Source of the DNA: Octopus vulgaris
Lineage: Eukaryota
NCBI GenBank assembly: GCA_951406725.2
Contig: OX597834.1
Coordinates: forward strand, 13,330,001 to 13,394,000
Direction: 5' to 3'
DNA: 64,000 bases
Translations under genes and position numbers: made by a program
Part shown: positions 1 through 64,000 of the stretch, piece after piece
How positions within the stretch are numbered: the stretch's first letter is position 1
How the letters are laid out: each line of letters begins with the position of its first letter
The notes under the pieces: model-generated
Database searches by the model: none
The model's input: the letters and a program-made list of their open reading frames with translations, nothing else
What the model was told of the DNA's origin: nothing

Positions 1-240
1 TGGGAGACTTGCATGGTGTGGATGTAGGTTTCTTTAAAACTAAACTGGAGCTCTTCTTGTCGGGAGTCCCAGAGGAACCTACCTCACGACAGGAGACACA
101 GATGCCGGCAGGGGCATTGAACTCCCTTGCTGACAAAGTGCCGCGTATCAGAGGTGGATTCACATGTTAGTGTAGCTCATTCGGCGGTGGTGCCCCAGCA
201 TGGCCGCAGCCTTCGGGCTGAAACATTTTTAAGGATTTAA
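1..240 (+). mobile_element. 3' end of CR1-like LINE (ORF2 C-terminus plus tail)
   Basis: Reads DLHGVDVGFFKTKLELFLSGVPEEPTSRQETQM, homologous to 41845-42140; ends in tail GGTGCCCCAGCATGGCCGCAGC..CTGAAAC. Confidence 0.75.
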
Positions 241-567
241 GAATTTAACACCAGAAAAACCTGAGTAAATTTACACCTAGTGGAGATGTCGTCCTTAATA
301 AAAATCTGTCTGACATCAATTGTCTGACGCAACACTACGTCTGAAAAGGGTAAACTACTGCGTTTTTGTGCAAATTAAGTTTTCTTCAAGTTTTGGTTAA
401 TTAGTCTTAATACATGAGGAATATAGCGTTTAGATGCTAAATCATTCTGCTGTTTGCCCAGAAGAAAACTCTCGGAACCACTTCACGTATATATGCTTCT
501 CTCCTCTTTTTCCTCCATTTCCCACTTTTCACACATTTACTTATACACTCACACACACACTTAGACA

Positions 568-638
<71 letters not shown>

Positions 639-820
639 CACACACACACACACACAAATATATATATACATATATATATATGTATATAGATATATATCGT
701 GATAAGTAAAAACCATTAGTTATGAGATAACACCTATGGAAATAACATTTAATTGGTTAGGCAGAACACGCTGATACTAGCTTAGCACATAACTACACAA
801 GAATATTATATATATTATAT

Positions 821-1203
821 ACAGGAGTGACTGTGTGGTAAGTATCTTGCTAACCAACCACATTGTTCCGGGTTCAGTCCCACTGCGTGGCATCTTCGGC
901 AAAAGTCTTCTACTCTAGCCCCGGGCCGACCAATGCCTTGTGAGCCTGTCGTATATATGTATATATATATATATGTATGTGTGTGTGTATGTGTTTGTGT
1001 GTCTGAGTTTGTCCCCCTAGCATTGCTTGACAACCGATGCTGGTGTGTTTACGTCCCCGTCACTTAGCGGTTCGGCAAAAGAGACCTATAGAATAAGTAC
1101 TGGGCTTACAAAGAATAAGCCCCGGGGTCGATTTGCTCGACATAAAGGCGGCGCTCCAGCATGACCGCAGTCAAATGACTGAAACAAGTAAAAGAGTAAA
1201 GAG
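821..1203 (+). mobile_element. tRNA-derived SINE family A (internal TA/TG microsatellite, GTAAAAGA tail)
   Basis: A-box-like TGACTGTGTGG, B-box-like GGTTCAGTCC; matches copies at 12786, 25915, 49928 and 54758. Confidence 0.9.
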
Positions 1204-1262
<59 letters not shown>

Positions 1263-1952
1263 CTATGTATATATGTATGTGTATTTATTTATACACAAAA
1301 ACAAATAGATATATACCAACATACATACACAAATGCACACAATATTGATACATATATGTTAATATACATAGCGGTATATACGCATGTGCGTCTGTTGGGT
1401 GAACTACTATATACATGAATAACTTGGCGCATCGTAAGCAATTAAATTGACTTTCCACGGGGGTTTACTTAGAAGGCTAATGACTCTTTCTTAACTATCC
1501 GCTTGAATAAATTAACTATGAATACACATAAACATCACTACTTGCTTTTTCAGACAGAAAATTAAATTGAAATATATTGGCTAATAAAGCGAGGGAATAC
1601 GACAAACCCAATACTGAAATATGGTAATGTAAGACAGATACGATCTCCTGACCTGCGGTTTAAGTGTCCGATATTTTACCCCCAAAGCACCAGAGCACAC
1701 CTCTGTTGTCACAAATTCACATGGCCACATACGACACTCATACACACACACGCACACGCACGCGCACCCACACACACATACATACATGCATGTATATATA
1801 TATATATGTGCAGAGAGAGATATATATATATATATGCAGAGAGAGAGGGAGAGATAGATTGCTAAATAGATAGATAGATAAATAGATAGATATAGATGTA
1901 TGCGTGTGCTTGTGTTTTTAAGCGTGTATGTTTTTATCTGACACACACACAT

Positions 1953-2032
<80 letters not shown>

Positions 2033-2049
2033 AGAAAGAGAGAGGGAGA

Positions 2050-2400
<351 letters not shown>

Positions 2401-2988
2401 TACAAGCAATGACCACTCGTCTACAAAATACGTATACACATTCATATATACACACATACACAGCACGGAATCTCTTTACACAATGGTATTCGTAAACTGT
2501 CATCAAGTTTATAATAACAAGCTGATATATTGCTTAACCCTACTGACATTTGATCTTTTGATCTGAAAATCAAATCGCTTGTCTCCTATAATCGTATAAC
2601 AATACAATTTTGTTGAAATCCTAGATGATGCATTGAATCTCGTCAACAATAGAACATCGGTGAAATATCTGCTTCCGACACAGCAATATATATATTCATA
2701 TAGGGTTTAAATGATTTTCTCAAAACAGATTTCTGAACGCTGCGTATGTCACATTTATGAAGGAGTCTCGAATCATGATTGAATATACACCTCTATGTAT
2801 AGACGTGTATGTTCTTAATTACTTTGATGCTCTTCTCGAAGAGTTATTTCTGTGGCAATTTCAATTTTCTGAAGATTTCCGGCGTTAGGTGGAAGCTAAA
2901 ATTAATTTTCCTACGGTGCTTCTCCCCTTCTTTCGTTACCTCCCTCCCTCTCACACTCACTCTCTCTCACTCTCTTTCTATCTATCTA

Positions 2989-3030
<42 letters not shown>

Positions 3031-3067
3031 ATCTATATATCTCTATCTCTCTCTATATATATATATC

Positions 3068-3187
<120 letters not shown>

Positions 3188-3510
3188 TGTGTGTGTGTGG
3201 GTGGACTTGTGTTTGTGCAAGCGTGTGTGTGTACGTGGGCGTGTGTTCGTGTGTGTGTCTGTATTTAACTTCAGATGTATGTATGTCTGTAAGCAGATGT
3301 ATGTATACGTATATGGATATGTGTCAAATACAAGTATACTACTCACACGCACACACACACACACATATATATGTGAATATACATACATGCAAACACATAT
3401 ACATACATATACATATATATATACATATACACACGCACATATATATATATATATATAATTATATATATACATACACATTTATATATACACACACGCATAT
3501 ATGCATATAC

Positions 3511-3559
<49 letters not shown>

Positions 3560-3899
3560 TATATACCGACATGTATCTGTTGCGCAGGTGCTTCCTGTTT
3601 TCTCTCTCTCTCTCTCTCTCTCCCTATCTCTCTCACTCACTCTCTTTATCTCTTTCTCTCTCTCTAAATATACGTCATAAGTTTAAATATCAGAATAGTA
3701 AATATTTCTTACTCTATTCCAGTGTTAGAGATTTTATCCCAGTTGACTTCCAATTAAAGCCAGTTTTGCTTACCTTTGGTAAAATTGCGCTAGCATAATT
3801 TTTTGCATATATAGCTTTGTACCGTACTTCTGTATCTCAACATGCTGGCACAATAGTTTCTTTGAAATAGTTAGAATGTTCTCTTAACACTGACAGTAG

Positions 3900-4915
3900 T
3901 TTCGGTAAAATCCGAAGCATTAATTAGAGGGAGATTAATTATAATTTCAACAATTGAGGGTAAAATTAATTAATTATTAATCAATTTCACCAAGTGTTCA
4001 GTATGCAAAGGGACCATTTAAGGCGAATTCAAATTATTACATTATATAAAAGGGCTTAGTAAAATAAATTACTTCGCCGCATACTGAACTCATTAGAAAT
4101 AGCAGCTAAAAAACTTTTTTAAAGCTATTTCTAATACTTAAAGAAAATCTCTCTCATATATAGTGTTTGCTTAATTCAACTCACAAAAGTTTGGGGGTAA
4201 GGACATCAAAAAATCAAATGCTAAGGTTATTTGAGTACGTACGTTTCAAGATTAGTCAAAACAACATTTCTATCTTCAGCTCAGAAATTCCTTGGTTTGG
4301 ATTTGGAAACACTGAAAGTAAGAACATACCCTTTCGAAGATTCGCTCGTTACTAACAGTGCCAACAAACCCAAAATAAGCAAATGTAATAATTTGAATTC
4401 GCCTTAAATGGTCCCTTTGCATACTGAACACTTGGTGAAATTGATTAATAATTAATTAATTTTACCCTCAATTGTTGAAATTATAATTAATCTCCCTCTA
4501 ATTAATGCTTCGGATTTTACCGAAATAAGCATAGCGTTTGATGATTTTAACCCACGCTGGTGGAAAGGGGAGAACAGAAATTCTTCACTTGCTTATTTTG
4601 GGTTTGTTGGCACTGTTAGTAACGAGCGAATCTTCGAAAGGGTATGTTCTTACTTTCAGTGTTTCCAAATCCAAACCAAGGAATTTCTGAGCTGAAGATA
4701 GAAATGTTGTTTTGACTAATCTTGAAACGTACGTACTCAAATAACCTTAGCATTTGATTTTTTGATGTCCTTACCCCCAAACTTTTGTGAGTTGAATTAA
4801 GCAAACACTATATATGAGAGAGATTTTCTTTAAATATTAGAAATAGCTTTAAAAAAGTTTTTAGCTGCTATTTCTAATGAGTTCAGTATGCGGCGAAGTA
4901 ATTTATTTTACTAAG

Positions 4916-4916
<1 letters not shown>
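3900..4916. repeat. Interleaved inverted repeats A-B-A'-x-B'
   Basis: A 3900-4043 is the reverse complement of 4382-4525; B 4054-4382 of 4589-4916; identical 62-aa ORF on both strands in the ORF track. Confidence 0.9.
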
Positions 4917-5008
<92 letters not shown>

Positions 5009-5009
<1 letters not shown>

Positions 5010-5425
5010 ACTTATAAATAAGGGCAAGCGAAAATATTTCTAATGCCAAATATGCCGAAAATTGGACATATTATTCATTAACCATATAACTTTTTCACAT
5101 TACGCACGCTACTCGAAAAAAAGCCGACAGAAATTTCTAAAAATTCCATTATTACCATATCGGACCGATTTCAGGGTTAGTTCGTAAGAACCCTCCCTTC
5201 GTCAGCAATAAATGTGGCAAAGAAATAAATGGACGGAGGAAAGGCTGTTATAAGCTAACCCTGAAATCGGTCCGATATGGTAATAATGGAATTTTTTGAA
5301 ATATCTGTCGGCTTTTTTTCGAGTAGCGTGCGTATTGTGAAAAAGTTATATGGTAATTGACAATTTGTCCAATTTTCGGCATATTTGGCATTAGACAATT
5401 TTTCGTTTGCCCTTATTTATAAGTT
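5009..5425. mobile_element. (TA)n-flanked fold-back element, probable Penelope-like terminus
   Basis: Arms 5009-5180 and 5255-5425 with several mismatches; hammerhead motif spans left arm and loop. Confidence 0.7.
5150..5211 (-). ncRNA. Minimal type I hammerhead ribozyme motif
   Basis: CTGACGA AGGG..(GTTC ttac GAAC)..CCCT GAAA TCGG t CCGA TA; stem I weak (G-U rich). Confidence 0.7.
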
Positions 5426-5787
5426 GTTTATAATTTTTACCTATAAAGGTAATTTTTAATATGCTGGCCATTGATAATTTTTTTTTTCCGAAAAATATTT
5501 TATCCTACATTAAATATATTTATATATATATATATTCTCTGATGCTCCTCAGAATTAAACCTTTTCCATCAATGTTTTTTTTTTTCCCATTTGCCAAATC
5601 TGCTCGTTTTTGTTTGGATCAAATTCTATTTCTGTTCGTTTTGGTTTATATAGTGGAGCAAATATCTGTTGGTGTGTGCCTTATGTATTGCTGAATTAGA
5701 GATGATAGTTGGCTATCATTAACGGTTAAGGGTAATAAAACATCTGAATATTCAAAATGTGTTGAGGGCGCATGACCTAGTCTTTAC

Positions 5788-6044
5788 CGTTTTGGACCAT
5801 GATCAGGAGAACGAGATTAGAATTCATGGACCGTTTTTTCCGTTTTGCGTTTTGTGCTTCTGTTGAAATATATGTTTGACCGACGACAACGATATATTTT
5901 TGTATCCCATGTTTTGCAAATATCCGCGGTTCTCCTCCTTTGTTACATCGAGATTCGAGAAAAATATAGTTACAGTTTTGGCACGTAAATTTGCTTGCCA
6001 CGTCGTTTCCCCATCCGGCATTACCTACAAAACTTATTCCGTGA
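5788..6044 (-). CDS. Candidate internal exon of an unknown host gene
   Basis: Acceptor ctttctttcattgcag, donor ACG|gtaaag, open frame HGISFVGNAGWGNDVASKFTCQNCNYIFLESRC..MVQN; phase-compatible with exon 8165-8376. Confidence 0.55.
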
Positions 6045-6411
6045 CTGCAATGAAAGAAAGTGACCGCTTAACATTGGCTTTGCTAAAAAGGACACATTTG
6101 TTTGCATATACAAGCAACATATTTCGTAGCTTTATTATATTATATAATAGTGAAGCTGATATTATAAAATGGTGAAGCTGGTATTTTCTTGTTTTAAGAC
6201 CAACGTATAATCCAATTTGAAAAATCAATAACAAAACAACGTGTCTGTCACATATTTTTTTATTCCATACAGAGTGTATACAGAACTGCTATTTCGAAAT
6301 GTCCTTCAACGTCCTTCCACATTTCCTTCATAAGCATTATTTAAATTTGAGACTAATATATTTCTATCGTTGAAACCTTGGCTCGCTTCTTGATTAGTAA
6401 ATTGTGCGTGA

Positions 6412-6504
6412 CCTGTAGCGTAAACTGAACGTTGTGTAGCCTAAACTGTAAAGGTGTAGCGTAAACTGAATATTGTGAGATGTGCAGCGTAAACTGAAAG
6501 TTGA
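6412..6504. repeat. Short tandem repeat, about 20-nt unit x4
   Basis: TGTAGCGTAAACTGAA core recurring with variation. Confidence 0.75.
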
Positions 6505-6594
6505 AATTAACATATTGTTCCAACATATATTTAAATACGACACACATTGGCATTGTCCACCTTAAAGTCTTGTCTATACTACACAATGTATATT

Positions 6595-6942
6595 AGGTTT
6601 CGTTTATTAACGAATAAATCACTTACGTAATCTTTCGTCCGTAGGAATCATCAGTACGATCGTTCCAAAAGCAATATAATTTTGTAAAACTAACCACCAG
6701 TTTTCCGTATAAAAACAGACACGTGCTTTTTGCTGCAGTTTTTGTTTCCGGAATTTAGCGCGCCAGAACTCAGACATTTGAAATTAACCCCAATGTAATC
6801 GGTGGAACAAAGCACGTGTCTGTTTTTATACGGAAAACTGCTGGTTAGTTTCACAAATTATATTGCTTTTGGAACGATCGTACTGATGAGTCCTACGGAC
6901 GAAAGATTACCCAAGTGATTTATTCGTTAATAAACGAAACCT
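6595..6942. mobile_element. Fold-back element with hammerhead-like core in both arms
   Basis: Arms 6595-6729 and 6809-6942; CTGATGA GTCC tac GGAC GAAA at 6883-6904, with an antisense copy near 6633-6655. Confidence 0.7.
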
Positions 6943-8164
6943 GTTTGCGATTAATTCTTCTTTTTTATATAATTTTCATCTGTCTTGCCAGCCTATAATT
7001 CTGATGTCCGCAGAATTTTTCTCTAGAGAAGAGTCTTTCTTTGTAGTTTGATCGTAGCTGATCTATTTCTAGCATATGACTGTCCACATAGTGGTTTTTA
7101 GCCCTTAAAATATACACAATGTATATTACGAATAGATATCTATACAGAATAATATAACATGCATTGAATAAACATATGTTCTGGTAGAATTTGACGCGTC
7201 TGTTAACCCAACAGATTTGGGTCTTTTCCAATGAGTGTTAGACTTGTTTGGTTATGAAAATACAATTATTGTTCATAAATTATTTAAATATGGTTCATTA
7301 CAGCTCTCTGTATTTGTTTATAGGCGTTTTTAATGCCAAAGACACTTGTGTATTTTTATTTGCTATTTACTTCAAATTCAATTCTCGCCTGAAAATCTAT
7401 TTTACTTAAGAATTATTTCTAATATTAATATGCCAATCAAATGTTACCCTCGAATATATTTCGGTTTATTTATTATAGACAAAAGAATAACATTTATCTT
7501 TATTTGTCATTGTGGCTTCTTATATTTTATTCCTCTCTCAATTATTGATTTTCGTTTTATTTAATTTCTTTTCTTATATATCACCTTGCTGTTTAACCCC
7601 ATGTCAGGTATGGTCTTGTTAATAACACAACCTAAGCTATTTCCTTAATTATAATGTCTTCCACTTTCGGCAATACAAATATTACCCCATGTTTAATAAG
7701 TCATTTGGTGATGATATCACGGAGAGATTACTGCTATGTCTAGCAGGGAAAACAGCCGTGTAAACGCCTCCCTCGTTACTTTAGTCTTCATTTTGTTGTA
7801 TCACAACGTGATTTGGCATTCAATAGTTCTATTAATTTATCTCAAACTGACACAACAGGGACTCAACATAATTGAATATTAAGGTAATGGCGTATTTCCA
7901 AAATTTGCTTTAGAAAACATTAGACATATGATATATATTTAATGTCGTTGATGTGTGCGAATATGCGTGTGTATGTGTGTCTGTGTGAAATGCTAAGATT
8001 TCTGGTACTTACGCCGAGCACAGTACTGGTTCGGGAAACACAAGAGTAAGTTTTTCACAACCCTGATGGCAATATTCTGTTTTTTGTAATAAAGTATACA
8101 GCATTGCATAATTGCATATGGCATTTGAAGGAAAAAATAAACCGAATATATGTACTATCAATAC

Positions 8165-8376
8165 CATATCGTGTGAGAACTCATCTGCTTTTGTAGAACT
8201 TTGAATATAGCTGTTTTAAAATAATTATCTTCTTTATTTGCCGGTGGTGTAAAGGATAAATATGAGAGATAAAAAGAGTTATGGATATTGATAATTCTTT
8301 TCACGAAAACATAATAGGAGTGTTTCAAGAAAATATATATTGCAATAAGAAGACCAATAATCACAATATACCACTG
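8165..8376 (-). CDS. Candidate exon encoding a transmembrane anchor and stem
   Basis: Acceptor ttttatatatatttccgttcag, frame QWYIVIIGLLIAIYIFLKHSYY..SSHTI, weak donor TG|gtattg (phase 2). Confidence 0.5.
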
Positions 8377-8639
8377 CTGAACGGAAATATATATAAAAGA
8401 TGTGATGTACCAAACATCATATACAATATCTCAGTGTATCCCATCAGCTGCAACGAGCACAAAAGTAATGCATTTAGGGGCCGTTAAAAGTTGGACGTGT
8501 GAAAAAATTATAAGGGACGTTCAAATGCAACACGTCAGTCAAGCAATGTATCACATGCTAAAAGTTGAACTCACGGAATCCGAACCTAGAATTTCATTGT
8601 TGAAAAACAATTATTGACTTCAAAATTTGGCAGAAAGAA

Positions 8640-8830
8640 AAGGAATTCCGAGACAGTAGGCTGGTGGATTATATCGACCCCCAAAACTTCACAGGAACTT
8701 ATTTGATTGATCTCGGAATGAGTAAAGGTAAGTTCAACCAAGGCAGAATTTGAACTCAGAACGTAAAAACTGATGAAATACTATCAAGAATTCAGCCTTG
8801 TGTGCTAACGATTCTCCGAGTTTGCCACTT
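8640..8830 (-). mobile_element. Degenerate SINE family B
   Basis: GAATTTGAACTCAGAACGTAA and CTAACGATTCT motifs shared with 40600-40818. Confidence 0.7.
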
Positions 8831-9811
8831 TTGAAAGAAGTAATAATTACTAAATAGAAGACATATGTTAGTGAAAATTGTCGAGCGTTAGATCCAACTA
8901 TCTCACTTCTTTCTCGCCGCCCGTAACACTTCCAATCATACAATGAGTCAGATAAGGAGGGACATTCTCTAGAAAGCAACACAGCGCTTCCTAAGAAATT
9001 GTAATAAGAGACATTGTCTGGATACATAGTGTTACCATTAAGAACAGGCTACTAATACTGAAAATGCAGTCTGTAGTATATATCGTGCTTATCGCAACAT
9101 GAAGTGCTTGGCACAGGTGTTTCACATAGTATCAAAACAAAATGAACGCGGTCCTGAAACGTAACTCAAGGCGGAATATATGAATAGAGCAATGAACTAG
9201 AGAAGGCGGTGTAATTATGCATGGTTTAGAGAGAAAATGTAGACCAAGACATGAAGTGCGAAAGCTTTGTGTGCAAACTTCACATTTAAAATCCATTATC
9301 CAAAACTGGATAAAACTTTGACTGAATCATATCTTTAATTGAATTTTTCTACCTGAGTTTTTATACGAGGTCTACTATCAAGAAAGGACAGTGGTGGTTG
9401 GCTACGGTATAGAATGCCATTGAAATATCTATGCATAGAATATCATCTCCGAAATTAGATAATGTAAGAACGGAGAGGAATTAGAGAAGTGATCTCGGAA
9501 TACCGAATACGGAAATTTTATAGGTTCAAGTATGTCGCAAGTGGACCCAATCAGTTGCCGAGAGATAATTTGGAGTACAGGTGTGACTGCTCAGAATTCC
9601 ATTAAGAAGAGAAAGTTGTGATAGAGTCAAATATATATCACAAACAACTCTTCAAGAATGGTGAAATCAAAAGAACAATGAAAGAGTGATGAATGAATAT
9701 TGAGTGGAGATCATTTCGAAGAAAAGTGAAGGAAAGAAACCATGAAAATTATAAATGAAAGCCGATAAAGCATTCGTGTGTTTTGAAACTAATATCTCCT
9801 ATAAACCCGCA

Positions 9812-9900
9812 ATATCTCCTATAAACCATGAATCACAGGAGCATATATATATATATATATATATATATGCTCCTGTGATTCATGGTTTATAGGAGATATA
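9812..9900. repeat. Perfect hairpin with (AT)n centre
   Basis: ATATCTCCTATAAACCATGAATCACAGGAGC-(AT)n-GCTCCTGTGATTCATGGTTTATAGGAGATAT. Confidence 0.9.
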
Positions 9901-9940
9901 TATATATATATACATTTATATATATATATTCTAGCAAAAA

Positions 9941-9978
9941 CTGTCTGATGAACGGCAACGAGAAACTCAGAGTAACAG
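9941..9978 (+). ncRNA. Minimal hammerhead motif inside (TA)n-flanked element 9930-10080
   Basis: ctgt CTGATGA acggcaacga GAAA CTC a GAG TA acag; stem I ctgt/acag; stem II degenerate. Confidence 0.65.
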
Positions 9979-10077
9979 ATTTTGTTGATTTTTCTGCTGC
10001 TTAAAATAAAGCATATTACTCTACCACTGGTATTTGAGTACTCTTTTTTCCACCTTGTTTCACATTTATGTGTTTAT

Positions 10078-10134
<57 letters not shown>

Positions 10135-10189
10135 TATATACATATATATACACATATATATATATACATTTATATACATATATATACAT

Positions 10190-10232
<43 letters not shown>

Positions 10233-10245
10233 TAGATAGAGATAG

Positions 10246-10414
<169 letters not shown>

Positions 10415-10432
10415 GTAGATAGATAGATTTAT

Positions 10433-10497
<65 letters not shown>

Positions 10498-11669
10498 GAT
10501 ATATAAGATTTTGCAAGATATGCGACTTTGTATCTTATCTGAGTGATCATAATATGAAATTTAGTAGTCGAAACTTATTTAGAACTGCTATGCCGTTGCT
10601 ATGAGGTTGATAAGTACGCTATAAGAAATATCAATTGTAGCGAAGTTTCAAGACTGACGAGGAGATCTAAAAGACGATTTGGAAACTGTTGTAGCTTCAG
10701 CAGTAAAGAATAAAAAGAAAAAAAAAACACACACAAAATATGGAAACACCTATTGAAGTTGTTTAGATGAATTAAAGTGCGGATTTTTAGAATGTAAGGG
10801 TGAGGCATATATGCTGAAACTACAGCCAGTTCTTGGTACACGACTTTTTTGAAAGTTGTTTAAAGAAGACATAAAAAATGAGACTACTTTTTTCATATCA
10901 TAGACCTAATTGAACGTGGAAGAACATTCTTTCAATGGGTTGAAATGTTGTAGTATCAGGAGTGTACACAGGAAATATATATCAATACATGGTTACACAC
11001 ACACACACACTCACATATACACACACACAAACACTCACATATACACACAGAGTCAAACTTATACAATATGTATGATCACTGTGCATTTATATGCAATGTA
11101 TAACTATGAATATTTATATACATACAAATTTATATATACACATGTGCATATATATGTATGTATGATGTACACATTCATACATACATACATATATATATGC
11201 ATATCTTTTCATAATACATGTGTCAACACATATCTATATAAATGTCCATTTCGTTTGATAAGTATGTATACATATTATTATCATGTATATATATGTGTGT
11301 GTATTTGTGTGTGTGTGTGTGTAAGTATGCATGGAGGTAGATATGTATGCATATATTTACGTATGTATGCATGTGTGAATATATGAATGTATAATACTTC
11401 AAAAGCCATATGATCTTTATAAACAACATAATTATATACGAGATAGGAATATACATATGTCTAAAACATCACACCAATTATCCACATCAAAATTGTAATG
11501 TTTGGTGAGAGACTTCTGATATCAATATTTTTACAACTTTTGGCGAAAATAAAAATCAATTGATGCTGTAATTCACACACAATGAAAAGTTATCAAGACA
11601 AACATCAATAGAAACAGTCACAGGAAAAAAGATGAAAAGTACATCAGACACACACAGATACACACACGC

Positions 11670-11739
<70 letters not shown>

Positions 11740-11775
11740 TGCACACATACTTGTTTATGCACATGAATATATATA

Positions 11776-11827
<52 letters not shown>

Positions 11828-12296
11828 GTATGAATGCATATTTATGTTTCATGTATGTAAGGTATAAAGATATCAGTATAGTAACTGAAATAACTAAAGG
11901 TGTCTGCAAAGAATGACGTCACAGGAGGTATATATATTGGATTATGAGTAGTAGCAATAAAGCCAGAGATTGAAGTTCAAAAATTAAAATAATATAACTT
12001 TTATGTGAGTTATATCGCTGTCGGTAATAATCCGTTCTACTAAATGCACAAGACCTGAACAGTTCGGCGAGGTAATTAGTCGAACTCATTAGTAGCAATT
12101 TATCGATCCCGAAAGGATGATCTGGGAGGAATTTGAACTCAGTACGTAAAAACGGACGCAATGCTGCCAAGAATATATTGCCCGCTTACTAAGGATTATG
12201 CCATCTCTCTTCTCTCATTTGATGGAATAATAGTACGTAAAAGATTACTTACAGATTAACTGATTATTAATCTTGAGACTTCTAAAATTTATTTAA

Positions 12297-12518
12297 CCTT
12301 TTCGTTACTGTATTTATTTTGAGATGCTCTGTGTTTCTTTCAATTACTTTAAATATAAACAAAGAATTTAGTAAAATAAATTAGTTATCATTCAACTAGT
12401 GTCAGGAACACAAATTGTGACTGAGGTTTGGTGGAAGATTTTAATTAAAACCTTAAGAAAATAACACATTTGTACAACAGAGCCAGAGCCGGTTTCAGTC
12501 AGGTTGGTAACGAAAGGG
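12297..12518. mobile_element. piggyBac-type MITE
   Basis: TTAA on both sides; termini CCTTTTCGTTAC / GTAACGAAAGGG. Confidence 0.8.
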
Positions 12519-12785
12519 TTAAGGAATCATAATCGTAATGATATACTAGCATTGGCCAAATATATACAGTATCGACTTTTGATATATACAGGATCAATAT
12601 TTTGTATATATATTGCCTCTTCGGTTACGTTTGCAGTCCACTTAAATTTTTTAAAAGATAATTATAACTTAGGGGAATTTGGAAACATGTACATATTCAA
12701 AAGATGGATGTGAGTAATTATGTACATGTAGATTGGAATTAGGTACATAGATTATAAATAACTTACGTGCATATATAGATATATA

Positions 12786-12948
12786 GGCGCAGGAGTGGCT
12801 GTGTGGTAAGTAGCTTGCTAACGAACCACATGGCTCCGGGTTCAGTCTCACTGCGTGGCATCTTGGGCAAGTGTCCTCTGCTATAGCCCCGGGCCGACCA
12901 ATGCCTTGTGAGTGGATTTGGTAGACGGAAACTGAAAGAAGCCTGTCG

Positions 12949-12991
<43 letters not shown>

Positions 12992-13196
12992 TTGTGTGTC
13001 TGTGTCTGTTCCCCTAGCATTGCTTGACAACTGATGCTGGTGTGTTTACGTCCCTGTCACTTAGCGGTTCGGCAAAAAGAACCAATAGAATAAGTACTGC
13101 TTACAAAAAGAATAGTCCCGGGGTCGATTTGCTCGACTAAAGGCGGTGCTCCAGTACTGGACTGAAACAAGTAAAAGAGTAAAAGAGTAAAAGAGT
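12786..13196 (+). mobile_element. SINE family A, near full length
   Basis: GGCGCAGGAGTGGCTGTGTGG head, internal microsatellite, (GTAAAAGA)n tail. Confidence 0.9.
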
Positions 13197-13341
13197 ATAT
13201 AATATATAATAATAATTCCAATTGAGGGTAAATTTTAATTATTATCGACTAAAGGTTCGTATGTGGACCATTTAAGCAAATTATTACATTAGTCAAATGA
13301 CTGAAACAAGTAAATTTTACTAAGAGTAAAAGAGTAAAAGA

Positions 13342-13373
<32 letters not shown>

Positions 13374-13689
13374 TTATATCAGTGTATATATTCATATACG
13401 TATGTACACATGGATATATACAGAAAGATATAGATAGATATATAGAGAGACAGAAAGAGGGAGAGAAATGCGATTTCAGTAAATATATTTTTTCTATCAA
13501 CATTATAATATATATTGCTGAGATTTAGACAGGATTAAATATCTGACAAATTTCGGAATTATATATATATATATGAAACTAACCTATGTGTATATAAATG
13601 AATAGACATTCAGCCGTCTATCTAAGCAGAGGAATTGATGTATTTTATATATCTGTAGACCTGTCTCTCTAACCTCTCATGTCAGCAAT

Positions 13690-14860
13690 GTCATGGAATA
13701 CGGAGCCAAGGAGAAACTATTTATTTTCCTTGAAGATAATGAATTGTTTACTGTATCCATCATGACTTCTGCTCAGGAAGAAGCCGCTTTACACAGCCTG
13801 TGCCTCATTATGATTCTGTGTTGAAACAAAGAAATGAATCGTGGATGTAACATATCGCGATTTTGCAAAGGTCTTTGATACGTTTGGTCAAGGGGTAATA
13901 TGTCACAAGCTATGGAGACTTGGCACAGCCGGAGAACATAGAGTTGTTGCTTGACTTCTTAACATTCATGAAGCTGTCTGTGCTATCTAATGGAGCCTTT
14001 CCAAGGAGACAGTAATAGAGAGTGAAGTGCCCCTGGGAACTGTATTAGGGCCGCCTCTGTTCATGGTTGCTATTTCAGACATGCCGTCACACAGACAACA
14101 AAAGCTGCCGCAACAATGTTATTTTGACCTAAATGAGTGGCAATCCCAGATTCACATACGGTGCTTGATCTAGCAATTGATATGATCAACGATGCCACGG
14201 TTCGAATGCATGTGACCAAGATGGTGGCAGTGTGCAGGTAAATGGCCGGATGGATTATCAGAAATTTCGGAACAACGGACCAGGAAACTATGCTGGTTCT
14301 ATGGAAGATATTTTTCTAAGCCGTCTAGACTATTGCTCTCAACTGTGGTCACCATACAGGGTCAGATTAACACCGGAACCTGAGACAGTTTGGCGATGTT
14401 AAACAAAGAATATTGTTCCAATAGAGCAGATCAGCTACTGAGAGACACTGAAAGAACGACAAATCCCTGGAGCAAAGATTATTCAGTGATAAATATATGT
14501 ATGGAAGATCCTGGTGGAGCTGGCACCAATCATTTGAATCTAGAGATATACAAGACAAGGAACTGAATGACACTGGAGAGTGGACCATGTACTGAAATAG
14601 CTATAGATAAAAAGTTCCTCAGTAATTCCATGCTTTGTTAAAACATCTGATAGTTCTTCATTGGGCAGGGGTAGATATTTTCAAGAAACAGATGAAGCTC
14701 CCGCTAATCTAGGTCTGAAATTAACCAATTTCAAGATCAAAACAAAGTAGGAGTATCAGGCTCTTTTTTTCATCGAAAGCCAATCACATAGGATTGGGCG
14801 TTAAATAGCTGATCACACTAGCGGTGCTCTATCTGGGCCAGAGCCTTGGAGCGAAAACAT
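13690..14860 (+). mobile_element. Decayed CR1-like LINE reverse transcriptase to 3' tail
   Basis: Fragments VDVTYRDFAKVFD, ICHKL, VPLGTVLGPPLF (cf. DFAKAFD, GVPQGTVLGPLLF); degenerate tail at 14821-14858. Confidence 0.8.
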
Positions 14861-14897
14861 GTAATAACATAATGTGTGAAAGAATATATATAAGTAG

Positions 14898-15080
<183 letters not shown>

Positions 15081-15332
15081 GTGTAATATATATATATATA
15101 TATATATGTGTTTGTATTATGTGATTACAATATATGTGTTTGTATTATGTGTGCGCATGTGTGTGTTTTATGTATATTGGCTGTAAGACAGATAGTTTAG
15201 ATAATTTGCACGCTTACACCATTGTTGCATGCGTTGGTAAAACGAAAGACACGTATATATGTATATACATATATGCATCAATACCGATGGGTATAACATA
15301 TTTTGTATATACACATATGTGTCTATTTTCAT

Positions 15333-15412
<80 letters not shown>

Positions 15413-17556
15413 TTGTTGATATATATATTTACCTATGAGTATATGGATGTGTGTATTTATGTAAATATACATGTATGTAAAATTGTATGTGTGTATATCA
15501 TTGATAACTAATCTAGTGTCAAATAAAACGTGTTGAAATATGTGAATACGTGTAGAAATTATTTCTATTAACGAAATAACAATTCACAGCTTGACACTTC
15601 TCGCATACAGTTACAATACCAACGCAAAATACCTCTTATATTAATGTCTATCTTATTGCAAGCGTGTTCATAAATAAATTGTACAAACTTTAAAAAAAAA
15701 TATATCGATATATTCTATATACTACACAGTTATATGTTCATAAAGATATACGACTTGATATCAGCTTACGAATCAATATAATTTATATTTATTGTAATTC
15801 TCTGTATGATTATTTCGTCAGATAATATATCAATGTAATATACAAATATTAACTTAAATCTCCGTTCATTAACGAATTTGTCTGAATAATATTCTGAATA
15901 TTTGTTTAGGTATGGGTTGTTTTGGTTCCGGTAGATGTTTTATATTTGATAATTAATAAACTTATAACACTCGTTCACATACAAACACACATGCACACAA
16001 ACACACATAAATACACACATACAAACTGACGTAAATATACACACATGCCCGCAGACACACTCGCACGTTCACCGTTAAACAGTAAAACATACGTTTTTAT
16101 ATACATGTATACGTAGAAATTTACGTGTATGCCTATGTGTGTATGTGTGTGTGTTTTATGTATTTTTAGGCAAATAATTTACTCTAGATACATATACCTA
16201 TCTATCCTTACGTACATATATACGTACATAAATATGATACATGCATATCCGTATTATGTACGTCTCCGTATGTTAACATGCGTATTTCTCGATATTTTAT
16301 ATGGGCGGGTGTTTGTATGCGCGTGTATGTATGTGTTTCAATATGTGGAACGGAAATCAGTATATATTTGTAGCGCAAACTAATAGTTATACTGATATTA
16401 ATGCATAAAACTATTGTTACAATAAAATTTTTGCGATACATAGCCTGAATTTTCAAATTAATTTTGTTAATAAAGAACAATTTAGGAATAGAATATTATG
16501 TATACTGAATTTGTGTTTGGCACAAACACTTAAAATAATATATTGACTAATAATTTAATGTTTTTTTAAAAATATTTTCACATGACATTAAAATTTGAAT
16601 GACGTATATGTGTTTCGAATAGGAAAAATGTCTTCCGAAAGTGGTATTCACGAGGCTATATCATAGCGTATATTTTCCTATTAAAATACGTTAGAACTTA
16701 TATACCACTACAGTATGATAGTAGCAAAACTATCGTTTACCTCTCGTATTTACTGCAAACTACAGATTCAGTATAATTGATGTAAACTTAATCTTCGACT
16801 GTACTTGTCCACAAGGTAAATTCATAATAGTATGAAGTATTCTAAGAGCCTTTTTACTTACTTTCGGCGCCTGTTTTATTTCTATTATCTTATTTTTCCG
16901 ATTATTGCAATGAAAACATACAGAAGACATTGACCAAGTGGATTTTGAAGGAATATATCCAACGAAACACTAATTTGGAGCTATTTGAAAGAAAATATAA
17001 TCCCCTACACTTACATAAACCCTTATTCTTCACAATAGGTACGAGTGTGCATGTTTGTGCGTCGATGGGTATTTCTGTGTGTATTTATATAAAAACGCAG
17101 ATACAAACGGCCATAGAGGAGGAGATGAAGTTTCTTTATATAGAGAGGACAACGAAGCGCTCAGGACATTTGATCAATAGAAAAAAGAGGAAAATATTGA
17201 TGAGAAACAGAAGGCTGGTTACCCCAAAGCTTATAATAAAATATATTCCATTATAAAAATTGTGCACATAATCATACAATAAAAGAATATAGAAGTACTG
17301 GAGGAGATACACGGTGTTGCTAGGGATTAAAATGGTAATTATATATATAATAGAAATATAAAATTATATCTCTATAAAAAATTACGGCAGCGTTTACAAG
17401 ATAGAACATCCTAATTAATATAAGGTTATAATGGATACAGATCGTGTATCAATAGCTATCTTAAGGCGGTGGTCTCGGCCATTTGCAGCGATTATTCTTA
17501 TATCTATAAGAATGCCATATTAATATGGCGATAACAATTAATTATATATATATATA

Positions 17557-17752
17557 TGAAAAAACAAGTCAAGATAGAAAATCCTAAAATAATTTTATAA
17601 AGAACATTTCAGTACCGAATTTGAGACCTTTTCAACTGTAACAATTGAATAATGAAATTTAGAAAAATTAGAAGAAAAGTTTTTTTTAAAGAATATTTGA
17701 ATAGTCTTCAAATATAAGTGCCATTTCCTTGTTTCTGCCTTTCTCTGTTTCT
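17557..17752 (-). mobile_element. (TA)n-flanked element, same family as 42890-43090
   Basis: Shared GCAGAAACAAGGA..TTGAAAA..TACTGAAATGTT..ATAAAATTATTTTAG; hammerhead stem II partly deleted. Confidence 0.6.
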
Positions 17753-17772
17753 ATATATATATATATATATAT

Positions 17773-17859
17773 ATAACAAGTGAAAGACAGAACATGGAAT
17801 AAACGAGAATATATTTAATATATTCTCGTTTATTCCATCTTCTGTCTTTCATTCGTTAT
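17773..17859. repeat. Hairpin with about 40-bp arms beside (TA)n
   Basis: TGAAAGACAGAACATGGAATAAACGAGAATATA versus TATATTCTCGTTTATTCCATCTTCTGTCTTTCA. Confidence 0.85.
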
Positions 17860-18842
17860 TTACCTAATGATCACTCTGAAATGACTATGCTTTACCAGTA
17901 AGCTACCATTCGTTTTGTATACATATATATATGTTACACTTATGTTCAGGCGGTCAGCGCTGCGTCTAACGCGACCCATAGTATGATTGATAGTCAAATG
18001 AATGGAGGTGTAATGGGGATTTTGTACATAAACGGGTACATTACGGAAATAGGGTGCAATGGGGGACTCCAACGGGGATATGAACTGCTGAAATCATGCA
18101 GAATGCGAAGGTTTTTCATTGGATTGCTAGTGTGGCTGTAGAATAACGAACATAATGTGAGCCTTTGTTGTCACATGAGAATATGTAATAATGAATTGCT
18201 TGTAAAAATACGGCATAATGTCTTACCGCTTGGTATGTATACAGCATGTTTGTATGTTTGTATGCATTGTAAATTTAGGAAATATAAGCATATGAACAAA
18301 ATAGAAGCACATGTATGGGACTGGTAATTCAACAGTAAATTCCACAATAATTATTGAAAAGAAGCAGAGAAATATGTATATATATATATGATAATTTTCT
18401 TAATCTAAGGGCAAATATGTAATTGAAAAACACTTTGCAACCTTGCAACTGCTGCGTTGATTATTAACTAATTATGGAATACTAAATGTGTATTTATATA
18501 TATATATATATATATATATTGGATCTTGCAACACACAGAGAACAAGATGTAGATTATAGGCACACCTACAAAAAAACATACGTTCTTATCTCTCTCTCTC
18601 TTTCTATCTATCTATCTATCTATCTATCTCTCCAACTATATATCTATGCATCTGTCTATCTATGCATCTATCTATATATGCATGTATGTGCATTTACACA
18701 TAAAAATAGACAGACAAAGCGGAAGATAATAGAAACATTCGATCCTAGTTGGATACATGCCTTGCTACATCTAGGAAAGGATATTTAGAAAGAGAAAGGG
18801 AATACTTTAAATATATATATATACGTATTTATATATAAAAAT

Positions 18843-18874
<32 letters not shown>

Positions 18875-19104
18875 GCATATGCATGTATGTATATATATGT
18901 ATATACATACACATATAAACATAACCATGTAGGGACTTTTCTGTGAATGTTTGCATACATGTATATATTGATGGATTGGTGCGCACACATATGTATATAT
19001 ATATGTCCTTCTATGTGTAAGGAGTTATGTTTGGAATTGTAACCTGTATAAGCAGATACACACACACTTATGAAAATACGCAGTCATACATATATGACGG
19101 CGTG

Positions 19105-19300
19105 TGTATCGTTGGCGATTTTCTTTCTCCGTCTCCCCTTCCTTTGACCTTTCCTTTTTCTATATTTTGACGAGGAGCGCCGCTCGAAATGTTAAATCCT
19201 CCTTCTTTATTTCGTTTCCTGAGCGTCCAATAACACTATACTTGTTCCACGTCCTCAAGTTGTGTTTTCTCTTTGTATTTTCATGTTTGGATTAACTATA
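19105..19300 (+). mobile_element. (TA)n-terminated short element, family F
   Basis: GAGC..GCTCGAAATGTTAAA..TTCCTGAGCG motifs shared with 24335, 30190, 40900 and 49374. Confidence 0.6.
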
Positions 19301-19389
19301 TATATATATAGAGAGAGATATAGATATAGATATATATATACGTATATACATATATAAACACATATAAAATCATATAATTATATATATGT

Positions 19390-19453
<64 letters not shown>

Positions 19454-19507
19454 AATAGAGATGGAATCCTGTATACATATATATATACATATATAAACAT
19501 ATATATT

Positions 19508-19542
<35 letters not shown>

Positions 19543-19829
19543 ATGTGTGTGTATACATAATGCACACACTCACACACACATATACATACGCACACACGCA
19601 CACATATATATATACACACACACACATTTATATGTACACACACATAACCAAATATATGTATTATCTTAAAATAATATTCATTGGGAATATGCCAAGAAGA
19701 AATATTTTCTATTGAGAATAAACGTTTCCCTTGATATATTAGATTTTCTTTTTTTGTCACTATGTCTACTTTGAATAACGTTCTTTGTTATAAAGAAATA
19801 TCTTTGAATATTTTATCGCAAATATTTTG

Positions 19830-20260
19830 TTGTTGAAATGGTTGTACATATTTCTGAAAACATGTTTAGGCTTAACTCCAATTCTTCACTCCAAAATTTC
19901 TATCAACTCTATTCGAAAGAAATTTCTTTTTATATATTTTTCGGATTCCTGATGTGAGTATCTTGTATAAGACTGTATTCAACCAGATCTGATACTTTTC
20001 TGCAGATCTTCGGCTTTAACCGCCGGACCCATTTCCAAACTCCCGTCTAATGAAGCAGCGGCTATCATAGCACTATTCCTATGATGTTTCAATCGTGTAC
20101 TGTATTTAATTTTGGCGGATATGGAATCTTTATCTTTTGGAACAGCAGTAATAACGCAACAACTCCATTTTCAGATCCAAGTATCCTTTATATAATCGTT
20201 CGCCTTCACAGATTTTTACTAAAACATCTAGTTTTAGACATAAATCTTGCTTCAACTCAT
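19830..20260 (-). mobile_element. Possible decayed Helitron Rep N-terminal fragment
   Basis: Across frameshifts, in order: CCSK/KIKIPYPPKL, NSAM..ASL, GPAV..KI..V..LV.YSL, KYVQPFQ. Confidence 0.35.
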
Positions 20261-20899
20261 AAACAGTAAGAACGTGTTGCATGATTCTGTGTGCCAAACA
20301 GGAAAAAGAAAAAACAAAGGCAAACATATCTTTTTCTCTTAAGGTAATTTTCATATCTCTTTTCAATTTAAATACCTGTAAAAACTTGTAAAATATTTGC
20401 CTCTCAACAAATACATTTTACAATCTAATTATCGAAAATGCCGTTAAATATTCACATTGTTTCCCTTTACCGTGAGCATAAATTAATTCGAAATGCCCTT
20501 ATTGCTTTTCTAAAACGAATGTACAAATGAAAAAACTATCGACGCCCTTCCTCCTTCCAAATCTAGTTGAAACATCATATGATCGTCCTTACACAAAACA
20601 AAATTAATTGCAGTATTACCTCCATTGTAAAAGAAAACAATTCTTACCTGGAGATATATCAAATACCATAATTATATGTTTTACTATATGATTTAAGGTT
20701 TAAATTAACGGAATGATATAAAAAAAAATACAAGGCAATGAAAGTTGTCAGAACATTTACAAAGAGATTTTTCAGCTGTTTCCTGGAAATTTTATATATC
20801 CCTTCATCAGAAACGGTGCAAGAAAATGTTTGATAGTTATTATAGAGATGTGAAATACAGAGTGAAGTAGAGGAATGAAAACAGACGTTAGATATGTAA

Positions 20900-20943
<44 letters not shown>

Positions 20944-21015
20944 TAAAACAACACATTGGCCAACCGACGCTATATTATTTGATGACTATGTCATTGATGA
21001 TTTAATTTGTCTCAG

Positions 21016-21210
21016 GTGGTGAGCTGGCAGAACAGTTAGCACGCCTGGCGAAATAATTAGTGGTATTTCGTCTGCCTTTACGTTCTGTGTTCAAATTCCG
21101 CCGAGGTCGACTTTGCTTTTCATCATTTCGGTGTCAATCAATTAAAGTACATGTTGCGTACTGGGATCGATCTAATCCACCCCTCCGCAAAAATGTGTGC
21201 TGAGAGAAGA
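21016..21210 (+). mobile_element. SINE family B
   Basis: GAGCTGGCAGAA..TTAGCACGCC head; GTTCAAATTCCGCCGAGGTCGACTTTGC. Confidence 0.85.
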
Positions 21211-22328
21211 AAATAATTTCTTACTCCTGTCATTATAGTCTACATGGTTATATACCTACACACACAAACACCCGCATAAACTCATATATTTGTACACCAC
21301 CTCATATTCCAACTGATATCCATTGCTTTGAATAAAATAACATTTTTCGTGTCCTGAGTTTCAGACTTGATACACAATGCATATTTCTCTAGCGTCCATG
21401 CATTATGTATTATACATGTCCCTAATTTGGGTTCAACCACCGGTGAAACGTGGGACTTATGAAGCGAAAATTTCATGTAAGTCGAAACGTATGGAAAAAG
21501 ACTAACTGTAAGCCTGAAAAAGTCATGAATGTTTCCAGCAAATTTATGACATGTTTTCGGAGATGCAAAGGGTTAAAGTTAGACTACTTTTACCTACATT
21601 TAAGGTAACAAAATCACATCACTCTAATGTCAAAACAATAAATAAAATACGAATAAAATGAATGTAAATATTGCAATAAACGAAGATTTTGTCTTTGCAA
21701 CAAATTATGTTGACGCAATTTTTGAAATCATTTAAGGCAATTACATATGAAGACATTTATCAGAATGACATAAGACAACTGCGTCAGCAAGAAAGTTATT
21801 CACGTGAACGTTGATCCTATTTTTGGTGCATCTGGCAGAATTATTAAGAGTAAAGATGAGAAAATTAAAATTAAGGTGACTGATAAAAATGCCAATTGCA
21901 GTAAGGCAACAAAAGCGTTATATATTTATCCGTTATATATTGCGGACTAATTTTTAGAAGAAAAAAAAATCCTAGTAAAGGAGTTATAATATAAAAACTA
22001 TTAGCAAATTATTAACAATATTAATGAAATGAGATCACTAATCTAACGGGAATGTTCGAAGGTAGAAGAAATTTTTAGTTTCATTTGGTCTTCATAATTT
22101 TTTTATACATTGTTCTTTTTTTTATCAACTGAAAAATAAAATCGACATCGGAAACATGAGACCACGGAGTGTGGAACTATACTGCTGAGATGCTGCATTA
22201 GCTTTTGGTTGAAGAATGAGCATGATGTGAGTTGTTAAATTCTCCACTAATGTAATAGTTACACATATGACGTACAAGGCGCTTGTTCGGTTATTTTAAC
22301 TATTTGCAAATACTTTAGAAATCCGTTC

Positions 22329-22362
<34 letters not shown>

Positions 22363-22364
22363 TT

Positions 22365-22468
22365 AAAAGCATTCGTGAAGTAAAACCATGTAGCAACACC
22401 AAATGGCGGTGCCCCAGCATGGCCACAGCTCGTGAGCTGAAACTAGAATCAATCAATCAATCAATCAA
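22365..22468 (+). mobile_element. Extreme 3' fragment of the CR1-like LINE with (AATC)n tail
   Basis: Near-identical to 42045-42125. Confidence 0.8.
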
Positions 22469-23139
22469 TATATATACCTTATTATTATGTTATTGTATTT
22501 TGTATTTATATTCGTGTAACATCGTCGTCCTTGTTTTCGTATACATTCGATGCTTCATATTCTAAGCTTAGCTTTTCCTTGGGGCTGGCCAGATTGGAGC
22601 AATCTCTAGACTAATCAGCCGAAATTTCGAGGATGATCCGGTTCTTGATGGAGGATAGAAAGCTTCGAATGACCCGTCCTTGTTTTTTTGTATTGTCTAT
22701 CTGGATGTTTTGTTGTCCCTTTTTGTATCACCTAGTTGTCCGGATGTTTTGCGTTCTTGTATTATATATATATATATAATGGAATCGGCGGCTTATATTT
22801 ATTTGCTGCCGATAAATTTGGCGCGAGTGCGATGATTTGAAAATTTTAGGTCAGATATTGCCGAGGCAGGGACAGAAGTGCCTCGTGAAAATATCTGTTC
22901 CGATCTGGCTATTTCTTACTGACGAATCTAACGGCCTATGGAAGATTGGCTTGATTTAATTTAATCAGGTTAGTTTACCATTAAACAATAGATGAAACGG
23001 TGCATCGTATAAGAAATTACAGGGTAAATGTTTTTTTAATTTTCTCCTGGTTTGCGGAATTAATGTTATTTTGCGGTTGAAGCTTTGGCTGTTATTTCTA
23101 GTGGGTGAATGGCCTATTATGGCCGTTCCTTGATTGTGA

Positions 23140-23197
<58 letters not shown>

Positions 23198-23384
23198 ACT
23201 GTGTTTGTGAGAGTACCATACTTTTATAAAGAATGCATTATCAGTAACTTCCCATTTCTCATAGTGATTTATTCAGAGTATTATAACTCGACATAGAACA
23301 AACATGGCTCTCTATATGCATATACACATATATGTGTATATATGTACATATATGTGTGTGTGTGTGTGCGTGTGTGCGTGTATA

Positions 23385-23440
<56 letters not shown>

Positions 23441-24293
23441 TTTACGGCCGAACAATTTTAAGTATACGTACATAAAATCATTGACGTGTAATTCAAATAT
23501 TATGTGCGTATGATATCAGGGCATAGGATATCAAATATACAGTTATGGTATTGCCTTAGGTTTGAGTGGAAGTTTGAATTCTTCGAGGCGTTAATCTCAC
23601 CAGTTAAGGTCAAATATTCAGAGCATAGATATTTCTCGGTTATGAGAATTGAAGTTGAAAGATAGGAAGAAATCGCCTTGTACTGCAGCTATAGCTATTC
23701 AAGTAGAAATATTTATTAATTGAAATATAAACCCGATCTAAGATTATCTTGGCAAAATGCCACTGTATGTTCAACACGATTAATTATTTATGTAGAGGAC
23801 GAGGAATTATTTAATTATATCGAAGAATTAAAAGATAACAGAAATATTCTCACCAGCATCAACCCACATATCTAAATCTAAACATTAACGCAAATACGTT
23901 TGCTTTATATGAATGTGATATTTTATATTGCAGTGCTTACTTCTAAATGCATTATTTCGCCCACTCAGTTCCTGTGTCAAAATCATAGTTTTCCAACCAG
24001 TAATAAATCATAAATACAAAAAGAAAAGGACAAAACAGCAAAGTATAGGTGTATTTCATAAAGCTATATGTATGTACAACTGCCATGTTTTCTTAGTAAT
24101 GCTCAACCGCCCACCTCATTGTGAGCAAAGTGCTAAGATACATCCGAAGCTTAATTAAATGACCGAAAGGAATTTTCAGATATCTCATATAGAATAATGC
24201 CACGAGCAAGCTGCAGAATTATGGTAATGAGAACGAAAAGAAATTCCGTGAGACTTCGGAAATACTATGCTGTACATTTACAAAACGTTAAGG

Positions 24294-24334
<41 letters not shown>

Positions 24335-24338
<4 letters not shown>

Positions 24339-24520
24339 AAAAGTTTATGAAAAAGAACAAAAGACGAAGACAGGTGGTGTACAAAACAAACAGATATATT
24401 AGTATAGCGCTCAGGAATAGAAAAAAATCTTTTACGTTTCGAGCTTACGCTTTTCTACAGAAAGGTACACAGTAAAAACGAGAGAAAGAAAATGTGTGTA
24501 GTGGCTAACGATCTATCATG

Positions 24521-24525
<5 letters not shown>
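24335..24525 (-). mobile_element. (TA)n-flanked short element, family F
   Basis: Reverse-complement homologue of 49374-49552. Confidence 0.75.
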
Positions 24526-24553
<28 letters not shown>

Positions 24554-24789
24554 CATACTTGAAGGCGTGTGTTCAGTTCCACTCAGCTGGCAAAAATAAG
24601 TAGTACATGTATTTCAAAGGGCACCCTTGTCATACTGTGTCACGCTGAATCTCCCTGAGAACTACTTTTAGGGTACAGGTGTCTGTAGAGTGCTTAGTCA
24701 CTTGCATGCTGCTTTCACTGGTAAGGTGTTCGTTTTCTCCGATATATATATATAGAAAATTATGTAAATAATTATAAGATGGATAATTA

Positions 24790-25005
24790 AAATACCGATC
24801 TTATCAGGTGGCCAGCATAGGAATAAAAACCTTTCAAATGTAATAATTATTTTAAAACTATAATTTAGGGTATCTAAGAGATACCACCACGCTAGAAATA
24901 GCAGCTAAAACCACATGAAATTGAACATTTACTGTGGCATTGGAGTCAAGTTTTGACTGCTATTTTCAGTGTGGAGGTATATCTTAGATACGCTAAATTA
25001 TAATT
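24790..25005. mobile_element. (TA)n-flanked fold-back element, same family as 57396-57685
   Basis: Diverged arms 24859-24911 and 24950-25002, with a one-sided extension. Confidence 0.65.
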
Positions 25006-25010
25006 TCAGA

Positions 25011-25082
<72 letters not shown>

Positions 25083-25297
25083 TGTGTTTGTTTGTGTGTA
25101 TGTATAATAGTGGTTTTATCTCTAATTTTAATATAATATAATATAATATATTTATACTATAAAATTGGATTTAATCCTAAATCTAATTACTCCCTGTAAG
25201 TTTGGATTTATTCCCTAATATTATTATTATTATATATATATATATATATATATATAGGGAGAGAGAGAGAGATGCAATAAGATAGATATATAATATT

Positions 25298-25334
<37 letters not shown>

Positions 25335-25914
25335 CTATCTATCACCCTCTCTCTCCCTCTTTTCTCCCTCTCTCTCTCTATGTATTTATGTGACTATGTA
25401 CGTATGCATGTATGCATGTATGTGTGATAAATTTGTGAATATATAACCAGGAAATGTAGACCGGTAGATATGAACTTAAATGTAATTACGTTTGATTTAC
25501 TTAGACGCCTTCTTGGTAAATATCAGCGAGTTTCGTTTCCACTCCGACTCACATGAATACTTATCTCTTCTATATAAACACATGTTACTGAATGATAATT
25601 ATCTTTGGCAGGAGATTGACATCGGAGCTGGTTAACCGGTTTCAAATCACGGTTGAGTGAGGGTGCTTGAGTATATCATGGTTTCCATATAAACAATATC
25701 ATTCCCAAAAAATCGTGACTAGAAAACAATCGAAGAAATGTTATTCCCACGTAAACGTAAGTCCTGGCAGAGAGCCAGGATAATTATTTGTAGAATTAGT
25801 GAATGAAGATTTTTGCAGAAATGCTTACGCCATAATATAGAATCTGCATCCGCAAATGCAGGTGAGCCGGAATTTTTTTATGTATAAATTACATTATTGA
25901 GAACTTCCATTATT

Positions 25915-26028
25915 CAGGAGTGGCTGTGTGGTAAGTAGCTTGCTTACCAACCACATGGTTCTGGGTTCAGTCCCACTGCGTGGTGACCTGGGCAAGTGTT
26001 TTCTACTATAGCCTCGGACCGACCAAAG

Positions 26029-26100
<72 letters not shown>

Positions 26101-26310
26101 AGAGAGAGTCTGTGTGTGAGTATGTGTGTGTGTGTGAGTGTAAATGTTTGTGTATCTGTGTTTTTCCCCCACAATATCGCTTGACAACCGTCCATGTAAC
26201 TTAGTGGTTCGGCAAAAGACGCCGATAGAATAAGTCTTGGGATCGATTTTCTCGACTAAAGGCGGTGCTCCGGCACGGCCGCAGTCAAATGACTGAAACA
26301 AGTAAAGAGA
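25915..26310 (+). mobile_element. SINE family A with internal deletions
   Basis: Head, microsatellite and tail match the other copies. Confidence 0.88.
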
Positions 26311-26677
26311 TACCTAATTGCCTGCGAACTCTTACTGGTATGATTCAGATTTTCATTTCGAAAATTTTGCGGTGCTATTACAATCAACAATTTTTGCTTC
26401 TCGGAGATTCTTTAAAAAGTAAATGGAAGAAAAAGCATATGCTTATTTTATGCAATAACTACCCATCATTCCGGATTGATAATGGCATGCACTTACGAAT
26501 CTCTCTTTCACAGATGAGATATCAGCAGCAAGTGTTAAGTGACATCGGAAGCAGTGCAATGTTTGGCGTACATAGACTGCTAGGTGCCAATTAGAAAAAA
26601 AAGTGTTATTTGAAAACATTTTGCTTACAATATTCGAATATATATACACACCCACATTCACACGCAATGCACAAACA

Positions 26678-26748
<71 letters not shown>

Positions 26749-26852
26749 TTTTTTATCCAAGGGGAGGCAATAGGAGCAACAGCCACAGAAACACCACAAA
26801 ATTCAAAGATAGGCCAAACACATGCAAATCTTATATGCTAGTTTATATTTAT

Positions 26853-27268
26853 AATAATAGTTATCGCCATACTAATATGGCATTCTTATAAAAATAAGAA
26901 TAAAGCTGTCCGCTTATTAGCTCCATGAGGCCATCGCCTTAAGTTAGCTATTTGATACACAAACTGTATCCATATAACCTTCGAACAAGGGAGGTCAGTC
27001 GCTCCACACTACTTGACCGGCAGCTGCAGACGCGTTTCGGGGTATTGCCCCTTTTCAATGCAGCGTAGCCAGACCAGTAGGTGTCGCTTCTGACAATCTC
27101 TGTTCGAAGTAGTGTGGAGCGACTGACCTCCCTTGTTCGAAGGTTATATGGATACAGTTTGTGTATCAAATAGCTAACTTAAGGCGATGGCCTCATGGAG
27201 CTAATAAGCGGACAGCTTTATTCTTATTTTTATAAGAATGCCATATTAGTATGGCGATAACTATTATT
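26853..27268. mobile_element. Fold-back element: 162-bp arms, hammerhead in the 92-nt loop
   Basis: Arms 26853-27014 and 27107-27268 appear perfect; related solo terminus at 17422-17545. Confidence 0.85.
27023..27064 (-). ncRNA. Intact minimal type I hammerhead ribozyme (U3-A8 variant)
   Basis: GCTGCA TTGAAAA GGGG caata CCCC GAAA CGCG TC TGCAGC: 6-bp stem I, 4-bp stem II, palindromic stem III, GUC site. Confidence 0.88.
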
Positions 27269-27402
27269 TTCCGGGAACGCTGCCGTTGTTCTCTTTTAGA
27301 GAGACTTAGTAATTTTAATATTTCTATTATATTTATAATCTTTGGAGCACTTCTATTTCCAGTCCGTTGTATATCTTGAGTGTTGCTGTTACTCAAGATA
27401 TA

Positions 27403-27457
<55 letters not shown>

Positions 27458-28027
27458 GGAGAAAGGGAGAGGGAGGGATAGATAGATAGATAGATAGATA
27501 GATAGAGAAATTGTTAGATATAAGCGCAGGCGTTGATGTGTGAAGTTTCTCCCTATCACATGGCTCTGAGTTCAGTCCTACTCAATGAAATATTGGGCAA
27601 CTGCTTTCAACTATAATCTCGGAACAACCAAACTCAAAGTAACCTGTCGTAAATATGTGTGTGTGTTTGCGTGCGTGTGTGCGCGCGCGTGTATGCATGT
27701 ATACGGTGTGTGATGAGAATCTATGGAAAGGAATCCCATAGAAACTCAACGAAGAGTTAAAGATGGAGAAGAGACGTTAAAATTTTAAATTCTTTTTCAA
27801 AATGTTTCAAGTCCTCACTCCATTTTCAACACTTCGTTGAGTGCCTATGGATACCTATCCATAAATACTCATCCCATACTATATACATGTAATAATTGGA
27901 TATGTGCATAAATCTTCTCGTCAGTAACCTACCAACGAAATATGAAGAATCTTTGTTAGAAATCGCCATTTTGGAAACCTCCAAATTGAAGCATGAAACG
28001 GAAATCAACACACGCGCGCACAAACAA

Positions 28028-28186
<159 letters not shown>

Positions 28187-28195
28187 TGTGTGGGT

Positions 28196-28460
28196 GGAGG
28201 CGCAATGGCCCAGTGGTTAGAGCAGCGAACTCGCGGTCGTAGGATCGCGGTTTCGATTCCCAGACCGGGGGTTTTGAGATTTTATTGAGTGAAAACACCT
28301 AAAGCTCCGCGAGGCTCCGAAAGAGGGTGGTGGCGATCCCTGCTATACTCTTTCGCCACAACTTTCTCTCACTTTAAAGGCTAAAACAATGCGAAGCACA
28401 TTGTGACCAACGATGTGTAGCAACATCTGATAGCCTGGTGGGTCACGGTGATCACGGTGA
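28196..28460 (+). mobile_element. tRNA-derived SINE family C
   Basis: A box TGGCCCAGTGG, B box GGTTTCGATTCC; body shared with 43934 and 63865. Confidence 0.85.
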
Positions 28461-28489
28461 TATATATAGAGAGAGACAGATAGACTGAC

Positions 28490-28755
28490 AGGGATAGCGG
28501 CTAGTGTATTGCACTTACGATTGTGAGATCGTGGGTTCGATTCCCAGACCATTTGTTGCATTGTGTTCTTGAGAAATGCACTTCATTTTACGCGGTTCTG
28601 TCATTATCTCATCATTTGACAATGTGGCACACGGCAATGTCGATTTCATGGAGGAATTGAGCATAAGTGAACACAAATATTTGATCCCTATAAATAAATC
28701 ACCTGTGTGGTTGTTCGGCAAGCAATTGTAAGCCATCATACGTCGTCTAACGACG
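28490..28755 (+). mobile_element. Older tRNA-derived SINE (family D)
   Basis: B box GGGTTCGATTCC followed by TGTGTTCTTGAG..GCACTTCATTT. Confidence 0.6.
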
Positions 28756-28761
28756 GGACAG

Positions 28762-28980
28762 AGGCGGCAAGTTGGCTGGACCGTTAGCACGCCGCTTTAC
28801 AGTATTTCGTCTGACGTTACGTTCTGAGTTCAAATTCCGCCGAGGTCGACTTATCCTTTCAACCTTTCGGGGTCGATTAAATAAGTACTAGTTACGCACT
28901 GAAGTCGATGTAATCGACTTAATCTCTTTGTCTGTTCTTGTTTGTCCCCTCTGCGTTTAGCCCTCTGTGAGCCATAAAGA
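28762..28980 (+). mobile_element. SINE family B
   Basis: GTTCTGAGTTCAAATTCCGCCGAGGTCGAC..CCTTTCGGGGTCGAT. Confidence 0.88.
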
Positions 28981-29186
28981 TATATATATATTGCCGATTT
29001 ATTGTCGATTGATTTTTTTTCCTTTGTGGTAGCACATTGCTCCTGGCTGTTTATATTACTTTTTAGTATATATGTATATTTATAAACAGAGAGAAAGAGA
29101 GAAAAAGAGATAGAAAGAGGTAGATAGATAGATATATAGATAGATAGATAGATAGATAGACAGATGTACAACTACATATCCGTGTT

Positions 29187-29307
<121 letters not shown>

Positions 29308-29708
29308 CGCGCGCACACTGGAGACACACACCAGAATAGGTGAGAGTTATAGATTACAGTAACAATGAAAGTCGAGTGATATACCATGGAAATGATATTC
29401 CCGTTTGATATAAGAAGCCCGATAAGCAAGTATATCCTGGAATGTCATTTTGAGTTCTTTTATAAAATTCAAGAATTTGTACGATTTCAATAGATATAAC
29501 GGGCTTGTCTTTAAATTTCGAGCAAATCTTATCTTGTGTGCCATTGCATGAATTTAACAACTATTCACTGATGTGTATAAATAAATATATACATACACAC
29601 ACACACACACATATATACATATATATATATATATACGTATATATGTGTGTGTGTATATATATGTGTGAGTGTGTGTATGTATGCATGTGAGTGTGCTTCT
29701 GTATATAC

Positions 29709-29778
<70 letters not shown>

Positions 29779-31138
29779 TGATATGCTATAGCTGAATGCT
29801 ATTTTTAGAGCGATGATTCATTGCGCTGCAAGATTCTTCGTATAGCAAAGTATGGAAAATATTACCTCCTGAATAGAATTCAGACTCCTTCACGGAAAGG
29901 ACTCTTTCCAGAATCGTAGTTCGTTAATACTTAAAGGCCCTTGGGTGTAAATAAAGCCTTGTCTGAAAATTCAACCAACTCAGAAAACAATATGTTAATA
30001 TGAAACATATTTGTCTCGTCCATTTGCCCTCTGGTGCACACTGTGGTTTCTACGCATACGAACAGAAACACGCATACATACACACACGCAGCTCTTGCGC
30101 GCACTAGTTTAGCCGGAACACTGCTAATATCTTCCCTTCATTCAGACTTCTTCTTCCGGTCGATCATTTCATCATCTTGATCCATTAATATCTACACTAT
30201 TTTTCTCTATGTATTATTTCCCTCTTTCTCTCCCAAATTTTTCCTCTCAGTCCTTTCTGTGACAGAGCGGAGGCTCGAAGCTTAAAACAGTTTTTCCATA
30301 CTCCCCGAGCATCAACTAATACCCCTGGTTGTGGCTCCCTCAACTGTCATTGTGTTTTGTCTTCTGTAAATTTGAACTAGGCGTCCAGAAGTGAGGAAGG
30401 GCAAGCCCTTGATATCAGCTTCGGTTCCACCGGTCCTGTCAATGTTGGATGGGAGTTTCTCCCCTTTTTACAATATAGCCGGAGAAATATCGTCTCGTTA
30501 ACCAACTGGATGAGATATCCACCAGGGTGTGGGACAACCACGTTGTCTTAGTAACATCCGTTACTTTTTATTATACTTTATATATATATATATATTAGGG
30601 TGTTTGTGTGTGTCCCTATGAGCTAGATGTTAAGTAACCATGTAAGGGATAATAAATATCCACTATACTACTGGATGTATAGCTACGTATATACATCCAA
30701 GTGTTTACTATTTCAAGACAATATCACAGTTGTTTACTAGGTATGGGTGTGGTAAAAGAAAAATTTACCTCGAATATATAAGGTAAATATCAAAATGGAG
30801 ATGATAAACAATTGACATACATCAGCCCCGAAACATTCAATTATATCTAATTATTAATTGATTACAATCATATGTGTAAGTGATCCAAATAAACGAATGA
30901 AATATGCAAATAAATGATTAAATAAATATATAAATAAAAATTAAGGAATAAGAAAAGATTAGTGTACAATTACTAAACTCTTTCAAATATCATCGTCCAC
31001 TTCGAAAGTTTTCTTCAGTCTGTTATTTATTTGAAGTTGCTCCGTAGTCGAGAGCTGAAATTTATTCATTCTCACCTCATCGACGTTTCGCTGATTCGCT
31101 TTCAATTCACGATACGGCAGCGGGTAGTGAGAGGTATA

Positions 31139-31313
31139 TCCTCTATCAATCTACTGTCCCCTAGATTTCGCTGAACAGCCTGGAAAAATCTTGTGAAGAT
31201 GTATTGCCTAAGGCTACATGGTATATTCTCCATCAATCTATTGTCCCCTAGACTTGGCTAAATAGCCTGGAAAAATATTGTTGTGAAGTTGTATTGCCTA
31301 AGGACACATGGTA
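31139..31313. repeat. Tandem duplication, about 87-nt unit x2
   Basis: ATCAATCTA.TGTCCCCTAGA..GCCTGGAAAAAT..GTATTGCCTAAGG..CATGGTA occurs twice. Confidence 0.85.
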
Positions 31314-31919
31314 AGATTTGTGCCAGTATCTTAAACGTATGATATAGTAAATATGGGCAGATCCCGCAAACCTTTTCACTACGTGTCTCCATCGTAGTAT
31401 AGATGATGAGGAAGCATTTATGTATTGAAAGGTCTTGCCGTTACCCTTGTTTTTCACGAGAATGATGAGGTATGGGATGAGAAATTTAATAAACATGGAA
31501 GTTCGTTGTTCGGATTGCGACCAAGTCAATGAATATGGCGATGTTCATCATATCTATTGTTCTTCATATCTGTGAAGATTATGATGTTCATTAAATATTT
31601 CTGATAAAGATCTTATTATTTGTGTTCATTAAAATCTAGTAATTGATAGGAATATATGAATACTGCTGATTACAGGAGGACATTTGTTTCGTAATAAATG
31701 TCTGTAAATTTCTACGCCAGGCTAATTACTGTATACGATAGAGATGTTTTTTTTTTTTGTCTTTTGCTGTTGATTTACATAAAAATATTTTGTAGATGAT
31801 GATGAGGAATATGAGGATGGAAATAGGGGGAAAATGATGATGGTGCCGGTGAGAGGTTACCGGCTATTATAACGGTTTTGATTAATACCATGGACATTGC
31901 GATGATGCAATTCATAAGC

Positions 31920-31985
31920 ACGATGATGATGATGGTGGTGGTTGTGGTGGTGGTGGTGGTAGTGATCACGATGACTATGCTGAAT

Positions 31986-32026
<41 letters not shown>

Positions 32027-32053
32027 GATGATGATGATCATGATGATCATGAA

Positions 32054-32124
<71 letters not shown>

Positions 32125-32360
32125 CAGTGGTGGTGGTGGTAATGATGATGATGATAATGATGATGATGATGATTATGGCAACGATGACGACTATGAGGAC
32201 GATGATTATGATGATGATGATGATGATGACGATGATGATGATAAAGATCACGACGTCGTCGACAAGGACGACGACGAAGTTGATACTGATAATGATGACA
32301 ACGACGACGACGACGATGATGATGATGATGAAGATGACGACGATTATGATGATCAATGCT
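31920..32360. repeat. Compound (GAT)n/(GGT)n/(GAC)n microsatellite
   Basis: Triplet runs; source of the poly-M/H/I ORFs. Confidence 0.95.
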
Positions 32361-32859
32361 GATGTAGTTGCTTGTATATGTGTGTGTAATAGTGTACAAA
32401 GTTCTCATTTCTGCTCTTAATTTAATTTCAGTAATCGATACAAACACACACCTCCTCCAGATTAGCACAGGGTGTTTTGTATCGAAACAGAAATGTCTGT
32501 AGATTTCAATGCGATGCTATTTGCACTAATAAATACTTTTGTTGCTCAAATTATCTAATTTCAGCATTATTTGTATGAATGGTTACAATTTTGTATCTCA
32601 ATTCCAATTTCAATTTGACGAAACCTTCAATCATTTACGATAAAATTTTTCCTTGTTTTATTCAAAGGAATGCGGCCCATGCTGGAGTAGTTCTTCCAAT
32701 GATATTAGTCGATATCAGTAATCATTTTTAAGCGAGGTAGATTTTTCTGTCGGTATCTTATATCCGAACCGCTAATTTGTGGGGACGTACACCCGCCAAC
32801 ACCGGTTGACAAACGGTGGTAGGAGACATATATATATAGTTTGGATTTATATTCCCTCA

Positions 32860-32899
<40 letters not shown>

Positions 32900-32939
32900 A
32901 TTATTATAATTATAATTATTATAATTATTATTATTATTA

Positions 32940-33018
<79 letters not shown>

Positions 33019-33020
<2 letters not shown>

Positions 33021-33824
33021 TTGTTTTATTTTTATTTTTATAGCGTGCTTTCACTTCACTACCGAGCGCAGCTCTGTGTGCCTTGGGTATGTGCTGTGAT
33101 TTGTTGTGATGCTCTGATGGTTATTGTATGGAAAGTGTTCTGCGTAGGATGTGTGCAGTGCCTAGTAGTGCAATTTTCTGTATGTTATATGTGTTTGTAA
33201 GTCCTGGTGTTTTTGTTATGTATTTGTCTGAATATTTTTTTATCATGCCTAATGCACCTACTATGATAGGAATTGTTTCTGTTTTCAGATTCCACCTTCT
33301 AGTTACCTCTATTTCCAGGTCTTTGTATTTTGAGAGTTTCTCCATTTCTTTTAGAGACACGTTGTCATCTGCCGGTACTGATACATCAATTAGAAAGCAT
33401 TTTTTTCTTCATGGTCTCTGACAACTATATCTGGTCTGTTGGCCTTAATTTCCCTATCTGTGTGTATCGGCATATCCCAGAGTATGGTTGCTTTCTCGCT
33501 TTCTGTGACCTTTTCTTGTGTGTGCCTATACCATCTTTTTTCTGTTGTTATTCCATAATGTTGGCATAGCTTCCAATGTATGTAAGTTCCAACTCTGTCA
33601 TGTCTGTGAATATATTCCTTCTTAGCCAGGACTGGGCAGCTAGAGATAATATGATTTATTGTTTCTTGTCCATCTCCACATATTCTGCAGTTACTTGTAA
33701 TATTTCTTTTCATTACATGTCTTTGGTAATTTCTGGTGGGGAGGCTTTGGTCTTGTGCTGCAATTAAAAATCCCTCTGTTTCTGCTTTGAGTCCTGAGCT
33801 TCTCAACCATTGCTGGGATTTTTC
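33019..33824 (-). mobile_element. 5'-truncated R4/Dong-clade non-LTR retrotransposon in a (TAA)n tract
   Basis: ETEGFLIAAQDQ, CCHC knuckle CRICGDGQETINHIISSC, RHD, restriction-like endonuclease RPDIV..IDVSVP..EKLSKY, IIVGALG; one frameshift in a homopolymer near 33400. Confidence 0.92.
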
Positions 33825-33865
33825 TTCTTCTTCTTCTTCTTCTTCTTCTTCTTCTTCTTCTTCTT

Positions 33866-33973
<108 letters not shown>

Positions 33974-33980
33974 GAACGTT

Positions 33981-34219
33981 GAACGACGATTTAACAAAAT
34001 TCTTTTATTCTCGACATATGTTTCGAAGACTGCATATTCTTAATTCCGAAGGAATAAGGGGTGCATTATGCCGCCTTCTCATCAAGAAAGAGAAGGAACT
34101 TATATCAGCGTCATGACGAACAAAAGCTCTTAGATGACTGCCCACACGGAGTCCATAGTGATATGGACTCCGTGTGGAGAATATGTGGAGAATAAAGGAA
34201 TTTTGTTAAAATGTCGTTC
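33981..34219. mobile_element. Short fold-back element with a hammerhead and an internal 16-bp hairpin
   Basis: About 38-bp terminal inverted arms; hairpin CCACACGGAGTCCATA/TATGGACTCCGTGTGG at 34142-34177. Confidence 0.7.
34008..34089 (-). ncRNA. Hammerhead motif with extended stem II
   Basis: tttc TTGATGA GAAGGC..GTCTTC GAAA CATATG TC gaga; palindromic stem III, GUC site. Confidence 0.7.
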
Positions 34220-34389
34220 GACTCCATTCTTTCATTTATTTATAGTAAAAAAAAAAACACACAATTTTCCACACGAAAGCAGGTGATCTCTGCCCTTGGC
34301 ATGTAGCTTCAACCGTGTCTTCTGACGTGAATTTGCTACCCAGGTATCGGTTACCCGAATTATCCATACTAGGATAATTCATTCAACTA

Positions 34390-34481
<92 letters not shown>

Positions 34482-34723
34482 ACATGAGTGTGAGAAATTG
34501 GATATTAATTTAATTAAAATGAGATCAATTTAACACCAGTGGTCTAGCATATTAAAATGTATTATATCCATATGAGAGGGATGAGAACTATGTGGACAAA
34601 CCTTGTGCTAGAAGTAGATCGACTATGGTCTTACCAATAAGAAATGTTCTCAAGAGAATTTTAGCAAACTTTTCTTCCACATAGTGGTCATCCCTCTCAT
34701 ATGAATATATACGTATATATACA

Positions 34724-34796
<73 letters not shown>

Positions 34797-35210
34797 ATAT
34801 ATATATGCATATACATACATATATATATATATACGCATAAGTACAGTAGATGATGTGTGGTAAGAAGCTTGTTTTCAACCACATGGTCCCGGTTTCCGAA
34901 TACTGTTTCCCCAGAGAAAGCTCACGTCGACTCGACGCTATAGTCGAAAACATGTGCACAGGGAACATTTTTAATTTTTATTTGTTACATCCTAATCTGG
35001 GTGTTTTCGTTTACCGCTTTTTACTTTCTACTTTTTCTATATGATACCTTTTTGGTTTTTTAAGTGTTTAAACTGTTATTCAATTTTTCTTTAGTTCGTT
35101 TTCGTATTTTGTTTGTGCCTGAGTAATATATTTCAGTATTCTTCAAAATATGGAAATATTAGTAGTGCTTATATGTATTGTAGCCCTTAAATACATTCTA
35201 TAGAGTATAC

Positions 35211-35259
<49 letters not shown>

Positions 35260-35456
35260 GGAGATGTATACCTATAGCAAGTGACCTGATTTCACATTGT
35301 GTGCTGAAGCGAAAACAATTGCAGCGTGGAAGGTTTTTATAAGCCATTTAAAACACTCAAAATAGATTCACTTCAACATTTAAATTTAATTTGCCAAAAT
35401 ATTTTCGTTGCCTTGACATACATATATGTATATATATTTATATATATATATATATA

Positions 35457-35524
<68 letters not shown>

Positions 35525-35730
35525 TATATATATATATATAAAGTAGAAATACGTTACGAAAAGAAAATATAAAATAGACATGGAAATGCAATCATCTCAT
35601 AATTATGACTTTTATGTATTTTATTACTGCCTCAGTCCATCTAATTGTATATATCTGTAGTTACCTTTCATAAAAAGCCTTTTCATATTGTCATTTACAA
35701 TGTGCATTTTCATTGATTTTTCATATTTTC

Positions 35731-35897
<167 letters not shown>

Positions 35898-35900
35898 ATA

Positions 35901-36125
35901 TATCTGTAAATAAATATGTTACCATTATACAATAGTCAAGATAAAAATCTGAGTTTTAGATTGATACCGAAGTGTAAATCCACAACACCATCTCGACATC
36001 TGAAACTCAGAGTTTTATCTTGACTTTTGTATAATGGTAACATATTTATTTACAGATAAATTTCCTCTATTTACATAATATTGAGGTCTCTTTCTTTATT
36101 TTATTATCTTACCGTTTTTACCAAT
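35901..36125. mobile_element. (TA)n-flanked fold-back element with 3' extension
   Basis: Arms 35901-35960 and 35997-36058; contains GAAACTCAGAGT as at 9962. Confidence 0.7.
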
Positions 36126-36146
36126 ATATATGTATATATATTTGTA

Positions 36147-36211
<65 letters not shown>

Positions 36212-36213
36212 GT

Positions 36214-36321
<108 letters not shown>

Positions 36322-36844
36322 CGCACTCAGATAGATAGATATACGTGTGTGTGTGTGTGTGATTAAACTTCACATAGATTTCGAAGCGCTTTGTTCTTCG
36401 CGGAAGAGCCAGTCGCTTTCTCGCTGTCGCTTTTACTCGTAGCACTCACAAACCCACGTAGCCGATGCATTCAAGATTCCCCTTCATATTCACTCCTGTC
36501 AATCATTGACCTCTTTACTAAAATATAGTTGATGTCAATGTTTGTATCGAATATAAATTAAGAACACATAAAATTCTTCATTACAGTTGCCATGCAATCA
36601 TATCACTTTTTCGAGCAACACTCTATGGCTTCTTGTCTACCGAAGAAATTGCTATTCTCGTATTTCCTGTCACATTTCTGTATTGTTTCTTGGAAAAGAC
36701 GAAGTTTTGGTGATTTTGGTTGTGTATCGATGTTACCAGACATAATACAATCTTCTAAATACTGCTGATGTTTATCTCACATTCACCATTTACAGAACGA
36801 CATAATCGTTTATTTCTGTGTCCGTATTAGTAAGGCGTACAGAA

Positions 36845-37613
36845 TGGTGGCAAGCTGGTCGAATGGTTAGCACCTGAGACCAAGTTCTTAGAAGCATTCC
36901 GTTCGTTTTTTATTTCATGTATCAGAATTATTAAGGCAGAATGGTTAGCACCCGAGACCAAGTTCTTAGAAGCATTTCGTTCGTTTTTTATTTCATGTAT
37001 CAGAATTATTAAGGCAGAATGGTTAGCACCCAAGACCAAGTTCTTAGAAGCATTTTGTTCGCTTTTTTTTTCTATTTTTATGTAACAGTATTATTAAGGC
37101 AGAATGGTTAGCACCCAAGACCAAGTTCTTAGAAGCATTTCGTTCGTTTTTTTATTTTTATGTTCTGAGTTCTAATGTCACCCCGGTCGACTTTGCATTT
37201 CTTCCTGACATGGTCTATAATACAAGCACCTACTGGATACTGGAGTCGATAAAATAAGTACCACTCAAACACTGGGACCGATGAAATCAAGTAGACCCCG
37301 TTCCCTCAAATTGCTGCTCTGGTGTGAATATTTGAAATCAATATCATTAATAGAAACAATATGGCAGTGAGGTGGCTGATTCGTTAGCACGCCGGGCAAA
37401 GTACTTAGCCGTATCAGTGGTGCGACCGACTTCACGTTCTGAGTTCAAATTCCAGCGAGTTTAATTATCCTCCTTATCATTTAGGGATCGATAAACTTAA
37501 TTACTGGCTCAGCACTGGTGTGGATATAATGGACTTCCGTACTGTGCCTTTACTTTGGGTCCTGTGCCAAAATGTTTAATTCAGTTATTGTTAAATCTAT
37601 TATTATTATTATA

Positions 37614-37684
<71 letters not shown>

Positions 37685-37920
37685 GGCGGCAACCTGGTAG
37701 ACTCGTTAGGACGCTGGGCAAAATGCTTAAGGGCATTTCGTCTGTCTTCAGGTTTTGAGTTCAAATTCCACCGAGGTCGACTTTACTGTTAATCCTTTTG
37801 GTGTCGATGATATTATTATTATTATTATTATTATTAGTATTATTGTAATTATTGAAAGTTATGTCCTGATAGTGCCGTGAGCACGCCGGGCAAATAGGTG
37901 AGCAGCCTTCCGTCAGTTAG
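36845..37920 (+). mobile_element. Head-to-tail cluster of SINE family B copies
   Basis: Head repeated x4 (starts 36861, 36939, 37017, 37102), further copies at about 37362 and 37684, the latter after a (TTA)n run. Confidence 0.8.
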
Positions 37921-39080
37921 TAAGAAATATTTAGCAAGTAACAGCAAGTAAGAAATATTCGATGTCTATACCCGTAACGTCACAACTACCTCGCATCCGT
38001 TCTCTAAAAAGAGCAACCATAAACATATCACTTCCAAAATCCACATGCTTGCATCTAATGTTTCGAATACCAGGACAACTATAACTAAAAAAGCCATAAG
38101 TACTTCTACGATCAATGATATAAGTGACACCACGACAGTACATAATAAAGAGGATGACCTAGTCGTCCCAGAGTGCTAACATCAAAAGTATTACTTCCTT
38201 TAGTAGCAGGGCAACTTCCCCATCACTAGTCATTACTATTTTGCAAATATACGCAATCATAAAAAAATAAGAAGAATCCTTAAATATCTCGTTTGTAATG
38301 ACAATGTAATATTGAGAATACATTGCTGAGAATTGCGGCAGCATCATCATTCACATTAAGAACATCATTATCAACTGCCAGAAGGGTAATACAAATAAAA
38401 ACCAGAATAACACCCAACACAAACACTAACAGCAATGAAGTACAAAACCGCTATGAATAAGAAACATACGGCTTCACTCCCAACGTCACATTCAGCTGAA
38501 ATCTTCTCCTACCCAATACATCACCGCAGTCAAACAGCTCTCTTTTACTAGCGTTGCCAAAGGCAATGAAAAAGGATAAAGAAAAAGAAAAAGAACCGGA
38601 CGACAATAACAGGAAGAGGCGATGTACAAGCGGTGTTCTAAGCTTGTGTGACAGGAATAAATAGTTGAAGTCTTCGTTGTGATTGTAAAGAAAAATAATC
38701 AACGGCCATATTGGCTTGTTGGCTTTCACTTGTAGATTAGATCCGTGTGTAGAATGAGTAGAATCAGTGCCACAACTAAGAGCGCGCATGAGTACGTATG
38801 AAGGTGTTATTGCAATGTGTATGCAATGTTTTGATGTATGTTCTCATTTCGCTTCTGCCATATATATCCGTATGTATGCATATTGCGTATGCGTATGCGT
38901 GTGTGTGTATGTATGTGTGTGTACTTGTATGTGTATGTGTGTGTAATGGCATAAGCATATGTAATTGTGTGTTTATTACATGTCTATTTCCGGGTAAGTT
39001 TGCTTTGCGTGGATAGGTATAACGACAATGAAATCTCATAAGTTTGATTGAATTCCTATGCGTCAGATTGTATGAATATA

Positions 39081-39222
<142 letters not shown>

Positions 39223-39717
39223 CATTTTTATCTCTGTATGATGTATGTATGGGTCTGTATACACACATATATATATATATATGTATGTATTAATACCTAT
39301 ATATATGCATATATACATACATACATGCATACATATATATGCATATATATATGTATATATATATACACAAATATATATACAAATATATATATGTTTATAT
39401 ACAAACTTACATACATATACACACACAAATAAATATATATATATATATATAATATATATATAATATTTAATAGATGTCTGTCTCTTTACTTTCAATTAGA
39501 AAACGGAGTGCAAATATGTAATAGATAAGTTTATCATGAAATACAGGAATTCTTGGAATATGGTGCTTCTACTCGTTGAAGTCGCAGATTTTCGCAATGA
39601 CTCATTCCTTCCTGTTACCTGTATTCTTACTCTCTTTTACACGATTACTAACATGCAGAGACACACACACAAAGCACACAGCTCATACAAAAGGTACAAA
39701 CACACACACACAACATA

Positions 39718-39910
39718 GCGTCTACATATATACACGCATGCACACACACACACACGTCTACATATATACACGCATGCACACGTCTACATATATACACGCA
39801 TGCACACGTCTACATATATACACGCATGCACACGTCTACATATATACACGCATGCACACGTCTACATATATACACGCATGCACGTCTACATATATACACG
39901 CATGCACACA
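39718..39910. repeat. 26-nt minisatellite, about 7 copies
   Basis: CGTCTACATATATACACGCATGCACA unit. Confidence 0.9.
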
Positions 39911-40599
39911 CACACACACACATGTAGATATATAGAGAGAGGGAGCAAGAGAGGGAGCAAAGGAGGGACACACAGAGATCGGTGCAGCACTTATGCAGAG
40001 AGAGAGAGAGAGAGCGAGAGAATGACAAAAGATAGACACGCACACATGACCAAACACCCGCAAGGAGCCACACACACACAGATATACATAGTCCCACGTC
40101 ATACACGCACAATGCCAAGACACACACAGCCATCCTCCCACATTCCTATAGCCACACCAATTCCCAGACCCTTCTTCAGACAAAGCTCCCACACTACTCT
40201 CACTTGCACGCAGGCACACACGTATACGCATATGTACGCACAAACACACGCACAAACACACACACATGCAAGAAAAACATTAAAGCAAATTCATATTCCT
40301 CCAGTCACACGCCCTTCAAACTGCTTCGCTCTGCCTCTCAAAAAACCCGTCCCTAACTCACCATTAACCAATCCATCAACGCTCACCGCTAAAACACACA
40401 TGCATAAACACACACACACATACACACAGACACACATACACACAGACACACATACACACACACTTCCACTCCTCCTCCCACAAACACGAACCTGTCACTG
40501 TAGCTGCTGATCCTTCACTACGTCAGTACACTCACATTTAAAACCGTACGCACACATACAATCACTCACATACATACACACAGAGATAACTATCTCTTC

Positions 40600-40818
40600 A
40601 CCACCCACAAGGGGCTAAACACAGAGGGGGCAAACAAGGACAGACAAACGGATCAAGTCGATTATATCGACCCAGTGCGTAACTGGTACTTAATTTATCG
40701 ACCCCGAAAGGATAAGAGGTAAAGTCGACCTCGGCGGAATTTGAACTCAGAACGTAACGGCAGACGAAATACTGCTAAGCATTTCACCCAGCGTACTAAC
40801 GATTCTGCCAGCTCGCTA
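40600..40818 (-). mobile_element. SINE family B
   Basis: Reverse complement of the 28762 copy. Confidence 0.9.
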
Positions 40819-41047
40819 CCAACTATTCTTCACACTCACCTTTCCCAAAAAGCACTTTCTCTTTTTCGTTCAACTTCAGGTCATTTTCAAAATGTAAATA
40901 CCGTTGGAGATATTTTTTCTCCTTTCTTTTCCTGTGTTTCTTCTCTCCGAAGGAGAGCTATGCTGGAAACTTTAAACAACCACTCTTTCTTTCCTTCCCT
41001 GAGCGTTGCAATACTGCAATACTTTACATGTGTTACTCCCTTTTTAA

Positions 41048-41125
<78 letters not shown>

Positions 41126-41223
41126 TCAATATAGGGTGGCAAAAAAAATTTTGTAGAATTATTTTGCCACCAGCGGCCTAGTGGGAAAAAATTAAATAGT
41201 CATAGACCATTTTTAAGTTCAAC

Positions 41224-41384
41224 ATCAACAATCAAGGAACGGCCATAATAGGCCATTCACCCACTAGAAATAACAGCCAAAGCTTCAACCGCAACCGGTT
41301 GAAGCTTTGGCTGTTATTTGCGGTTGAAGCTTTGGCTGTTATTTCTAGTGGGTGAATGGCCTATTATGGCCGTTCCTTGATTGT

Positions 41385-41388
<4 letters not shown>
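41224..41388. repeat. Fold-back of an element terminus, ending at (TA)n
   Basis: About 70-bp arms; the same terminus occurs singly at 23070-23140. Confidence 0.85.
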
Positions 41389-41432
<44 letters not shown>

Positions 41433-41464
41433 AGGTTTGGAGATGATGTATAGGTATTATATAA

Positions 41465-41801
41465 TAGAAAAAATGAGGTAATCAGATCGGATGGTTCATA
41501 TTTATAGATATTTATTTATATATTACATTGTTTACATATATATCTATCATATCATTCAGATCATATCATTCGGATTATTAGCGCTTTCTCCCAATCCAGC
41601 TCTAAAACTTCTTTACGTTGTTTCATTAATATTGCTAATATGTTTTTATTTGATTTGAAAACCCCACTGGATTGGGAGAAAGCGCTAATAATCCGAATGA
41701 TATGATCTGAATGATATGATAGATATATATGTAAAAAATGTAATATATAAATAAATATCTATAAATATGAACCATCCGATCTGATTACCTCATTTTTTCT
41801 A
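41465..41801. mobile_element. (TA)n-flanked fold-back element with 135-bp arms
   Basis: Arms 41465-41599 and 41667-41801; loop contains a copy of 43636-43687. Confidence 0.85.
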
Positions 41802-41844
41802 ATATACATATATATATATACATATATGTATATATATATATGAT

Positions 41845-42140
41845 AGCCTGGGCTTCAGAGGCCCACAGCTCTTCAATATCCTCCCAAAGAACCTGAGAGA
41901 CCTGCATGGAGTGGATGCAGATATCTTTAAAATAAAACTGATTCTCTTCCTGTCAGGTGTCCCAGATGAACCAACTTCACGACGGGAGGTGCAGATGAGG
42001 GCAGCTGCATCGAACTCTCTCATGCACCAAATGGGAGTTGCTAAAAAGTATTCGTGAAGTAAAATCCTATAGCAGCACCAAATGGCGGTGCCCCAACATG
42101 GCCACAGCTCATGTGCTGAAACTAGATAAAATAAAATAAG
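41845..42140 (+). mobile_element. 3' end of CR1-like LINE
   Basis: SLGFRGPQLFNILPKNLRDLHGVDADIFKIKLILFLSGVPDEP followed by the tail. Confidence 0.8.
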
Positions 42141-42789
42141 ATAAAATATATAAAAAAATATAGTCCACAGATCCCAGATCAAAATTCTCCAAAACAGAAA
42201 AAATAGCATTCAGCCAACACATCAACATTTACGACAGTAACAAAAATCCAAGCATTAGAATTTTTCTCCTCTACCAATTCAGGTACGATACAACCTGTAG
42301 CCAACGAATTAGTAAAGAGACTGTCTTTATTACAAAATATAGACACATTTTGAACGCGTCTACAACAAACGACATATATGCACCACGGCCTTAGAATAAC
42401 ACAAACTCACACGCAAATGTTAAAAAATGTTATACTCAAGAGATTCCGAAGAATTCATTAACAACTGTCCCAATCACTGTTATAATCCATAACGAGTCAT
42501 TTTTAGGTCACTTGACCATTTAACATCCTACTACTATCTCACCAGCTGCATTCCCTTCTCATTCTCCCTTCTCTTTCTCCTTCTTTTTCTTCGTATTCTT
42601 CCTGTCCGCCATCTCCTTCCTAATTTTACCACTATTGCTGTTTAGAATAACACCTACGCAAATTTTATAAACAATACATTCAAAAGAGATGCCTCAAGAT
42701 ATCAATCACTACTACCATCTATAAGTCACTTTTAGAGCACTTGACCGTTTAACACCCTACTACTATCACGGCATTCTTCTTCTTCTTCT

Positions 42790-42824
<35 letters not shown>

Positions 42825-43004
42825 TTCTCCTCCTTCTTCTTCGCTGCAAAGAATTCACAACCAACTCGAACTTACAAGAGTAAACAAGAGAGACATAGAC
42901 AAGCAGAAACAAGGAGAATTCCCCCTTGTATTTGAATAATATGCAAATATTCTTTTAAAAAACGATTCTTTTAATTTTTTCTAAAATTTAATTGTTTTCC
43001 ATAC

Positions 43005-43045
43005 TTACACTTGAAAAAGTCCCAATGACTGAAACCATTACTGAA
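43005..43045 (+). ncRNA. Degenerate hammerhead motif (U3-A8 variant)
   Basis: TTGAAAA AGTC ccaat GACT GAAA; stems I and III eroded. Confidence 0.5.
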
Positions 43046-43933
43046 ATGTTTTGTATAAAATTATTTTAGAATTTCCTACCTTTTTTCCATATATATATAT
43101 ACATATATATATATAGATATACATGGATAGACAGACAGAAGTACACACATACATATATACGTTCATATATTTATAAATATACATACAAGCACACTCACGC
43201 GCACACTCACATACAAATATATATACTATGTATATATAAATATATACATATATATATATATGTGTGTGTGTGTATGTGTGTGTGCGTGTGTGTGTGTGTG
43301 TGTGTGCATGTGCATATAAATATGTGTGTGTGTGAAAAGAGAGTGGGCTGATAAGGAGAGAGTGAGAGAATGAGTAAGCGAGAGAGCAAGGTTAGATTGC
43401 GTACTTTTGCTTGTGCACAAAATTTGCATTCTGTGTTTAGCATGGCTTCCGACCATGTGGTGGTGAGGGGGCGACTATCTTCGATATATATATGTATTTG
43501 CAATTGTCGTAGAGTGATTTCCTTTGACTCTGTTCGACTTCTGAATGACAGGAGGTTGCAATAGTGTTCCTCGCTAGAAATCCAATGTACAATTAGTTCG
43601 CATTTCTCTAGGCTATATTGCCTTCAGCAACGTTTCTCTAAAACTTCTTTACGTTGTTTCATTAATATTGCTAATATGTTTTTATTTTGTCCTTGTAGTG
43701 TTGTCATTGAAATTACAGATACATGTCATCTCGTTGTTTCTGTTCTTGTTCTTCATGTATGGAAACCAGGACAGATTTAATTGAGAAGATAGTTCTTGAA
43801 ATACGTCTCAACCATACACACTTTTATTTTCAGCCGTTGTTGGGGACAGACTATTTTATTGTAATGTTAAATGAAAATATTATACAAATTTAGTAAGATT
43901 CTGTTTTTTTTTTTCTAGGAAATACACCAATCT

Positions 43934-44251
43934 GATGTGGAGGTACATGGCCTAGTGGTTAGAGCAGCGGACTCGAGGTCGAGGCATCGTGGGTTCGAAT
44001 CTGAGACAGGGTGATGTGTGTGTTTATGAGCGAAATACCTAAGCTCCATGCGACTCCGGCAGAAGGTAATGGCTAACTTCTGCTGAGTCTTTCGCCACAA
44101 CTTTCTCTCACTCTTTCCTCCTGCATCTAGCAGCTCACCTGCGGCGGTCGGCTTCCCGTCCGGGTGGGGAACCTATACGCCAAGAAAACCGGGATACCGG
44201 CCCTTATGAGCCAGGCGTGGTTCGAGAGGAACAAACAAAAAAATCAACAAA
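43934..44251 (+). mobile_element. SINE family C, full length with apparent target-site duplication
   Basis: A and B boxes, A-rich tail; ACACCAATCT at 43924-43933 and 44252-44261. Confidence 0.88.
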
Positions 44252-44682
44252 ACACCAATCTCGTATAACTATTAGTGTTGGTGAGAGCATCAGTGTTAAC
44301 CGCAATCTGCCAGGTTAATTGTTAACTGCATTGTAAAGTGGAAATTCCTTATGATGGACATGTCACTTGGAACATTTTTGAACATTATAACTGTATTCGT
44401 GTTTCATTTAAAACTTTCGGTGTTAATTTACTTGTTATTTGAATGCTATTTCTAGCACTTGGAGAAGGTTTGTACCTGTAAGGTTTATTACTGTGGCAAA
44501 TGCCTTTGTTCAAGAAGCCAAACGTGTTTTAAATTAGCTATCAATTCCAAGTGCCGAAGAAAATAATGAATTCACACGTGATATTTTTCTAATAATACAA
44601 ACAAGAAGCACAGATCCACAGACACACAGAGACTGAAACGTATACAAACACACACACACACACACACAATATATATATATAT

Positions 44683-44810
<128 letters not shown>

Positions 44811-44920
44811 GCATGCACTTGCTTACATACATAGATGTGCGTGTGTGTGTGTGTCGTGTCTGTGTGATTGTGTATGTATGTGTATAGATTTGTGTGTTTT
44901 GATTTATGCATGTATTCCCA

Positions 44921-44975
<55 letters not shown>

Positions 44976-44989
44976 ATATATTTATATGG

Positions 44990-45312
44990 AAAAGTTCTGG
45001 AAGGTTTTATAGAGTTAATAGTTCCAGTAATGGATTGGATTTTAAGAAGCCTAAATTCTCAAGATTGGTATTTAGACATTGTATTACATACCCCAAGGCC
45101 CCAATAGGTTCATTATAATCCTGAACTTGTAATCTAGATAGAGTAACTGCAGATTTCTCAATAGTTCAGCGTAGGTGTTCGCTTTTTCCCATATCTTCAG
45201 CTCTATGTTATCAACCGTTGGGCAGCACAGTTTCTTTACTTTATCCAAAATCATTATACCAAGTCCGGTGTGATTACATTTAACTGAGGTCTTAAATTGG
45301 ACATTCCTTATG
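44990..45312 (-). mobile_element. Decayed restriction-like-endonuclease LINE fragment (R4-like)
   Basis: EKANTYAELLRNLQLLY and IGALGYV motifs parallel the 33 kb element's EKLSKY and VGALG; abuts (CATA)n. Confidence 0.55.
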
Positions 45313-45863
45313 AATGTATGTATGTATGTATGTATGTATGTATGTATGTATGTATGCATCTACGTCTGAGCATTTTTATAATAGGCTAAGAAACAGATAC
45401 ACTTCTGATGTTCTGTTAAAGTTTGACTTAGAAAAATATGTTCCAATGTTCTCCGACATTTTCCGATACAAACATGTAATGTATTTTCATATGAATTACG
45501 AAATATTTCTTACTACTACGTAGGTTGACGAATAATTAATCAACAAATTTAGAAAGAAGAAACACACTTCAATGCATGATATGAAAGTAATATAAGTGAT
45601 CATTAAATACTAGTAAATCCTCGCAAACGTCGGCAACAGATGTGTATGCTTCGAGAAGTATATCTCCAATCAGACTGTGTCAAAATAAAGAATCCACTTA
45701 TTTTGACCATTAAGCATGAGAAGGAGACTCTCTAAGTCTTTCTTTTTCTCTCTTTTATCTCTGTCTCCCCCTCTCATTTTTTCTCTATACATTTCGAAAA
45801 ACACAGTCAGACACACACACACATATATACATACATGTATTATATATGTGTGTATAGATATGA

Positions 45864-45912
<49 letters not shown>

Positions 45913-46058
45913 AATATACATGTATATATATATCTATATATATATACATATATATAATATATGTATATGTATATATACCTACATATATATATCTACATAT
46001 GTGTATATATATATATGTATATGTATATAAACATATATATATATGTTTATATACATTA

Positions 46059-46160
<102 letters not shown>

Positions 46161-46857
46161 TGCATACACACGAACAGACATACAATGCGTGCTTCTATTT
46201 ACTTTTTTGGAACAAATCCTATAAAACATACCAGCTTTTTCTTCAAGTGACAAATGTACAACTCTAATTTCCACTAATCTCTACTCATTTTATTCACCTT
46301 ATTGCTGTAGATGTTTCTGTACACGAGGAATGTTATATTAGCTGGAATACAGGTAATTAGTGAAAAATTTGATACAGTAGCCATTACATCCGTTGTTGGT
46401 GCCGTTTTACTTGTTACAGCCCAATTAATGTTCGTGGAGACAGCTTTATAGCGCAGAGTCAGTCACTTGAAATAATGCATCCAATCAGCGTACCTTGCCG
46501 GTATCAACTCAGGGTTATTTATAGTTAAGCGGTATTGAAGCCATGATGTTTTATTTTGAAGAGGATAAGTTGGTGAATGTATTTTACATTGATTTAGTTG
46601 ATACCTGAAGTCGTGTGAGACTATTGGTCGTACAGAAAAGTTGTTAGTTGTTAGCAAATCATGTTTGTTGACAGGTTGAGTTCAAAAGGTTATTATTATC
46701 ATACGTGTTTTGTAAAATAAACACGTGTAAGCGTATGATTTATTGTATATGTACGGCTATATTTATGTGAATACCATACTTGCGCAGAAACACATATATG
46801 CATTATTTCTACACCACACAACATTGTAAACATCTTTTCATTCCTCTGTATGAATCT

Positions 46858-47085
46858 ATTTCTTTACTACCCACAAGGAGCTAAGCACAGAGGAGACAAA
46901 CAAGGACAGACAAATGGATTAAGTCGATTACATCGACCCCGGTGCGTGACTGGTACTTAATTTGTCGACCCCGAAAGGATAAAAGGTAAAGTAGACCTCG
47001 GCGGCATTTGAACTCAGAACATAACGGCAGTCGAAATATCGCTAAGCATTTCATCCTGTGTGATAACGCTTCTGTCAGCTCGCCA
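46858..47085 (-). mobile_element. SINE family B
   Basis: Matches 40600-40818. Confidence 0.88.
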
Positions 47086-47315
47086 TGTAGCTGTGTAGTA
47101 TCATACATTTTATCCATCCACATATCTTTCTATATATTCTCTCTGTGTGTATCTTCATATACCACTCTATGAAGAGACAGATGAACGCATAGTCAGGCAG
47201 TCAGAGAGACAGATTTGCAGACTGACGGGTAGATACAAGATAGAGGGGCGGACGGATATGTAGATATATAGGCAGACAGACAGAGAGACATGCAGACAGA
47301 CAGATCTATAGATAA

Positions 47316-47460
<145 letters not shown>

Positions 47461-47493
47461 CGGATAGATGGATAGACAGACATACAGATAGAC

Positions 47494-47557
<64 letters not shown>

Positions 47558-47558
<1 letters not shown>

Positions 47559-47728
47559 TGTTTCTTTATTAGCCACACAGGGCTGCACACAGATAGAAAA
47601 AATTACAAGGTAGAGCTTTTCTTTTGAAGGTTAAAAAAAAAAAAGGAAGGAGGAGTTTCGATCAAAAGGGATCGTAAAAGGAGAGAAAGAGGACAAAAAA
47701 AGGGGGGTTAAAAAAAGGGGGAGAGGAG
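47558..47728 (-). mobile_element. 3' UTR fragment of the Tx1-like LINE within (TATC)n
   Basis: CTCTACCTTGTAATT..TGTGCAGCCCTGTGTGGCTAATAAAGAAAC then (TATC)n; homologous to the 53 kb copy. Confidence 0.75.
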
Positions 47729-47782
47729 ATAGACAGATAGATAGATAGATAGATAGATAAATAGAAAGATAGATATATAGAT

Positions 47783-47859
<77 letters not shown>

Positions 47860-47870
47860 TAGATAGATAA

Positions 47871-47911
<41 letters not shown>

Positions 47912-48001
47912 TGATAGATATATTGATAGATAGATAGGTAGACAGACAGACAGACAGACATATAGATAGGTAGAGATAGATAGAGAGGTAGATAGATAGA
48001 C

Positions 48002-48050
<49 letters not shown>

Positions 48051-48112
48051 TATAGATAGATAGATAGACAGATAGATAGACAGATAGATAGATAAATCGG
48101 TAGATAGATAGT

Positions 48113-48157
<45 letters not shown>

Positions 48158-48158
<1 letters not shown>

Positions 48159-48350
48159 TGTTTCTTTATTAGCCACACAGGGCTGCACACAGATAGGACA
48201 AATTACAAGGTAGAGCTTTTCTTTTGGGGGTAAAAAAAAAGAGAGTGGTGGTTTTTGATCAAAAGGGATCGTAAAAGGAAAGAAAAAGGACAAAAAAAGG
48301 GAGGGGTTAAAAAGAGGGGGGGGTGAATAATAGGGATCGTTATCACAGAA
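48158..48350 (-). mobile_element. Second 3' UTR fragment of the same LINE within (TATC)n
   Basis: Same terminus, different 5' truncation point. Confidence 0.75.
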
Positions 48351-48408
<58 letters not shown>

Positions 48409-49295
48409 TGAGAGATTTCTTGATAGAGAGAGAGAAGGACTTTGTCATTTCTAATTTCCTTGCACTTTCGTGCTTCCATGATTTCCAGCGATGAAAAAAA
48501 AGCTACACATTTCCTATATAATACCAGAGAATATACTCAACGTTGATGCTACAAGTTAACTCCAGATTCATAGGTGAAAAACATTCGTCAAACGTATTCC
48601 AACAATGATAAGTCTACAGACCACAATATGTTATTCCTTGGAGGAACGTAATATCCACTGTGCGTAAAAATATTATCGAAAGCAGCTTCAAAATCTACAA
48701 TAGATTTGTGGTGTATCAGGCCCTCCTATATTTAGGTGGTTGATCTAATATAAGCTCCAAGTCATAAATATGCTGGAATAAGTTGAGAAGTTGAAGAAGT
48801 CAGAGTTATAAAATTTCGGGTCGCTGTTCATTCACATGGGTCTTGTGGTGTGAATGAAACTGAGAATATAGTGGTAATAGAAATAGAGAGAGGAGAATAT
48901 GTTTATGATAAAAGGAGGAGAAAGGTCAAAAGGAAAAGATGAGAAAAGAAGAAGGAAAGGAAGAGGGAGAGAAAAAGGAAACTAGAAGAGGAAGTAAGAA
49001 AACAATTAAAAGTTTGGAAAAAGTGGAAGAAAGTGAAACACAGACGAAAGAGGAGTTTTAGTTCGTGGTCAAGATATTATGGGGTGGATGAGAAGGGATA
49101 AGGGGATGGATAGGAAAAGATAAGAATGGGTATCTCACTGCTCTCTGTCTCTCTTTGTCTTCGTTATGACATACACAAGATATTTATACGCGTATTTTGT
49201 GTTTTTCAGTTCACAAGTTTTGCAGGTTATTCATTAAAATATATTCAATATGTTAAACCCTTCATATAGAATACATTGTTTATCTCTCTCGCTTT

Positions 49296-49373
<78 letters not shown>

Positions 49374-49552
49374 ATATCGTTAGCCACTACACACGTTTTT
49401 CTCTCCTTGTTTTTTCTGTGTCCCTTTCTGTAGAAGAGCGTAGGCTCGAAACGTAAAATACTTTTTTCTATTCCTGAGCGCTATACTAATACATGTTTGT
49501 CTTGTACATCACCTGTCCTCGTCTAATGTTTTTGTCGTAAACTCTCCCTATA
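49374..49552 (+). mobile_element. (TA)n-flanked short element, family F
   Basis: GAAGAGCGTAGGCTCGAAACGTAAAA hammerhead-like motif with a non-canonical core. Confidence 0.75.
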
Positions 49553-49927
49553 TATGTGTACATGCATGAGTATGTACATACATATATATTTGTGTGTGTA
49601 GGCGCAAGTACGTATACATGTTTGTGCGAGTGTGTACATATGTAGACGTAGTGAACGCACGAGGATTATGTCTATGTATTCTGAGAAAATCGTTGCGTGT
49701 ATTTTTTACTTTTTGCTTTTTTTTCCTTTACTACCTATTAGAGTAACTTCCCTCGTATTCAACGTTATTTCATAGCGTCTGTTGCCCGTAAAAGCCGAAG
49801 ATATTCGAAACTCCGCGCAAAATAATGGCCACACCTTACAGTTTCAAATTATGACATATATAAATAAACCTTTATTTATGTTTTGTTGTTGTTGTTATTA
49901 ATATTATTTCGATATTGAGGTTACAAT

Positions 49928-50120
49928 TACTCTTTTACCTGTTTCAGTCATATGACTGTGGCTATGCTGAAGCACCGCCTTTAGTCAAGCTCATTGACCT
50001 CAGGACTTATTCTATCGGTCACTTGTGCCCAACCGCTAATGACGGGGACTAAACACACTAGCATCGGTTGTCAAGCGATGTTAGGGGGACAAACACAGAG
50101 ACACACATTGCATACATACA

Positions 50121-50162
<42 letters not shown>

Positions 50163-50337
50163 TATATACATATATACGACAGACTTCTTTCAGTTTCCAT
50201 CTACCAAATTCACTCACAAGGCTTTTGTCGGTCCGAGGCTATAGTAGAAGACACTTGCCTAAGGTGCTACGCAGTGGGACTAAACCCGGAACCATGTGGT
50301 TGGTAAGCAAGCTACTTACCACACATCCACTCGTGCA
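49928..50337 (-). mobile_element. SINE family A
   Basis: Reverse complement of the 54758 copy. Confidence 0.88.
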
Positions 50338-51198
50338 TCTATTATTATTGTTATTGTTATTATTATTTTTATTATTATTATTATCATCATATACATGTAT
50401 ACAAATACACAGAAATATATACATACAATTACACTCACTCCCACACACACACACACACACACAATTTTGCACGTATACGTACATGTATCGAAATATATAT
50501 CAGTTATATCGATAGATATAACAATAGAGAAAGACGGTGACGAATTGTTGTCCAGTTTGCACAACTCTCAACAAATTTCGTTAGAAATGAGATATCAGTT
50601 AGATAATAAGTTTCAATAATTGGAATTTATTGATAAGGTTTCTTAGTGAAACTCCATTAGTAAGCACCACGGCTCTGTTTACTGATATACGATAACTTAA
50701 ATGCTAGGTTATTGTTAATCTTTTACCTCGCTGTGATGGGGAGAATCAGGCAAATATATTCACAGAAGTTCAGTTTCTCTCTTTCTATTATTTTGTAGTT
50801 GCATTTTAGCGGTTAGTGTATTTGCCGCAGGATATAATGTCCTGATTTAGACTCTTCCCGGCTTGTTGTGCATTTGTTGTGCAGCTGAAAAAAATGCGTA
50901 GTACCTGTCTTTGAATGTGCCAGTATTATCAGACATAATGATATGGTGAATCTCCTTCAGGACTGCGTTAAGTGTATGCGTGTCTGTACGCGTTAAGTGT
51001 ACGCGTGTCTCTCTCTCTCAAGATATTATAAGTATCAAGATATTATAAGTATGTGTTCTTATGTGTTTTTCAGTCCACAAATTTTTCAGCTAATTCGTGA
51101 AACATGTTTCATATGACTTCAATCAACCCTTGCTAGAAATACATTGTCTACTTTTCTCCCCATCATTCATTCTCCTCTCTCTCTCTCTTTCTGCCTTT

Positions 51199-51278
<80 letters not shown>

Positions 51279-51688
51279 GTATGGGGAGAGTCATTCTCTT
51301 TTAGTGCCTTATAATTTAACACACTCGCCGGTAAAATTTCCAAGTATTTCTTATTTTTATTGTCTAAAACTTTCGTTGGAAAGTTGTAAGATACTGCACG
51401 AGGGGAAATATATATGAAAGAAGGTTTGAAAATGCAATTTTAAAGATGTTTATTCACTTGACCGGTTTCACTTTTTTAGAAAAGATTGTGAACATTAAAA
51501 GGTAAAGCTATGCATGAGCCTTGTTGTATTAAGTACTGGTTATCACAAAAGTATTAAAACACAGATATACATTCTTTTATAATAATAAGAAAATATTAAA
51601 AACAGTTTGCAAGTAAGTATTTGAGAAAGTAATCAAAACCGAACGCCAAAAGTTTAGTTCAATAAAAAACATTTTTGTTTCTTTGGTA

Positions 51689-51740
<52 letters not shown>

Positions 51741-53033
51741 TGTATATATATATCTGACATTTTCTCTTGCATGTGGCTAAGGAATCCTTAGCTAAAACAC
51801 AACATTTGTACCTCGAATAAAGACAGGATATATTTTGTGATATGGTATGAATGTGTGTCGTTTCTTTTCGTCGAATGGGCGTTTTCAGGCGCTTGCATTT
51901 TTTTCAGTTTTAGAGTCACAAAATATATTTGAGTATATTTGGTAGTTTACCTGTTAATACTGGTATACAGAAAGAAATACATACTCATATGAAATTCTCG
52001 CAAATAGGCTTGTTGTACAAGAGACCACAGCTTAAGTCCTGATTGCGAGTGATCTGAATTTTATGTGTGACAGATAACCAGATTTAGAGACACAAATATA
52101 GAGAGTATCGATGCAAGCTTGTAGTATCATTTTCGTCCATTTCCTCCGGAAGAATGTATCCCTTAATAAAGCCATATTGTAACATAATTAGTACAATTAA
52201 TTAAAGGTTTCCCCCTTTTTTGGGATGATTGCAAACGTACATGTAAGGTGTTGTTCTCATTTTATAAAATCTTACTGACTCTATCTAAACAATATATAAA
52301 ATTCTAACAGAGAATGGAGACGAAATTGATTGTGTCGTAACTTTGCAATTTACTGAACAATATATATGATAAATGAAGTATTTACAAACAAACTTAATTT
52401 GGTGATCTCAGCACCTCTAATTAAATTAATCAAGACAATGACTGTATTGATAAGAGCTAAACATATTTGAGCATTGCTTAAGAAAGCTAAGCATGGTTAA
52501 GGGCTATAAATCAAACAGAAAGTGAAAGTAAAATGTATAATAAACTGTTGCACAACATTTAATTAAATTAATATGAGAGACATGTAACGTAGTGTGAAGG
52601 CGGATTTAGTATATTTCCAGCCGAGATCTTAGAATAATCATGATCTTTAGGAATCTACATACAACGCTGTGAAGACGGTAAACTAAATCGTCGGAAATTC
52701 TTAAGATATTCAATGACCTGCGAATGTGAGTCTGGCTATAAATATAGTAAATAACATACTAAACCACAAGCGAAACAGTTGCTTGTTAGACCAAGCTATT
52801 TATTCTACCAAGATATACCAAACGTTATGAGAGTTCAAATCAAATCATTTCTTTCTCGCTTCTGACTACTAAAAATTCTAAGAATTACGAAATATATACA
52901 AATTAATACTTAGGTTATGTGTTTTCCTAAACGGTGTCTAAGTGAAGATGTTTCTCCCGAGGTATCTTCTGCAGCGAAAAGTTAACCCGCGTCTAAAAGT
53001 CCATGACTATGTGTTCATATCATTTTGTAGTCC

Positions 53034-53113
<80 letters not shown>

Positions 53114-53114
53114 A

Positions 53115-53147
<33 letters not shown>

Positions 53148-53148
<1 letters not shown>

Positions 53149-53770
53149 AAGGATTGGAGACAAACACTTTCCTCTCTGGTCAATCTCTCGTCAACTTCTT
53201 CAAGTACCACTTGAAAAGGAAAGTGAGAGTAGAGAGGCAAGTTTTGTCTAGCGAATGTTTTAAAAAAAGATGGGTGAATGTAGCAAGGATGGCACGTATG
53301 AATGACGAAGCCACCTTGAGCATAATCCTATGAACCAAGAAATTAAAAACAGGGAGTTACCCACTTACAAATAAATGTGGTAACATAAAACAATATTGAC
53401 CGAGGTTACCGTGGTCTTTTTCGGAGGCTTTTCTTCCCACGGATAAACCTTATCTGCTTCCCCCTTTACACCGTACATCATGACACTGTGATACACGATC
53501 CTTATTGATCGTTCTTTTTTCCTTTTCCCCTTTTTCCTCTTTTTTCTTTTTTTCCTTTTTCTTTTCTTTTGTTTCTTTTCTTCTTTCCTTTTTTTTTTCT
53601 CTTTTCTTCTTTTTTCCCTTTTACGGTCCTTTTTGATCGAAAACCTACGCCACTTTTTTTTGTTTCTTTTGCTTTTTTGTTTTTTTTCATCCCCAAAAGA
53701 TATGCTCTACCTTGTAATTTGTCCCATCTGTGTGCAGCCCTGTGTGGCCAATAAAGAAACTTATCTATCT
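53148..53770 (+). mobile_element. 5'-truncated Tx1/L1-like LINE flanked by (CTAT)n
   Basis: Open frame KGLETNTFLSGQSLVNFFKYHLKRKVRVERQVLSSECFKKRWVNVARM..IIL* (53148-53333), T-rich 3' UTR, AATAAA. Confidence 0.65.
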
Positions 53771-53839
53771 CTTTATCTATTCTTTCTTTCTTTGTCCTTT
53801 GATGTATATATGTGCATGCGCACGTGTGTGTGTGAGAGT

Positions 53840-54129
53840 AAGTGGACGCAAATATGTCATCGATGACTGTCAATTAAAGACCATCATTGAGAAGGATCCA
53901 CGTAAAACTACTCGAGATCTGGCAAAAACTTCACGTTCGCAAGAAAATTGTCAGCAACCATCTTTATGCGATCGGAAAATCAAAATCGCTCGACAAAATG
54001 GTACCACACGATTTGAGTGAAAATCAGAAAATGAGCAGATATGAAATATGGTCATCGCTTATTTTCCGTAACCAGACCAATCCATTTGTTGACCGTATTG
54101 TAACTTGGGATGAAAAGTGGATTTTGTTC

Positions 54130-54160
<31 letters not shown>

Positions 54161-54700
54161 TTCATTGCTGTGGCTAGGCCAAAATAAAACACAGAGAACC
54201 TCCCTAAACCTGAGCTCGTCAAAAAGAATGTTTCGTCATGTACTGCTGGTCACTTCCACTATAACTTCTTAAAACCCGGAAAAACCATTACTGTACAAAC
54301 ATATTGTCATGAAGTTGCCAAAATTAACGCAAATCTGCTACTCCTCCGTCTCAGACTGGTCAACAGAAGAGGTCCAACCATTCTTCATGAGAATGTTTGT
54401 CCACAAGTTGAAGGAACTTGGCTACGAAGTACTTCTCCACCCAGCTTATTTCATATTCTCCTACCCACTGTCAATTTTTCTATCAAGTTGATGGTTTCCT
54501 AGGAGAGGAGTTGAAAAATCAAACCGATGCGGTATGTGCCTTCAAAGAGATAATTAGCTCCAGAACTCCATATTTTTTTATGTTACTGGAATAAAAAAAA
54601 AACTTGTAACTCGTTTACAAAAACGTGTTGATAGTAATCGTACTTAATTTGATGAATAAAATTTCTACATTGTTGAAATATATTGAGATAAATTTCATGT
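53840..54700 (+). mobile_element. Decayed mariner transposase
   Basis: KMVPHDLSE (cf. WVPHEL), FVDRIVTWDEKW, LGYEVLLHPAY; frameshifted. Confidence 0.9.
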
Positions 54701-54757
54701 TTCAAAACGTTGATTACTTTTTCCTCAGCTTGATATTTAACCACAAATAAATAGATA

Positions 54758-54928
54758 GGCACAGGAGTGGCTGTGTGGTAAGTAGCTTGCCTACCAACCA
54801 CATGGTTCTGGGTTCAGTCCCAACTGCGTGGCACCTTGGGCAAGTGTCTTCTGCTATAGCCTCGGGCCGACCAATGTCTTGTGAGTGGATCTGGTAGACG
54901 GAAACTGAAAGAAGCCTGTCGTATATAT

Positions 54929-54959
<31 letters not shown>

Positions 54960-55191
54960 CGTGTGTGTGTGTTTGTGTGTCTGTGTTTGTCCCTCTAGCA
55001 TGGCTTGACAACCGATGCTGGTGTGTTTAAGTCCCCGTCACTTAGCGGTTCGGCAAAAGAGACCGATAGAATAAGTACTGGGCTTACAAAGAATAAGTCC
55101 TGAGGGGTCGATTTGTTCGACTAAAGGCGGTGTTCCAGCATGGCCGCAGTCAAATGACTGAAACAAGTAAAAGAGTAAAAGAGTAAAAGAG
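54758..55191 (+). mobile_element. SINE family A, full length
   Basis: Best-preserved copy, with (GTAAAAGA)n tail. Confidence 0.92.
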
Positions 55192-55968
55192 ATATTTATA
55201 TTTATAGGTCTAACTGACAGAGAGTACAAACTACTGTAGCTGTTCCTCTTTAATTATCTCTGTCATTTGATTAAGTAATTTTGAACTATTAATATCAATA
55301 TCAATATACTTGAATATTCATCGTTTGAAACTGTTTGGCATTTGCTTTCTCTCGATTTGCATATATGTATGAATACAAATTTTGATACCAAATCAAGGCT
55401 GTTATATTTAATTTGTTGATCCGTAGAACTGCTTGCATATCTGCTCCACTTGATTTCTCTCATAGCCATTCTTTATCGAGCGGAATTTGTCCCTCGTAAA
55501 GACATTTGAGTCCAATTTTGAATCATTTGTGCTCTGCAAATTTTTTCTTTACTGAGATCCTCTGGATCTCATCTGTTAACCCTATTCCATATTTCTGTGC
55601 TCAATACGAGTAGAGGCGACATTCAAGGTGCAACTAAATATGGGGATGTGATATAAGTGTGAAGTTTACGGTGTAGAATCTAGGAAATAGAAGAAGTCGT
55701 GTGACACGTCATTTAAAGATAGAATAAAACTATATATGCAAATCATATTGTAGGTCGCATTTCATAAATATGTCAACAAAAATGTACTTTTAACAACAAG
55801 CCTGGTGTAATTATTGTGATTAAAGATTCGTCCATAGATAGAGAGAATTTAGAAATCAGAGATGAGAAAATATATATATTTCAAATTACTGTCTTCGCGA
55901 AAATGTCAAAAACGAAAATATTACCATAGATCATGTAAATTTTTGCTCGAGCGAGAAATAGAACATTT

Positions 55969-56065
<97 letters not shown>

Positions 56066-56254
56066 GTGTATATATATAGTGAGGGAGAGAGAGAGAGAGA
56101 AGTAACATATTGAATGTATTTTGTTTTATGTCAAAGGTAAACACGATAGAAAAGTGATCTACTTTTGGACTCAAAACTCTAAGTGAGATGTTACGAGGAA
56201 ATGACACCGACGTAACATAATTTATGAGGACAAAATGTAGACCACAAACAAAAG

Positions 56255-56301
56255 TGATAATAAGAACAACAACAAACCCAATAACAACAACAACAACAAC
56301 G

Positions 56302-56335
<34 letters not shown>

Positions 56336-56415
56336 TAATGATAATAACAATAATATTAATAATAATGATAATAATAATAATAATAATAATCATAATAAAT
56401 ACTAATAATAATAAT

Positions 56416-56456
<41 letters not shown>

Positions 56457-56490
56457 TAATAACAATAATAATAATAATCATAATAAATAC

Positions 56491-56541
<51 letters not shown>

Positions 56542-56572
56542 CTAATAATAATAATACTAATTATAATAATAC

Positions 56573-56620
<48 letters not shown>

Positions 56621-56715
56621 CATAATAAATACTAATAATACTACAACTACTACTACTACTACTACTACTACTAATAATAATAATAATAATAATAATAATG
56701 AATTTAATAATAATA
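56255..56715. repeat. Compound (AAT)n/(AAC)n/(ACT)n microsatellite
   Basis: Triplet runs with a recurring CATAATAAATACT interruption. Confidence 0.95.
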
Positions 56716-57071
56716 TAAACGTTAGACAAGAAATAACAACAAAGAAAATTACGTCGAACGATAAGAAAAGTAATGATATATTAAACATAAAAAAAAAATA
56801 TATGAAAAAATAAATGAATGTTAACAACGGTTTCAACATTTTCATTAGACATTTCATGACATTCGGGTCATTAGATCCAAATGAACATTGACATTTTCTT
56901 TCAAAACCTGACTTGAAATACTAAGGAGAGAATGAAATATGACAGGAAAACTAGATAATAAATATATATTATTTATTTTTTCCTTTTTTTAAATTCTTTC
57001 AGCTATTGGACATCAGCTCAGTTTAATTCTATCTCTCTCTCACTCTCGCTCTCCCCACAATCTCTCTCCTT

Positions 57072-57118
<47 letters not shown>

Positions 57119-57149
57119 TATATGTTTATATATATATATATACATATAT

Positions 57150-57182
<33 letters not shown>

Positions 57183-57395
57183 CATACTTACATATGTATA
57201 TATACATATATATATATGTGCATATGCATTCATATATATCATGAATATACATGTGCATACGACCACGCCCACATACGAGCATACATGTGTAACATAAACA
57301 CACACTCGCTTGCATACACATATATATACACACACACATACACACACACACACACATATATATATATATGTATATATATATATAGAGAGAGAGAG

Positions 57396-57685
57396 ATTAT
57401 AATTTAGGGTAGCTAAGAGATACCACCACGCTGGAAATAACAGTCAAACCTTGATTTTAAACCACATTAAATGTTCATATAGTAGTTCATTGCGAGTTTA
57501 TTTTGTCCCTTTGTCGTCCTTCCTGTTGCCAAATGAACATTTAATGTGGTTTTAGAGTAAAGTTTTGACTGCTATTTCAAGCATGGTGGTATCGCTCAGT
57601 TACCATAATTTATAATTTTAAATAATGATTACCTTTGAATGCTTTTTATTCTCATGCTGGCCACCAGCTAAGATCGGTATTTTGA
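57396..57685. mobile_element. Fold-back element, same family as 24790-25005, opposite orientation
   Basis: Arms 57396-57478 and 57533-57615 plus a one-sided extension. Confidence 0.7.
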
Positions 57686-58326
57686 AGGCAACAGGATTGG
57701 ATGGGAAGATACACTAAGTCTCTCAACAATAATCGAAAGTGTGTGATCTCAAATTCTAGCGGCGGAGGTGAGTTGAGGGTAATGTGAAGAGCCTCTGGAT
57801 TAAAATTACCTGACAATGCACAATCGTTTGGGATCAATCAGACTGTCTCTCCAGGTCGAGCCGCTACTTAATTGGAATGATAATCCACCAGTTTGGTGAT
57901 ACGGTGCATGGTGCATTGTACAAACCTAGTCTTAGAAAACCAAGTCAGTACACCAAGAAGGAAATGGTTTGATAATACAACTAGTCTCAATAGGTCTTGG
58001 TTGGCATTCCATCCAACACCAAGACACAAATAGTGAGAGCAAAAGGTGGATCGATGGACACACACATTTACACACATATGTATATATACATATGCGTGTG
58101 TGTGTATGTGTGTATGTATGTATATATACATATATATATGCATCTATATATATATAATATATACATATATCTATGTATATATGTAAATACATGTATACTT
58201 GTATATATATATATATATATATATATAATGTGTGTGTATATAAATATGTATATACATATGTAATATGTTTGCGTATATGTATCTAACCTTCTATATATCT
58301 ATATCTATATATATATGTATATACAT

Positions 58327-58361
<35 letters not shown>

Positions 58362-58376
58362 CATATATATGTCTGT

Positions 58377-58414
<38 letters not shown>

Positions 58415-59910
58415 TTAGATATAAAACCACTATTAGGCAAGTCAAACATAATATGATATAATATAATATAATATATATATTTATACTATAAAATTGGATT
58501 TAATCCTAAATCTAATATTCCCCTGTAAGTTTGGATTTATTCCCTAATATTATTATTATTATATATATATATATGTGTGTGTATATGTATATATGTGTAT
58601 GTATATGTGTGTGTATGTGTGTGTATATGATATCTCTGTTTGAGGAGAGACTTTCTACTTTGCATCATTTAGATACATTAGTTTGAAGAAGCGCAGTCGA
58701 ATAACTGCGCCTTGCAGTACATCCGTTATTAACGCTGTGATAACACAAATAGTATTCAGCATGAACACGTGTCGATCCGGGATGTAATTACACTTCAAAG
58801 TAGATGTGAAAAGGAAATATCTGTGTGAAATAATGACTTCGGGATCTAAGGACTGCAAGGAGATCAGTGACGTAAAATGGAGGGACGTATTGTCCAACAA
58901 ATACAGCTTACACATCGAATGCAATCTCTATGTAAATCGGATTTCAGGGAAAGAGAGAAAACAGCAGCAGCTTTTAATATCGTAGATGTTGTAACATTAA
59001 TGAACTGCGATCAATAGGCAATAATATGTTGGCAATGTAAAACGTGACAATGTAAATAAATGATTCTAAATTAAGATAAGCTTAGTAAGAGATGTCAAAC
59101 ATCTCAAAGGTTTGTTGTAAGTGGATCCTCCAAATATTTCTCTGCAAATGTCATTACCGCTAAACATCGTCATAAAGAAGAAAAAAACGTAATCTTGTAA
59201 GAAGGATTTACTGCATTCCACGTTGAGTATTGTAGGCGTAATATGAATAATATAAGATAATAAAATACGTAAGGACACAAAACTACGTGCTGTGTACTGA
59301 TCAGAGAAGTGACATAACTCAGGCGTACAGTAACAGAAAAATAAGGAAATATATAAGAGGCAAATACAAGATACAATATACAGACATAAATACAACTCTA
59401 GGTGAAATAGAGAAAATGGAGACCAGTGTCAGGAAAACCATGAAATAAAAGATTTAAAAGAGCACAATAAGAATAAGACATGTTAACAACGGTTTTAGCG
59501 TTTCGATTAGACATTTCGTGTCATCTGGGTCGTTAGATCCAAATCAATAATGACACTTCCTTTCAAAAGTTGACGCAAGGAAAATGAATCATGAAAATAT
59601 ATTTATGGGTGTTGTGCGCGCGTTCATGTGCGTGTGTGTGTATGAATATATATATACACATAGAGAGAGGAGGAGAGATATACATAGACATAGAGATATG
59701 GGTGTGATGGTGTTTGCGTGTGTAAACGTGCGAATATGTATTATTGTACTTTTTTAAGATAATTGCAGGCCGTTCAAATTTTAATGTATATGTGTTTGCA
59801 GGTATGCATATGGTTGTTTTGGAAACTGCCTCTGTGCCAGGAGTGATGGTGTGTAAAACTATGTATATTCTCAGGGTATCAAGTAATACTGAGCGTGCTA
59901 AAGCGTGTAT

Positions 59911-59940
<30 letters not shown>

Positions 59941-59946
<6 letters not shown>

Positions 59947-60944
59947 GAAAGAAGGTTTGAAAATGCAATTTAAAAGATGTTTATTTACTTAACCGGTTTC
60001 ACTCTTTGAAAAAAGTTGTCAAAAGTAACATATGGAAGTTTGGTTGCGTTAATTATTGGTTGTTGCAAATTGCCACATTACATGTATATATACAGTCTTT
60101 GGTAACAGGGACATGTTAAGGACATAAAAAAGTACAACAGTATGATGAGAATATTTTAAAAAATGGGCAGAAAAGATTAAAACAAATATATTATACATCT
60201 GAGGGTAATTTCCAGGAGGAATTATCAAAAAAGTTCAGTACAGAATATTATGAATTCAAAAAAATTTACACTAAGATTTACATTAATGTAGTGGCGAGGT
60301 TGTTTACTGACCTCTCCGTTTTAGCAGAAATGTGGAATTGAAACAGATGTACCCGTTTTTTTCTTTTTTTGGCTCTCCTTCAAGCATCAATGATTTTGGG
60401 GTTAGGATGAGGTGAATATGTGTGTCTCTGCGTGTATGTGTGCGTGTATACATATACATGTGGTGTGAATAGATATGTCTGTGTGTCTGTAGTATTTGGT
60501 CAGATGGCGTCTGTTTGTCAAGTGTGTGTGGTTGTCATGGTGTTGTGTGCGCGTGTGTGTGCGCGTGTGTGTATATATGCGTGCCCGCCCGTGCGGGCAC
60601 GCATATATACACATATTTTTTGATAATTCCTCCTGGAAATTACCCTGAGATGTATAATATATTTGTTTTAATCTTTTCTGCCCATTTTTAAAAATATTCT
60701 CATCATACTGTTGTACTTTGTTATGTCCTTAACATGTCCCTGTTACCAAAGACTGTATATATACATGTAATGTGGCAATTTGCAACAACCAATAATTAAC
60801 GCAACCAAACTTCCATATGTTACTTTTGACAATCTTTTTCCAAAGAGTGAAACCGGTTAAGTAAATAAACATCTTTTAAATTGCATTTTCAAACCTTCTT
60901 TCGTATATAATTCCACTCGGGCGATACCCCACAACTCAACTTTG

Positions 60945-60946
<2 letters not shown>
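59941..60946. mobile_element. Large (TA)n-flanked fold-back element, about 290-bp arms
   Basis: Arms 59941-60232 and 60616-60907, extension to 60946; related terminus at 51380-51500. Confidence 0.85.
60820..60864 (+). ncRNA. Minimal hammerhead motif (U3-A8 variant)
   Basis: TTACTT TTGACAA tcttt..aaagagt GAAA CCGG TT AAGTAA: 6-bp stem I, palindromic stem III; base of stem II imperfect. Confidence 0.65.
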
Positions 60947-60998
<52 letters not shown>

Positions 60999-61912
60999 TT
61001 CTATAATTAGAAAATCTTTATTGACTCCTTTCATTTGTTCTTCTCTCTCAGACCCTTACAGTAGTCTGGAACAACTGAATCTTAGTCAGTCAGTTGATGA
61101 GCTCCACTACCACAAATGTTCTTAAAATTTAAATCCAAATCTTTGTCTAAATATCTACCTTCTCTATAATGTTGCTACTCTATATGAAAATTTTTGTATT
61201 AATGGAAAATTGGCTGAGTGCTCAACATTTTAAAACTGTTGTAATACTTACAGCATTTAATAAAATGATGTAGTATGAAACGATCGTACTAAACTACCGG
61301 AGTCATTCTTGTTGCTTATTTTGATTATATATATATAATATCGAGGTTCGAAGCAGCATAGCTGGTGCCTAAATCTTGGTTTAGGCACCAAATCTTGGTG
61401 CCTAAATCTTGGCCAATTGGTGTTAGACTATTCAAGGATTCAACTGAATACTTCACAGCTTCATCGATGTCGAATACAGCATCAATGGAATTGTAGACGT
61501 GACACTCATAAATGCATAAAAACCGTTTTAAGGGTTATTGGATTAGTGAAGCAATTATGAGAACAGCACCAAGGGATAAGCCCCGCTTCCTGGGAATTAC
61601 CGGGTACGTCTGTTATATATATATATTTATACACACACAAGGCCAACACTTTCGATTACGTCTTCCGATCAGCTAACAGAATCGTTAGCATGATAATGAA
61701 AGATCCTCAGTCCTGTATTCAAATTACGATCTGAGGTAAATTTCTCCCACGTTTGAATCTGTCTGTACCCCGTCCAAGAATACTAAAATAACTACCAGTC
61801 GAACACTGAGGTCCTTGTCATCAACGTACACCCATACTCAATCTCGCTTGCACTCCGTCAAATATTTGAACTAATGAAGAGATATAAACATACATACGTA
61901 TGTGCGTATGTA

Positions 61913-61966
<54 letters not shown>

Positions 61967-62046
61967 CATATATAGATACAAATATATGACTGTATATATA
62001 TATATATATATATATATACAGTCATATATTTTTATCTATATATGTA

Positions 62047-62081
<35 letters not shown>

Positions 62082-62149
62082 TCATATATGAATATATATA
62101 TACACATTCATATATGAATAGATATATATACATATTTATATATATACAC

Positions 62150-62589
<440 letters not shown>

Positions 62590-63478
62590 CACACACACAC
62601 TCACACATAGGAATTATAGCATCAGTCGTTTCGTAGTGCGCAAATACCAATGAATTTCAATATTTGCAATTGTAATTATCCTATAAATAGCTTACACTAC
62701 ATTACTCTCTCAACTTGATGCTCATTTAGATTTATACATATTTTTTTCCCCTTGATGTTTGCAGTTTCGAGATTTCATACCGGCAGTTATTGAATGCTTG
62801 TGTGTGTTTGTGTGTGAGAATTCGTTAACTATATTCGTGATATTCGTCATTGGCGATTGACGTGTCGGTGTTTCAAATTTTTTCTTTCTTTTTTTTTTAT
62901 TATTGATACTTCAATATAATATCGATGATGTTTGTGATGAGACTGTTTAATTAATTTCCGCCATATTTGTAATCGGAAAACATATCATTAATGTGCTAAT
63001 GGATTTCTCTCAGAGAGATTAATGCTAGATGATCTGCAATGATGATTTTCAATATTCTTTCTACTTGATTCTCTTGTTTCAAATTATTCCCATATTATCG
63101 ATGTTAATCTTAATTAAAGTTTTAATGGAAATATTTCTCATCGTTTTATTTCGATTTATTTTCACTATAGTACTCTATTTCGGTATTTATTGTTTCCTTT
63201 ATAAATACATAACTTAGATTTGTTGCCGTTAATGAAATCCAAAAAGAAAAGCGTTGCAAATGTGCAACGGAGAGTTAGACTGACAAATAGAGGGAGAATG
63301 AGGGAGAGCAAGAGACAGAGAGAGAAGGAGAGAGACGCACATGCACACACACACACACACAAACACACACGCACATACATTACAAACAGACGTGGATTTA
63401 CATTTTCATAAGTGTATATACTCATATGTGGAAGAATAAACGCATGTACAAACACATATATATGTATTTGTGTCTCTG

Positions 63479-63646
<168 letters not shown>

Positions 63647-63700
63647 TACACACACACACGCACACACACTCACATATATATATATATGCATAAACAGATC

Positions 63701-63835
63701 GGCGCAGGAGTGGATGTATGGTAAGTATCTTGCTTATTAACCACATGGTTCCTGGTTAAGTCCCACTGCGTGGCATCTTGAGCTAAAGCCTTGACAGTGG
63801 ATTTGGTAGACGGATACTTAAAGAAGCCCGTCATA
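63701..63835 (+). mobile_element. SINE family A, 5' part
   Basis: GGCGCAGGAGTGG head. Confidence 0.8.
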
Positions 63836-63864
63836 CACACACAAGCGTATAAATATATGTGTAA

Positions 63865-64000
63865 GTGGAGGCACATTGCCTAGTGGTTAGAGCAGCGGAC
63901 TCGCGGTCGAGGGATCGCGAGTTCAAATAAGACCGGGCGATGTGCGTGTTTATGAGCGAAACACCTAAGCTCCACGCGGCACCGGGAGAAAGAAGTGGCG
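63865..64000 (+). mobile_element. SINE family C, cut by the window end
   Basis: CTAGTGGTTAGAGCAGCGGACTCGCGGTCG head. Confidence 0.85.

What the first reader, a model, noticed from the sequence alone, without database searches (positions are those of the whole stretch)
26853..27268. Pristine 42-nt hammerhead with U3-A8 core in the loop of a 162-bp hairpin
Seen: the minus strand reads GCTGCA-TTGAAAA-GGGG-caata-CCCC-GAAA-CGCG-TC-TGCAGC, with all three stems and a GUC site. The usual CUGANGA core is UUGAAAA, which preserves the known 3-8 base pair. The arms look identical, implying a recent insertion. Inference: the ribozyme is the unpaired part of the transcript and may still cleave, probably as a dimer through ACGCGU.
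Basis: partly seen in the sequence, partly recalled or inferred. Interest (0 to 1): 0.8.

Follow-up and report, generated by a model that had tools for sequence, protein, structure and literature searches.

The report
Retrozyme copy with Penelope-type inversion
The hairpin is one of well over a thousand copies of a 362-base repeat carrying a hammerhead ribozyme motif, and its mirror-image arms are likely a by-product of insertion by a Penelope-like retrotransposon enzyme, so the locus is ordinary, although the copies follow a strict two-end rule that may show how such enzymes insert.

Summary
In detail: 162-bp perfect arms and a 42-nt type I hammerhead with U3-A8 core, GUC site and ACGCGU palindrome. 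The framing is wrong. The insertion really spans 26853-27330 with a 13-nt target duplication and is a piece of a 361-364-nt tandem unit with at least 1,630 core copies in three subfamilies: a non-LTR retrozyme. Stems I, II, the palindrome and a long rod covary, and a natural tandem folds as the strand-swapped double hammerhead. The hairpin is rebuilt at each insertion (30 of 30 junctions distinct); a lone unpaired ribozyme occurs in 8 of 30. U3-A8 is published for Penelope-like elements (PMC4209133) and sits in this genome's own autonomous RT-GIY-YIG element (1,439 hits). The one sharper point: inverted copies use two fixed ends 62 nt apart, one each, 64 times against 1 same-end case, and all units of an insertion descend from one template. 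This fits an enzyme dimer priming both DNA strands on one circular RNA (inferred). Cleavage and expression are untested.

The parts
26843..26855 (+). Left copy of the 13-nt target-site duplication (last 3 nt shared with the element end)
   Evidence: (L001)
26853..27109 (-). Arm 1: 257 nt of the repeat unit in ribozyme sense, unit positions 361 to 254, ending outward at fixed end site A
27023..27064 (-). Type I hammerhead: stem I 6 bp, core U3 (27058) / A8 (27053), stem II 4 bp with loop CAAUA, palindrome 27035-27030, predicted cut between 27029 and 27028
   Evidence: cut site by the standard hammerhead consensus (PMC7151607 passage)
27065..27067 (-). UAC bulge of stem I (opposite U at 27022), candidate tertiary contact with loop 2
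   Evidence: resembles the Schistosoma internal loop 1 / CAAAUA loop 2 contact (PMC2632901 passages); contact not tested
27107..27109 (.). Head-to-head inversion junction with 3-nt microhomology
   Evidence: arms overlap at L001 1593-1595
27107..27330 (+). Arm 2: 224 nt of the unit in sense, positions 93 to 316, no ribozyme, ending outward at fixed end site B
27269..27330 (+).
27327..27339 (+). Right copy of the 13-nt target-site duplication (first 4 nt shared with the element end)

Best explanation
This is one 478-base insertion of a 362-base hammerhead-bearing tandem repeat with more than 1,600 copies in the genome, likely a non-LTR retrozyme copied by a Penelope-like retrotransposon enzyme, and the hairpin likely arose during insertion. 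Shown: tandem unit, copy number, covarying ribozyme and rod, target duplication, (TA)n targets, head-to-head arms, two fixed outer ends A and B 62 nt apart used one per side, variable junctions, one template lineage per insertion, and an autonomous RT-GIY-YIG element in the same genome with a U3-A8 hammerhead and the same one-short-end, one-tail-end habit. Predicted: tandem transcripts fold into a strand-swapped double hammerhead through the 6-nt palindrome. Inferred: they self-cleave after GUC to monomers, are ligated to circles, and the enzyme nicks both strands of AT-rich DNA, primes one cDNA at A and one at B, and the two truncated cDNAs join head to head by microhomology. The window copy has a single ribozyme and would need a partner in trans; it is likely a dead end whose transcript, if any, is mostly long double-stranded RNA.
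For: Unit 361-364 nt in arrays up to about 7.5 units (L092 2,736 nt); 1,098 + 532 core matches, controls 0; GC 41%; circular fold z about -6.0 and -6.9 for two subfamilies, with the ribozyme at the tip of a long rod; compensatory changes in stem I (AU 9, GC 9, GU 5), stem II (GC 14, AU 9), palindrome (GC 15, AU 7, GU 1) and two rod pairs, 94.8% cells paired against 32-44% for slid controls; double-hammerhead MFE for a natural tandem; 64 A+B, 1 B+B, 0 A+A among 65 inverted insertions with both ends at the fixed sites, of 104 distinct entries (31 to 1 without the sets found by the junction-spanning query, p 8e-9); 30 of 30 junction pairs distinct; autonomous 781-aa RT+GIY-YIG ORF with U3-A8 hammerhead in its end repeat and one short plus one tail end in 3 of 4 inverted pairs. 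Published architecture: inverted pLTR with a tail on one end only (PMC3846280, PMC8557442 passages), two RT start sites flanking the tail (PMC11167929), retrozymes 150-450 bp, GC <50%, TSD >4 bp (PMC7229834).
Against: No cleavage assay; only 1 of 9 Xenopus retrozyme dimers cleaved in vitro (bioRxiv 2026.07.22.740005) and PLE minimal hammerheads cleave weakly (PMC4209133). Rfam models do not match. The autonomous element's end repeat has no BLAST similarity to the unit, so the driver is not proven; shared features are only the core, the palindrome type of subfamily 3, a short CTATTAT-like end motif and the habit of insertion. Covariation comes from few events between related subfamilies. The tail here (62 nt) is longer than the 30-40 nt published. 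16 of 81 inverted insertions have one or both ends off the fixed sites.
Confidence: 0.85

Rival explanations
1. The unit is not an independent retrozyme but the amplified end repeat (pLTR) of an autonomous Penelope-like element that was not found, and the copies are 5'-truncated stumps of it.
Against: Arms run on as head-to-tail units for up to about 7.5 repeats with no ORF; 5'-truncated direct copies break off inside the unit; RT-like fragments near retrozyme loci (4 loci, 1) are not joined to the unit in sense where examined; three subfamilies kept the whole 362-nt unit and its circular fold.
Confidence: 0.1
2. The long hairpin is a selected scaffold at this locus that exposes a ribozyme for regulated cleavage of a host or element transcript.
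For: In the fold of this insertion stems I and II still form in the loop (probabilities 0.94-1.0).
Against: The same single-ribozyme anatomy is seen in 8 of 30 inverted insertions with arbitrary junctions; the copy is 99% identical to the family, so too young to show selection; no partner ribozyme in cis; a second ribozyme-in-a-hairpin of another family lies in the same window.
Confidence: 0.03
3. The family spreads as a DNA element with inverted ends (MITE-like) or by DNA-level fold-back, and the ribozyme is a passenger.
For: Perfect inverted arms with a target duplication resemble terminal inverted repeats.
Against: Junctions differ in 30 of 30 copies, 22 of 103 complete insertions have no inversion, the two ends are unequal (A and B), and the ribozyme covaries across subfamilies.
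Confidence: 0.02

Closest known systems
Metazoan non-LTR retrozymes (Cervera and De la Pena 2020, PMC7229834, passages and section 14 read; Li et al. 2026, bioRxiv 10.64898/2026.07.22.740005, parts 1-3 of 5 read)
   Same: Non-coding 150-450-bp tandem unit with one type I hammerhead per unit, GC <50%, TSD longer than 4 bp, self-paired circular fold, co-existence with autonomous PLEs; mussel units are about 350-390 bp.
   Different: Core is U3-A8; in my reading of these passages neither paper describes head-to-head inverted insertions or two fixed end sites for retrozymes ('inverted' occurs 0 times in PMC7229834). Circular RNA and cleavage are not shown here. No homologous pLTR parent found, unlike 24 of 57 Xenopus families.
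Endonuclease-bearing Penelope-like element insertions with inverted pLTR and tail (PMC3846280 and PMC8557442, passages; PMC11167929, parts 1-2 of 4)
   Same: Head-to-head inversion, tail on one end only, two fixed ends, AT-rich and (TA)n targets, 5' truncation, TSD of about 7-13 nt.
   Different: No ORF; tail 62 nt instead of 30-40; arms are multimers of a non-coding unit. In vitro PAc showed no difference of start site between strands, whereas these copies pair A with B almost without exception.
U3-A8 hammerheads of Schistosoma mansoni Cercyon PLEs (PMC4209133, parts 1-2 of 4 read)
   Same: U3-A8 covariation of the 3-8 core pair; about 1,300 hits there; palindromic stem III; pairs of ribozymes on opposite strands 100-700 bp apart.
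   Different: Those are minimal motifs with long helix II; this one has canonical proportions (stem I 6 bp, stem II 4 bp) with loop 2 CAAUA/CAAAUA and a UAC bulge like the canonical Schistosoma ribozyme (PMC2632901 passages).

Membership tests
Hammerhead ribozyme, type I | Core consensus with 3-8 pair, G12A13A14, A15-U16 pair and H17 | tested here: met
   U3-A8 in 23 of 23 aligned copies, A15.1-U16.1 in 23 of 23; consensus per PMC7151607 passage; U3-A8 accepted variant per PMC4209133
Hammerhead ribozyme, type I | Stems I and II supported by covariation | tested here: met
   Both-side changes in stem I and stem II; few independent events
Hammerhead ribozyme, type I | Stem III (monomer or dimer) | tested here: met
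   Not formed as monomer; formed as 6-bp intermolecular duplex in cofold and in a natural tandem MFE; palindrome covaries
Hammerhead ribozyme, type I | Match to an Rfam hammerhead model | tested here: not met
   No hammerhead family at E<=10 on 26990-27130
Hammerhead ribozyme, type I | Self-cleavage | not testable with these tools
   Needs in vitro assay
Non-LTR retrozyme | Tandem 150-450-bp non-coding unit with a type I hammerhead in each unit | tested here: met
   361-364 nt units, arrays of 2 to about 7.5; 13 of 30 inverted insertions have an arm with 2 or more ribozymes. The window copy itself is a partial monomer.
Non-LTR retrozyme | GC <50%, TSD longer than 4 bp | tested here: met
   GC 41%; 13 nt here, 8 nt in L012, 13 nt in L026; most others hidden in (TA)n
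Non-LTR retrozyme | Highly self-paired circular monomer | tested here: met
   Predicted only: z -6.0 and -6.9 against 60 shuffles each
Non-LTR retrozyme | Expressed as circular and linear RNA | tested here: inconclusive
   No run on record as RNA; contigs cannot show ends, strand or circles
Non-LTR retrozyme | Autonomous PLE partner in the genome | tested here: inconclusive
   Intact RT+GIY-YIG elements present with a U3-A8 hammerhead and the same end rule but no sequence homology to the unit
Autonomous Penelope-like element | RT plus GIY-YIG ORF between pLTRs | tested here: not met
   No such ORF in or joined to the insertion
Penelope-type insertion product | Head-to-head inverted arms, tail on one end, AT-rich target | tested here: met

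The most novel reading that the evidence does not exclude
One enzyme dimer binds one circular 362-nt retrozyme RNA, docks its two active sites on two start sites 62 nt apart, primes them from the two nicked DNA strands, and both run round the same circle with strand displacement. This would explain at once why inverted copies pair end A with end B 64 times to 1, why arm B runs through site A (29 of 30), why both arms can be multimers, and why mirror, offset and tandem units of an insertion are equally alike (0.71, 0.74, 0.82%). It would give a mechanism for the long-described but unexplained Penelope 'inverted repeat with a tail on one end', and genomic evidence for circular templates.
Probability: 0.35. 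Interest if true: 0.65.

Novelty: new member of a known kind. Interest (0 to 1): 0.33.

Why it matters
The locus itself is one of many dead insertions. The family is a young, abundant retrozyme with a U3-A8 core in canonical proportions, a handy natural substrate for testing that core. Its hundreds of insertions are also a clean record of how Penelope-like enzymes integrate: the strict A+B pairing and the single-template signature make a named open question (how the inverted repeat and one-sided tail form, PMC8557442 passage) testable with the existing in vitro system.

Tried and rejected
Rfam scan of the window gave only microsatellite-driven miRNA hits among the 150 of 308 listed; local scan no hammerhead. 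The first genome search used a query spanning the inversion junction, so loci L001-030 and L093-098 are biased towards similar inversions; counts are given with and without them. A first motif filter missed other copies because they carry a wobble in stem I. Search for a cognate autonomous parent: no homology between the unit and 12 fetched stretches around GIY-YIG hits and variant cores; 4 variant-core hits (L119, L121, L122, L129) have poor stems and look like an older unrelated or decayed repeat; two same-strand ribozyme pairs 3.9 and 8.7 kb apart held no ORF hit; L127 is an ordinary insertion beside an old ORF fragment. RNA: no RNA holder listed; contigs of 4 runs guessed to be RNA cover parts of the unit but cannot show expression, ends or circles; not used as evidence. 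Gene conversion between arms as the cause of arm identity was rejected: mirror pairs are no more alike than offset pairs (Fisher p 0.85). A heterogeneous linear multimer template is disfavoured but not excluded (mirror against tandem p 0.49; small differences cannot be seen; columns are not independent). Literature searches for twin priming in Penelope, inverted retrozymes, and an octopus retrozyme listed no paper that by title or abstract describes this family or the A+B rule; the library lacks most subscription papers and supplements were not read, so Repbase-type annotation may exist. No kinetic paper on U3-A8 was found.

Full report
Observation. The arms 26853-27014 and 27107-27268 are 162 nt and fully complementary with 92 nt between. 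The minus strand 27064-27023 carries the 42-nt motif as described. Stems I and II fold with probabilities 0.94-1.0 in the insertion, with flanks, and in a monomer circle; the 2-bp stem III does not form alone. Rfam has no hammerhead match here. The host is a 2.8-Gb, microsatellite-rich genome; size, contig number and repeats look like an octopus (my inference, from no call).

What it belongs to. The own genome holds many copies. Mapping them shows a 361-364-nt head-to-tail unit. The 34-nt core has 1,098 exact matches, a third subfamily 532, reversed controls 0. Subfamilies lie about 96-99%, 84-87% and 77-86% from the reference unit. Most copies sit in (TA)n.

Is the ribozyme under selection? 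On 23 chosen copies from three subfamilies, 94.8% of cells pair, against 32-44% for slid controls; both-side changes occur in stem I, stem II, the palindrome centre and the rod; U3-A8 never varies. These are few events among relatives, so the shuffle control overstates them. The unit folds as a circle far better than shuffles (z -6.0, -6.9; the reverse strand also folds well, z -5.5), with the ribozyme at the tip of a rod of about 60 bp. Two 42-mers cofold as the strand-swapped dimer (-35.9 against 2 x -14.9 kcal/mol), and a natural tandem has this double hammerhead as its MFE. Loop 2 (CAAUA, CAAAUA in part of subfamily 3) and a UAC bulge resemble the Schistosoma tertiary contact (PMC2632901 passages).

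Where the hairpin comes from. Of 126 loci, 104 distinct entries remained after dropping duplicates; 1 was cut by N, 22 are direct and 81 inverted, all head to head. In the two sets taken in genome order (first 30 core hits on contig 1, twice) 30 of 47 complete insertions are inverted. Outer ends cluster at unit 244-259 (A) and 309-319 (B). Of 65 inverted insertions with both ends at these sites, 64 are A+B, 1 B+B, 0 A+A; 16 others have an end elsewhere. Without the sets found by the junction-spanning query the count is 31 to 1 (p 8e-9). In 30 of these 31 (one locus with two insertions left out) all junction pairs differ, arm B passes site A in 29, and 8 hold exactly one complete ribozyme, as the window does. 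So the hairpin is rebuilt at each insertion and the ribozyme's place in the loop is an accident of where arm 2 stopped. This is the published Penelope anatomy: inverted pLTR with a tail on one end (PMC3846280; PMC8557442), the tail lying between two RT start sites (PMC11167929).

One template per insertion. In 39 young insertions the two arms differ by 0.68%, arms of different insertions by 2.1%; 58 non-majority letters are shared by both arms, 55 are in one arm only. In 25 young arrays mirror, offset and tandem comparisons give 0.71, 0.74 and 0.82% (p 0.85 and 0.49). This fits a monomer circle read round and round, as proposed for retrozymes (PMC7229834 passage), and argues against arm homogenisation by conversion; a young homogeneous linear multimer is not excluded.

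The likely driver. GIY-YIG search gave 150 scored hits of 6,136 candidates, many in 781-aa frames; one is RT plus GIY-YIG. Its end repeat carries a U3-A8 hammerhead with an ACAUGU palindrome, the same core and palindrome as retrozyme subfamily 3, 1,439 pattern matches. It ends in (TA)n at two sites about 30-36 nt apart, and 3 of 4 inverted pairs have one short and one tail end, the fourth being interrupted. It has no BLAST similarity to the unit, so the partnership is inferred.

Comparison and verdict. Works like, and by the testable features is, a non-LTR retrozyme (PMC7229834; bioRxiv 2026.07.22.740005); not an autonomous PLE. U3-A8 and opposite-strand ribozyme pairs are already reported for Schistosoma PLEs (PMC4209133). 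Against activity: 8 of 9 Xenopus dimers did not cleave; PAc's ribozyme needs protein and is not required for insertion in vitro. Expression is not shown. My searches listed no description of this family or of the A+B rule, but supplements and subscription papers were not seen. The locus is ordinary; the family is a new member of a known kind; the end-pairing and single-template statistics are the part worth following. Interest 0.33.

Noticed in passing
window 5001-5431: A second, older inverted insertion (432-nt self-match, 86%) of another family with a C3-G8 hammerhead (core at 5205, minus strand) at its centre.
   Followed up: partly
window 17347-17543: Decayed (about 80%) copy of the same retrozyme family, inverted with B and A ends, without the ribozyme.
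   Followed up: partly
L134 406-1482 and 1745-4087: The autonomous Penelope-like element has a 359-aa open frame upstream of the 781-aa RT-GIY-YIG frame, with no Pfam match over cut-off; many intact 781-aa copies suggest recent activity.
   Followed up: partly
L152 830-2025: Both arms of an inverted insertion join retrozyme sequence to the antisense start of a PLE ORF (68% over a short stretch), a possible template switch or chimera between retrozyme and PLE RNA.
   Followed up: no
L138 1321-4483: A different PLE family (46% protein identity) with a perfect 766-bp head-to-head inversion around a truncated ORF.
   Followed up: no
L012 flanks: This array sits inside another repeat with an 8-nt duplication; the host repeat looks like a further hammerhead-bearing element (recalled, not tested).
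   Followed up: no
L001-L030 junctions: Many junctions in the biased set fall near unit 115-130 and 335-363, the two halves of the rod's outer 11-bp stem, suggesting RT stops or annealing at this structure.
   Followed up: no
window 33390-33893 (minus): Open frame resembling the C-terminal part of a non-LTR retrotransposon protein (recalled resemblance).
   Followed up: no
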